Assembly: GCA_964106645.2 (NCBI GenBank)
Contig: OZ067043.1
DNA length: 64,000 nucleotides
Source of the DNA: Podarcis pityusensis
Lineage: Eukaryota
Direction: 5' to 3' (one strand)
Shown here: positions 1-64,000 of the stretch, piece by piece
Position numbering within the stretch: position 1 is the stretch's first letter
How the letters are laid out: each line of letters opens with the position of its first letter
The notes under the pieces: generated by a model
The model's database searches: none
Told to the model about the DNA's origin: nothing
Seen by the model: only the letters and a program-made list of their open reading frames with translations
Translations under genes and position numbers: made by a program

Positions 1-116
1 TCCATTTGTAAACTGAGTCCCCCGCTGCTATGGGAAAGCACGCCTTGGTTTAAGAATGCTTTGGTTTAAGAATTGACTTCCGGAACGGATTAAGTTCATA
101 AACCAAGGTACCACTG
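1..116. mobile_element. Tc1/mariner-type MITE, right end
   Basis: Ends GGTACCACTG followed by TA; same TIR as the 31451 family. Confidence 0.65.
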
Positions 117-546
117 TATGCCCCAAATGCTTTTTCTTGGGTGGCGGCAAGGGCAAGAGGCTAGGGTATGAAACAGAATGCTAAAAGTGTCACCACTTAG
201 CCACTGTATGTGGATCAAATTCCCACTCAGCTGGCTCCCTGGGTGATCGTGGGCCACTCACTTTCTCTCAGCCAAACCAATTTCTCAAGGTTGTCACCAA
301 GATAAAGGGTAAGGGAGAATCATGCATGCCATCCTCAGATCCTAAAAGGAAGGGTTGGATAACATGCATTTCAATAAACAGATGTGCTTAATTTGGGAAT
401 GAGAAACTCAACTCCCATCAGTCCCAGTGGCGTCGCCAATGGCCATGGACGATGGGAGTTGTAGTTCAACAATAAGTGAAGGGCCTTGGGTTCCTCACTC
501 CAGGGCTCAACGCAGGGAAACTGACAATAAATATTTGCATACTTAC

Positions 547-640
547 CAGCCCTGATCTCCGCAGGTGACGTCTAATCCGGGTGTTGCTGAAGTAGCCTGC
601 CAGGTGCTTGTCTGTTAGACTGTTGTAATTTGCAAGTAAT
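547..640 (-). CDS. ERICH3: ERICH3 (glutamate-rich 3) coding exon 2; gene continues beyond the left edge of the window
   Basis: 94-nt exon between tttcag and gtaagt; reads (G)LLANYNSLTDKHLAGYFSNTRIRRHLRRSGL, matching the ERICH3 N-terminus as I recall it; expected synteny next to CRYZ. Confidence 0.9.
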
Positions 641-1103
641 CTGAAACCAAAAGAGTCACTTGTAAACAGTCGTAAAAAAACAACAACCCAGAGAACGGTT
701 TACCTTAAAATGCAAGGAACACACACACATATACACAACACCCTGGCAAAACAACCCACATAGTTACCTAGGTAACTTTTGTCAGGGCTAAGAGAGGTTC
801 TATGCCAACTTCCCCAACCTGGTGCCCTCCAGAGGTTTTGGAGTACAACTCCCATCAGCTCCAGCCAGTACAGGTTGGGGAAGGCTGGAAGTTGTATCTG
901 CACAGTTACACCAGCATTTCCCACAGCTGGTGTGTTTAATTAAGGTGCTCACAGAGCTATGTGTGTGCTTAAAGACCTGCCCTGGCCCAAGAAGGGTGAT
1001 GTCTACACATGGGCATTTAAAGAGGTGCATCTGGCTTAGATTCTTTGTGCACCTCCTGAGATAAAGGCATAGTGGGAATAAGCCTAAGTAACCCCTCTTT
1101 TGT

Positions 1104-1459
1104 GGGACACGGGTGGCGCTGTGGGTTAAACCACAGAGCCTAGGACTTGCCGATCAGAAGGTCGGCGGTTCGAATCCCCGCAACGGGGTGAGCTCCCGTT
1201 GCTCGGTCCCTGCTCCTGCCAACCTAGCAGTTCGAAAGCAAGTCAAAGTGCAAGTAGATAAATAGGTACCGCTTCAGCAGGAAGGTAAATGGCGTTTCCA
1301 TGCGCTGCTCTGGTTCGCCAGAAGTGGCTTAGTCATGCTGGCCACATGACCCAGAAGCTGTACGCTGGCTCCCTCAGCCAATAAAGCGAGATGAGCGCTG
1401 CAACCCCAGAGTCGGCCACGACTGGACCTAATGGTCAGGGGTCCCTTTACCTTTAGCTT
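1104..1459 (+). mobile_element. Sauria SINE, full length
   Basis: tRNA-like head (GGTGGCGCTGTGG, GGTTCGAATCC), BovB-like GAGTCGG..CACGACT motif, (ACCTTT) tail; 13-bp TSD TAACCCCTCTTTT (1089-1101, 1460-1472). Confidence 0.9.
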
Positions 1460-4400
1460 TAACCCCTCTTTTAAATGCCAAGCAAGCCAAGGAAACTTAT
1501 GCCACCTCAGCTTAAATGACATGGTGAATACAATTATTATTAGCTCACCTTTCTTTTCCCTCAGTTCTCTTGTTGTGTGTTAACCCTGTGGCTTTTAGCT
1601 GGTGGATATGCTATCAGGATGTTGTGAGATGGTAAACAAAAGGTCTCTTGGTGAGATGAAAGGGTGGCATAAAAATATTCTCTTCAGAAAAGAACATTGA
1701 CAAAAGCCAAAGACTTACAGGAAGTTTATTTTTGGTTTCACAATGATCCCGAAGCCTACACCAGATAAATTGAACTTTAAGCAGACAATTTAGTTTGACG
1801 TGTTATGCCTGGTGATTAAACACTGGCGCTATAGCAACTGTTTTATGTTACTTTCCTTATCGCAGTAGCTGCATTTGCATCTGAAACTGCCAGATTACAG
1901 CAATTATGCCACGCATTGATTTATAATGTCTCCTGGCACTAGTGTGCTGCATGAATAGAGGTGTAGGGGGGAATAAACCTACCCCAATATTCTTTCATTT
2001 ACTTCCTTCTCAGTATTTCACGGGCCAGATACAAGTTAAAACACAGATATCTCAAATATCACAGATATCACAGGGATGGAGCAACGCTAGCTGCTGAACT
2101 ACTGTGTTACATTTCAGTTGTGGATAGTCTCATTTCAGCAAAACGTCCAAATTCATTATAGGCTCAAAGAGCACTTTGTTCAAAAGCCAGGTTTAAGGTT
2201 GCAGTGCTCAATAGAATAAATGTCAAGCTCTTTTTCTCTGATGAGCAATTATTATTACTAATCCCAAGAGAGATGTTAGCTAGCTATGGGAGTCCTCACT
2301 TCTGACCTTTTGCCACGCACCTGCTCATGAATACCCGTAGATCAAGGGTGGATAATCTTTGGCCTTCCAGATATTGCAGAACTGTAACTCTTATCAGCCC
2401 CATCAAGCATCGCCAATGACCAACATTCCCCACACTTGCCATAGATCATGACCTGGACGGTTTGGGTTCAACCTGGAGTTCTCCATGAAGATCCCTGGGC
2501 TACGGTCTGGGTCAGATAACTCAACGCTGGCCAGTCTGCCAGCTACAGTATAAGTGAATGCTTAGCATTCACAGCGTATGATTGCAAGGAGGCAGCATGA
2601 CTCCCCACGGGCAAGAATGGGGCAGATTCAGATCCAGTGAAACCCTGAGTTTCTTTTGATTAAGGAAATTATGTGTGTCTAGTTGGAAGATATGTAATTT
2701 GTTGGTCTTCTTACAATATTTGGCTTTACTTCTATTTGCTGCTAAAAACACTGCTTAGCATCTGAGCATCATGTGCTAGGAGAAGCCCATTACTGGTCCC
2801 CATTCTTTCTCATCCCCATGCATCATCACGTGCCTCCCCTTTCCCCTCACTGGTAAATATGCACAGGGATATACATCAGGGATTTAACCATACAAAGAGA
2901 CACTTCTATATCCAACTGAGCCAGGCCAGTCCCCCAAACCCTGTTTCCACAGGTGTTTTGGATCACAGAGAAAGGCTTCCAGCTTTGATGATCTAGCTTC
3001 TAGGCAGACTCGGACCCCAGCCTCTTTTGCTTTTGAAGAGTCTGTAGTCCGTGAGAAAGAAATGGGCTCCTTTCCCACCTAGCAGGTCCAATACAATAAA
3101 CTTTAGTATGACATCACTGGTTACGTGTGGGCATGGTTTCCACCCTGTTAAAGAAATGTATGCCTTTCATTCAAACAAACGATGCATGCGTGCACACACA
3201 CTATGTACTGAAAGCCTAGACCAGGTTTCTGTTTCCAAGTGTTAACAGCAAACCATAGTACACATATTATGTTTTCAACACTGGAAAGACCACAAGCGAA
3301 CAACATTCTTCTAATGTTACCTGTTCCTGGCAATGCATGAAGCACTGTTTGTTTACCACAAGCCTACTAACCATACCTGAGACAAAAGAGAATAAAGCAT
3401 CTTCATTGGGGTGGTGATAGAAGAGTAGGAGTGAAGTGTAGAACCACAGGCAGCAATGAGAAGAGCTTCCTCCTAGCACTGGAATAATTCCCTCAATCAC
3501 TCGTTAGTTCCTGAAGGGCTTGCTCCCCAAACACAGTCGTAGGTCCTGCAAGCCCTGAGCCTTACTTGTCCCAACCATTGCTTAAACTCACTGCCTCCTG
3601 TTAGGGTGTGCAAGCACACAACTCCAGTCAGAAAGGGGCACAATGAGGCCACCAGCCATCAAGGCCTAATCATGCAGAAACGCAGAACCATAACCCTTAC
3701 GGCTTTATCAAACCAAAGACCTGCCCCCTTGGCAGGTTATGATGCAAGATCCAAATACATTATCTGCCCTTTACTACTGTCACGGTACTTTACGTCCTGT
3801 AAACAGTGTTGCCTTTCAGAGCAAATTTCTGTGACTTTTTTTATTGATTTGAAAGTAGATTTGAACATAAGACTTCGTAAGTCTCTAACATTATTTTTTA
3901 GAAAACAAATCTTCACAGTTAATTGTTCATGGTGCAATTAAGTTAGCAATGGTATACCAAAGAAACAATCTGGAAAGATCCTAGTTATTGATCGGTAGAG
4001 CCAGTTACAGGGAGTTACAATCTCTGCCTTATAGTTTACAATTGCACTTTATTGCCGATTCTACACTTAAGCTGAAATGAGACCCAACCGCAACCGAGAT
4101 ATTTTCCCAGGTTTAATAGCTTTAATACAGTGACCAATGTGGCTTTATTTCCAGTTGTGATAAAGAAAACTGACACCTTTGCAAACAGAATAGCAGCATT
4201 ACCCTACATACGTCTGTTCAGAAATAAACTCCATTAAGGTAAATGGGTCTTACTCCTGGGTAAATATATAATAGTGTACACACATTCCTGTTTACTCTGC
4301 ATCCAGCACACTCCCACTGGAAAGTGGTGTACACTCAACATCAGTCACAATCCATATCTATCCTGTATATATCCTGTTGTTTCTTATGAAATACTCAGTT

Positions 4401-5120
4401 TTCCAAAAACCTGCTTTGATCTGAATTGAGAAAAGAGCAATGTAGCTGCATTTAAGCTGGTGTTGTGTACAGACCCTTCATTTAACAGGAAACTGAATGT
4501 TTCTTGTAATATGGAAGTCCCAGCAGGTTATATACAACCCATTAAGATACATGAAGTCTCATGGAAAGGCTAGTTGACCAATCACTCTTGAGATCTTAGC
4601 TAATTTTTGAATGTTTGCTTTTGTTCCTTTAAGAGTCACCACTGAATCTGAAAATGGTCACAGTACACATGCTACCAGGAGAAATTATGGAAGAATTTAC
4701 CCAGGCTTTAACTGGTCAAATGGCAGGTGAATGTTAGGACTCAGCTACATTAGTAAAGGGAAAGCATTTTATATGCGTTATAACACTGTGACACCAGGTG
4801 ATGCTGTCGAGTTCTGTCTTTCGCCAACGTTATTTCCCTCATTGAGGTTTACAACGTGTTTCCCTTAAACACTTTTTTTCCCCTCAATGTGTCTAGATCC
4901 AGCCTCACAGTAAGGCATGGAGCATGATGCATGATGCAAAGGCATAGGAAGTGGAACAAAGATTTGGTTGACTTTGCAAAGTTATATATATTTCACAAGT
5001 TCCAATAATCACTATTAAATTATGATGTTTGGTTTTACATTGAGTTCTATTTAAAGGAAATGTTGTTTCAGTGTATTTTAAAGTTTTTCCTCACGCTAGG
5101 GTTGTGTGAACAATGAAAAG

Positions 5121-5474
5121 CTAAAGGTAAAGAGACCCCTGACCATTAGGTCCAGGCGTGACCAACTCTGGGGTTGTGGCGCTCATCTCGCTTTATTGGC
5201 CGAGGGAGCCGGCGTACAGCTTCCAGGTCATGTGGCCAGCATGACTAAGCTGCTTCTGGCGAACCAGTGCAGTGCACGGAAACGCCGTTTACCTTCCCGC
5301 TGAAGTGGTACCTATTTATCTACTTGCACTTTGGCGTGCTTTTGAACTGCTAGGTTGGCAGGAGCAGGGACCGAGCAACGGAAGCTCACCCCGTTGCAGG
5401 GATTCGAACCGCCCACCTTCTGATCGGCAAAATCCTAGGCTCTGTGGTTTAACCCACAGAGCCACCTGCGTCCC
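5121..5474 (-). mobile_element. Sauria SINE, full length
   Basis: Reverse-complement copy of 1104-1459; 15-bp TSD GTGAACAATGAAAAG (5106-5120, 5475-5489). Confidence 0.9.
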
Positions 5475-7906
5475 GTGAACAATGAAAAGTAAGTTGTAAA
5501 TAATTTAAATAGACGTTGTATTGCGTTGATGGCTGTAAAGCCTCTGGCACTGGTTGGCTGAGAAAAGACTAATAGTATGAAATGTTTCTAAACATTTAAA
5601 TTCCAGAAGCAGAACTCTGAGGAAGTTTGCAATGTGCCTTCTGTGATAAAATGGAGCTGCCGGTCTGGCTGGGATTAAAAATCAACTCAACATGGGACCT
5701 GGAGCCAGAATTAGAACTATTTTTCAAAGGCAGAATGAGTACCGGAAAAAGCTCTAGAAGATAGGGAACCCAGAATAGATGGAGGAGAGGAGGCTTGGGA
5801 AAAGGGTAAGGAAGGCCAGGGTCTCGCAGTCAAGAAGGGGTTAATAAGAGAGGGGTGCTGAATAAATGTTAATGCTGAGGTCTGGAGAGCCTTGTAGGAA
5901 GAGAAAGAGGCTTAGGTGATTGAGTAGCAAGTGGGCTAATAAAACAATGCATGGGAATGGTCAAGAGATGGAGTTGAAGGATTGAAGAACCAAGGTGAAG
6001 ATGGGTCTCTGACACAAACACTTTTATATGGCCAAGGATCACAGGAGGCAGCAGTATTGATAGGCAGCAACGGAGAATAGTAGGGCTGGAGCTTAAGGCC
6101 AGTGATCCAGCATTGGCCACAGGTGGGGAACCTGCTGCCCTCCCAATGTTTGAATCTTCGAACTGCAGAGTTGGGAGGGACCCAAAGAGTCATCTCATGC
6201 AGCACCCTCTGCAATATTGAGTCTCAGTACCCAAGAGCCACAGATATGATGGCATGGCCAACAGTCAGGGATGATGGGAGTTCCAGCAACATCTGCAAAG
6301 ACCATATGTTCCTCACTCCCAGTATATACCCTGATAGGTCTATAGCAGCTTTAAGAGTTACACAGAAGGACAATTTTGTCCACTGTGGCTTCTAGTTGTC
6401 ACTACTACCTTGTCAAAAAGGTTTGCCTGAACTATGTGGAGAGGCTTTGTAGAAGATCGTAGAAGATTAGCCTAGTTTCCTGTTCCTCTCCCTGCACATT
6501 CTATTTATGACACTATGTAAAGCTGCATTGCATATTTTTGCTATGTCCTGGATATCACCCACTGAGTTCAATGAGACTTAGCAGGTAAGTGGGTATAGGA
6601 TTGTAGCCTCAGTTAAGTTTAAGTCACATTGAAATCAACGGAGTAAGTTAATCATTATGTAAATGCCATTGGTTTTAATAAGAACCAAGCGCAACTAACT
6701 TAATCTGGATCCCTTAATTCATAATAGATCCATCATTAATTGAACATCAGAGCACTCCATGGATCAGATTTGTGTAATAGTCCTCCCAGAACGACGCCAG
6801 ATACAGCATTTCAGTTGGCATGGCTTAGCATGGATAATTTTTTGCCAAAAACAAGTTATATGGATTTGTCTTCATTAAGTTAATCTATACACACAGCTTC
6901 AGGGGTTATCTTCACTAAAGCTCATGTGTTTAAAACACTCAAAGTTCACTTAAAAATAATCATCTGTCCAAGTTCAAAACAAGTGTGAATATTACCCAAT
7001 AAAAAGCTAGATGTTTTAGCAAATTAAGCAATTCTCAAATAATTAATTAGAAAACAAAAAAAACAAAAAACAACAACAGCCAGTGTTGACAATGGGAATT
7101 GAAAGTCAAAGTTATTGTTGCATCTCTAATGCAAGAAACTTGTAATGATTTAAATTTGGATCCCCTCCATTTTCTTCTTCTTCTTTGAAAAGGTGATAGA
7201 TACAAGGGAAAGGGAAAAGAAAACCTTAAATTAAATGCAAGACAAGCTCAGAGATACTTTGCCTCCCAGCCTTTATTTCTGATGGCTCATTACAAGAAAG
7301 CAACTCATCACAGTTGCTTTAAAATATCAGTTTTACTACATTTAAGTTGCATAAAAGACTTCTCTGGTTGAATAGCAAGAGCTGCCAAATTTGTATTTCG
7401 GCAGGTTACTCAAAAGGAGGAAGATAATAGTAACTTTAGTTTGGATACGGGTTTTTAATATTAAATTACCCCTCCATGCTCCTTGCCACCGCATCGCTCT
7501 TGGAGAATATGAATGAGTTCAGCTGTGGCACTTCCCTGTTCATATTCCTCTGCTGTCTAACAAACTTTGCACTAAACATATCTTTCTGCTCCATTAATTG
7601 AGGTTTAGCACCTGACGCTTGCAACTCTGGCGGCGAGAGTGACGCATGTCATCATTATACATAAAAGCCTCTCTTTCATTTTGAAAAGAAAATGACGTTT
7701 TGGTAATGGGGGAGAAAAGGCACATATATGTAATTTTCAAACAGGAGATGAACTCTGAAACAATACCAAAAAGCCCCCCCCCCCCAGCTGGTGAATAGGT
7801 AGGTTTTTAAGACACACAAAATATATACAGCTCGCTGTCTGCCCCATCCCATTTTATCCCATCCCCCCTGACCCTCCCCCTGAAGATCTGGAACCTTCTC
7901 ACTTAC

Positions 7907-7926
7907 CCAGGGTGAGGATGGTTCAT
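7907..7926 (-). CDS. ERICH3: ERICH3 coding exon 1 (MNHPHPG)
   Basis: aaaATG AAC CAT CCT CAC CCT GG|gtaagt; phase 2 joins exon 2 in frame (GG+A=Gly); resembles mammalian MSHSHPAG; lies just downstream of a CpG-rich promoter. Confidence 0.85.
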
Positions 7927-7999
7927 TTTTGCAGAATGGCTTTTTAAACAAAACAAAAACAAAACAAAAAAAACCTGATGCTTAAAGGCCGTGTGCTTT

Positions 8000-8320
8000 T
8001 AAAAGACAGCAGCCGCCTCAGAAACTGACTGCTGATCCTCCTCGCCTCTTCCAGATGCCCGCGACCCTGTGGATTCCCCTCAGGAATCCTAACCTGGCCC
8101 CCAGCTGACTGTGCCAAAACATCTCTTCCCGTTGCTAAGGGAGGGCCACGTGGTGATGCTTTCGAGGAGGCGGGCGCACAGACCGAAATAAAGGCGGGGG
8201 GGGGGAGAGAAAAACCTCCTTTAGCCCAATGTATTGGGAGAACTGGGGAGGCTCTCTCAGCTGATAGGAGGAACGGCGCTGCCACTTGCTCTGTGTTGCA
8301 AGCAGGTTCCCCAGGCGCCT
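8000..8320 (-). promoter_or_regulatory. ERICH3 promoter/5'UTR region, CpG-enriched
   Basis: RFX-like GTTGCTAAGG (8131-8140), E-box CACGTG (8147-8152), GC boxes and CCAAT (8226-8230) upstream of exon 1. Confidence 0.6.
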
Positions 8321-8434
8321 GTAACCCGACACACACAAATACACACAGACACACAACACACCGTCGGTGGAGCTTCTGGTCTGATCTGCAGACAGGGACC
8401 TCGGAAGAGCTGGAGAGAGACGATGAATGGTTTG

Positions 8435-8480
<46 letters not shown>
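8435..8480. repeat. (ATATAC)n microsatellite
   Basis: Read directly. Confidence 0.95.
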
Positions 8481-8590
8481 GTATGTATATCTCCCCATCT
8501 CATACACAGAACTGTTACAGAGTTTGCAAAGTGGTTAGACCAGTGATTCATTCAGACATGGAGGCTAATTTATGATCCAGTCCCTTTTTA

Positions 8591-8719
8591 AGAACATAGA
8601 ATGATAGAGTTGGAAGGGACCACGAGGGTCATCTAGTCCAACCCCCTGCAATGCCGAAATCTTTTGCCCGATCATGTGGGGCTCGAACCCACGATCCTGA
8701 GATTAAGAGTCTCAGACGC
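8591..8719 (-). mobile_element. tRNA-Lys(CTT)-derived SINE with CR1-type tail (5'-truncated)
   Basis: Minus strand reads GAGACTCTTAATCTCAGGATCGTGGGTTCGAGCCCCAC (tRNA-Lys anticodon and T arms), then a CR1 3'UTR-like GCAGGGGGTTGGACTAGATG...TTCCAACTCTATCATTCTATG. Confidence 0.75.
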
Positions 8720-8969
8720 ATTTTAAAGGTTCGGAAGCTGGTATTCCCTGGCCAGACCACCCACAATGCTTCGTCCTAGGGGAACTGCTTGGTTTGATTC
8801 CACTGCGCTCCCGCGCAGCTGCCTCTGGTAGGCGAGGATCTGAAGCATTTGCCGCAGTTGTTGGGCTCTTATTGAAATCGCCACCTAGTCAATGCTGTGT
8901 AGAGCGGAGGCGGCGTATACAGGACTAGGAGGAAAGGCAGAAAGCAAGTGATCCGTCACGGCAGGATGC

Positions 8970-9300
8970 CATACCCTCCAACATTTCTCCGATGAAAATA
9001 GGGACGTCCCATTCCATAATGCTAATATTATTATTTATACCCCACACATCTTAATTGGGTTGCCCCAGCACTCCGGGCAGCTTCCAACATATATAAAAAC
9101 ATAATTAAACATTTAAAAAACCACTTCCCTATACAGGATTGCCTACAGGTGGCTTGAAGGTTGGATAACTCCATACCCTCCAACATTTCTCCAATGAAAA
9201 TAGGGACATCCTAAGGAAAACCAGACATCCCGGTCAGAAACCAGGATGGCTTCTTTAAATAAGGGTCGTCCCTGGAAAACAGGGATGCTTGGAGGGTCTG
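8970..9300. mobile_element. Non-autonomous DNA transposon with duplicated left end
   Basis: TIR CATACCCTCCAA / TTGGAGGGTCTG; flanking GGATGC repeat; left ~40 bp repeated at 9171-9211. Confidence 0.6.
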
Positions 9301-12300
9301 GGATGCCATCAACACGGATGTAAACCTAACAAGAGTTACCTGGGCAGAACACTGACTCCAAGGTGCTTACAATCTGCAATAGGCAGTGGTAAAAAGGGGG
9401 AGATTCGCCCCCCCCCCCCAAAAAACCATTTAAAGTACATTCAGTCACTTCACCCAAAGAACTTTGGGAACAGTAGTTTGTTAAGGGTACTGGAAACTGT
9501 AGCTCTGAGCACGTGAAACTACAGTTCCCATGATTCTCTGAGGGAAGTCACGTGCATTGAATGTGCTTTGGAAGGAGGGTCAGGATAAGGAAAGTGACAT
9601 AGTGGTAGACAACTGTACACACTTAAAGCAATGTTACAGATGGGGACCCGTATTAAAGGGACAAGCAATGGCGTCCGGTGTGCCACTAAGAAGTATGCAT
9701 ATTTTACTCCGAATTCAGGGGCGAATCAAGAATAATATTTATTTCAGTGTATGATTCTAGTTGCCTCTTGTCAAAAATATTTGTCACAGAGCTGCAAAAG
9801 GTGTAGAAAGTGTCTCCCAAATCTCTTGGGCTTGAACATGTTTCGAGAAATTATTCAGATAATGCACAACTTATTAAGGTATTACTGCCATAAGATGTAG
9901 TGATGGCCACAGGCTTTGAAGGCTTAAAAAAATGTATTGAGAAAGACACCGCCTTGATGGCCCTATTAATAGTAACTACAATGTCTGTTCTGGCTGAAAA
10001 ACAGTGGGAAGGAAACTTTTAAAAAGCAACGGGTAGTATCCAACTAAATCATATACCAGTTAGACCCATTGAAATTCATGGACTTAAGTTAGCCATGTCT
10101 AAAGTCCATTTATGGTCTGCTCTGAGCATGACAATTAAAAACCACCCAGTGCGTTTTGCTGGCATCTCCTACACCTAACGAAAATGTCCTCTTCTCGTCT
10201 GTTCCTTTGAATGGCTTTTTCTGTATTCCTTTTTCGATCCATATGAACCTCTGGACCTTCATTTCAAGGAAGACGAGGCAGTAGATGTCATAGTGCTCCA
10301 CTCCTATCTTCATATCTGTCCACAACGGTCCCAAAGCTTACCTGTTATAGAAACCTCCATCTTTGTGGAATCAAGAACATGCCACCCAGAACAGAGTGCT
10401 AAGCAAAACTAAGCTGGAATCTAAGAATTTGATTCTGGCAACCTTCAGCACTTTATACATAGTAGTGGGATAGGTTATGCTTAGCTGTGTGTACGGCAGA
10501 GAAGTCCCTTCAGATGTTTTGGAGCTACAATTTACCAAGTGAACATACATGGACCCTTCATTCGTGATCCCAGGCTCCTCTGCAGGTCCTCTGTCTGAGA
10601 AAAGTTTGAAGAATTACGCCAAGGGAGGGGGCCTTTTTGGTTGTGGCCTCACTCTATGGAATTCTCTTCCCAGCAAGGCTTGCCTGGTGCTGACATTCTC
10701 CCCCTTTTGGCACCATGCAAAAATGTACTTCTTTCTCAAGGCTTTTGAGGCCTTATGATAATCTTGCTTATTGATGTTTATCTCTGTGTGGAGTTGTTGT
10801 GAAGGGGGTATTGTTTGTCTTAGGCAAATCAAAGTAATAAGTAACTTCCCATCAGCCCTAACTAGCACAGCCAGCGGTCAGGAATGATGGGACTCCACTG
10901 TGGGGTCCCTGCCCCATGGCTGAGGTACACTTTCCTAACACATTTAAAAATTGGCATAAGCTTACTGCCTTCACATAGTTCCGAGGAGACCACCAGCATT
11001 TCAAAGTTAGTTCTCCCATTCTTTGCAAAGCAGGGATTTTGTATTATTATTATTATTGCAGCCCTGGTAAAGGAAACATGTTGAAACAGAAGTGCTAATA
11101 ACTTACTGAAGAGAAGGAAAGGTCTCCCATTTCCACCTTTCTTGAGGTAATATCCCATGCGTCTCCCAGGTAGAAAGTGTGAAATTGTGTTTTGGCAAAT
11201 GCCTTGAGGAATATCTCCCCATTCTTTCACTGGTATAAAGTGTAACACATCTTATCGCTGCAGATAAGAAATGTATTAGGAACAGGAGTAGCACGACCCC
11301 TTCTGGTGGGAAGTCAAGCAGCTCTCTTCATGGTCACTTTCAACTTTATCAACAGGAAATAGTGGAACATCACTGCTAGGCCTATGCTGTATTTATGCAT
11401 GCAATTGTTTATTTTGAATGGAGGATATAATTCAACATCGTGCTCTTCCAAGCATTCCAGCTTGTCAGAGGGAATGGTCCTGCATTCCACACCCAGCCAC
11501 CCTCAGCCAATTTTGTGGAGCATGTGGGCAGAGGAAGAGGTAATCCCACTGGGCAAGTGGAATTCCTCGTGCAGGGTTTCTGCCAGTTAAGTGAATCCTG
11601 CCCAAAATTTCTTGGCAACCTTTATTTCTTAAAAGCCTAACCACACCTCCTTCTTCTACTTGCATTCTCTATTGCATTCTGAATGGCACTGAAGTTCTGT
11701 GAAAAGGCTACATGACACAGTCCTGTTTGCATTCACTAAACTACCTTACACATGTCTATATTCAGAAGCAAGTCCTACTGAGTTCAGTGGGGCTTAAACC
11801 CAGGTAAATGGGCGCAGGATTGCTGGCAATGAATTAGTTATCCTTGAGCGCTTCACCTCATTTGATGTAGATCAGCAACAGCCAGCTTGGTATCCTCCAC
11901 ATACTGCCGATGACAACAACTCCCATCATCCTTAACTATTTGCTGGGCTGGCTGGGGGTGATGGGAGCTCTAGTCCATAACAACTAGCGGACACCTTGTT
12001 AGCTCTTTCACTAATACTGCACTGTTTCTTGTACACTGCCTTGGGAGGATCTGTATCCTGAAAGGCAGGATATAAAGAACTGGGATAGACAGATATAGGC
12101 GGGCACAGGGAACACTGTTGCAAAGAGCGTAGCATTAAGCTTCTCATTTCTGTATGCATCTGACCTCTCATTTCCACTATTAGTTACTGCCATCACAAGC
12201 CCAAACAGCTGCTACCATGCCTTCATAAGTAATATTTCGTCTTCCCTGGTGCTTTGTTCTGACAGCCATAATCTCTATACTTCCATCTTTCAAGAAAGGC

Positions 12301-14416
12301 AGCAGTGCTAGATTTCAGGTATTTCATGTGCTCAGGTAAACCAAATAATCAGCAGCATTAGGTCACATTTAGCAGAAGGCTCAGATCAATGAACGAGCAC
12401 CTTTAATATATTTCTAGAGCTAATTTTGGGGAAAGGTGATCTGCAGATGCAGCAGATATTTATCCGGATTGGAAACCTTTGCTAATTAGCCATGCAACAG
12501 CTTGAATCAGAGTGGTACCAAAGCCATTTTCAAACGCTCCTTTTGAGCCGTAAATGAAATAAAGTGACCTATATGTTTTGTAATAACTCCACTGCAACTG
12601 TTCCTGCTCTCTATCATAGAACACCACTTGAAAAGGGATGCTCCATCTGTCACAAGCAGCCCCAGTACAAATTACACATGTAGTGGTTCAGAAGGACAAC
12701 CATACTCTAACTTGAGTTCTAACGCCCAAATTAGCTACTTCTGTCCAATTATCTTGGCTATGTGCGGCAAGCAGTAAGCCAAAATGCAGTTCTTGGATAA
12801 ACAGGGATGATAATGAAAAAATCAATAGGGGTTTTGTGTTGTTGCTTTTTGGTACCTGTAACACCGCATTGTGGGGCTATTCTTTGAAGAAACCCATTTT
12901 AAATTAAGATTTGTAAAGTGTAGTTCCTGCAGTATTAGCTCTCACAGCAAAGATCTGACAATTCAAGCCTGGATGTGTCTTGCATCTCAACACCAACATC
13001 CTACAAGAGTGCTGAAATGTTTACACTCACTGCTGGAGGCCATTTGCATAGTAATACGAGATGGCTAGTCTGAGTGGCAAGATTCTATTGCATTCCTCTT
13101 TCTCTTCCTGCTCCCTTAGTAACATTTGGCACGCTTGCATAAGTGCAAATGAAATTCATGACAGATTACGGTAAGCTTATTAACCTTACTTTGGAACCAG
13201 CTTTAGTGGCCCAACCTCACATACCTGAAAACAAAATATACCTGTATCCTATCAAATGCATGAAAATGAGCACATTACAACAACAACCCAGAAGAGCCAC
13301 GAGGAACGTATCCCAATATTTGTTTCACTTGGTCATTGTAAATGTATGCCTACATTGTCAGTTCTTTTGAAAAACTGCGAGGGAAAAGAACATAGGGGGC
13401 AGGAAACTGTGGTTAACCTTAACTTGCTTTAGTTGAAAACAAACTAGTTTCATAAACTATGGTTTGAAGTTTTGTCTGTTTCAACAAACCATGGTTGACA
13501 TTCACAACAGTTTACCCAGGTTTGCATGACATGGCAATATGTGGTTCACCTAAAATGAAACTGAAAGGCTCGGGTCTCTCCTACACACACCTGCACTGAA
13601 GAGGTGAACTATTCAAGCCTGAGGCTCACTATGCTTCATTCACTAAAGGCATGACTTAGCCTTACATCAGAATGAAGCCACTAAATCTATACATTACCAT
13701 TACTTCTGTTGCACGGAGAACAACAGTGGCTGGTTTGTGCATACTCTCATACGTGTGGAAACCCTATTTGCAGAGTCCTTCCCTCTTCTCCAAGGAGCAA
13801 AGACAACACAGGCTGGGTATGACTGCATGCGGATGTACACAGGCACTGATCAAATCACACCTTTCCCCCAATATCAGCAGTTGAAATGAACTGGGCATTT
13901 TTTCCAAAGAATGGCACTCCTTCTGGATATGTGGCTTACTAAAAGGTAACATGGCTTATGTATGGGCTTTGTTACCCAAAGACGAAAAGCAAAGGAACAG
14001 TTGGGTCTGTCTTCCTTGTATTCTTTATTTTGAAAGAAGAGGGATTCTGAAACGTAATTCTGTAGTTAGCAAATTAAAGCCAACACAGTGGGTTTCTAAT
14101 ACTCCCTTATGTAGGCCCAAAAGCACGTTTAGCACATTCATGTGTGCAAATGGTAGTCCGCAATATAGCAATACCATTCGGGTGCAAAACAAACATCTTT
14201 TACAAAGACCTGCAAGAAAAAAACCCCACTCCCAAACAGCAGAGTGTCTAAGTCAGAGATACAAAGCATGTCATCTTTTTAAAACTTGATATTCAAATAT
14301 TTCCCCAAATTAGTGCTTATTGCATCTTATACCTGAACCACATTTTGAGGAGTATCCGGAACGTGCTACATTAACAACTGTGAGCAGCGATTATCCGATT
14401 GGTGTGGAGGCACAAT

Positions 14417-14581
14417 TTAACACATGAGAAGCACCATCTTCCCCAAGGCACCTGGGCTGTGTATTATGTCTTTATGAGCCTCTGCCACCTTCTCCAATGA
14501 ATATTCAGGGCCTACTGCTGGTTTCAGCCAGCCAGCTTCTACACCAGCCAGAACTGATGCTGCACATTCACGCAGCTCATC
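14417..14581 (-). CDS. CRYZ: CRYZ last coding exon
   Basis: [57 protein letters not shown]; candidate AATAAA on the minus strand at 14024-14029. Confidence 0.95.
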   Translation of the reverse strand, partial: DELRECAASVLAGVEAGWLKPAVGPEYSLEKVAEAHKDIIHSPGALGKMVLLMC

Positions 14582-14672
14582 CTAAATGGAGAAGAAAACA
14601 TTTTTAAAATTGAGCACGAAAGGAAAATACTTCTATGCCCTCCAGCAGTCAAATTCATTATTCTACATTGTA

Positions 14673-14718
<46 letters not shown>

Positions 14719-17700
14719 GTGTGTGTGAGAAGAATGTAGGCTTGGCTCCAGAGCACTGCAACCACAATTTAGTTTTCGCAGCAGAGATTTCCCAAGCCCT
14801 ACCTGTAAGCCCCGTGGAAAGTTGTCCCTAAGGGCTGGGGAAAGGCTTGGATATGGCAGTGGAGGTTATGACACGTGTGTAGCGAGAGCTGGGAAATCAA
14901 TGAATGCCTGTGGTCAATCACCCCACATACACCCCTCCCCCAATACCACACTGCCAACAGTGACTTTCCATGGGACACAGCAGGCTGCAGTGGAGAAGGA
15001 GGAGGCAGGAATTATCCACTGTACAAGAATATTTTTGCTTGTACCTTGGAAGTCGAACGGAATCCATTCCAGAAGTCCGTTCGACTTCCAAACCGTTCGG
15101 AAACCAAAGCACGGCTTCTGATTGGCTGCAGGAAGCTCCTACAGCCAATTGGAAGCCCCGGAAGCCCCGTCAGACATTTGGGTTCCAAAGAACATTTGCA
15201 AACCGGAACACTCACTTCCGGATTTGCAGCATTCAGGAACCAAAACATCTGAGTACCAAGGCGTTCGGGATCCAAGGTACGACTGTACTACTCTCAAGCC
15301 AAGCAACAGAGGTTTTTAAAAACATTGTTTCTCTCTAAATGCATGGAGGAAAAAAGTTGCAGGACATATGAAGCCCAAAGAGGCAAGACCAGCTCCTGAA
15401 AGATTAATGCTATTGCAGAATATAGTTTCACTGGCCAGTCCAAAGCTTCTCAACAGATAGCAACTGACTCCCGAGAGCTTATGTAAAGTTCCCCAGACTG
15501 TGAAATGAATAAAGGAGTGTGTGCACCTGAATAAAGGAGTGTGTGCGCAGGGACGAAGAAAAGTATAGGGAGAGATTAAAGAAGCTTTCCAGTACTTCCC
15601 ATGTTTTGAAGCCAAGTATCCGATCCAGGCTGTGTTACAGAAAAGGCACACTGACTCCTCTAAGTGAATTATGTACATATACTGCATGATGATGATGATT
15701 TTTACCTTAGATGCAGAGAATAAATAAATTCCTCTGATGCTTGATTCTTTCAACATAGTGTCTCTGGGGTTTATCTCAATGGGACCACGGCTGCCCACAA
15801 TCTGTCACACAAAGTGGTGGAGAGAATGAGATGCTGACAGCTTAATTCTAAGCCTTAAGATTCTCATTCATGGGGGTGCATCCTTACCATCACTCGGCCT
15901 CCACTTGACAGCAGTTGCAAGTCATGGGCAAGGTTGACATTTGCCAGCATCTCTATTACCACATCTATGCCATGTGCACCAGCAGCTTCCTGCATAAGAA
16001 ATCAGCTGTTCAGTATCAAAGATACATGGAAGCCTGGCTGCTTTTGTGGTTCACAAGTTATTATTCATATCCTGCTTTTTTGTTATAAATAAATAAATCA
16101 AGATGCACACAAAGCAGCTCACAGGTACTATACAACACGACAAAGACACACATTATAGACCATAAACGGTGAACCAAACTAAGAGTAGAGAACAGCAAAT
16201 GAAGGACTACAGTCAAATATTAAAAGCAGACTGAAATAAACAAAGGTTTTCGGGAACTGTTGGGAGACTTTAAAAAGAAATGGCCACCACTGATAAGGCA
16301 CTGACTCCTCTGCTGCATTTCACATGATGGCACGACTGAGAGCAGAGATTATGATTTTTAACTGGTAGGCAGGTAATATGGCAGGTAATGCGGCAATACT
16401 GATAGAATACCACCATTCTAAAAAGCAAGAGTCCAGAGCAGAACAACCTGGCTACATCTATCAGCTAGAGAAGGAGCAGCTGAAAGGAGCTCATTTCCCT
16501 CCTCCATACCAGGAACAATGCTTGGTTCCAATTGCCAGTTGCCCTGGAACCGCACAAGCGAAGAGAAAAACACTCTGGACTCCTGCCATTGGTCAGACTA
16601 ACAAAGGCTGCTGATTCAGTTGCAGCCACACCTGACCATAAAACCCTCACAATTTCTCTGTTAAATAACGTTGAGAAATTGCAGGAAGCCAGGTGTATGG
16701 ATACCCATTTGTATACCCAGTAAAGAGTGCATGTGGTGTTAAAATGCTCATTAGGAACATAATGGGTTGGAACCTATGGAGCTCTAAGCGGAACTCAACA
16801 TGTTACTAAGGCGAACATTCCAACAGAATGTTCTCCTCTTCCTCTCACACCCCTAAATCTAGCCATTCCCCCAATCTTCTGGAGAAGATCTGGGGAGAAG
16901 ATGTGGTTGGGGGAAAGCAGATTATGCAAGCAGAAATCCTTGCACTAACAGCACTCATTAGCAGAATACTGCCCTCTATCTTAACTAGTATTCCAATTAC
17001 CACTTTGCAGTCTGTGTTCTAAATTACCTTAATCTGAGTGAGATAATCCTTCTTCTTGTGATTAAATGCCTCATGGGCTCCGTTTTGCAAAACTAGTTTT
17101 ATCCCTTCCTCAGTTCCAGCCGTGCCAAAGACCTTCAGGCCATAAGCTCTTGCAATCTGACATGCTGCTATTCCAACCTAGGTTTTTAAAAGAGTGGAGG
17201 GGGTGGGGGAAGAGTGTTGTAAGTTTAACATAGTACTTTCCTTATACAATTATTGACAACAATCATTTCGAAGGAGGAAATTTCAATAGCAACAGAGCCG
17301 CAGGTGACCCTTAATAACTTGTAGTAACAGTCTGCTATAGCATGACTTGATCTCCTACACAAAAACAGTATGCTCTAAGCACGACTTCCCTGAAATAAAA
17401 TCAGGGAAATTAATAATTAAGCCAACCAGCAGTACACACTTCTGTTTCTCTTTTATAGAGACAGTAAAATATATCAGCTCAATTACCACTATAACACAAC
17501 CACCCAGTCTTCACATTTCAAAGGCAGCAACTGCAAGGGACTTCTCACTAACATCATTTCAAGCCATACTTTGGAAGCAACAGTGTCAAACTTTGAGCAG
17601 GAAGTACTTTTCTAAGGGTTATTGCTTAAAAAAGAAAACAATAAAAGGCACTTCATAAAACAGAAAGAACAGTAGTCTTGGCCAGTACGGTCGTACCTGC

Positions 17701-17852
17701 AGCCAACCAGAAGCCGCGCTTTGGTTTGTGAACGTTTTGGAAGTCAAACGGACTTCTGGAACGGATTCCGTTCAACTTCCAAGGTACAACTGTACTGGAT
17801 TCTGCCATGTCTCTCATGACCAAAAGAGGCAATGTACAGAGGATCGACACTT

Positions 17853-17925
<73 letters not shown>

Positions 17926-20900
17926 TTCCAGGACTTCAGGATTAAAAACCTAAACAGGGCCAGATTTGAATTCCACACAAACCCATATTCCAGCATTTTC
18001 CTCCATGCAATTGAAGTGGTGTGAAGAAACGCAGCTGGATTGTAGATGCAAGCCCTGCCCCCAAACTGTGCCCTGTATCAGCCCCACCTCACCCCATGTG
18101 TTGGGGGGCAAGTGGAGTTCTGCTCACGGGACCTCCCTTTCTTTCCTCTCCCAAAGTGACTCCAACCCTCTGAGGCAGAACCTGGGGCAGTGCGAGTGGG
18201 CTGCAGGGCAGAGGAGATGGAAGTTCAGAAATGCATATGGATGAAAGATCCAACCCACTGGGGTGACATGCCACTGCTAAAGCCCCTTTTAAGCATAAGG
18301 TTAGTTTTCATGATACTTACCCCTCCGCTTGCTCCATGGACTAGCACGGTTTCAGCTGCTTTAGCAGATCCTCTGGAGGGGGGGAAACACACAAAACATT
18401 TTCAATACAATTGTCTGGATTGTATTTATACAATAAATTATATCCAACAAGGAGTTGCTCGAAGTGGCTAATGAAGGGTGAAAAACAAGTGTGTACCTTG
18501 CTGTGCTGCCAACAGTGCAGCTGTAGTGAGGAGTTAAAAAACTAAAATAGCCAATATTCAATGAATTTCAAATTGGGAAGAGCCCCAGAATGCACTTCTT
18601 CTGAATCTGTGTTAGGAAACAACAGTGTTTATGTTGACTGTCAATGTACCCTAATATTAAATAGTTACAGTGCAGCTACTTTGATAACCACAAAATAATC
18701 CTGTCAGCGATGAGCAGGAAATACAGTGGTATATTAAAAAAACAACCCAACACAGGCTCTGGAGTTCCACTGTATTGCTGCAAAACAGCCAACTAACTTC
18801 ATAACTCCCTGTTAAAAACACTGCCATCAGAACAAGCTTGCACTGAAGCCACAAGCAGACTTTGCCTAGGCATTGATCAATCAATCAATCAATCAATCAA
18901 TCAATGCATTTGTATCCCATCTTTTTCTCCATGGAGCACAAGGTGGTTTAAATGGTTCTCCCCCTCCTCATGTAATTCCCCACAACAAACCTATGAGGTA
19001 GGTTAGACTGAGAGGCAGTGAGTGGCCCAAAGTTCTTCAGTAAGCTTCATGGCAGCATAGGGGTTTGATCCCTGATCTCCCAGATCAGGCACAGGCAAAC
19101 TCTGATCCTCCAGATGTTTGGGACTACAATTCCCATAATCCCTAGTTAACAGGACCAGTGGTCAGGGATGATGGGAACTGTAGTCCCAAACATCTGGAGG
19201 GCCGGAGTTTGCCTATGCCTGTCCTAGATCAACACTCTAACCCAGACATCACCAAACTTAGCCTTCCAGATGTTTTGGGACTAAAATTCCCATCATCCCT
19301 GACCACTGGTCCTGTTAGCTAGGGATGATGGGAGTTGCAGTCCCAAAACATCTGGTGGGCCAAGTTTGTGGGAGCCTGCTCTAACCACTACGCCACACTG
19401 GCTTTTAAATACTGTCACTCTGTTGCACAAGTACTCCCTTTTTCTCAGGCTCAAAACAAAAGAGTGTGTGTGTGTGTGTGTGTGTGAGAGAGACACAAAG
19501 TGCCCACAAATTTGCTGCATTAAAGAACATGGAAAAATTAGTCTGACTGAACATGTGCCACAGAAAAGCCTCAAGGAAAAGGAAGAAAGGCCCAAAGTTA
19601 CTGCATTTTTATTGCTCAAAAGCAATTTTAGGATGTCATTGCCTTACTTTTGAAAGAGAGCATGGTAAGCCGTAAAATATGGAATTCCAATTGCGGCACC
19701 TTGCTTGAAGTCCAGTTTATCAGACAAGGAAAAGACTGTGTCAACTGATGAAATGGTATATTCGGCATAACCGCCAGAAATGGTACCAAGGGTAAAAACC
19801 CTGTCTCCTTTCTGGTAGGAGAAAACAAATGCACAAGGTGAAGCATTGTGCCAAAGTGTTTTCTGTACCCTGTGTAAAAATGAAGGCATTTCCAGAAGAG
19901 TTAAATAAAACCTAATTATATAGGTGAAATACACATGACAAGAAGATAGCAGCATTACAACAGATCTAATCTGTACTAATTGTTTCCAATTGTTTTTTGG
20001 ACTACAATTCCCATCATCCCTCACCACTGGTCCTACTAGCTAGGTATAATGGGAGTTGTAGTCCAAAAGCAGATGGAGACCCAAGTTTGGGAAACTCTGC
20101 ATTAGAGGAAGCAGAATTAACAACTAGCTTAAAATCCAACACTTTGAAAGCAGGGTGTACTTGAGTCTGGAGTAACTGAAGTACCAAAGAATATTTGGCA
20201 AAGAATGTAGGCCAAAGTGTGTTAACAAACAAAGGTTTACATTTAAATCTGTAGACAGGAAGGCAGAAATTTAAGATGTACAGGGATGACATGAATCATA
20301 TCCAAGACACAGGAACTGTGAAGAGACCCAGTTTAGTAACCAAGACCGGAATGATATTGTATAAAAGATAGCAAATGAGCAACATATTTAAAAATGGGAT
20401 ACCTTGAAAGTAGTTACATGTTCGCCAACACCTTGTACTACCCCAGCCACATCTGAACCAGGTGTGTAAGGTAAAGCTGGTTTTTTAGCATGAGTCCCAG
20501 AACGAATATAAGTCTCCACTGGATTAATGCCACATGCATGAACTTTAATGAGGACCTGCAGAAGAAAAGGATATTTGTTGAACAACTGAAAGAAATCTGG
20601 TACCTTCATTTTCATGCCAAGTTGTTTGTTGTTGAATGTCAAATATGTTCAAAATACAAGCAGCATAAATACTTATTAAGAAGCGTTGGGATTTGATATC
20701 CCGCTTTATCACTACCCAAAGGAGTCTCAAAGCGGCTAACATTCTCCTTTCCCTTCCTCCCCCACCAACAAACACTCTGTGAGGTGAGTGGGGCTGAGAG
20801 ACTTCAAAGAAGTGTGACTGGCCCAAGGTCACCCAGCAGCTGCATGTGGAGGAGCGGAGACGCGGACCCGGTTCCCCAGATTACGAGTCTAGTCTACTGC

Positions 20901-21372
20901 TCTACACCACTACACCATACTGGCTCTCTTATTAAGCATTAAGAACACAAATCCCCCCCCCTTTTTTTGGTAACAGGCAAACCAATGTTCATTCCCTATA
21001 GAACGTTTGCAGGATCTTTTATAAAACAGAGCCAAAGGTAAGCACAAAAGTTATAGCAGTACTTATGCAGTTGGTCTGGCAAGCAATGGCATGTACAGAT
21101 GTCAGGATTGCCCTCCAGGGCTGTGTTCTATGGGATTTTTACTCTGTTTGCAAATTCATTCTGCATGCTGCAGAAAAGTTTCCAATAAGTGTTAAATAAC
21201 AATAATGCTAATTTCAGTGTGTACAGTATTTATATTTCCAGTTCAAGGTCTTCGTTTTTACCTGGTTCTCTCCTGGAACTGGCAAGGGAATATCTGCTTG
21301 CGGCTTAAGCACTTCAGGTCCACCAAATTCAAACACTTTGACAGCTCTCATCACATGTCTCCCAGCTGCCAT
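14417..21372 (-). CDS. CRYZ: CRYZ, zeta-crystallin / NADPH:quinone oxidoreductase (spliced CDS span, 330 aa)
   Basis: Minus-strand join of 21372-21262, 20555-20403, 19811-19648, 18372-18321, 17177-17028, 15989-15888, 15801-15706 and 14581-14417 = 993 nt; all introns GT-AG and in frame; MDR-family motifs [36 protein letters not shown]. Confidence 0.97.
14675..14727. repeat. (GT)n microsatellite
   Basis: Read directly. Confidence 0.95.
15041..15285. mobile_element. Tc1/mariner-type MITE
   Basis: GTACCTTGG...CCAAGGTACGACTG followed by TA; a related internally deleted copy lies at 17688-17792. Confidence 0.7.
15706..15801 (-). CDS. CRYZ: CRYZ coding exon 7
   Basis: [32 protein letters not shown], 96 nt. 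Confidence 0.95.
15888..15989 (-). CDS. CRYZ: CRYZ coding exon 6
   Basis: [34 protein letters not shown], 102 nt. Confidence 0.95.
17028..17177 (-). CDS. CRYZ: CRYZ coding exon 5
   Basis: [25 protein letters not shown]...DYLTQIK, 150 nt. Confidence 0.95.
17688..17792. mobile_element. Internally deleted MITE of the 15041 family
   Basis: TA-CGGTCGTACCT...AGGTACAACTG-TA; body is a reverse-complement match to 15041-15130. Confidence 0.65.
17856..17920. repeat. Compound (TA)n(CA)n microsatellite
   Basis: Read directly. Confidence 0.95.
18321..18372 (-). CDS. CRYZ: CRYZ coding exon 4
   Basis: [17 protein letters not shown], 52 nt, ag/gtaagt. Confidence 0.95.
19086..19221. mobile_element. hAT-type palindromic MITE
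   Basis: TIR CAGGCA(C/T)AGGCAAACT with long internal inverted repeat; 8-bp TSD TCCCAGAT/TCCTAGAT. Confidence 0.8.
19243..19378. mobile_element. hAT-type palindromic MITE
   Basis: CAG...CTG termini; perfect 8-bp TSD CTCTAACC (19235-19242, 19379-19386). Confidence 0.8.
19648..19811 (-). CDS. CRYZ: CRYZ coding exon 3
   Basis: [18 protein letters not shown]...AYHALFQ(K), 164 nt. Confidence 0.95.
20403..20555 (-). CDS. CRYZ: CRYZ coding exon 2
   Basis: [20 protein letters not shown]...HVTTFK, 153 nt, ag/gt flanks. Confidence 0.95.
20681..20927 (-). mobile_element. tRNA-derived SINE (Squam3-like)
   Basis: Head GAGAGCCAGTATGGTGTAGTGG on the minus strand; 9-bp TSD CTTATTAAG (20672-20680, 20928-20936). 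Confidence 0.75.
21262..21372 (-). CDS. CRYZ: CRYZ coding exon 1 (exon acceptor boundary at 21378)
   Basis: [37 protein letters not shown]|gt, 111 nt. Confidence 0.95.
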
Positions 21373-21905
21373 GGTAACCTGAAAAATCACAGAGATAAAA
21401 TACTGTACTATCTTAACCTCCACCGCCTTTTCCACTTCAAAGAGAAAGGATCAAATTACTTGCTCTTCAGGTGAAATTTAAATCGGAAGGTTCACCATGC
21501 ATTTCACTCTGTTCTAACAATGTGCTGCCAATTTGAGGCTTTTCGCCTTATAAAATTAGCCTGCAAAGGAGAACTAATAGTTTCACTTTGGATAAGAAAT
21601 GAATCAGATCGCAATCCTGTATCCTCTTACCTGGGAGTAAGCCCCATTTATTTACATCTTAGTGGACAAATACAGGACTGCACTGTTAAATATGCAGAAG
21701 TTTGCACAAACACACAGAAACCAGCTTAGAAAGGATATCTTTTGACACATCTTCAGAAGACCTTACAACTGGAGTTACACTAGCTTTAAAAAAAATTTTT
21801 AACCTAATCCGCATTTTTATAAAGACTTTATGCCTGGAGAAGAGTTTGAAATCCAAATAATGGGAATCATAGTAGTTAGGAGTCATAGGTGGGGAAAGTC
21901 CTATA

Positions 21906-22110
21906 CAGTCATACCTCGGGTTGAAGTAGCTTCAGGTTAAGTATTTTCAGGCGCATTACTTCCGGATCTCGCCGCTGGTGCATGCACAAATGACGGCACG
22001 CGCATGCGCGGAAGTGGTGAAACGAGAGCCGAGCAGTCACATGTTACGTTCCACTCAGGATGCGAACGGGGCTCCGGAACGGATCCTGTTCGCATCCAGA
22101 GGTACCACTG
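21906..22110. mobile_element. Tc1/mariner-type MITE
   Basis: TA-CAGTCATACCTC...GAGGTACCACTG-TA. Confidence 0.7.
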
Positions 22111-22656
22111 TATCATTCAGGTCCTGCTTGCGGGCTTCACATGGACATCTTACGAAAACAGAGCATCTCCTTGCATTAGGTTTTTACACATGGGATGTTT
22201 TGGCAGGGAGCTCCTGCACTGGCAAGGGGTTGAGCTGGATGACCTTTGAGATTCCTTCCAACTTTTAGGATTCTATAGAAGTGGCTCATTCTCTCTCACA
22301 GCCATTTTAACCAGTATTAGAAACTCAGATATAGAAGCTAATTGCCAAATAGTACATTAAACCTAGGTTAAAGTCGCCACAGCAGAATGTCTAAACACTT
22401 TTTTTTTTTTGCAACGGGGTTTATTAATTATCATTATCATCATCATCATCATCATCACCATCATTTCATTTCTATACCGCTTTATATTTTAAAGGAAAAA
22501 TCTCAAAACGGTTTACAACACATTAAAACACCAAAAAACCAAATCGGGACTAAAACAAAATTCAGTTTCCATGAAAATATTTCAAGTGACATTTTGCTAT
22601 CCCTATATTTATTTACCTACTTGATTTATATAGCTGCCCAATAGAAGTACTCTAGG

Positions 22657-22865
22657 AAGCCAGTGTGGTATAGTGTTTAGAGTGTCTGACTAGGACCTGG
22701 GAGATCAGGGTTCAAATCCCAACTCAAGTCATGAAGCTCACTGGGTGACGTTGGGCCAGTTACAGCCTCTAACCTACCTCAAAGGGTCATTGTAGGGATT
22801 AACTGAAGTAGGGATGAACCATGTACTCCTTGGAGAAAAAAGTAGGATGTAAATGCAATAAATAA
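22657..22865 (+). mobile_element. tRNA-derived SINE (Squam3/MIR-like), diverged
   Basis: AGCCAGTGTGGTATAGTG (A box) and GGTTCAAATCC (B box); A-rich end. Confidence 0.65.
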
Positions 22866-25167
22866 GCCCTTCTGCTTACCTGCTTAAGAAAGCTGGAGGG
22901 GCCAGCCAGACCGAGATGTCAGTTGCCAACGTGGCACTCAAAGATTTCCAAATGGTCACAACCGGACCTGCACCAGTCGCAAAACATACCTGGCTCCTGG
23001 GGAATTTTGAGCACTGATTTTAACACCTGTGCTGGCTGCTTTCTTCTGCCTAACCTGCCTGTGCTTTGAAAACGCTTGGCGTCAGCCTAAAACAACTGAT
23101 CGATAAGCATGAAATCAGAACCCAGAGAGCAAGTTCACTTGCATTTAGGAAGCAGCCATACAGATCTTAAATTGTGACCCTTGGAACCATCTCTTGGGGA
23201 AGAAATGAAGGGCTCCCAAACTACTTCAGGTTATCCCTGGCATTCCAAGATTGAGTAACTATTGACATTAACTCAAACTCTGCACTCTGGCCTAAATCAA
23301 CAATATCTTGTTTAGGCTGTAAATTGTAAAGTCACCCATGGAAAAAAAGAGTGGGGGAAGACAGAAGGTTCTAGAAACTTGATCAAAAATCTCTGGGCAC
23401 AGAAAAGGCCTTATGAAAGTTAATAAGCGGCCTTCTATTATCCCTGTTTTAGAACCTGCTGCAAGAGGTCTCAAGATCACCTGAGCACCCTTTCAAGTAG
23501 GCAGCCCAACTACATATGAACTGAAATGCCAGTAAAAGGGGCTTGGGTGAGGATCAAATTATTTATGTAAGGTTAATTGTGCCCTGTCAACATTGCGAGC
23601 CAGCAACCCATGAAATGTAATTTCACTGCCACTGATAGTAACAACCAGGTACTGTACTTAAGGAATCCGAAACTGTAGAGAAGTATCTAAAGATGCAGGT
23701 ATCTGCTTAAAATTCAGTGTCAATATTTGACTTTTAAATGGCTACAATGAAATGCAATACTGTAATGGTCGTCCAAACACTCCAGATAGCGGGCCTTCAT
23801 ATAAAAATAGGTGTTTTACTTCCTTACACACAGACACACAGTTTTCATTTGTAAGATGTTAAGGTATACCCCTTTGCTACCATAGGTGCATCTATCCATG
23901 TTAATATCTGCATTTCAACTGCAACCAGCATTAACCTTTGTATCTTTCTAAACCAGTAGAATTTAGATGAGAATAATGTTTAACTTTGACTGCTGCAGAC
24001 GTAACAAAGGTCATCGTAGTGGTGGAAAAAAACAAGCCAAAAAAGGAGAGAAACAAATCAGCTTGAAATGATGGCAATGAGAAAAGAAATATATTCTCAA
24101 CTGCCCTTACCACATACCAAAAATGTCTCACGTTTCTACTCAGCAACTATGGTAGACTACTTCAGATGTACAGAAGTCACCAGTTTACTCTTTTCCCCAT
24201 ACATGAGAGCAGTCGTTAAGACCTCTTCTTTTAAACATCACTTTCTGGACTTGTTGTTATCAAATTGGCACTTTCAGCAACTATTCTGAAGCTGTTTATA
24301 AATGCCAAACAATACTAAATATGTGTCTTTTCTAAAATAAATTCAATAGCTTCAACAAGTTGTAGCCAAGTTAGAAACATTGTAACTCTCAATTATCAGG
24401 AGAATGCACAGATTCATGTTTCTCCTGAACTTCAGTGTGCATGGGTAACTGCCAGATTCTTATTTTAGAAAACACAGCTGGTCACATGCTTCAGAATAAA
24501 AATAACTTGTAACTTTTCTTTCAAGGTTGCTCTACATTTGTTGTTGGTTTTTTAAAAAAGTAAGAGATAACGAAATAATAAAGAGCCCCCAAATTAGTGG
24601 GACTGGCTGCCAGCTAGGATCTGGTGTCTGGTGGAAAGTGTATACACTAAGCATACACGCCCCTGCAAACACATGTGGTTAACCAATGCCACAAGGTCTG
24701 TGTTCTCAAAACACCTGCTTTTTTTGTGAGCAGCCGCCCTAAATAATACACTAATCTGTACTTTTGTGCATTTCCTTTGCTTTTACATTATTAAGGGTGG
24801 TTTTAGACCCCCCCCCCAAAAAACCCCAGTTGCGATGATCACACTGACATCCTAGCATTGGTCAGCTAGTTAAGACACATTGTTTGCAGAGAGGAGCGTT
24901 TAGTATATGCAATGCAAACTCCAATCCTTTTTATGCCCACACGCAATACAATGCAATGCAATACAGTGCAATATATATATATGCTAGTTAAACTTTAAGG
25001 TGCTGCAAGAGACAGTCAAGAGTCACCCAGCCTGGAAACCATTGCAAGCAGACAGCCCAGCAGGGAGCACAGACCTAGATGCTATCTCTGCAACGCATCC
25101 CGCTACGCCCTAATGCCCTCCTTGCCAACTGTGGGGTGGGAGGGGAACCCAATTTTACGTCACTCAC

Positions 25168-25445
25168 CCTCTTGCTGTAGAACGACGTGACTGCGCGCCT
25201 AGCTAAACGAGCCTAGCTTAAATCACAGCCTCGGTTCGCCTACTTATCTTCGACACGCCTGCGCAATGAGCTCCTTCCGGGTTCACGCAAGAGAAGCCAT
25301 CTTTTCGGAGTCCCGTAAGTTCTAGTGCGCAAGCGCCGCCGTGGCGGAACCTTCGCAACCTTTGCTCCGGCGAAAGTTCTGCCAGGGCAGCGCGCGCAGT
25401 GGAAGATGTGTCTATCCTCAGCGTCGCCTGCTCGCTTAGCAACTC
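25168..25445 (-). promoter_or_regulatory. Probable CRYZ promoter and non-coding first exon
   Basis: CpG-rich patch with TGCGCG/GCGCA (NRF1-like) motifs, ending at a minus-strand donor GG|GTGAGT (GT at 25167-25166). The ATG exon has an acceptor just upstream of ATG, so an upstream UTR exon must exist. Confidence 0.55.
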
Positions 25446-26129
25446 TCTTAATAGACAGAATTAAAACTTATAGGTGCGGTTTTAATACTGTAACAATATA
25501 AAAATCATTTTAAAAGCAGTAATTGGTACAATTAAAACTATATATTAAAACTATGCTTAATTATTCCCCCACCCCCGTGTTTTCAGCAGTTCTTATTTTT
25601 ATCTGTGAGCCGTCTTGAGTTCCAGCAGGAAAAAAGGCGCGGTATGAAGAAATACGCAGTAACAATAATAAGGACCCTAAGTAAGTATGCATAGCGTTTT
25701 GCAGCCCTGGTCCTGTGTTTACTCAGAAGTAAACGGAGATTTTAAATCCTCCTCGTTAAGCTTCAATCCGGTGCCTTCTTGCCTGCGAGTGAGTCCAACC
25801 GGGGACATGCTTGCGAGTACAGTACATATGCATGTGCTTGCACTGTCTTGCTTCTCTCCTTCGGGTTCTGGATTCCCTGGCACCTGCCTATTTCCCGGAA
25901 TGTCGCCCAGCGAAAGGGGGGGGGGCGACAAAACTCCTCCTGCTCCGCACATAAACACTGACGCCCTTATTAGATCCAATGAAAGGTTCATTCTGTCTCC
26001 CAACAGCAGCAGACTAGATGCCTCTAGGCAGCTAAGGCACAAACATGCACATAGAAAGACTACATCTCCTCCTTCTTACTCTCGATCCACAGCCTTCCTA
26101 ACAACTCTGCTAATCCGAGAGGGTAATAA

Positions 26130-26900
26130 TGCAATAGTGCAGCAACCCTTCGCAGACGCTTGGGAGCAAGTACTGTTGGAACTCCGTGGGGTGGATCGGG
26201 GTTGCACCGCTGCAGTCACGAGTCCTGCACGCTTCCAGGGGCGCAATAAAGCCGGCTGAAACGCAGCGAGCCTGCCGAGGAAAACGCGCAGGATAAAAGC
26301 GCGCTGCTGCAATCCTATGTAGACTTGGAGCGGGATCCTAACCGTTCTTTCTCACAGCAACAAGCCCAATCGGTGCGCTTGGACCGCAGTCTCAAGTTAA
26401 CCCGGTTGAACTCAAGTTACAGACTCGCTCTGCCCGCGCTGGGAACATGCGCACGGGCCGCAAGTTTGTCCCAAGCGGGCCGCCGTCGGACTAAGATGGC
26501 GGCGCCCATAGAGCGGTAAAGTGGGCGGGCGGGGATGGGGGAGAGCCGGCGCCGATGGCTGAGTTCAAGCGCTGGAAGGAGCAGCGGCTGTCGCGCGCGG
26601 ACGGGAGCCGGAAGGGCAGCGTGGACGAGCCCATTGCGGGGATCGTGCGGCTTCTCAATGGGCACGACAGCTTCTGCACCACCAGCTCGTGCTCGGGGCG
26701 CGTGGTTGTGCTGGAGCAGCCGCCCCTGCCTCCCCGCGCCGAGGTGAGCGCGGCTAAGGATCGCTTGGAGAAGGGAGCTGGGCTGGGGCGATACTGCCAC
26801 CGCCACCAACGCGGGGGATCCGGAAACCCAACAGCGTTTTCCTCCAGCCTAAATGGCTCAGGGTGTCTCCTGCGTCCTCTGGAGTTTTGTGCAGATTTCG
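26130..26900 (+). promoter_or_regulatory. CpG island / TYW3 promoter
   Basis: Dense CpG; NRF1-like CATGCGCA (~26447), YY1-type AAGATGGCGGC (26493-26503), GGGCGG boxes (~26523-26534). Confidence 0.75.
26555..26743 (+). CDS. TYW3: TYW3 coding exon 1
   Basis: [10 protein letters not shown]...[24 protein letters not shown]|gtgagc. Confidence 0.93.
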
Positions 26901-29900
26901 GAACACCGCCCATGTTTTATTCATAAGTAAAACCTTAGTTCCGTACGCTCCTGTGCGAATCTTAATTTTTAGGATTTAGAATAACGCGGAGAGCCTGTCG
27001 GGCTTCTTAAAGCCTAATGCATTTCATAAAATTTGTAATAAAAACCCCACCACTACACTCAAAGCGGTGTATGAAAAGATAAAACCGTAAAATCGTGGCG
27101 GGGGGTGGGGTGGAATTTGACACACTAAAACATACGAGAGGTTAAAATACTAAAACAGATTAAAACCAGTGTGCCGTTAAATCGACTTCCTCAGACTGCA
27201 GGTTCTCGAAAACGTAATAAGACATTTATTAGTCCGCTTAAGGCGCCGCAAAATTCTGGGATGCTTTTGTTGTCGGAGACGGTGGTGGCTGCTCTTCTGG
27301 AAATCCTTGCTTAGTGGGACTTGCTACTGAGTAGCCGTCAGCAATAGGAATCCAGGGGTGCAGCCATTTCTACCGATCCCCGCCCCACTCACAGCCGCTA
27401 GACGTTGGGATTCAGCATCTCCTCTCCTTAAAATTGCATTATCTCCCTATGGAAAGAAATCTGCCTTTTCCAAACTTATTCAGGATTTTCAGTTCAGCTC
27501 ACAGAAGTTTAAATGGGGATTGAAAACACACACCTCGTGCCTTCGTCAAGGCCCAAGGTGACTCACAGCATTAAAAGGAAAACAGTTTAACAACCCACAG
27601 TCAGCATAAATGGGGATGTTTTTGGGGGGGGGGGGAGTAATTTTGTTGAAACAGCACCGGAAACACTGAAAACCATTTAAATGAAAAAAGCAGGATGGAT
27701 ATAAATGTGTGTAAACCCACCCTCAGAAGTCTTTTCCACAACAGCCCCTTAGTGGCCAAAGGCTTTGCTTGCTGCAGAAAGGAAAGGAGAGAGGGTGCCA
27801 GGCTAGCCTCCCATGGAAGGGTGTTCCACAATCTGGGAGGAGCCACCAAAAAGGCTCGCTCTTGTGACTTCCCCCAATGTGCCTGTCAGGGTATTGGGAC
27901 CAAAACAGAAGTCTCCCTAGAAGATCTCAAAGCCCAGGCAGACTCAAATAGAGAGATCTGATCCCTCAGTTATCCTAGACACAAGCCATAGGTCATAACT
28001 AGTGCTTTGAGATGTTTCTGGAAACAAACGTAACCAGTGGAGTTGTTATACTCCCTGTAACTGGCTCCAGTTAGCAAGCTGGTTGCAGCATCTTAAGACA
28101 CTTTCCACAGGCAGCCCCACATAGAGCATGTTGCAATAATCCAAATGGGGTATAATTAAGACATGTACCACCATGGGCAGATCAGGCGTCTCCTGGAGCT
28201 GGCACAGTTGGTGCACAAGTGTAACTCTCCACAGCCCCAGTAGAATCCCTATTTCCTGATCTGCCTTTTTACTGACCAGGTGCCTTGTCTTTTTTTTTGT
28301 TGTTGTTCACCCCTATTTGGTCCATTACTGACACCAGGCAATAGTTTAGCACCGAAACACCTTCCTCAGATTTAAGATGGAGAGAGAGAGAGATAGTTGG
28401 ATGTCATTTGCATACTGGTGACACTGAAACCCAAAACTCTGGACAAGGTTATCGATGGAGGTCCATTCTTAACCTGAAACTATTCTTAACCTGAGGTACC
28501 ACTTTAGCTAATGGGGCCTCCCGTTGCCACTGCGCCGCCACCACATGATTTCTGTTCTCCTCCTGAAGCAAAGTTCTTAACCTGAACTAGGTTAGTGGGG
28601 TCTGTAACCTGAAGCGTATGTAGCCTGAAGCGTGCCCAAGGTACCACTGTACCAGTAGCTGGAAATCACAGGTGGGAGAAAGAGTGCTTTTGAACTCAGG
28701 TGCAGCTTCCTATGGGCATTTGATTGGGCATTGTGAGAACAGGATATTTTATCAGGCCTTTGGCCTGATCCAGCAGCAGTCATCTTCTGTTCATAAGGTT
28801 TCTTTTACCTAAGCCCAATGTGGCAGGTTCCAAAAAAGATTGTTTTTTGGTTATTTCTCTTGTCTCCTTCCCTCTCCTTCTGCTGAAACATCTCATACTC
28901 TCACTTTGACACATTTGTTCCACCGCACTGTGCTTTTCTATCTGGCCTTTCTTTCTCCCACTCACCTGCGGTGTGAAATTTGTTGTGGGAAGTGTTCTGC
29001 ATTGGTTTCTATATATCCAGAGATTTGTGAAACGATTTCGCCTTCCTGCTAGGCTACCACCGGCTTTGAGATACAGAAGCAGAATTGCAACTGGCTCATG
29101 GTGACCCATCAAATATGTACAATCGAAAACGTGGTAAGAGAACTGTTCCAGGGTGAATTCTTTATGCATGCATAGAAAATCCTTGTTTGTTCTATTTGCA
29201 TACAGTCAATAATTTTGAGATTTATTTTGAGATCTGGAAATTGTAGCAGTTTCCAATATCTACCAGGTGAGGGCAGACTTAGGGTAGCAGATGCAAGATG
29301 TTAGCACAGAAATAAAATGCCATTGTTGTAGAATGATATGTTAGATTTTTCATATTTGGCTAATAGAATTGTAACAGTGAAAGTATGAGAGATCTTTAAC
29401 ATCTATGAATCAGTTGCATGTAATATAGGCTGTATTTCACTTGTTAAAAAAAGTGGACTACCAAGTTTTTAAAGAAGGCAAGACATTTGATTCCATTGCT
29501 GCTGTATTTCTGCTTGTAATAGTTATAATCTTTGTGTGATAGCCTTAATGCTATCACACAAATATTATAATTGCTACCTGTCTGATGCAGGATTTCCAGG
29601 AGGCCAGTTCTTTTACATCAGAAGATACAGCATTCCACGCTTGTAGATCTGATTGAATCTCTGGAGGGAAGACTGTAGTTCCAGTAACTAAATACGTGAA
29701 AATATTTCCCTGACGCCCCTTTCTCAAAACACCACATGGCAAAACTCTCTATTATTATTATAGTTTAATGAAAAATGGGTATTTCTGAGATCTGAAAAAG
29801 GACTTGTTTCAACCTCAGCAGTATATAATTACAGTTCCAGAAGTTATGCTTTCATATTTATTGATTGAGAGCCTGATCCTACACCCACTGGGAATTTGGC

Positions 29901-32900
29901 AGTTGGAAGAAAGGCGGGAGTGTGCATAGGAAATTACTTTCAGTATTTTAATATTAAAGTTGAGCCTTTTGCAGGAAATTAGTGATCTAGAAGCTATACG
30001 GTAACAATATCCTTCAATCACAATGCATATTTCAGAACCATATTTTGAAGAAACGTGATTTGTAAGTCTCCATAGATTTAGCCAAAGAAACTATAAGCAT
30101 GTGTAGAGGAAAAACAGCCAGTGCTTTCTTTGAAGAATGCACCATAGCAGCTCTAATACCCGATAGCTGTGTTTTAAAATGAATTTGTCTGTTGAAGCTG
30201 CTTTCTTTATCTAGTGATGCTACTATTGTGGCAAATTCCTTCTTCTTTTATCTCAAGGTACACCCAGGGTGTCCTCCTTCCATACCTGCCTATATCTTTT
30301 TTTGGATTTATGGTTTAGGATGATGATTAAATTGTATTTTATATGCTTCCTTTTCCTAGGATAGAGGATAAATCATTTTAACTGTAACTGTTCTGCTAGA
30401 CGTACCTGTGAAAACTGGGAGGTGGGGGGAGAGGGAATATAGAAAAGTATGTTTGGGAGTCTGTAATTAAAGTAAATTTTCAAATACACTGGCACCTTCA
30501 TAATTAGGGTATTTTGAATGGAGTACGTATTTAAGAGCACAGGCCAGCTGATCTTACTTAAGCTTATCATTTCCAATGATTGGTTGAGTGGAGGAAGTTC
30601 AAACAACTGATCTTTATTCTATCCCCTGTGGCTCCCTGGAAACTCGCTAGAATTCGGGTGGATCTCCTGAACACTAGGGGCTGTACAACTGCAGTGCGAG
30701 GAGAGCAAAAGAATCTTGATCCAGGAGTCTCTCCCAACCCTCTGGCGAGGATTTCCCAGCAACCTTTCTCTTCTGACAGGGTTGCATGCTTTGCCTTCCA
30801 CTTGCACAACCATAGTATACAACCCCTTGTTTTTACTTCAAGAGGTTAGTATAGAATTTCAGGGGCTGGTAGTTAAAGAACCCGGCTCTTATTTTTAGAT
30901 CTCTAGCCCATAGTCGAAAGAGCATGGAGAAGAAGTGCTGAATCCATATGCCATGCAATATGGTCAAAGAGCCCAGGCGAGCTTAAGGTGTTAAAGAAGA
31001 TGAAGTTGTGTGTCCTAGCAACCGTGTGGTCTCCTAGCAGCAGACATTCCATCAGGTAGCAGAAGGGAGGGGGAGAAAAGAAGAAGGGTTGTCATCAATC
31101 ATCGCTGCTGAGAGACAAGCTGCCTTTGGCTCTTCCTCAGAGCTGTCACTTAGTGACAGCCATTCTATCCCAGCTGATTGTTGTATGAACTGGTTTCTTC
31201 CCCACCCCACACTAAGGACCTCCTTAGCAAGCCGCTCAGGGAACCTTTTCAGCTAATGAGTGGGCAAAAGCAGTTTTAATTAATTATTGAATAATTGGTA
31301 TTGGAGGTTTAACCTTTCTATGTAGAGAAATTTGATGTGCCTAACTTGAATCTATAACTTCATTAGAGACCTGCAAACCTGTAGAAAGTTTGGGGAAAAA
31401 TCAGATGTTATATGAAGATTTCTAATGATATTTTAAAGAAAAAACTAATACAGTGGTACCTCTGGTTAAGTACTTAATTCGTTCTGGAGGTCCGTACTTA
31501 ACCTGAAACTGTTCTTAACCTGAAGCACCACTTTAGCTAATGGGGCCTTCTGCTGCTGCCACGCCGCCGGAGCACGATTTCTGTTCTCATCCTGAAGCAA
31601 AGTTCTTAACCTGAAGCACTATTTCTGGGTTAGCAGAGTCTGTAACCTGAAGTGTATGTAAGCTGAAGCGTTTGTAACCTGAGGTACCACTGTACATACA
31701 TCCTACCAACAATAGTTGGATTTGTTTTGATTTGTAGTTATTTTAATTGATGCATTCTTTCCTTTCACTTTGCAATATCGTTTGAATTAGTGTGGCCTAC
31801 TACAGATTAATCACTACTCTTGGCTCATAACTATAGCTAAAAGCATTACTTAAATTCAGGCCAGATTATTTATTTTGGATGGGCAGAAAAATAGAGAAAC
31901 TTTGAACTGTGCAGGCAAGAACTTCTATAGAGTACAAACTTTCACATGGTTGGCACCAGCCATGATCCGACAATGGTAATTTAGCAACTGTACAAATTCT
32001 GCTGTGGTAAAAATTCCTCACTGAAGGGAAATTATACTCTAGCTGGAGCTGCTGCTTTTATCTAGCATAGAATAGTGACATTTACTAGACTAGATTTCAG
32101 TCTGCTTCTGTGCTGGTCAATCTCTTTCCAAAGTGGAGAGATAATATTCCTGAATGAAGGCACTGCTGAGAGGAAAAAGTAGTCATATACTGGTCTCTCC
32201 TCCCGCCCTTTAAAAGTCATCCTTTAAAAAAAAAAGTTTCACAATTTGATTGTCGAATATGTGCCCCCTCCCAAAATTTACACATCTCTCGAAGCAGTGC
32301 TTTACCCTTGCTGCTAGATTGAGTATTTTTAAAAAACAGATTGTTTGGAGGCTTTTGGTGAGACTTTACGAATTTGGAGCAAATGATTCAGCAGAGGAAA
32401 CACAGCCCAGAATAACTAAGGAGATAGTACAAGAATACTTGGCTAGTTTAGATTTATTCAAGTCTCCAGGGCCAGATGAACTGCATCCAAGAGTATTAAA
32501 AGAACTGGCAGATGTGATCTCAGAACCACTGGCAGTCATCTTTGAGAATTCCTGGAGAACAGGCGAAGTCCCGGCAGACTGGAGGAGGGCAAATGTTGTC
32601 CCTATTTTCAAAAAGGGGAAAAGAGAGGACCCAAATAATTACCACCCAGTCAGTCTGACATCAATACCAGGGAAGATTCTGGAGCAGATCATTAAGCAAA
32701 CAGTCTGTGAGCACCTAGAAAGGAATGCTGTGATCACCAATAGTCAGCATGGATTTCTGAAAAATAAGTCATGCCAGACTAACCTGATCTCATTTTTTGA
32801 CAGAATTACAAGCCTGGTAGATGAAGGGAACGCAGTGGATGTAGCCTACCTTGATTTCAGCAAGGCATTTGACAAGGTGCCCCATGATATTCTTGTAAAG

Positions 32901-35900
32901 AAGCTGGTAAAATGCGGTCTTGACTATGCTACCACTCAGTGGGTTTGTAACTGGCTGACTGACCAAACCCAAAGGGTGCTCATCAATGGTTCCTCTTCAT
33001 CCTGGAGAAGAGTGACTAGTGGGGTGCCACAGGGTTCTGTCTTGGACCCGGTCTTATTCAACATCTTTATCAACGACTTGGATGATGGACTCAAGGGCAT
33101 CCTGATCAAATTTGCAGATGACACCAAACTGGGAGGGGTGGCTAACACCCCAGAGGACAGGATCACAGTTCAAAATGACCTTGACAGATTAGAGAACTGG
33201 GCAAAAACAAGCAAGATGAATTTTAACAGGGAGAAATGTAAAGTATTGCACTTGGGCAAAAAAAATGGGAGGCACAAATACAAGATGGGTGACACCTGGC
33301 TTGAGAGCAGTACATATGAAAAGGATCTAGGAGTCTTGGTTGACCACAAACTTGACATGAGCCAACAGTGTGACGCGGCAGCTAAAAAAGCCAATGCAAT
33401 TCTGGGCCTCATCAATAGGAGTATAGCATCTAGATCAAGGGAAGTAATAGTGCCACTGTATTCTGCTCCGCTCAGACCTCACCTGGAGTACTGTGTCCAG
33501 TTCTGGGCACCACAGTTCAAGAAGGAACGTGTCCAGAGGAGGGCAACCAAAATGGTCAAAGGCCTGGAAACGATGCCTTATGAGGAACAGCTAAGGGAGC
33601 TGGGCATGTTTAGCCTGGAGAAGAGGAGGTTAAGGGGTGATATGATAGCCATGTTCAAATATATAAAAGGATGTCACATAGAGGAGGGAGAAAGGTTGTT
33701 TTCTGCTACTCCAGAGAAGCGGACACGGAGCAATGGATCCAAACTACAAGAAAGAAGATTTCACCTAAACATTAGGAAGAACTTCCTGACAGTAAGAGCT
33801 GTTCGACAGTGGAATTTGCTGCCAAGGAGTGTGGTGGAGTCTCCTTCTTTGGAGGTCTTTAAGCAGAGGCTTGACAACCATATGTCAGGAGTGCTCTGAT
33901 GGTGTTTCCTGCTTGGCAGGGGGTTGGACTCGATGGCCCTTGTGGTCTCTTCCAACTCTATGATTCTATGATTCTATTCTGTGTATGTTGTGGACAGTCA
34001 CAGCTACACAACGCTGCCTCCAGAGCTCTAAAATGATATCACCTGTATCTTTGGGAAGTCAAATCCCAGTAGAATGTGTAGCTGAATCCATTATGCTGAA
34101 GGGAATAAACCAAGCAGAGTATGTAAAGTAGTACGTGTTGTAGAAATTTATTTTTAATTAGCAGGCTGAATCAGCTTCTGCTGTGCAGTGTTTTTGAGAT
34201 GCTAAATAGGCTAGCTATTTTCTTATGGCTCACAGATGTAGCACTGATAGTAACATACTGTACTGTGGATCTTCCAGCTTACAGCCTTACAGAAAGCGAC
34301 AGATGATGCCATATTCAAATTTGAACCATTTGTGCTTCATGTGCAGTGTCAAGACCTTCAAGATGCACAACTCCTGGTAAAGTGAAGTATTGCTGTTGTA
34401 CTTAAATTCCATACTTGCTACATAAGAAACAGTTGGCTCTTAACTAAGTTCTCACACCTACAAGCATTCCCCAAAGCATTCTGCGTTTAATAACTAGGAC
34501 TATGAAAATACGATGATGGGAGCGAAATGGGATTTTTATTATTTCTGCAGATGTGATGCTCACAAGTGAAATTATGGCTTGGTTAAAATCAACGGCAAAG
34601 ATTCCACTGATGTTGGAATGAGAATTTCAGAAACATTGCCTATCCTGTTTGGCTGACATGGTTTCATGTGGTAGCCAGCACGCTTTCGGGGCTAAACTTG
34701 TGATAATTAAGACTGTGACCATGCATCTTCCAGGAGCTATTGCAAGCTTCTTTCTACTACTTTGGTTCACATCAACAACAACAAAAATGCTATATTTGGC
34801 TTTTCCTAACTTTTTGGCTTTGCTGAGTATTATGTAATATGGCCACAATTTGGAGAAGTGCCTACTAGAGAAGACTTGGTGTTGCTGTTTTTTCCCTACA
34901 TGGCAACTCTTCGTCCATCCAGCGTTTCTCAAACTTGGGTCCCCAGCTGTTGTTGGACTATAACTCCCATCATCCCTGACCACTAATCCTCTAAGCTAAG
35001 GATGGTGGGAGTTATAGTCCAACAACAGCTGGAGACCCACGTTTGAGAAACATTGGTCTGTGCCATATTGCAAACTGTGTTTAAAGCTGGATGTTTTTCC
35101 CCCAAAAGTAGCCTTGGAAATTGTTTGGCAGCTCTGCTGCTCGAGAGATGCAAGCTCTCTCATGCACTGAGAGCAGAAGTGGGGCCATATTCCTTTGTGA
35201 GCAACCTTCTGGGGGCTGTAGGCAAGTGGAGGGCGGGCCAGAGAGAAAAGTGGGTGGAGCAACAAATGTGAATGAGGTGTAGCCTCAGAAGGCTCCAGGG
35301 GGCTGGATTTGGCCTCTGGGTCTGAGCTTCCTCGCCCCTGAATTGCTTGTAACATACGGCTTTTAAGCTTTCCAATTCACAACACATTTCCACACTACCA
35401 TCAAGCACGCCCCTATTGAATTCAAATCATGAACATTTTAGAGTTGCAATACAATTTACAGCACGGTGTTTTATCTAAAGCTCAGGGGTATTTCAAAGCA
35501 AAAACAACCGTTTATAATTCAGGTTTTAATATAACAAGTCATTTGAAATAACCATCCCTATTTCTGAAAGTATTTAGACTGTAAATAAATACTTGACAGT
35601 GCACTTAGTTTCATTGTTGCCCATCTCTCTGAGGCCATAGCTGAAGGATGTGGTTGATGACGGCTGTTTCCCCTCTTGCCTTTTACAGCACAAAGTGGCT
35701 ATAGAAGCCGGGTTCCGGAACTCTGGCATAACTGTTGGCCGAAAAGGAAAAATTATGATGGTATGTTATGTGTTCCTACATTGCGGGGGGGGGGGGCAGG
35801 CACAGCCGAAGTACTGCTTCCATGTATTTACCGTATTTTTCGCTCTACAAGACACACCAGACCATAAGACGCACCTAGTTTTGGGAGGAGGAAAACAAGA

Positions 35901-36225
35901 AAAAAATATTCTGAATCCCAGAAGCCAGAAAAGCAAGAGGGATCGCTGCGCTGTTCTGGCTTCAGCGATAGCTGCGCAGGCTGCATTCGCTCCATAAGAC
36001 GCACACACATTTCCCTTTACTTTTTAGGAGGGGAAAAGTGTGTCTTATAGAGCGAAAAATACAGTATGTGGCCTTCTCAGGTTCTACGATGGCAGGGATG
36101 TCTTTTTGAGGCACTGGTATGACAGGCATGAATACGGCTTTGAGTCCAGTACCCAGTAGAATGCTGTGGTCCTAACAATAATGCTGAAGAGAATAAACCA
36201 AGCAAAACCAGAGTGGTAAGGCAGG

Positions 36226-36267
<42 letters not shown>

Positions 36268-37120
36268 TTGGAATCAGCTTCAACCCATCTTGAGGTGCCC
36301 CCAAATGCTCTTGGTCAGACCTTGAGAGCAGCCACAGCCCTAAAAGTCATTACATCGTGGTTGCCACATATATGACTACATGCTAATTTTCATCAAGCTA
36401 TGTGAACTGGTGGAAATATGCAGTGCCTCCCTTTTGCCGTCTCGTTCCCAAAATGCAATGATAAAATTATTACTTTTCTTTAATTAATTTGCCTCCCCGG
36501 TGGGGGTAGCTGCTGCCTCCAGTTCAGTAAATGATGGTGAAATCTAGGTTTTCTGTTTTCGTCTCACTTGCAGGCTGTCCGTAGCACTCACTGCTTAGAA
36601 GTTCCCCTAAGCAGGAAAGGAAAACTGATGGTCAGTGAAGAATACGTTGACTTTGTGGTTCAAGTTGCTAATCAGAAGATGGAAGAAAATTGGAAGAGAA
36701 TTGACAGGTTTGTTAACAATAAATAACTAGTTTATACCAATCCTAACAGTTAAAACATTGGTAGCAGGAAAAGGAAGAAGATGTAGATAAGATGCAAGTG
36801 GTAAGCTACCAGATAGAAAGCTAAAATTAACTTATTGTCTAGCAGACCTTGAAGAAACCCAAGTCCATATGCCTTTATTTTTATTTTTTTAAAGGTTTTA
36901 CAGCTCTCTCCAGCTTGCTTTGGAAAGCAGAGACCATTCCATTAGCTCACCTCTCGAGGAGAAAGAAGAGAACAAAGAAGAGAGCAATACCATGGACTCC
37001 TACAGAAGAAAAATTAAGTCTAAAGGAACTGAAAAGGATGGTGAATGTACTTCTCCTGGGAAAAACAGAGGCTTAGAAAGTGAAGATGAGACAGAAAACA
37101 GTCTTGGTGTTTTTCACTAA
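26555..37120 (+). CDS. TYW3: TYW3, tRNA wybutosine-synthesizing protein 3 (spliced CDS span, 266 aa)
   Basis: Join of 26555-26743, 29053-29133, 34278-34376, 35689-35760, 36574-36707 and 36895-37120 = 801 nt; GT-AG introns; motifs [45 protein letters not shown]. Confidence 0.97.
27750..28430 (-). mobile_element. Degenerate L2-type LINE fragment
   Basis: Minus-strand [10 protein letters not shown], typical of L2 ORF2 C-termini; boundaries approximate. Confidence 0.5.
28455..28649. mobile_element. Partial Tc1/mariner-type MITE (31451 family)
   Basis: TTAACCTGA repeats and GGTACCACTG-TA end shared with 31451-31692. Confidence 0.7.
29053..29133 (+). CDS. TYW3: TYW3 coding exon 2
   Basis: [27 protein letters not shown], 81 nt, tag/gtaag. 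Confidence 0.93.
31451..31692. mobile_element. Tc1/mariner (Tigger-like) MITE
   Basis: TIR CAGTGGTACCTC / GAGGTACCACTG with TA TSDs; related copies at 28455 and 61218. Confidence 0.85.
32369..33976 (+). mobile_element. 5'-truncated CR1 LINE (RT part of ORF2 plus 3' tail) in TYW3 intron 2
   Basis: ORF with [36 protein letters not shown]; 3' end (ATTCTATG)n; no endonuclease domain; apparent short in-frame deletion at FKK^ERVQ; 5' boundary approximate. Confidence 0.93.
34278..34376 (+). CDS. TYW3: TYW3 coding exon 3
   Basis: [33 protein letters not shown], 99 nt. Confidence 0.93.
34920..35055. mobile_element. hAT-type palindromic MITE
   Basis: CAGCGTTTCTCAAAC...GTTTGAGAAACATTG with the GGACTATAACTCCCATCATCCCT core shared by many fragments in the window. 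Confidence 0.7.
35689..35760 (+). CDS. TYW3: TYW3 coding exon 4
   Basis: [24 protein letters not shown], 72 nt. Confidence 0.93.
35831..36064. mobile_element. pogo/Tc1-mariner-type MITE in TYW3 intron 4
   Basis: TA-CCGTATTTTTCGCTCTACAAGAC...GTCTTATAGAGCGAAAAATACAG-TA. Confidence 0.8.
36230..36266. repeat. (TA)n microsatellite
   Basis: Read directly. Confidence 0.95.
36574..36707 (+). CDS. TYW3: TYW3 coding exon 5
   Basis: [44 protein letters not shown](R), 134 nt. Confidence 0.93.
36895..37120 (+). CDS. TYW3: TYW3 last coding exon
   Basis: aag|G TTT TAC...: [14 protein letters not shown]...NSLGVFH-TAA; phase matches exon 5. Confidence 0.88.
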
Positions 37121-37387
37121 AATATGGTACAGATAATTGTGTGAAGTAGATATATACCCACATTATGTTTGTATAATGTTTAGTTTGTTTTGCTCTTTGT
37201 GAGAGCTTAGCCGATAGATTACTGTGCTCTATAAAGTAGCATTTTCTTAACATAGATTACTATGGATATTAAATTACCAGCAAAGTAATAGAATGCCACA
37301 AAATGTCAATGAACATAGGGAAATGGCATTTTTAATACCGGAGGTAAAACTTGTTCTTCAAGCAATATTGTTTTACACAAAATATGC

Positions 37388-37795
37388 TGTCAGGGAACTG
37401 CCATCGGAAGGAAGGGAAGTGAAAGGGCTCACACAGGTTGGGAGAGACTCAGCAGCTGAAGAGGGAACCAGTAGGGGGAGAGGAGCTGAGCTGAGGGAAA
37501 GGGAGCTGGAGGGATGGCTCAGAGACACTTCCAGCGAAAACAGTGGGGAGGTTTCAGGACCTCCTGTAGGGACACCCACTCCTCGCCGGAAACTGTCACG
37601 CAGAGAGTCCAGAAGACGTGTTTCCGTTAAGGAGCTTTTATGTTGGAAGCGATTCCGAAAGCAACCACTGTCGGAATCTGCCAGCGACTGACGGAGCCAT
37701 GTTTAAGGGGCTCCGTTACAGACAGAGGTTTGCAAACTTGACCAAACTCTGAGGGACTAGGATTTTACACACAAGCAGCTCATCGTCCCATCACA
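37388..37795 (+). repeat. 5' LTR (408 bp)
   Basis: Direct repeat of 42471-42878 with a single difference (C37625 vs T42708). Confidence 0.97.
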
Positions 37796-37840
37796 GCATT
37801 CCGACAGTCTTCGTGAGCAGCTTGTGCAGGAGAAGGCATC

Positions 37841-38854
37841 ATGAGCAACCCAGCCGGAACCGGAGAAGCAGGAGCTGGAGCGGGTCCAAGCCTGGAAGAA
37901 AGGTACCGGGTGTTGGAGGTCCAGCTAGCGCTGCAGACGGCGAGGCTTGAGGAGAGGAGGGCTCAGGATGCAGACAAAAAGGGGAAAGACACCCAGCTCG
38001 TCAGAAAGGTACCAGGATTGGTGCAGAAGTTTGGGGGGGAGCCCAAAGACTATCATGGCTTTCGGACAGAGATGCAATATGCCCTCAATCTGCAGTTTGA
38101 TGAATTCCCTGACGAGGAATCACGAGTGGCTTTCGTGATTGGGCATCTTGAAAAGGGGGCGAGAGACTGGGTTAGACCCCTGATGGCAGCGAATAGTGAC
38201 GTCCTAAAGGACACGATGAAGTTCTTTCGCGCCATGGATCTGATGTTTTCCAGCGATATTGAACAGGGAGTGGTCCGCAGACAGTTAATGGCTTGCAAAC
38301 AGGGGAGCCGATCTGTCCGTGAGTACTGGACTGAGTTCACCATGTTGATCCATAAATTGGGGTGGGATCTATCGGCGGAACCCATTCAAATGCTCTTTGA
38401 AGAAGGGCTTTCTTCGGCTGTGAAAGACGAACTTTCCCGGGCGCCCAGGGCGGAGTCTATGGACCAGCTGACCAAATCAGCGCTGACCATAGGAGCGCGC
38501 CAGGAGGCGAGAGCATTGGAGAGGCGGGAAGGGAAGGGGGAACGTTGGAAGGAGTTCCGCATTCCAGACATTCCAGAGCCAACTTTCCCGCCGGCAGAGC
38601 TGATGGAAATCGGAACAGCGCGCGCGCGCGCAGTTTCAAAGCCCAGTGAGGGGGGAAAGAAGGAGGGAAAAGGCGCCCGGAAATGCTATCTCTGCCAACA
38701 GCCAGGTCACTTTGCCAGAGTCTGCCCCCAGAGGAAGGAATGGCAAGGGATGGTAGGAGCTGTGGAGGGAAGAGAGGAAGAAATACCGAAGCAAGTAAAA
38801 GCCAACGCCTGGCTGCCACCGTCGGGGCACAGCAGCCAGGCCAAAGAGCAGTGA
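37841..38854 (+). CDS. gag: Retrotransposon Gag (337 aa) with CCHC zinc knuckle
   Basis: Capsid-like region (KFGGEP...QGSRSVREYWTEF...FEEGLS) resembling PEG10/RTL-type Gag; CYLCQQPGHFARVC knuckle. Confidence 0.93.
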   Translation: MSNPAGTGEAGAGAGPSLEERYRVLEVQLALQTARLEERRAQDADKKGKDTQLVRKVPGLVQKFGGEPKDYHGFRTEMQYALNLQFDEFPDEESRVAFVIGHLEKGARDWVRPLMAANSDVLKDTMKFFRAMDLMFSSDIEQGVVRRQLMACKQGSRSVREYWTEFTMLIHKLGWDLSAEPIQMLFEEGLSSAVKDELSRAPRAESMDQLTKSALTIGARQEARALERREGKGERWKEFRIPDIPEPTFPPAELMEIGTARARAVSKPSEGGKKEGKGARKCYLCQQPGHFARVCPQRKEWQGMVGAVEGREEEIPKQVKANAWLPPSGHSSQAKEQ

Positions 38855-41800
38855 AAGTGCCCACGCCAGAACCTCCTAAACCCGCCCTAGTGATAGAAGT
38901 GGCGCTAGAGCTGCCAAACGGACACCCTCTAAAGATAAAGGCGCTGTTGGACTCAGGCAGCTCCTGCAATTTCATGAGCAAAGAGTTTGCAGCTGAACAC
39001 CAGATACAGACGATCCCTTTAAGCAACCCCCTGCAGGTGACCACGATCGATGGCAGGGAGCTGTTGGGAGGAGAAGTCAGCTTGCAGACCGTCCCAATGA
39101 TAATGAAGGTGGCAAGGCACACCGAACTGATAGCGTTTAATGTGGCCACCTTGGGAGGAGCTCCCATTATATTGGGGATGAGCTGGCTAGCGTTACATGA
39201 TCCGCTGGTGGGCTGGCATCAGAGAGTGGTTTCTTTTGGTTCAGCACATTGCTTAGAACACTGCAAAGAGGGAAAGGGTTTGGCAGGGGCCCAAGCCACC
39301 CTAGCAGGGACTGAAGTAACGGAGAACGTGAAGGTACCACGACAATACGCAGATCTCCGCGACGTCTTCAGCGAAAGGGAAGCTGACCAACTACCCCCGC
39401 ATAGACCCTTTGACTGTCAAATCAATTTACTCCCTGGGGCACAGCTCCCTGTAGGCAAGCTGTACGCCATGTCAGACAGAGAGATGCAGGAGCTAAGAGA
39501 GTTCATTGACAAGAACCTGAAGAGAGGGTTCATCAGAGAGTCCAGGGCGGTGGGGGGCAGCCCAGTGTTTTTTGTGGATAAAAAAAACACGAACAAGCCG
39601 AGGCTTGTGTGTGACTTCAGGGCCTTAAATGCAGTGTCAGAACCAGTGGCTTTCCCTATGCCCAGGATTGACGACATTTTGACAAGGGTCAGGAAGGGAA
39701 AGATTTTTACTAAACTGGACCTAAGGGGGGCGTACAACCTGATACGAATAAGGAAGGGGGATGAATGGAAAACCACCATGTTCACCCCTTTGGGGGCATT
39801 TGAATATTTAGTTATGCCCTTCGGCCTACAAGGAGGCTCCGCGTGCTTTCAATCGTTTATGAACCACGTCCTGGGGCCTTTGCTTTACAAGAATTGTGTG
39901 GCCTTCTTAGACGACGTGTTGGTGTATTCTGAGAATGAGGAGCAGCATGTGAGAGACGTCAGAGAAGTGTTGAGCAGGCTGCAAGCCAACCAGCTGTGGG
40001 TGAAACTGGAGAAGTGTCAGTTTCATACCAAGGAGGTGGAATTCCTGGGGTATCGCCTGTCAGACAAGGGATTGGCCATGGATCCCGGCAAGGTCCAGGC
40101 GGTGCTGGAATGGAAAACACCCAAAACAAGGAAGGATGTGCAGAGGTTCCTAGGATTTGGGAACTTCTATCGTAAGTTCATCCGAAACTTTGCCCACCTG
40201 ACGGCGCCCATTACGGACTGTCTCAGCAGTAAGAAGAAGTTCGTTTGGACTGAGGAGGCGGAGCGAGCATTTGAGGAACTAAAAAGGGCCTTCGCCTCGG
40301 AACAACAACTCCTGCATGTGGATTTACAAAAACCGATGAGAGTGGAAACTGACGCATCAGACAGAGCTATTGGGGCGGTGCTTCTGCAGCCAGGGAAGGA
40401 GGAGTCAGAGTGGAGACCGTGTGCCTTTTTTTCGCGAAAGCTGAACAAATCCGAGAGGAACTACACGGTGTATGACCGAGAACTACTAGCCATTCATGAG
40501 GCGTTCCGGAGATGGAGGCACCTGCTAATTGGCGCACAACATAAGGTGCAAGTGTGCACTGACCACAAGAACCTAGAGTATTGGAGGACGGCACGAGTGC
40601 TCAACCAACGGCAAGTGAGATGGGCCCAGGAGTTCTCCAAATTTAACTTTGAGATTTGTTACGTGCCAGGCCCAGAGAACATTAGGGCGGACGCTCTCTC
40701 ACGCAAACCTGAATATTTGGAGGGGGAGGGAGCACCCGAAGAGAGACATGTCATTCCAGAGGACCGCTGGGTGTGTGGGGCGGCATTGGTGGGACAAAGA
40801 GAACTGGTAGAGGAAACAGAGAATGATGAATACGCCCAGAATAAGCTCAGAGGTCTTAGGGGTGAGGGAGAGGAACCAGGGGGTTTCGAGGAAAGAAATG
40901 GAGCTTTGTATTACAAAGGGGCACTGTATATCCCTGAAGGAGACTTAAGGGGGAGGGTACTCAAGCAGTTGCACGACAGCCCCACGGCGGGGCATTTTGG
41001 ACAACACAAAACCATGTGGTTGGTCACCAGGGAATTTTGGTGGCCTAAGGTGAGGGAAGATGTACGGGAGTATGTAAGAGGGTGTGAGCAATGCCAGCGA
41101 GCCAAAGGGGAGAGGCGGGCACCGGCGGGGCTATTAGAACCCTTACCAACCCCAGAACGACCTTGGGAGGCAGTGTCGATAGATTTTATGACTGATCTGC
41201 CGAAGTCCAAGGGGAAAACAGCCATCATGGTGGTGGTAGACCTACTAACAAAGATGTGCCACTTTGTAGCCTGCTCGCATGCAGTCACGGCGGAAGAGAC
41301 AGCGAAGTTATTTGTAGAACACATTTTTAGGTTGCACGGGGTGCCATTGAGGGTGGTCTCAGACCGAGGAAAACAATTTACTTCCAGGTTCTGGAGGAAG
41401 CTCATGAGCTTACTGCAGGTGGAGGTCAACTTTTCGACTGCCCGGCACCCTGAAACCAACGGGCAGGCGGAAAGAGCAAACGGGGTCCTCCAGCAATACC
41501 TGAGGTGTTATGTCAATGACAGAGAGAATGACTGGGTAGAAAAGTTGGCGCTGGCGGAATTTGCCTACAACAATGCCGAGAATGTGTCCACAGGGATGAG
41601 CCCCTTCTTGGCTAATTATGGGTGTCATCCCAGGGCTTTCCCAGGGGGAGAAGGGGAGAGATGGGGTGTCCCGGCAGCCGAGCATTTTGTAGAAGAAATG
41701 GAAGCAATCCATTGTCAGCTCCAACTCAACTTAGAAAGGGCGAAGGAAGAATACAAGAGGCAGGCAGACAAGAACCGAAGGGAAGGTGAAACCATAAGGG

Positions 41801-42774
41801 TGGGAGATAGGGTGTGGCTGTCAACCCAAGGGTTGCCGTTCAAAGGAGGTTGTAAGAAATTAAGACCCAGGAGATTGGGTCCCTTTGAGGTCATTCAACA
41901 GGTCAACCCAGTGGCTTTCAGGCTCCGGTTACCCAACCACATGAAACTGCACCCAGTATTTCACAGGTCGTTACTGTCACCGTATGAGGGGGGACGAGAA
42001 GGGATGGCCACTCGGGGACCGGTCATAGAAGAAAGGGAATGCAGCAGCCATGTGGCAGAAATCCTCGACGCCAGATGGAAGGGGGATCAGGTGGAGTATT
42101 TGGTAGCGTGGGAAGGAGAACCGGAGTCAGAAAACACTTGGGTAATGGCAGAAGATATCAATGACGAGGTATTGATAGAAACGTTCCATCAAAGGTTCCC
42201 AAGGAAACCTCAGCCTGTGGAGAGGTTCCGGAGGGAATACTTTGGGACCACCGATGAGGAGGAGGAGTTGGAAGGATTCTCGGAATCGGAAGGGGAAGGG
42301 GAGATGGACTCTGAGGAGGAGGAGTACTTCGAGACCAGGAACCGCAACAGGTGGAGAGAAGTGTTCGGGACATCGGAAGATGAAGGAAGTTCATTCCGGG
42401 GTTTTGCCTCCTCACCGCCCGTAGAGGAGGGGGCGAGAGGGGATGAAGGGGGCCCTGGAGGGGAGGTGGATGTCAGGGAACTGCCATCGGAAGGAAGGGA
42501 AGTGAAAGGGCTCACACAGGTTGGGAGAGACTCAGCAGCTGAAGAGGGAACCAGTAGGGGGAGAGGAGCTGAGCTGAGGGAAAGGGAGCTGGAGGGATGG
42601 CTCAGAGACACTTCCAGCGAAAACAGTGGGGAGGTTTCAGGACCTCCTGTAGGGACACCCACTCCTCGCCGGAAACTGTCACGCAGAGAGTCCAGAAGAC
42701 GTGTTTCTGTTAAGGAGCTTTTATGTTGGAAGCGATTCCGAAAGCAACCACTGTCGGAATCTGCCAGCGACTGA
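38683..42774 (+). CDS. pol: Retrotransposon Pol in the -1 frame relative to gag (protease, RT, RNase H, integrase, chromodomain, acidic/basic tail)
   Basis: ALLDSGS (protease); KLDLRGAY, MPFGL, FLDD (RT); ETDASD (RNase H); H-H-C-C, IDF, SDRG, TNGQAER, GPF (integrase); YLVAWEG...ENTW (chromodomain). Probably expressed as a Gag-Pol fusion by frameshift near 38800. Confidence 0.95.
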   Translation: MLSLPTARSLCQSLPPEEGMARDGRSCGGKRGRNTEASKSQRLAATVGAQQPGQRAVKVPTPEPPKPALVIEVALELPNGHPLKIKALLDSGSSCNFMSKEFAAEHQIQTIPLSNPLQVTTIDGRELLGGEVSLQTVPMIMKVARHTELIAFNVATLGGAPIILGMSWLALHDPLVGWHQRVVSFGSAHCLEHCKEGKGLAGAQATLAGTEVTENVKVPRQYADLRDVFSEREADQLPPHRPFDCQINLLPGAQLPVGKLYAMSDREMQELREFIDKNLKRGFIRESRAVGGSPVFFVDKKNTNKPRLVCDFRALNAVSEPVAFPMPRIDDILTRVRKGKIFTKLDLRGAYNLIRIRKGDEWKTTMFTPLGAFEYLVMPFGLQGGSACFQSFMNHVLGPLLYKNCVAFLDDVLVYSENEEQHVRDVREVLSRLQANQLWVKLEKCQFHTKEVEFLGYRLSDKGLAMDPGKVQAVLEWKTPKTRKDVQRFLGFGNFYRKFIRNFAHLTAPITDCLSSKKKFVWTEEAERAFEELKRAFASEQQLLHVDLQKPMRVETDASDRAIGAVLLQPGKEESEWRPCAFFSRKLNKSERNYTVYDRELLAIHEAFRRWRHLLIGAQHKVQVCTDHKNLEYWRTARVLNQRQVRWAQEFSKFNFEICYVPGPENIRADALSRKPEYLEGEGAPEERHVIPEDRWVCGAALVGQRELVEETENDEYAQNKLRGLRGEGEEPGGFEERNGALYYKGALYIPEGDLRGRVLKQLHDSPTAGHFGQHKTMWLVTREFWWPKVREDVREYVRGCEQCQRAKGERRAPAGLLEPLPTPERPWEAVSIDFMTDLPKSKGKTAIMVVVDLLTKMCHFVACSHAVTAEETAKLFVEHIFRLHGVPLRVVSDRGKQFTSRFWRKLMSLLQVEVNFSTARHPETNGQAERANGVLQQYLRCYVNDRENDWVEKLALAEFAYNNAENVSTGMSPFLANYGCHPRAFPGGEGERWGVPAAEHFVEEMEAIHCQLQLNLERAKEEYKRQADKNRREGETIRVGDRVWLSTQGLPFKGGCKKLRPRRLGPFEVIQQVNPVAFRLRLPNHMKLHPVFHRSLLSPYEGGREGMATRGPVIEERECSSHVAEILDARWKGDQVEYLVAWEGEPESENTWVMAEDINDEVLIETFHQRFPRKPQPVERFRREYFGTTDEEEELEGFSESEGEGEMDSEEEEYFETRNRNRWREVFGTSEDEGSSFRGFASSPPVEEGARGDEGGPGGEVDVRELPSEGREVKGLTQVGRDSAAEEGTSRGRGAELRERELEGWLRDTSSENSGEVSGPPVGTPTPRRKLSRRESRRRVSVKELLCWKRFRKQPLSESASD

Positions 42775-42878
42775 CGGAGCCATGTTTAAGGGGCTCCGTT
42801 ACAGACAGAGGTTTGCAAACTTGACCAAACTCTGAGGGACTAGGATTTTACACACAAGCAGCTCATCGTCCCATCACA
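42471..42878 (+). repeat. 3' LTR (408 bp)
   Basis: Direct repeat of the 5' LTR, preceded by the polypurine tract. Confidence 0.97.
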
Positions 42879-45833
42879 TATGCAATATTCCAAACTGCCA
42901 CCATAGTTGTGCTCTGTATTTGCTATTCCAGTTTTGAAAACCCAGTCTGAAAGTTCTGTTGTTAAATATATTTATCTTCTTCACTTAGTAGAGATAATTT
43001 CAAATGTTTACGAGACGAAAATAAGTGTGAAACAAATTCATCCTTGATTATGCTACTGAAATAAATGATTGTCACAAGCATTAATCTTTGCCATGTCAGT
43101 CATTTGTAAACTTTTCACTCCTTCCTACTCCAGACAAGTAAACAAAATCAGATTATAAAAGAATTAGGCAGTGATATTTCTATTCGGAAAGCACATTTTT
43201 CTTCATCTTTTAGTGGGGTTCACATAATAGAGACTCATTTGTACAAGGAGTTTTGCTTTTGCAATGGAACTTCTCCTCCAACAAGACCCTTGATCTTTTC
43301 TGAAGCATCTGGGTGGGAGGCAAGGAGAATGAATATTTAAGTTATTTATATTTAAGGCTGCTTACAGCATTTAAAAACAGCAATTATAAAATAATGGATA
43401 ATAAAAACAAACTAGGTTAAAACAATGACTAGAATACACCACAACATATCTAAAACCAGCAGTTAAAGTATACGGTAATTTGCCAGAACAACAGTTCCAA
43501 CCCTCAGGTGGAAGTCCTTGCACCACTGGGACAACTTTGTTGAATACAAATCTTTTATGTTCCTGAGCACCATTACACTCATTGCTTTAAAGATTTTAGA
43601 TGGGTGTTTCTGACTGGAAATACTGTTTAAACAAACAGGCAATGTTGGCTTTTAGCCTAATAATAATCATTGCTTTTTAGAAGTAGCCAGAAAACTCTTC
43701 CACATGAGAACAGCCAGGAGCTAAAGGGACAAGACAAAGGAAACTTGATGGGCCTGTGGAAAAGTGAAAGTTCCTTTGATTAGTTCCTTAGTTTATTCAG
43801 CACTTTAGTAATAGGATTTCAAAATTCACTCATAGCAGGCACTAAGCAGTCCAGACCTTGATTTTGACTCTCTTGTGAAATAAACTCACTTTAACATTCT
43901 TCAAACTCTGGAGTTCATGATGTTCTTCCCAAGCTACATTTTGCAAACCCGCTTCTATATCATGGTTTGTTCCAAACTGTAATGTGGGATTAACTATGGT
44001 TAGCACTAACACCAGTGCACTCCACCGTAGCTTATTTCCATTTAGGTCATTGAATAGGCAACGCTACATCTGCACAACCCAAACAAATGTTGACATTGCC
44101 CAAGGCGATGCTAATGATGCTCTAAAAGGGACGATATACTTGCATACCCCTGAACTGATTATTCAACACTTAAATCACCCACAAGTGAATTTTTTGTATA
44201 TGTGTGTGTGTTGATAGACAAGCCATCACTTGATGCTGCAGTCATTAGGAAGACCAGGCATTTGTGAATTCACTTTTTAGGCTTCAAAAAGTAGAACTTC
44301 AGGGCTGCCAGATCCTGCAGCTTTTAAACAAGCAAAGGGTAAGAAGCAGAATTCAGTCACTGAATATTACAGACATGATGTGTGTTGTTGGTTCTGCTGA
44401 TCCAGAGATGACCTCTTCAGCCATCAAAGAATATGTAATTCAAATCATCCCAGAAATGCCCAAATAGATGCTATTACTTGCTGAACACCACATAGAAACA
44501 GTATTTTGTGACCCCTGCGTGTTTTAAAAAGCAGCATTCTTTATCGCTGCGGACTACATAATAAATGCAAAAAGTACAATATTTGACAGATTGCATATTA
44601 ATAAAAAATAATGTTTGCTGGGAGGAAAGGACAAGGATATCAATTTTTAATATTGTATCCCTCAGCACAATTGCATTTTTAAATGAGGTTGAAACGAGTT
44701 TAGGAATTGAAGCAGCTATCGGAAACATCTGTCGGAACAGAAGACAAGCAGTGGGGATAAGCGAAGACTGCAGTCCTGTCCATCAGGCAAATAATCTATT
44801 GTAATGTAGAACATATTTTCCTTTTTAAAAAAAAAGGTTTTACAGCGGGCCACCAGGTGGCAGTATGCAACATAGAGTCAGCAAAGAGACTTACATCCCA
44901 GATTTTATACATGAAGGGGTGGAGGTGGGGAGTTTGGTAATTTTTAGAATAATGGAAAGCTTCTTAGTTTTTTTTGGGGGGGGGGGTTGTGGGAAAGTGT
45001 TTTCTCAAACAACTTGCTCAGAATGGCCTGGAATTAAACTGACAGCATTTGAGGAGAGTGATAAATGAAATGCGTGAGGAAAATGGAAAGGCTTAAATGG
45101 CACCTTGTCATTAGGAATGTGAAAGTTAAATAAGAATATGTCTGCACTGATTTAGACACAACATAACCCAGGTTAAACCTTTCTCACAGAGCCAGCCTAT
45201 TGAAACTGTGTTAGAGATCCATGGACCTTTTTGCTGACTAAATAGATACTTGTGCGGTACAATCCTATACACATCAACACAGATGTAAGCTCCAATGAGT
45301 TCCGTGGAACTTACTCCCACGTATGTGTGCATAGAATTGGTGTGTTTAAAATCATCTTTGTTTAAAGGAAGATCCACTGGAAAATATATGTTTTTGTGGG
45401 GGCCACTGATATTTTATATAACCGATCACCCTGGTTGTCACGACGCATGCAGTAAGAGTTTGCCCACAGAGAACAACACACAAAATTGCACTGAATGCCA
45501 TCACATCCAGGGGTGGGGGAGACCCCATAACAGTGCAGGATGCCACTGGGCAAGGTCAAATGAAGACAAGAACTGGCGAGCCCAGCAAACCAGTATTATT
45601 ACTACTAGTAGTGGTGGTAGCTGTTTTTTGCATTGTAAGCTTTAGTATACATGGCACTTTACTTAATCTAAGAGGGCAGGTTCCTGGCTGGGCAAAACCT
45701 CCAATCTGAAATTCGGCATAGGGTGGGTGGGGGGGGACATTCAGAAAGAGAAGCGGATGCAAGGCTAAGCAGGGAGGCAGTAATCTGGTTCTTAAGAGTT
45801 ACACGTGCTTAAATTTACAGTTTAAACTTACAG

Positions 45834-46220
45834 AAGGCTGATCGCCGAAGAATTGATGCTTTTGAATTGTGGTGCTGGAGGAGACTCTTGAGAGTCCCCT
45901 GGACTGCAAGAAGATCAAACCTATCCATTCTTAAGGAAATCAGCCCTGAGTGCTCACTGGAAGGATGGATCCTGAAGCTGAGGCTCCAATACTTTGGCCA
46001 CCTCATGAGAAGAGAAGACTTCCTGGAAAAGACCCTGATGTTGGGAAAGATGGAGGGCACAAGGAAAAGGGGACGACAGAGGATGAGATGGTTGGACAGT
46101 GTTCTTGAAGCTACCAGTATGAGTTTGACCAAACTGCGGGAGGCAGTGGAAGACAAGAGTGCCTGGCGTGCGCTGGTCCATGGGGTCACGAAGAGTCGGA
46201 CACGACTAAACAACAACAAC
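45834..46220 (+). mobile_element. BovB (RTE) LINE 3' fragment
   Basis: WCWRRLLRVPWTARRSN...YFGHLMRR...GVTKSRTRL; (CAA)n tail; 10-bp TSD AAACTTACAG (45824-45833, 46221-46230). Confidence 0.92.
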
Positions 46221-46914
46221 AAACTTACAGTTCGGCATGGAAGCTAAGGGGCTGTGCCAAACACCTCGTGGGAAAGATGGCTTATGAGAAGGGATGGGAG
46301 GAAGGAAGAGAGCTACCACAACCACCCACTTCTGTATTTGGAGGCACATCCCCATCCAACAAGGTTGTGCGATGCAAATCATACACAGCTATCCCTGCAT
46401 CAAGCCTCCAGATCTTTCCCACTGCCATGCCATCGGAGATCATTGCAACTGGAGGCACCAGAGATTAAACCTAGAACCAGTGTTATTTTTCTTGGAAAAA
46501 AATAGGTGCTGGAACTCACCATGAACTCACCCTTGTTCTCTTATGACGGCAACCGCACCCACCTGAGAGGTGCCAGAACTCAGTTCCGGTGGGCTGGAGG
46601 GGAAAAGCCCTTTGTGTTGTATCTTCCTCTCCATATATCCCCCCCCCCTTGTGTGAAAACAAGAGTGCGATATGTAATGGCACACACTGGAGCTGTTTTG
46701 ATCCACCTTCCTACTGCACCCCCTGAAAAACTGCTGCTGAAGATGGCATGTGATGCACCCTAGAGAATTCAGCTGGATGGAAAAACCTGCACCTTCCCTA
46801 GGATCTGTGGGGCTGCTTTGCACGCAGGCCATGGGCTCTTTGGATCTCAGCCAGTTGCTATACAAGTTAGGGTACACCTGCCTTATTTCTAATATACTAT
46901 AGCTTATCACTCCT

Positions 46915-47031
46915 ATGCACACGAAAGCTCATACCAATAACAAACTTAGTTGGTCTCTAAGGTACTACTGGAAGGAATTTTTTTATTTTGTTTCGACTAT
47001 GGCAGGCCAACACAGCTAGCAACCTGTAACT
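46915..47031 (+). mobile_element. Penelope-like element terminal fragment
   Basis: ATGCACACGAAAGCTCATACC...TTAGTTGGTCTCTAAGGT...CCAACACAGCTA resembles Penelope pseudo-LTRs; recognised from memory only. Confidence 0.55.
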
Positions 47032-50000
47032 AACCACTCCTAATAGGTTTAACAAAAAAACAGTTATTAAGAGCAATAGGTTATAGCTTATTAGAAATAA
47101 GGTGGGTGTTCCCACAATACACACAGTAATAATAATATTTATCAAGAGAGCACACGGCAGCTAAATGCTCTGTGTAGGCCAAGGAAATAGACACATTCTT
47201 GCCCATATTCTAAAGCAGAAAAAAAAAAGCACACGATGGGAAGGGAGTAGGGGGAGTTGAAAATGGAAAACTGAGCCAAGACATTTGGGGAGGGGTCGGC
47301 AGGGAGAGAAGATAGGAGAGAAACAAGAGATGCATTTTTTAAAAGGTGGATACTGATGTTATTAACGTGCTACATAATATTGTATGATCAGGACAGCATA
47401 CTTTTGAACTAATGCACTATTTTCAATACTGTACTGGCATTCTCTTAATTCTTTAATCCATACAGTTCATGTACCTCACTGGATTATATCCTACTAACGC
47501 ATAATGACTGGAAAACACTTTTCCTTTGCTTCTCGGGTTAGTCGGAACTATGTGTTCAAAACAGTGCAGGACTGTTAATTTCTGGTATTTGTGTCTTCGT
47601 GTTTCTCTTGTGGCAAATATTGGAACATGGTTTTCGAAGGTCTGTGATAGCCTTTAAATCCTTTGCCTCTGTAGCCAGCATGAAAGACGAGTCACAAAGG
47701 CAGTTGCAATATGATTAAGATAAAATAAAAGGAGTGGTAATGGCCTACAGCTCTAAATCAAATATATATTAATTTAATAAGTAAATCAGTAAAAATAGCA
47801 CTGCCAGTCATCAGCTAGAGGGACTGTCAATTGATTGATACCTGAGAACAGAACAATTGTTTTTAGTTTCCAATAATATTCAGACTTCAGCTTTTTGAGT
47901 TGTTGAATGAACAACTTAAATTATCGGTTTTCACTTCTGAATGTTTTAGAAGCCACAGCACAGGGAATGAAATTTCAAGGAAGCTGCACTAATTTTCTGG
48001 GATTTGCAAAAGAAATTTAGAAAATACTGATATATTCACCCTTAAAACATTATATCTTTTTAAAAAAAATCTCTTAATATTTTGCTTTACATTTGTACCT
48101 AGAGGAAGGGTGTATGAGGCTGTTGTATTTGAGCTGGACCTGCTGAATATTATTGAAGCTGGGGGGGGGGGGCATAAAACTGAAAGTATGTTTTCTTTAT
48201 GATTACACAGCTTTGGAGGGAGCTGGCACAAGAGCTGAAGCAAACTGAAAATAAATATGAGGTTTTTGCAAGTAAAATATACCGTATATCAAGTTTTCAT
48301 ATGTCAAAGTTTTTAAACTTAACCTGATTTTAAAATCATGTTTACTGAGAAAGTACTTGAGGGTTGTGTTTAAAATTCAAGTTTTGTACAGTATTGTCTA
48401 CTGTCTATAGTCAGATTTGCCTGGTACATATATTATATAGGTTGGTGCTTTCATATTATTTCAGCACTATCTACCACACAGGTTCCCCCTCTGATTTTCT
48501 TCTTCTTCTCTTTTCAATGTTTCATACATATTGTAAGGATCCATAAGGTATCTAAAAGTTCTGAGGGGTAAACTGAGCCATTCTTGTTTCAATCTACAGT
48601 ATACATCTTTAGAACTATATAAGTAACCGGAGTAGAACTTGGCAATATTGAAACACCTACAGTTACATTTGCCTCAAATCCTTAAAAAATCAGTTCCTCC
48701 CAATCCCTTGCTGTTCTGTTGTTTTCCAGATATTATCCACACCCAACATAACACTCTGTGTGTGCCTATAGCTTTGCATTAAAAAAACCCCAAATAGACA
48801 TTTATTTATCAAATTTTTATTATCTTTACAAAATGAGTAATTTCCCAATATTTGCACTGTAATTCAATTGGCTAAAAGGAAGAAAATTCAAACAAGCCCT
48901 CAGATGTCTAGTATTTCAACATCTTCTTGGTGTGTTTAATATATGGCAGTCACTATTGATGGAGAAGTACCATTTAGGAAAGAGGAGAACAGCATTTCAC
49001 CTTGGGATTTCAGAAGACATGCAGTTATCTGCCAGTTTCAGCCCTTCCTCCAGCCAGCTTACATATTTTGTGCGTGCAGGGCAATACAAAATGTTTTAAC
49101 TGTTGCAGTGGTTTTATGTCAAAAGGGATCGGGGTCATTTTTCCAGATTTGTTTGCACAGATGTTTCAAGATGCATGCATTCAAGTGTATTGCTTCCAGA
49201 TTTGACATATTTGCTGTGGGAGACACTAGAGTAACACCATTGTTTGCTGCAATTGTAATGCTTTGCGCTGACCCTGCCTGGCTATTGTCATCCATGAAAT
49301 GGCCCTGTGGTTCTAGGCAGGCCTGTCAAATACATTAAAAAATGTCTTTGTTTCCAAAGGTGCTGGTTTCTCCTCTGTTAGCAATACTTATTTCATATTA
49401 TCCTATCTTTTCACTGCAAGGGCAACAAAAGGGCTTACAAAAAAAATTTAAAAATAATTGGCAAAGATCTTTAAGGGCGATATTTAAAAATAGAGAAGAA
49501 TTCTAAAACGATTAAAGGTCTAGAGGGAAAGCAAGGTTTTCACATAGAATCTAGATGCTAACTGTGTTGGTGTTTAACCAGCTTGTTCTGGGGAGATCTC
49601 CACAAGCAGGGAACCTCCACACAACCCTTCCCAGCTAAGATTGTGACTTCTGTCCAGCATTAAACCAACAGGAAACAATTGCAGCAGGTATTCTTAAAAC
49701 ACTTTTAAGTTTTCACAGTTTAGCTTTGAAGCTATATCCAAAAGCGGGTCTTTGGATCTTGTTGAAAATAACCCCTGCAGTTAAACTGAAGCATCGTCTC
49801 CATTTTGCACCCTTTCAAACTGGAAGGGCACCTCTGCATTCTCATCAATTTGCCGCTGATAAACACTATATGTGTTGTAATCAGTTTAGCTCATTCAAAT
49901 TTCTAATCACAGTCACTCTTTTAATGCAGTTTGATTTATTTACCTTATGGCCATAAGAGCATCATCATAATTGTTTGGTTCCAGTCAATGAAACAAATCC

Positions 50001-53000
50001 TAATGTAGCAAGGAAAATGCACTGTTGGTTGCAAGACTGAGGAGGTTGGTGGTGTCCTTGTCCATTTTTGTCTGATTTCTCAATTGCAATGCTAAGCTGG
50101 GAGGGGGGATCCCTCCCTGAGCCCCCAGATCATTTTACATGAGAAACCAAAACTCCTAAGCATCTTGATTCTTCAGTTGTAGCGGGAGAACAAATTATGC
50201 ACCGCTCTGTATTTTCTCTTCTGTCTGCAGCAAAACAACACTGAGCAAATCCCAACATATAGTATAAAATTATATGCTTACTTTCATTGTAAGTGCTGTT
50301 TACCTGCCTTAATTGTGGGTGGCATAGCAAAGGCAGAGTTGTTATGTGCTACTTCTAATATTTCATTTGGTAGCTCATATTTTGTAATTGCATTATACAT
50401 TTTTTAAAAAAAATAATAAAAATAAAAATCTACCGGTCGTGAAAATGATCTTTCCCCCTGAAAACTGATACTTCTGCTGACATGCAAGTAGATGTTCACT
50501 TAATCAGACAAGACAGCAGGGGTAATTTTGAAACTTAAAACTCTACAGCCCCGACAGTTTAATAAGAGTCCCAAGGACTAAAGCACTAGGAGCTTCAACT
50601 GCTGTGCTGGAAGTTACTGGCTGATAATCCAAAGCAAACTAGCATTCCAGGAACACATACATTGCACTAATGGACAATTCCAAGTTGGTACATCTGCTTC
50701 AGTTGGATTTCTCCTACTGTGAAGTAGATATTACATGTGTGGCCTGTAACAAAATGTTGCCATGTGAAGTGCTTCCATTCCTTTCCCTTCTCTCACCCAG
50801 ATTTCTACACATACTGTACACAAATACACCTAGACAAGCAGCATTCTGTGGTCACTGAGGACACTCAACTCTCACTGGGCTGTTTTTTTGGGAGGGATTC
50901 CCCTTGGGGTCCCCCACCACCATATGTTTTTTTGTAATTTTGCAAACATCAGGGTTCCCTTGCTCCTGCTACTCTTGCACATGAATGGTACCTTTTTGGC
51001 TACATAAGCAATGGCACTCACAACTGAGCATCAGAGATAGGGAGAATGAAGCTGCATCAATGTAACCCCAACATAAATCCCACTTTCTTTTAAATGAATG
51101 CAAACCTCTGTCTGGATATTCAAGAGCAGTTTTATAAACTGCAACTAGGGTTACTGAGAAAAGGAAAAGTGTGGCTTGGTCATTTGAAGCAGATTTCATG
51201 ATTACTTTTCAGGCAAAAGATCAAGAGGGATTCTGAAGGTAGCTGAAAGAGTTTCAGTTGGTGAAATTTCTCTACGCAGTTCTACATATCCTGATTATAT
51301 CATATGTGGCGTGTTGTCTTGTTTGACAAAAAGAGTGCTCAGTGTATCGGGTTTTTGCATGTGCTTTGCAGAAATGTAGTCCTACCCTAAAGAATCTCAG
51401 TGATCACGGCCAGCATGGAAGAGGCCTCTTTCAGAGAGTTTTCAACAATGCCATAAGGATTTTGCCTGCAACACAGGGGACAATGTTAGGTAGGGCAACC
51501 CAACACCCCCGCCTGTGTTTCAGACTAGATTTAGTGTCTATCTTTCTGGCCAGCTTCACTGAATTAACACATCAAATCGCATATGCAGGCACACAGAGTA
51601 TATGCAAGCATGCCAAATCCATAAACCCTTTGTTTCATAAATTAAAGGGTGACTCTTTGACCTGTGTTGATAACATTGCTATGGCTGTGGTATCTATATA
51701 TAGATACAGATAAAAACAAAACCGCAACAAATGCTCTTGAAGCATACTGCTTTTTGCAATCTAATTTTGAATATTTCCAAATGTAAGCCTTGATAGCTTG
51801 CCGAGAATCTTGTCTCTGCCTCCGCACTCTCAGCAATGAAATCTGAAATGGCACTCCTGGGATATTCTCCTTCCTTGATTGGTGATTTAGCACCAGATCA
51901 GAAGGTTGGGAGAAGTTCAGCCATACAGTATGTCATGTAAACCCTGGATAAGCAATTCTGATCACCCCCAAAAAGCCCACTAGATACATCCTATTGGAGT
52001 TCTGTTTATATCCAGCTGTTATGATACTATCCTATATATTTATAGATACACCTCTTCCATTCCAGAGGAACACGTAGTTTCTTTTTGGCAGAAACATTCT
52101 AGGGTCACTGTCTTTTATTGTCAGGCATATCGTCGTTTAAGAAAAATTGCCTTCCTCCCAGGTTTTTCTTTAAGCATTTAAATGATCTTAACTGTTCACC
52201 TATTCCATCTGTAAGTGGCTACATAAACTGGTATCTCTTCCTGTAGCATGGAGTCTAACACATGGACAACAAAAAGTGAATTCTGTGAGACCTTATGTGG
52301 CTAAGAGACTTCTGTTGCAAGGCTGGAAGGGCAAACATCCACTGTGTTTTACTCAGTGGCCCTGCCCTTTCTACATTCAAATGCATAACTTATAAGCACC
52401 AGACTGGTTTAGATACCACTTTCTGTTATATTTGTAAAGTATTGTTTAAGAAAACAAAATGGTGTCTCAGAAGCCTTTTATGAGTCTTTCCCTTAATCTT
52501 TCCCTTGGCGTTTGCAATCAACCGATCTACTGAAATTACTGGAAATGTATTTTTCTTTGTTATAATGACTGACGCTGACTAGGTAAGAATATTTACCAAT
52601 AACGCAAACAGAGATTTAAGAAAATGTCCCAGCTACTACTAAATATTTAATGTGAGAAATTAGTTGCCATAGAAGAGCTAATATGGTGTGGAATAGCATA
52701 CCTAATTGAATTACAAAAATATCACGCAACCTTTGAAACCAGCTTCCAAAATTAGAAAAAACAAACAAGCATGTTTTTCTCATTTATTGAAATGAACAGG
52801 TGGCTTTTTTGTTTGTTTGATACATTTGTACCAAAATTACTCCAAAGAAGGTTATGATCAAACATCCAAACATGTCTAGCTTCCTCTTAGTTCTGCTGCC
52901 ATTGGGAGAGGAAATTCTTTTCATAGCACACTATCACTTTGTATTCACTTTATATACATTTACTAAATAGTTATGCCTAAATGAACTGAATGAGAGGAAA

Positions 53001-55510
53001 AAGAACAAATAGCCAGCTTTTCTTTATTTAATTCATTTTGTGCGTGTTTTAAAATATTTCTTATTATGGGATGAGTGACTGCCACTTTATTTTTAGATCA
53101 GACTATTCATGTAGGTTAGATTATTTTTTCTCTCTTGCTCAATGTGCATCCTTCAAGGGAAAAATCAGCTCATGTAATTATCTTAAGCATGCTGCTTTCT
53201 GACACTAGGGGTCATTTAAGCTTACACTCCTGCTGTGCAATACTAAACATTCAGAGAATACAAAATGTCCTAGAATACAGCTGTACTAGGAAAACCATTT
53301 TCTTGGGTCTTGACCGCCAATTTTCTATTAATATGTCTGTAAATTGATCCCATTGCACTATAGAGAGTTTCTGCCTACGATGCATTTGTGAAAGTACTGG
53401 CAAAGTTGTCATATGTAACCTAAATCTGCTGGCAAAAATCAGAATCTCTTTGTAAATGAAATTCATTCTTCTTCATCTTTTCTTCTTGTTTTATTTCCCT
53501 TGGAATTAAGTTAGATGATCATATATTGATCATATATTGAAACAGTTACCCATTATACATTTGGATACCTCTAAATGGTGAGGGTTGTCCCCAATGGTGG
53601 TCCTACTCCAAGTAGACCAGTTGAAATAAATGTGCAGGACTCACTTAGGCACATTAATTTCAATGTGTCTGTTCTGAGTATGGCTTAGCTGGAGACAGCC
53701 CTTACATTCCAGTTCAGTGGTGAGTGATAAAAGGGAAATTTATTTCAAAGAAGGGCATGTATTTTATAACCATGGCTAGCTTTTCAAATTATTTCAGGCT
53801 TCAGCTGAGACTTGTGCTTAGATCTGCCATTTCCATTCTCACAATTTTCCTTCTCTTATGCAGCAAGAAAGTCCCACTGAGCACAAGATTTGAAGCTAAA
53901 CTGCAGGTTGATCAGTGTTTTTTGTTTTGTTTTTTAATTTTCAGTTTATTATGAATAGTCTGTCCTTTAAAATAAAACCCCACTATGTGTTTCTCACACT
54001 TCTTCCCTCTACAGTAATAACAGATAAACTGTTATTATCTCAGTTGTCGGCTTGGTTGGAATATTATTGAGTGAACACATACGTATGCATATCATTGCAT
54101 ACAATTATTGGAATGGGAGGCTAAATTTCTACTTGTAGTTTACAGATAATATCTGATTATATATACTTCCACTTGTGTTATAAGTACACATATGCACACA
54201 CATACGTACCTACATGCACACACACACACACACACACACACTATTTACCTTGGGACTCATACAGCCATAACTCTCCAACAAAAGATCTATACAAGCAGCT
54301 GTATAAGACACTGAACACAGATCTTCAGTTAAATGACAAGAAATAGCACCATCCTCAAATCATTTGTATAGGAATTATCAAATTACAGCAGATTTTTTGT
54401 TTTTTGAATCTATGCAAACCATAGATTAAGAAGGTTATAGCTAGCTAAATTCTACTCTGAGTAAACCCACTGAAAGTAATGAACTTAAATTAGCTGTGTT
54501 CATTGATTTCAGTGAAGCTACTCTGAACAATTAGCATTGGGTACCACCTAGAATTTTAAAAGGCAAATGGCATTCAGAGCATGAAGCCATTCATCAGCCT
54601 ATGATCCGAACATTTTGTTATCTGCATGTAAAGTTATATTTGAAGCTTTGTCATCTGTAGAATTATCCTTCAAAAAGCATTTCTACAAAATTTTGAAGTT
54701 AGGTGAGTTGTGCGGCTGGGATATATTTAGGGCACAAATATTATCTTACAAGAATTATAAAATTTCAAATTTGCTTTCATGTCAGGGCTTCAGAAAATGG
54801 ATATGTGTGCATTACAATTGTCCTACTGAGCTAGTGTCCTGTCTGCTGAAGTCCACGGCATCGTATAAGGAAACAAAGGAACACCAAGGAATGATCTTCA
54901 GCTGTGCAGGACAGGAAGTCTTCAGGACAGGAAGTCCACGTCCGCCTCCAGACTGGTGGCTTTACGTGATTGTATTCTGCAGCATGCTACTGATGCAATA
55001 GCAGTATGTTAGGGGTGGATTCATCCTAGACATAACACACATCATTCCAGTTGATTGCTTGTTCTGTGATGGCTCCCTCAACGTCGTTGCAATATTGCTC
55101 TTTGGAGGGGCACTCTTACACTATTCTGCAACAAATTAACCAAGACATATGTACTACAAAAAGTTACAAGATTTTGGCAGGCATTATGTGGCCTGCACTT
55201 AGTAGAAACAAAGCAGTAATATCCACCCAAAACACGTTGCAGGAGCAGCGTTAAAAGCAAGATTGTGTACAATCGCCCCAATACCAAAATAATCATGGAT
55301 GCAGAAAAGAAATTAAAGGATTCTATAATGCAGTTCTAGTTTAAGATACTGTGTTTAATCCCTACTTTATTAAGTAAGGTAACGGAAGCATGAAAATGAT
55401 TGATCTTGTTGCTGATTTTGTTTAACTTAAGGCTCAGTTCTAAACACATTTGCTTGGAAGTAGGTTCCTTTGAAGTAACTTAAATTCCCCATTAAGAATA
55501 TTTGGGTGAA

Positions 55511-57645
55511 GGACTTCTGGGTTGGTGCCTCCAGGCAATGGCGGAGTTCCTCCGATCGGGAGGAATTTGCTCCACGGAAATTAGGGTCTGACCGCCACGG
55601 CGAAGGCGGAGACCCACTGAAATCACAGGCGGGAGAAACCTGTGAACTTGGGATTCGGCTGGCACCCTTTGCGCCTCCCCTACTCGCGGGGAAACCCTGA
55701 TTTGGGGATCCGGAGCGAAGTGGGGTGAGTGGCGGGGTGCTTCGAATTGACTGCTTCTTTCACGGAGTGAAGCCGCATCGCTGTTGCCGGAGAGCGCTGA
55801 CTTTTTCCTGTGGACAATTGGATTTTAAACAACTACCCGTGAGTAGAACGGAAAATTAGATCCTTAAATTCATTAATTTGGTATCGAAATGGGAAGGTTC
55901 TAAACAGGAAGTCCGCCTTCCTTTTTTGTAAACAGATTGAAGCAAAGAAGTTGCAAGTTAAAGCCTTGGAAAGTTTATTTTTGTAAAGGATTAAATCTCC
56001 ATCGGTTAAAACTATTAAACCCCCCTTGGAAGCAGGAGAAGAGGGGGGAAATTTTGGACCTAGTGAGCCTGCAGGAGAGAGTGAAAAACCAAATTACCAC
56101 TGCTCCAAACCTGGAAACGGGCTGCCAGAAAGAGTGATGTTTTTTGACAGCTAGCAATAAGAGAAATATATTGTTTCCATTGTACGCATCTGCATTTAAA
56201 AAGTAGGAAAAGAAACTATCTTTATAGTTTAAACTGTGTTTGAAAGGATTGATACAAGTGGAGACTGTTTCCCCCTAGAGGGAGCTTTTGAAACAGTTAC
56301 AAGAGTGGAGCTGGGGTTTTTCCAGTTGCAAGATAAGAACTGTGTGAAATAGAGATCGACCTTGGACTTTAAGAATGTTGACAGAAGGAGCCTTAGTGAC
56401 TGTATTATGTAAGATAAGCTATTCGTTGGAACAGCTCCACAAGAAGACGGACGCTATGAATACTAAACTTGAGAACTTGGGACAAAAAGTGACTAATTTG
56501 GAACAAAAAGTGACCATTAATACAGAAATTGTTCAGGATTTGACACAGGAACCTACCTTGACAGGACAAACTGGGGAGAAGACGAAGGAGAATGTTGGTG
56601 TTGTTAAACCTAAAATAACACAAGTGGAAGCCCCAGTTTTACAGAGGCAAACTGAGGACTATAAGTGGAGGCCTTTTATGAATGAATATAGAAAAAGTCA
56701 GAATTTGAAGACTGGAGCCCTGTTTGGATTGAAGAATGAAGGTCGGATGGACTCTTTCATGCAGAGATTTACTGACCTTTGGGTCCTGAATCTGGGTCAG
56801 GAGGTGATTGGAGTTGTGGGAGCCTTTGGATCTGGGGGAGCCTTGAAACATGATTTGAGATATTGTATGGACACTGGTTTTAGCTGTGGAGAGTTGGTTG
56901 GTCTGTCGAGAGGGAATGGGGGCATGGTTGGGTCGGGGCCCCCCCCAAGACCTGCGCTTCAGCACCCTCAGCATCAAAGAATATGAAGAAAAACTGCAGA
57001 AGGGACTTGGAAAAGATTTAAGAGCCTTGGACAGAAGATCTCCAGGTTGATGAACTATATGGAATGGACGGAAATGACTGGCAGAATCCGAGACCAGGGA
57101 GAAGAGATGGTGGTAGAAGATTGAGAAACTTTAAAGTTTATATACAGAAATATTGTAAATTTAATGAGTGTTAGAAAATTGTTGGAATGAAATTTTATGG
57201 CTTTAGCAGAAATGTTATAAGGAGCTAGGTATAAATAAGTATTTCGGTATTAATGGAAAATAAGGTACAAAATATGTTATGATATTCATAATGATAAAAA
57301 TAGAGAAAGATGGAAAGGAATTGCTGAAACAAGTAATAGAAGTGGAATACAAAAAGGGAGGTGAGAGGAGGTCGATGAAATAAGGGAACGAAAGATAGAG
57401 TAATGAAATGGTATGATATATGTTTTTAAATTGTTGTTCTTTTGTTTTGTTTAGTTTAGTGTGTTAAGGTTGTGTTTTGTATTGTTTATTGTATTGTATT
57501 GTACTGTTTTTTCTTTTCTTTTCTTTCTCTTCTTTTTTTCCTTCTCTGCTCTATTTTGTTTTTTTCTTTCGCCTATTTGCTTCTTTCTTCTTTTTTTGTA
57601 AGTTTTACAAGCAATAAAGATTATTTTTTAAAATATATATAAAAA
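55511..57645 (+). mobile_element. Internally deleted L1-derived non-autonomous retroelement (~2.1 kb)
   Basis: CpG-rich 5'UTR starting GGACTTC; coiled-coil ORF 56375-56986; ORF2 C-terminus-like remnant ~57047-57160; AATAAA plus A-rich tail; 17-bp TSD AAGAATATTTGGGTGAA (55494-55510, 57646-57662) at a TT|AAGA site. Confidence 0.8.
56375..56986 (+). CDS. L1 ORF1-like coiled-coil protein remnant (203 aa)
   Basis: Heptad repeats (LEQLHKKTDAMNTKLENLGQKVTNLEQKV) in the ORF1 position of the element; coding status uncertain. Confidence 0.45.
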   Translation: MLTEGALVTVLCKISYSLEQLHKKTDAMNTKLENLGQKVTNLEQKVTINTEIVQDLTQEPTLTGQTGEKTKENVGVVKPKITQVEAPVLQRQTEDYKWRPFMNEYRKSQNLKTGALFGLKNEGRMDSFMQRFTDLWVLNLGQEVIGVVGAFGSGGALKHDLRYCMDTGFSCGELVGLSRGNGGMVGSGPPPRPALQHPQHQRI

Positions 57646-58171
57646 AAGAATATTTGGGTGAAGGTGCAAGACTCCATCCTCTTAATTCTATGAGAGCCTC
57701 CAAGCCAACTTCATGTAAGTAAAACAGGGCAGTTCTTTGGAATGGAAGCGCCAGATGGTGCATGGGAGTGTATCGGGGCCTACCGAAATAAAATGGAAGC
57801 ATGGGTTCCGACATACTTATCGAATAAATGCCAGAAATTTCTGAAACCTCTGATTCATATATTCATTTGTGCACTTATTTTCTGAAATGTATTTCCTGGG
57901 GAAGCAACTCATGGTACCATTCTTGTATGTAGATCTGACACGCATCCCAGTTTTGCCATTCACCTTGTGCAGGTCTCACCTGTCTTTACCCAGTGAGTTA
58001 TGAAAACAGAACCTACAGCTGGTAGCCTGGCCTCGGCATAGTGCCTTCCTCACAAGTAAACTTATGATTTACAGAACTATAATAAAATTATGATATTGTG
58101 AAGAATGAAACTGGTCACCTGCATTAAGTTTTGATAATGTTGTCACAGCTGGTCAGAAACACAATACAGAA

Positions 58172-58276
58172 TGTTTAGGGAAGTTTTTAATGTTTGATCT
58201 TTTATAGTGCTTTTTATATTCCATTGGGAGCTGCCCAGAGTGGCTGGGGAAACCCAGCCAGATGGGAGGGGTATAA

Positions 58277-58315
<39 letters not shown>
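58172..58315 (+). mobile_element. L2-type LINE/SINE 3' tail with (TTA)n
   Basis: GCTGCCCAGAGTGGCTGGGGAAACCCAGCCAGATGGG...TATAAA followed by (TTA)n at 58278-58315. Confidence 0.55.
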
Positions 58316-58317
<2 letters not shown>

Positions 58318-59725
58318 AGAATGACAGCTGGGTTGGACAGGACAGGATCTTGAAATATATGCAATTGGCAGTGGAAATTAAAACATAAACAGATTCATCC
58401 CAGTGGTAATATGGATTGGTATTCAGAATTATGAACATCTTATGAAAACAAATATGAAACTATAGAAACCGTCCAAGTTGCACAATGAAAACCATCCAAC
58501 TTGCATAGACTCATCCTGCCCATTTTACGCTCTGGTTTTAAATATACTTATTGGTGTACAAGTTGAAGTTGTGTTTAAGACAGTTATGGATGAATTGTAT
58601 CACTCTGTCCACCAGTTCATTGAACTAATAATACTAAGCATTATAGCAGATGTATATATGATCAGCCAAAGTCAAGCACTTGTAAATCCTAACGCTTAAC
58701 CTGGGCAGTACCACACCTGCTTTATTGAATGTTAATAGTTTAATATTAAGATAATAGTTTCTCTTGATAATATAACTCAGATTAATAAATTATTGCTTGA
58801 AAATTATTTATTCCGAATCAGCAGAATCCAGAGGTGTACACCAGTTGTCAAAACTGGACGTCAGTATATAATGCCCTTTTGAGAAGTGACATTTTAAAGT
58901 AGAAACAGATTTAGCACCCATATTTTAATGTACCCTTAATCAGCTTATGCATGTTGCAGAAACCATGACAATATAATGAACTGCAATAAAACGTCAGCCA
59001 GCGGTACACAATGTCAAGGTGGGTGCTGCAACTTTCTGCAACCATCTAATTTATGCTTCACTTTCTACCCACCCTCTATTCCCAATAGCAATATTTGCAT
59101 AATTATGAGTGCAAAATTCATGGTAGCCAAGGCTTTGCAGCAAGCCTCTCCCTCCCCTAATCCCCATTTCGATGTAATTTTTAAAGGATTCAATATCATA
59201 GGGTATTCTTTTTCAGTATTTTTTTTTTGGGGGGGGAGGTAAATCTCCATACAACATGTCTGGGATGAAACTAAAAAGAATCAGAGTGGAAGATATAGGA
59301 GTATACCATATTGGGGGGGGGGGCGGCATTTGAAATAACTTACAAACAGCAATAGCTTCACAACAACCTCTCCTCCTCCCCCCACCCTCTCCAAATAATA
59401 ACAATTTACCAAATTGTTGGGAAGTTGTTATAATTCCTTTCTCAAATTATTACTCGCCCTTTAGATTAGAAATGAGGCCAGGCTTAGCAATCAGCCATAA
59501 ATGGTAGGATTTCTAAAGTAGGAGCACTTGTCTGATTGTGAAGTGGAGGCCATTATTGCCTTGATTGGGTCTTTTTTTTTTTCCCCTCGAAGCTTGCTTG
59601 ATTTGTAGTTGAGAGACACTACTCGCTACTGCTCTAGAAGCAATCAAAGCTTTCTCCGCTCATTTCTGCTCAGCGATTTGGGGTCCACTACTTTGGCACA
59701 GCTGCCACCTTTTAGCCTCCATCAG

Positions 59726-59728
<3 letters not shown>

Positions 59729-59767
<39 letters not shown>
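59729..59767. repeat. (TA)n microsatellite
   Basis: Read directly. Confidence 0.95.
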
Positions 59768-59771
<4 letters not shown>

Positions 59772-61217
59772 CTGTAAGTGTAAAGTTTAAATGCCAAGCA
59801 TTGGAACTGTAGCAGATTTCCTCCAAATTATCCGATGTTACGTTGCTGAATTTGCATCACCGAGAAGTTTTTAGACCATCATCTAGGGATGCACTTTTTT
59901 TTTCCATATCACGAAACACAGAAGTCTTGGGATCAGCTTAGGTATGTGAATCCATTGAATGTGGTGACTCCATACTGCAAGCAGGTGGGTGGGTCAGTGG
60001 TCATGCGCGTGCTTTTTGGCAGGTTAGTGAGTGGGTTGTTGGGTTTTAATCACTTGTTCATAGTGAATAGTTTTCTAGGTGCATCACTGGACAAAAGTTG
60101 GGATATTTTTAGTCAGTTCCCTTGTAAAAGGCTTGCAGTGACCATCTGTGCTCCTGCTGGAGCAAAGTACTGCTATGCCATGAGCAACAGAGATAGTGCC
60201 AACTCCCTCCCTAAGGTGCCATACGGTTGTGTGTATTCACTCCAATTACGCTCTTCAGTTGGATGATATGGGGCAGATTCTTCATACATCTTTAAAACAC
60301 ACACACACCCCCCTAAGCACCACAGATTGACACTCAATAGTTTAACTAGTAGCAATAAAAGCCAAAAAAGTTTTTGGAACATTTCTCCTTAAATTCCTCC
60401 TCAGGTGTTTCAGCGAGAATTTCAGATTTATTTTTTTAAACTTTCCTGATTCTTTTCTAGTGAGGCAACATAAATCTAGTAGATTTTAAGATGAAAATGT
60501 ATACACCTAAAGGACTTTACAGACAATTCTTACCATAGCTAGCAAAGGCTCTTGAATCCACAGACCACTTTTGAGATGGAAAACCATTTAAATTGCAGCT
60601 GCAGTCATGGAAATGCCTACATTGTTCTGTATTCTCATTGCTTTGAAAGTAGCTGGCAATTTATTTTTTATTTCAAATTTGGCACAAAGTGGATTTACAA
60701 TCTGGGTCTCTGAATGCTAAGCAGTTTGAAACAAGCTTCCTTGGTTTCATCAGAGACCTTAAAGATTATCAGTTCAGAGTTGAATTGCTATCAAAACTGA
60801 TTATAATGGTGTAACTTGAAACAAACTAATAATACTGAATCTTAATCATGCAATACTCTTATTATACTAGTAATAACACTGCAGTTGTTCAAAATATAAG
60901 AACCAGTATTAATATTTATAGATAAAATGATGAGTACTGGAACCTAACCTTTGGATAAATATATCTAATGCAACTTTAAATAGTACAATTGTGTTTCCCC
61001 CTTTCCTGTTACACAGATAGCTATCACATCCAGTAAATTAATCCAGATTTATCAACACGGGGTCTGAATGACAAACCATTTTCAGGACTTTCCACACCTT
61101 TTCTTTGCCAGATGCCGTGTGTAGATACAGCACAAACCCACACCTGTCCAAGGACAAACACTGGCTTTTCCCTCAGCATCTAACAACTGAGAACAAGATA
61201 AGCACACTTACTTACTA

Positions 61218-61443
61218 CAATGGTACCTCGGGTTAAGAACTTAATTCATTCCGGAGGTCCGTTCTTAACCTGAAACTGTTCTTAACCTGAGGTACCACTT
61301 TAGCTAATGGGGCCTCACGCTGCCGCCGCACCGCTGCAGTGCAATTTTTGTTCTCATCCTGAAGCAAAGTTCTTAACCCGAGGTACTATTTCTGGGTTAG
61401 CAGAGTCTGTAACCTGAAGCATCTGTAACCCGAGGTACCACTG
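61218..61443. mobile_element. Tc1/mariner (Tigger-like) MITE
   Basis: TA-CAATGGTACCTCGGGTTA...TAACCCGAGGTACCACTG-TA. Confidence 0.85.
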
Positions 61444-64000
61444 TATAATGCTTTGCTCAGAATTATTGCTCAGCAGAGCCAAAGTCCCCAGTTCTACTGT
61501 GGCCTCCATGTTATAAGATATATTGCTTGAAGTTGAATCTAACTTCTGTACTTGTAGAAGAATGCTATTTCCATTCAGCCGATTTCCATATGGTAAAACA
61601 AGCTTTATGAAAAGAGGTGGCCTAAACATATTCTGCCTCTGTATTATCCTGTCCGGGAATAAACTTGCAAACATTATTCCAAGTCCTCAGTATAAAGTGG
61701 CTGAGAAGGGCCTCTGCCATAGTGGTGCCTTCAGTTTCTAGATTCATGGACTGAATGCTTGCTTTCTTCTACATATGCAGATGAACACCCTAAAAGTTTC
61801 TTCCAGCTAAGAGGCTTATAGTTAACTCACCACTGCAAAGCAGCCATGGGGCTAGAGGTAAGTTTTTTGGGTTTCGGGTGGGTGGGTGGGTTTGCATGAT
61901 TTGTAGCTCATTTGTTTCTCAGGTCATTTATTATCTAAACAGACATTTCTTTTGTTTTCTCTTTTTGCTGGGTAATAGTCTAATAAAATACTCTCTTCTG
62001 AACTTTGTTTGATTCACCACAGAAATTTTATACTGCAAAGAAACGAAATGAATTATTTTCACAAGAGATATAAAAGGTCACATCCTCCATTTGTCCTGTA
62101 AACACTGGCCTGATTCAAGCAATCATCTAAACAACAGTTTCACTTGGGAAAATGAAACTTTCTGCTTTCACTTTATTACAAACCACAATTCTGGATTATG
62201 GTATAAACTTGGGGAACAGTAGTTTATTCTTACCAAAGTTAGTTAAACTAAAGCAGGATTAAAACTTCTCTTTTCTTTGCTTACATTGGTTTTTTAGCTA
62301 ACTGTGGTTAGAACAAACCACGGTTTCCCAAATTAGCATGTTAACTTATAACAAACTGTGGTTTGTTCTAAGAGTAGGAGCAGAAACTTCCACTCCTATG
62401 AAACAGGAGGATAGGAGATTGGGAATGAACCATAGCAAGTCCTGGGCCCTAGGAGTCACCTAAACCAGGGACAGGGAACATTTGGATGTCTAGCTGTTGC
62501 TGGACTACAAATTCCATTATCAGTGGCCATAGGCCATGCTGGCTGAGGCTGATGGAGCCCACAATATCTGGGGAACCATAGATCACCCATAAACCATTTT
62601 TTTTGTAATTGTCTAAATTAGGCCATTGTCTTTTGTACCATATTCTATTTGCATTATCTGGCAATATATATATAATATTAAGGATTCTCTTAAATTCACA
62701 CTGTTTTTTGGCATCCGTCTGTCTTGAGAGACAATGGATGAAGTCAAACCACTGGAGAATCACAGTGCCTGCAGTTGCTGCAGAGACCAGTAACTCATAA
62801 CTGTTGTCTTCCACATTGTTTTGGCTGCATTAGCAGCACCATAGTGACCTCTCCGGGGTGCAAGCCTAAGGCATTGTGTATGGAGGTCCTGGGTTGCCCA
62901 GATGACAATACCCCCACATCTCGGCCTTGCTGATGTGGTCCAAAAGAAAGCAGAGTACATTCAGCACCAGCTTGGCTGCAGAAGTTACCAGAATGAGGCA
63001 TACAAGAGGTCATCCAATTCTCTTAAGGACCCTACTCTGGATTTGTGTAGGGTTTACTCAGCCTTTTCTTCTCCAAAGATGTCCTATAAGGCAGCGGGTA
63101 TGGATTTTTCCTCAGGGGTTACTCTGAAGCCTTTTTCACAAGTGAGTATAGCAGCTGGGCTCAGTTTTCCTCCTGCTAGATAGGCTACCTTTCAAGGTTG
63201 ACAAGTCCCATCTACCTCTCACTTCCCTCTACAGCACGTGCAGAAACCGCCTTCTTGACCTGTGGACCCACTATTGGTCTTGTCTGCTCAATAAAGTAAA
63301 ACCCAAACAAGTAGGCCCCACTCTGAAGCCTATATTTGAAATAAGGACCTGATTAGAGAAAACATTCTGTTATTTGATTTCTCATGAAGGGAAGTTTAGT
63401 TCAAAGCAGACATGCAATATCCTAATTGGATCAAGGGAGCAGTGCTGGGCAAGGATGGTGTCTAACCCCTTTCTGCATGCAATATCCTTGTTCTAATCTA
63501 AATAATCCTCCATGCTACTATTTGGATCAGGAGAATAGCTGTGGATAGAAGGGTTAAAAACCTCTTGCACATCACAGCTTCCTGATCTGACTCAGAGAGA
63601 CCATTTGCATGCTTGTACCTAAAAAAAAAAAAAAAAAAAAAAATTGTAGGAGGAGGTCCAGTTCTGCATCTAATCTAGTTTGGTTCTAAGAGGAGGAAAA
63701 AGAAAAGGGCAGAGATGAAAAATCAGTTTTTAAAAGACAGAGGTGAGAGGTAAGGATCTGATCCGCTGAAAATCCTTTCATTGTAAGGTGCAGGTAGGGG
63801 GATAGTTGTTGAACTTGACAACCTTGAAACCAATTTCAAGCACACAGATTCAAAAGTTAAGAATGAGTGGTGTGATATTATTATACTGTGTGCTCACTGG
63901 GAATGCAAATTCCTCAACTGCAGGCCTCAATGTGTGCCCTTCCATACAACCTCTCGGAAGCTTGCTGACTCTAAACACATTTCTGAATTCCAAGTGAAAT

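What the first reader, a model, noticed from the sequence alone, without database searches (positions are those of the whole stretch)
42226..42405. Integrase tail carries two tandem LEDGF-IBD/TFIIS-N-domain-binding-like (IBM/TIM) motifs: candidate new tethering route for a gypsy element
Seen: after the chromodomain, Pol has FRREYFGTTDEEEELEGF and then WREVFGTSEDEGSSFRGF, i.e. twice a short helix, (Y/V)FG, an S/T-acidic linker and (F/L)xGF. Established: this helix-acidic linker-FxGF layout is the motif by which JPO2/CDCA7L, IWS1, MLL1 and PogZ bind the LEDGF/p75 integrase-binding domain and related TFIIS N-terminal domains, and CK2 phosphorylation of the linker enhances binding; TDEE and SEDE here are CK2 consensus sites. 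HIV integrase binds the same LEDGF domain through a different, folded interface. Inference: this retrotransposon may mimic a host linear motif to ride Pol II elongation chromatin readers and integrate into transcribed genes, which fits its position at the TYW3 3' end. I know of no description of this in Ty3/gypsy elements, but could not search.
Basis: partly seen in the sequence, partly recalled or inferred. Interest (0 to 1): 0.8.

Follow-up and report, generated by a model that had tools for sequence, protein, structure and literature searches.

The report
LEDGF-binding-like motifs in lizard retrotransposon integrase
A young, intact lizard Ty3/gypsy retrotransposon carries two conserved short peptide motifs in its integrase tail that match the motif host proteins use to dock onto the chromatin reader LEDGF/HRP2. 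This suggests, but does not show, a new way for a retrotransposon to choose where it integrates.

Summary
Pol of an intact LTR element (LTRs 37388-37795 and 42471-42878, 1 mismatch, TSD TATGC) has FRREYFGTTDEEEELEGF (42226-42279) and WREVFGTSEDEGSSFRGF (42352-42405) between its chromodomain and the polypurine tract.

- **Match to the known motif:** both fit the published TIM/IBM layout of helix, 8-16 aa acidic/S/T/G linker and FxGF (S/ExFxGF). Motif 2 is canonical. Motif 1 has L or M for the first F in this sublineage but is canonical (FVGF, FQGF) in relatives.
- **Conservation:** the motifs are as conserved as the chromodomain, while the spacer diverges and has indels (A: 72% vs 39% column identity, p=2e-5; B: 90% vs 54%, p=9e-6).
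- **Level of constraint:** it acts on the protein, because the F, G and F codons change synonymously.
- **Other lineages:** family B (Podarcis, about 55% Pol identity) keeps one motif. An Anolis lineage without a chromodomain has DIFAEPSDEDSFEGF, close to JPO2 motif 1.
- **Structure:** AF2 predicts helices exactly at both helix halves in a disordered tail. The chromodomain lacks 2 of 3 cage residues.

Binding, targeting and the TYW3 claim are untested. I found no prior paper. A first-stage note (s1-707723) flags a similar motif elsewhere in this genome. Verdict: real conserved SLiM (about 0.8), LEDGF/HRP2-type ligand (about 0.5).

The parts
37388..37795 (+). 5' LTR (408 bp, TG...CA)
   Evidence: 407/408 identical to the 3' LTR. 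It is flanked by the TSD TATGC (37383-37387).
37841..38854 (+). gag ORF (337 aa; Retrotrans_gag plus CCHC knuckle)
38683..42774 (+). pol ORF (1363 aa; PR, RT, RNase H, IN zinc finger, rve, SH3_Tf2-1, chromodomain, tail). It lies in the -1 frame relative to gag and runs 304 nt into the 3' LTR.
42052..42195 (+). Integrase chromodomain (pol aa 1124-1171) with a degenerate aromatic cage (H / W / E at the HP1 Y24 / W45 / Y48 positions)
   Evidence: Pfam Chromo 7e-10. Alignment to HP1 chain 1kna. AF2 pLDDT above 90.
42226..42279 (+). Motif 1: FRREYF (predicted helix, from aa 1179), linker GTTDEEEE, then LEGF. It is non-canonical here (L for F) but canonical FVGF / FQGF in relatives.
42280..42345 (+). 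Acidic spacer between the motifs. It is poorly conserved and has an indel in relatives.
   Evidence: 40% pairwise identity in A; divergent contigs break off right after LEGF.
42346..42405 (+). Motif 2: NRWREVF (predicted helix, aa 1222-1228), linker GTSEDEGSS, then canonical FRGF (S-x-F-x-G-F)
42457..42470 (+). Polypurine tract abutting the 3' LTR (approximate 5' limit)
   Evidence: purine run GGAGGGGAGGTGGA directly before the TG of the LTR.
42471..42878 (+). 3' LTR, followed by the TSD TATGC (42879-42883)

Best explanation
The two motifs are functional short linear motifs in the disordered C-terminal tail of the integrase of an autonomous, recently active lacertid Ty3/gypsy chromovirus. They most likely mimic the host TND-interacting / IBD-binding motif (short helix, acidic phosphorylatable linker, FxGF). 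That would let integrase in the pre-integration complex dock onto the TFIIS-N-type domain (IBD) of the H3K36me-reading proteins LEDGF/PSIP1 or HRP2/HDGFL2, and so bias integration toward transcribed chromatin. The chromodomain that normally does the tethering in chromoviruses has lost most of its methyl-lysine cage.

Shown here: the sequence match, the island-like protein-level conservation in several lineages, and the predicted disorder with helices at the expected places.

Inferred: binding to LEDGF/HRP2, regulation by CK2-type phosphorylation, and any effect on integration sites.
For: 1. Motif definition from the literature. The TIM is a helix with F/V/L/I anchors, an 8-16 aa linker rich in D/E/G/S/T, and FxGF, which is essential for LEDGF/HRP2 (PMC9987994). 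The published consensus forms are D/ExExFxGF (PMC8022399) and S/ExFxGF, and the validated DPF3a peptide is LFGSTSESDTSTFHGFDEDD (PMC7337902). Window motif 2 is VFGTSEDEGSSFRGF with a linker of 9. Motif 1 has a linker of 8 and the sequence EEEELEGF.

2. Relatives.
- Family A: P0001-P0005 and P0009 keep the motifs. P0004 and P0009 have canonical FVGF in motif 1, and P0005 has FLGF in motif 2.
- Family B: about 55% Pol identity, with FDDWLFTPTLSASTF[QRH]GF at the homologous place.
- Anolis lineage C: RLRDIFAEPSDEDSFEGF.

3. Conservation. Pairwise identity in family A is chromodomain 82, motif 1 78, spacer 40, motif 2 69 and post-motif 48%. In family B it is chromodomain 88 and motif 95%. Motif columns against other tail columns give p=2e-5 (A) and 9e-6 (B).

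4. Protein-level constraint. Between the window and L002, 7 of 11 conserved residues of motif 2 use different codons, including the F, G and F of FRGF. In other species' contigs the FRGF codons show only synonymous changes.

5. Structure. AF2 gives a folded chromodomain and a disordered tail with helices only at aa 1179-1187 and 1222-1228, the helix halves of the two motifs.

6. PDB search. A profile of the motif segments from A+B+C, searched against all 177,635 PDB sequences, gives as top hit the LEDGF IBD-JPO2 M1 fusion 6emo, aligned on DIFNAPSDD-EEFVGF (E=0.75).

7. Chromodomain cage. The cage is reduced to 1 of 3 aromatic residues in A and 0 of 3 in B.

8. Precedent. Tethering peptides in integrase tails are an established principle, for example the MLV IN tail binding the BET ET domain (PMC5053271).
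Against: - No binding or docking test was possible.
- Motif 1 in the window's own sublineage has L/M instead of the first Phe, whose mutation to alanine abolishes binding in DPF3a and MLL1.
- P0005 has lost motif 1.
- The nearest sister squamate lineages (P0163/P0166, P0165, P0167) have acidic tails without FxGF.
- The 6emo hit has a non-significant E-value. It disappears with a family-A-only profile and with a single Anolis sequence.
- No insertion-site data are available, and the TYW3 context is unverified.
Confidence: 0.5

Rival explanations
1. The motifs are real, selected short linear motifs, but their partner is not LEDGF/HRP2. Candidates are another TFIIS-N-type domain (IWS1, TFIIS, ELOA, MED26, PNUTS), a histone or other acid-binding surface, or a domain of the element's own Gag/Pol, for example regulating intasome assembly or nuclear import.
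For: Conservation and protein-level constraint show function but not the partner. TIMs are read by many TNDs with different selectivity (PMC9987994). The family-A-only profile does not retrieve any solved IBM complex. The spacer is strongly acidic with aromatic residues (EEEEYFE), like histone-binding segments (my own knowledge).
Against: According to PMC9987994, FxGF preceded by S/E-x is the feature specific to LEDGF/HRP2 ligands. G and the last F are invariant in all three lineages, which argues for a specific pocket and not for bulk acidity. AF2 does not dock the tail on the chromodomain (pLDDT below 50 between the helices).
Confidence: 0.3
2. The conservation reflects a nucleic-acid function of this purine-rich region just upstream of the polypurine tract (reverse transcription, RNA export or packaging). 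On this reading the peptide pattern is a by-product.
For: Motif 2 ends 52 nt upstream of the approximate polypurine tract start (42457) and 65 nt upstream of the 3' LTR (42471). The region is purine-rich, and GAG/GAA/GGA codons give E and G. The pol ORF continues through the PPT into the LTR.
Against: Conserved residues use different codons between lineages. Cross-species differences in motif 2 are mostly synonymous, 7 of 10, whereas the spacer has 4 of 5 non-synonymous. In family B the motif lies more than 100 codons from the PPT-like GG..V junction. Amino-acid substitutions keep the motif class (FRGF, FLGF, FVGF, FQGF, FHGF, FEGF).
Confidence: 0.05
3. The match is chance in a low-complexity acidic tail. 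The conservation only reflects the youth of the copies compared.
For: The closest relatives (P0001-P0003) are 88-94% identical overall. The consensus is short, and E=0.75 for the only PDB hit.
Against: The motif persists at 65%, 44% and about 55% identity levels (P0004, P0005, family B) while neighbouring tail columns diverge or are deleted. Among about 250 other chromovirus tails only one chance hit was seen.
Confidence: 0.1

Closest known systems
Cellular IBD-binding motifs / TND-interacting motifs (JPO2/CDCA7L M1 and M2, DPF3a, MLL1 IBM2, IWS1 TIM3, ASK, PogZ, MED1; Drosophila JIL-1 DFxGFDE binding JASPer)
   Same: A disordered segment with a short helix carrying an F anchor, an 8-9 aa acidic/S/T/G linker with S/T-x-x-D/E sites, and S/E-x-F-x-G-F. 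The motifs occur in tandem, as in JPO2 and ASK. Near-identity examples: DPF3a LFGSTSESDTSTFHGF against the window's VFGTSEDEGSSFRGF, and JPO2 M1 DIFNAPSDDEEFVGF against Anolis DIFAEPSDEDSFEGF.
   Different: Here the motif sits in a retrotransposon integrase, not in a host transcription regulator. Motif 1 of this copy has L in place of the first F. No binding has been shown.
Lentiviral integrase binding to LEDGF/p75
   Same: The proposed host tether and outcome are the same: integrase bound to the LEDGF IBD, whose PWWP domain reads H3K36me3 chromatin.
   Different: HIV-1 IN uses a pre-formed folded interface and not a disordered IBM (PMC10854676). The element here would copy the host's own linear motif.
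Gammaretroviral (MLV) integrase C-terminal tail peptide binding the BET ET domain; Ty1 IN targeting domain binding AC40; Ty5 IN targeting domain binding Sir4
   Same: [quoted passage not shown]
   Different: The motif class and the proposed host partner differ. None of these uses FxGF or a TND.
Chromovirus integrase chromodomains (MAGGY and Tf1-type targeting via H3K9 methylation)
   Same: The same element class and the same position at the integrase C-terminus. The chromodomain is clearly present.
   Different: The aromatic cage is degenerate (H/W/E here, none in family B). An extra segment of about 85 aa holding the motifs is inserted between the chromodomain and the PPT. Most relatives have none, and their tails run straight into a GRPRRR...GGGSVT stretch.

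Membership tests
TND-interacting motif / LEDGF IBD-binding motif (TIM/IBM) | Lies in an intrinsically disordered region | tested here: met
   In the AF2 model pLDDT is below 50 for most of the tail after the chromodomain, while the chromodomain scores above 90.
TND-interacting motif / LEDGF IBD-binding motif (TIM/IBM) | Short alpha-helix with conserved F/V/L/I anchor upstream of the linker | tested here: met
   The only helices AF2 predicts in the tail are at aa 1179-1187 (VERFRREYF) and 1222-1228 (NRWREVF). The F that ends each helix is invariant in families A and B. This is a prediction only.
TND-interacting motif / LEDGF IBD-binding motif (TIM/IBM) | Flexible linker of 8-16 residues rich in D/E/G/S/T | tested here: met
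   GTTDEEEE (8 residues) and GTSEDEGSS (9 residues), read. The definition is from PMC9987994.
TND-interacting motif / LEDGF IBD-binding motif (TIM/IBM) | FxGF preceded by S/E-x (S/ExFxGF; D/ExExFxGF) | tested here: met
   Motif 2 reads E-G-S-S-F-R-G-F, with S at -2 as in DPF3a and ASK. Motif 1 reads E-E-E-E-L-E-G-F and fails the first F in this sublineage, but it is FVGF in P0004/P0009 and FQGF in family B.
TND-interacting motif / LEDGF IBD-binding motif (TIM/IBM) | Phosphorylation of the linker (CK2) raises affinity | not testable with these tools
   Only the S/T-x-x-D/E consensus is present (TTDEE, TSEDE). No phosphorylation data are available.
TND-interacting motif / LEDGF IBD-binding motif (TIM/IBM) | Direct binding to the LEDGF/HRP2 IBD that is lost on F-to-A mutation | not testable with these tools
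TND-interacting motif / LEDGF IBD-binding motif (TIM/IBM) | Sequence similarity to a solved IBM complex | tested here: inconclusive
   The A+B+C profile gives 6emo (IBD-JPO2 M1) as the top PDB hit at E=0.75. The A-only profile and a single Anolis sequence do not.
Chromovirus (Ty3/gypsy LTR retrotransposon with integrase chromodomain) | LTRs with TSD, gag then PR-RT-RH-IN, chromodomain at the IN C-terminus | tested here: met
   LTRs, TSD; all Pfam domains in order, Chromo 7e-10.
Chromovirus (Ty3/gypsy LTR retrotransposon with integrase chromodomain) | Three-residue aromatic cage for methyl-lysine (canonical group I chromodomain) | tested here: not met
   Alignment to HP1 1kna: Y24 becomes H, W45 is kept, Y48 becomes E. 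Family B has E/R/T at these columns. The cage residue numbering comes from my own knowledge of HP1.
Integrase-tail tethering peptides (MLV IN / BET ET type) | [quoted passage not shown] | tested here: inconclusive
   Position and conservation are met. Binding to a host reader was not tested.

The most novel reading that the evidence does not exclude
Squamate Ty3/gypsy retrotransposons have acquired, possibly more than once (the lacertid A+B clade and the chromodomain-less Anolis lineage C), a copy of the host's own LEDGF/HRP2-binding linear motif in their integrase tail. This would replace chromodomain-based heterochromatin tethering with H3K36me3 gene-body tethering. It would be a convergent solution to the one lentiviruses reached with a folded interface, and the first linear-motif mimicry of the TND interactome by a mobile element.
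Probability: 0.35. Interest if true: 0.85.

Novelty: new variant of a known kind. Interest (0 to 1): 0.68.

Why it matters
Integration-site choice decides how harmful or how persistent a retroelement is, and it is a central issue for retroviral vectors. Tethering by peptides in the integrase tail is known (MLV-BET, Ty1-AC40, Ty5-Sir4), and LEDGF is the lentiviral tether. A retrotransposon that copies the host's IBM/TIM motif has not been described in the literature I could search.

If true, it would show three things:
- LEDGF/HRP2 has been targeted independently by distant retroelements through different structural means.
- The TND-TIM network is open to parasitic mimicry.
- Vertebrate chromoviruses can swap their targeting module.

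It also offers a natural, compact peptide that could be compared with engineered LEDGF-based retargeting. The hypothesis is directly testable with peptides and with existing lizard genomes.

Tried and rejected
- **Literature:** the primary IBM/TIM papers (Tesina 2015, Sharma 2018, Cermakova 2021) and Gao 2008 are not held. I relied on reviews and papers that quote the consensus.
- **Tail against PDB:** phmmer of the 69-aa tail gave no hits.
- **Narrower PDB searches:** the family-A-only motif profile gave only chance hits to CylK repeats. A single Anolis segment gave only chance hits to de novo helical proteins. The 6emo hit is therefore suggestive only.
- **ESM Atlas:** a look-up of the tail scored at most 0.80 and was uninformative.
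- **Other genomic copies:** The look-up of encoding contigs for the window Pol and for P0002 found nothing on record, so no survey of insertion sites was possible.
- **Unknown sources:** P0004 and P0005 come from a Logan run and an ENA metagenome of unknown host.
- **TYW3:** Pfam scans of the ten largest flanking ORFs found only a LINE-like RT. The TYW3 claim was not verified.
- **Expression:** no run is on record as RNA. The 'RNA?' runs are guesses, so transcription is not shown.
- **Complex prediction:** not run, because the partner (a vertebrate LEDGF/HRP2 IBD) cannot be supplied under the tool's stated rules.
- **Intramolecular docking:** docking of the tail on the chromodomain is not supported by the AF2 model.
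Full report
**1. What is there**

The finding lies inside a complete Ty3/gypsy element on the + strand.
- Its LTRs are 408 bp (37388-37795 and 42471-42878). They start with TG, end with CA, and differ at one position.
- They are flanked by a 5-bp target-site duplication, TATGC.
- A 337-aa gag ORF (37841-38854; Retrotrans_gag and a CCHC knuckle) overlaps a 1363-aa pol ORF (38683-42774) in the -1 frame.
- Pol contains protease, RT, RNase H, the integrase zinc finger and core, the Tf2-type SH3 domain and a chromodomain at aa 1124-1171.
- Both ORFs are open and the LTRs are almost identical, so this is a very recent insertion of an apparently autonomous element. The age is an inference.
- The window holds no second copy.

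**2. The observation**

Directly after the chromodomain, Pol reads ERFRREYFGTTDEEEELEGF, then a 22-residue acidic spacer (SESEGEGEMDSEEEEYFETRNR), then NRWREVFGTSEDEGSSFRGF. Motif 2 ends 52 nt before the polypurine tract. The ORF then continues about 100 codons into the 3' LTR.

**3. Comparison with the published motif**

- A review of TFIIS N-terminal domains defines TND-interacting motifs as an obligate short helix anchored by F/V/L/I, an 8-16-residue linker rich in D/E/G/S/T that CK2 phosphorylates, and an FxGF. The FxGF is present in, and essential for, all known LEDGF and HRP2 ligands (PMC9987994).
- Other papers give the consensus as D/ExExFxGF (PMC8022399) or S/ExFxGF. One gives the validated DPF3a peptide LFGSTSESDTSTFHGFDEDD, in which F-to-A changes abolish HRP2 binding and phosphorylation of the serine at -2 raises it (PMC7337902).
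- In flies, JIL-1 uses DFxGFDE to bind the LEDGF domain of JASPer (PMC6877644).
- Window motif 2 (VF-GTSEDEGSS-FRGF, linker 9, S at -2) fits all of these.
- Motif 1 (YF-GTTDEEEE-LEGF, linker 8) fits except that Leu replaces the first Phe.
- TTDEE and TSEDE contain S/T-x-x-D/E sites. The CK2 consensus is from my own knowledge.

**4. Relatives**

- *Family A.* Three full-length Podarcis muralis Pol proteins, 88-94% identical overall, keep both motifs while the spacer varies and carries a deletion. An exhaustive search with the SH3-chromodomain-tail piece added three more:
  - P0004 (65% identical), with FWEEQFATTDEEEEDFVGF and WEAVFESTDDDSSSFRGF.
  - P0009, with FVGF.
  - P0005 (44%), with WKTVFESDENEDTDFLGF but no motif 1.
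- *Family B.* A second Podarcis family, about 55% identical in Pol, has FDDWLFTPTLSASTF[Q/R/H]GF[S/D]SDEE at the homologous place right after the chromodomain.
- *Lineage C.* A search that used only the integrase and chromodomain, not the tail, found an Anolis carolinensis lineage (P0193, P0195). It has no chromodomain and carries RKRLRDIFAEPSDE[D/E]SFEGF.
- *Tree.* On a quick ML tree of the integrase, A and B form a supported clade (SH-aLRT 99). C sits in the sister squamate clade (98) among lineages whose acidic tails lack FxGF. The motif is therefore either old with losses or was gained twice.
- *Other chromoviruses.* About 250 other tails mostly run from the chromodomain straight into a GRPRRR...GGGSVT stretch. 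They contain the loose motif once, in a hydrophobic context.

**5. Is it selected?**

| Region | Family A pairwise identity | Family B pairwise identity |
|---|---|---|
| Chromodomain | 82% | 88% |
| Motif 1 | 78% | 95% |
| Spacer | 40% | 65% |
| Motif 2 (no such motif in B) | 69% | 60% |
| After motif 2 | 48% | 40% |

- In family B the last three rows are only the columns aligned to family A's spacer, motif 2 and post-motif segments.
- Motif columns are more conserved than the other tail columns in both families (Mann-Whitney p=2e-5 for A and 9e-6 for B). The columns were fixed from the window sequence before the relatives were seen.
- The constraint acts on the protein. Between the window and L002, 7 of the 11 conserved residues of motif 2 use different codons, including the F, G and F of FRGF.
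- Contigs of other species were laid on the region, and the 40 best-supported differences were classed as synonymous or non-synonymous:

| Region | Synonymous | Non-synonymous |
|---|---|---|
| SH3 | 6 | 0 |
| Chromodomain | 5 | 2 |
| Motif 2 | 7 | 3 |
| Spacer | 1 | 4 |
| SH3-chromodomain linker | 2 | 5 |

- All three non-synonymous changes in motif 2 are in its linker.
- That list is truncated: 88 further differences were not shown.
- Divergent contigs break away from the window sequence exactly after LEGF.

**6. Structure**

AF2 with a 12-sequence alignment folds the chromodomain confidently. It leaves the tail disordered except for two short helices at aa 1179-1187 and 1222-1228, the helix halves of the two motifs. 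Aligned to HP1, the chromodomain keeps only one of the three cage aromatics (H, W, E), and family B keeps none. Canonical methyl-lysine reading is therefore doubtful, and a second tethering device would make sense. This last point is inference.

**7. An unbiased look-up**

A 26-column profile built only from the retroelement motif segments (A+B+C) was searched against all 177,635 distinct PDB sequences. Its best hit was 6emo, the LEDGF IBD fused to JPO2 motif 1, aligned on DIFNAPSDD-EEFVGF. The E-value (0.75) is not significant on its own. The hit is also lost with a family-A-only profile or a single Anolis sequence. I count it as suggestive, mainly for lineage C.

**8. What could not be done**

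- No vertebrate TND sequence could be obtained under the tools' rules, so no complex prediction was run.
- No other genomic copies with flanks could be fetched, so target preference is untested.
- The TYW3 context was not verified.
- Transcription is not shown.

**9. Verdict**

- The motifs are real, conserved, protein-level short linear motifs (about 0.8).
- Their best-fitting partner is the LEDGF/HRP2-type IBD (about 0.5). Other acid-binding or TND partners come next (about 0.3).
- Searches of the held literature found no paper linking FxGF, IBM or TIM motifs to retrotransposon integrases.
- A first-stage note on another piece of this genome (s1-707723) reports an FxGF motif in another integrase tail. 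It probably refers to family B. It is not independent evidence.

Noticed in passing
window 42471-42774: The pol ORF reads through the polypurine tract and about 100 codons into the 3' LTR. The LTR-encoded end (…RRKLSRRESRRRVSVKELLCWKRFRKQPLSESASD) is conserved in P0001 and P0003, which stop at the same place. It may therefore be a real basic C-terminus, possibly an NLS or a nucleic-acid-binding segment. First-stage note s1-707735 also records it.
   Followed up: partly
P0013-P0153 tails, P0163-P0271: Most other chromovirus integrases go from the chromodomain straight into GRPRRR… (AT-hook-like) and then …GGGSVT. The latter looks like the translation of the PPT/LTR junction. Families A and B differ by an extra segment inserted between the chromodomain and the PPT.
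   Followed up: partly
P0155-P0161 (family B), about 75-105 aa after the chromodomain: Family B has a second conserved island, DMDV[L/W/F]GED.GFEH..[R/K]E[M/I]EAEEIDVDE, of unknown meaning. It may be the 'D-x-F-G' motif of first-stage note s1-707723.
   Followed up: no
P0193, P0195 (Anolis carolinensis): This is a gypsy lineage without a chromodomain. Its tail motif DIFAEPSDEDSFEGF is nearly the same as human JPO2/CDCA7L motif 1 as printed from PDB 6emo (DIFNAPSDDEEFVGF). It could be a capture from the host gene or a convergence.
   Followed up: partly
window 32250-33899 (+): A 549-aa ORF with an RVT_1 domain (2e-31) lies about 3.5 kb upstream of the element. It is probably a LINE fragment.
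   Followed up: no
P0011 (NCBI, Podarcis muralis): A gene model named 'vomeronasal type-2 receptor 26-like' carries integrase and SH3 domains 75% identical to this element. It is probably an annotation chimera caused by an insertion of this family inside a V2R gene.
   Followed up: no
window 37667-37826: First-stage note s1-707738 proposes Tf1/sushi-type self-priming for this element. The Tf2-type SH3 domain is consistent with a Tf1/sushi-like lineage, but I did not test the priming structure.
   Followed up: no
window 42158-42662 (- strand): Two antisense ORFs of 85 and 150 aa lie opposite the purine-rich tail region. They are most likely a by-product of the composition, which leaves few stop codons in the complement of GA-rich sequence.
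   Followed up: no
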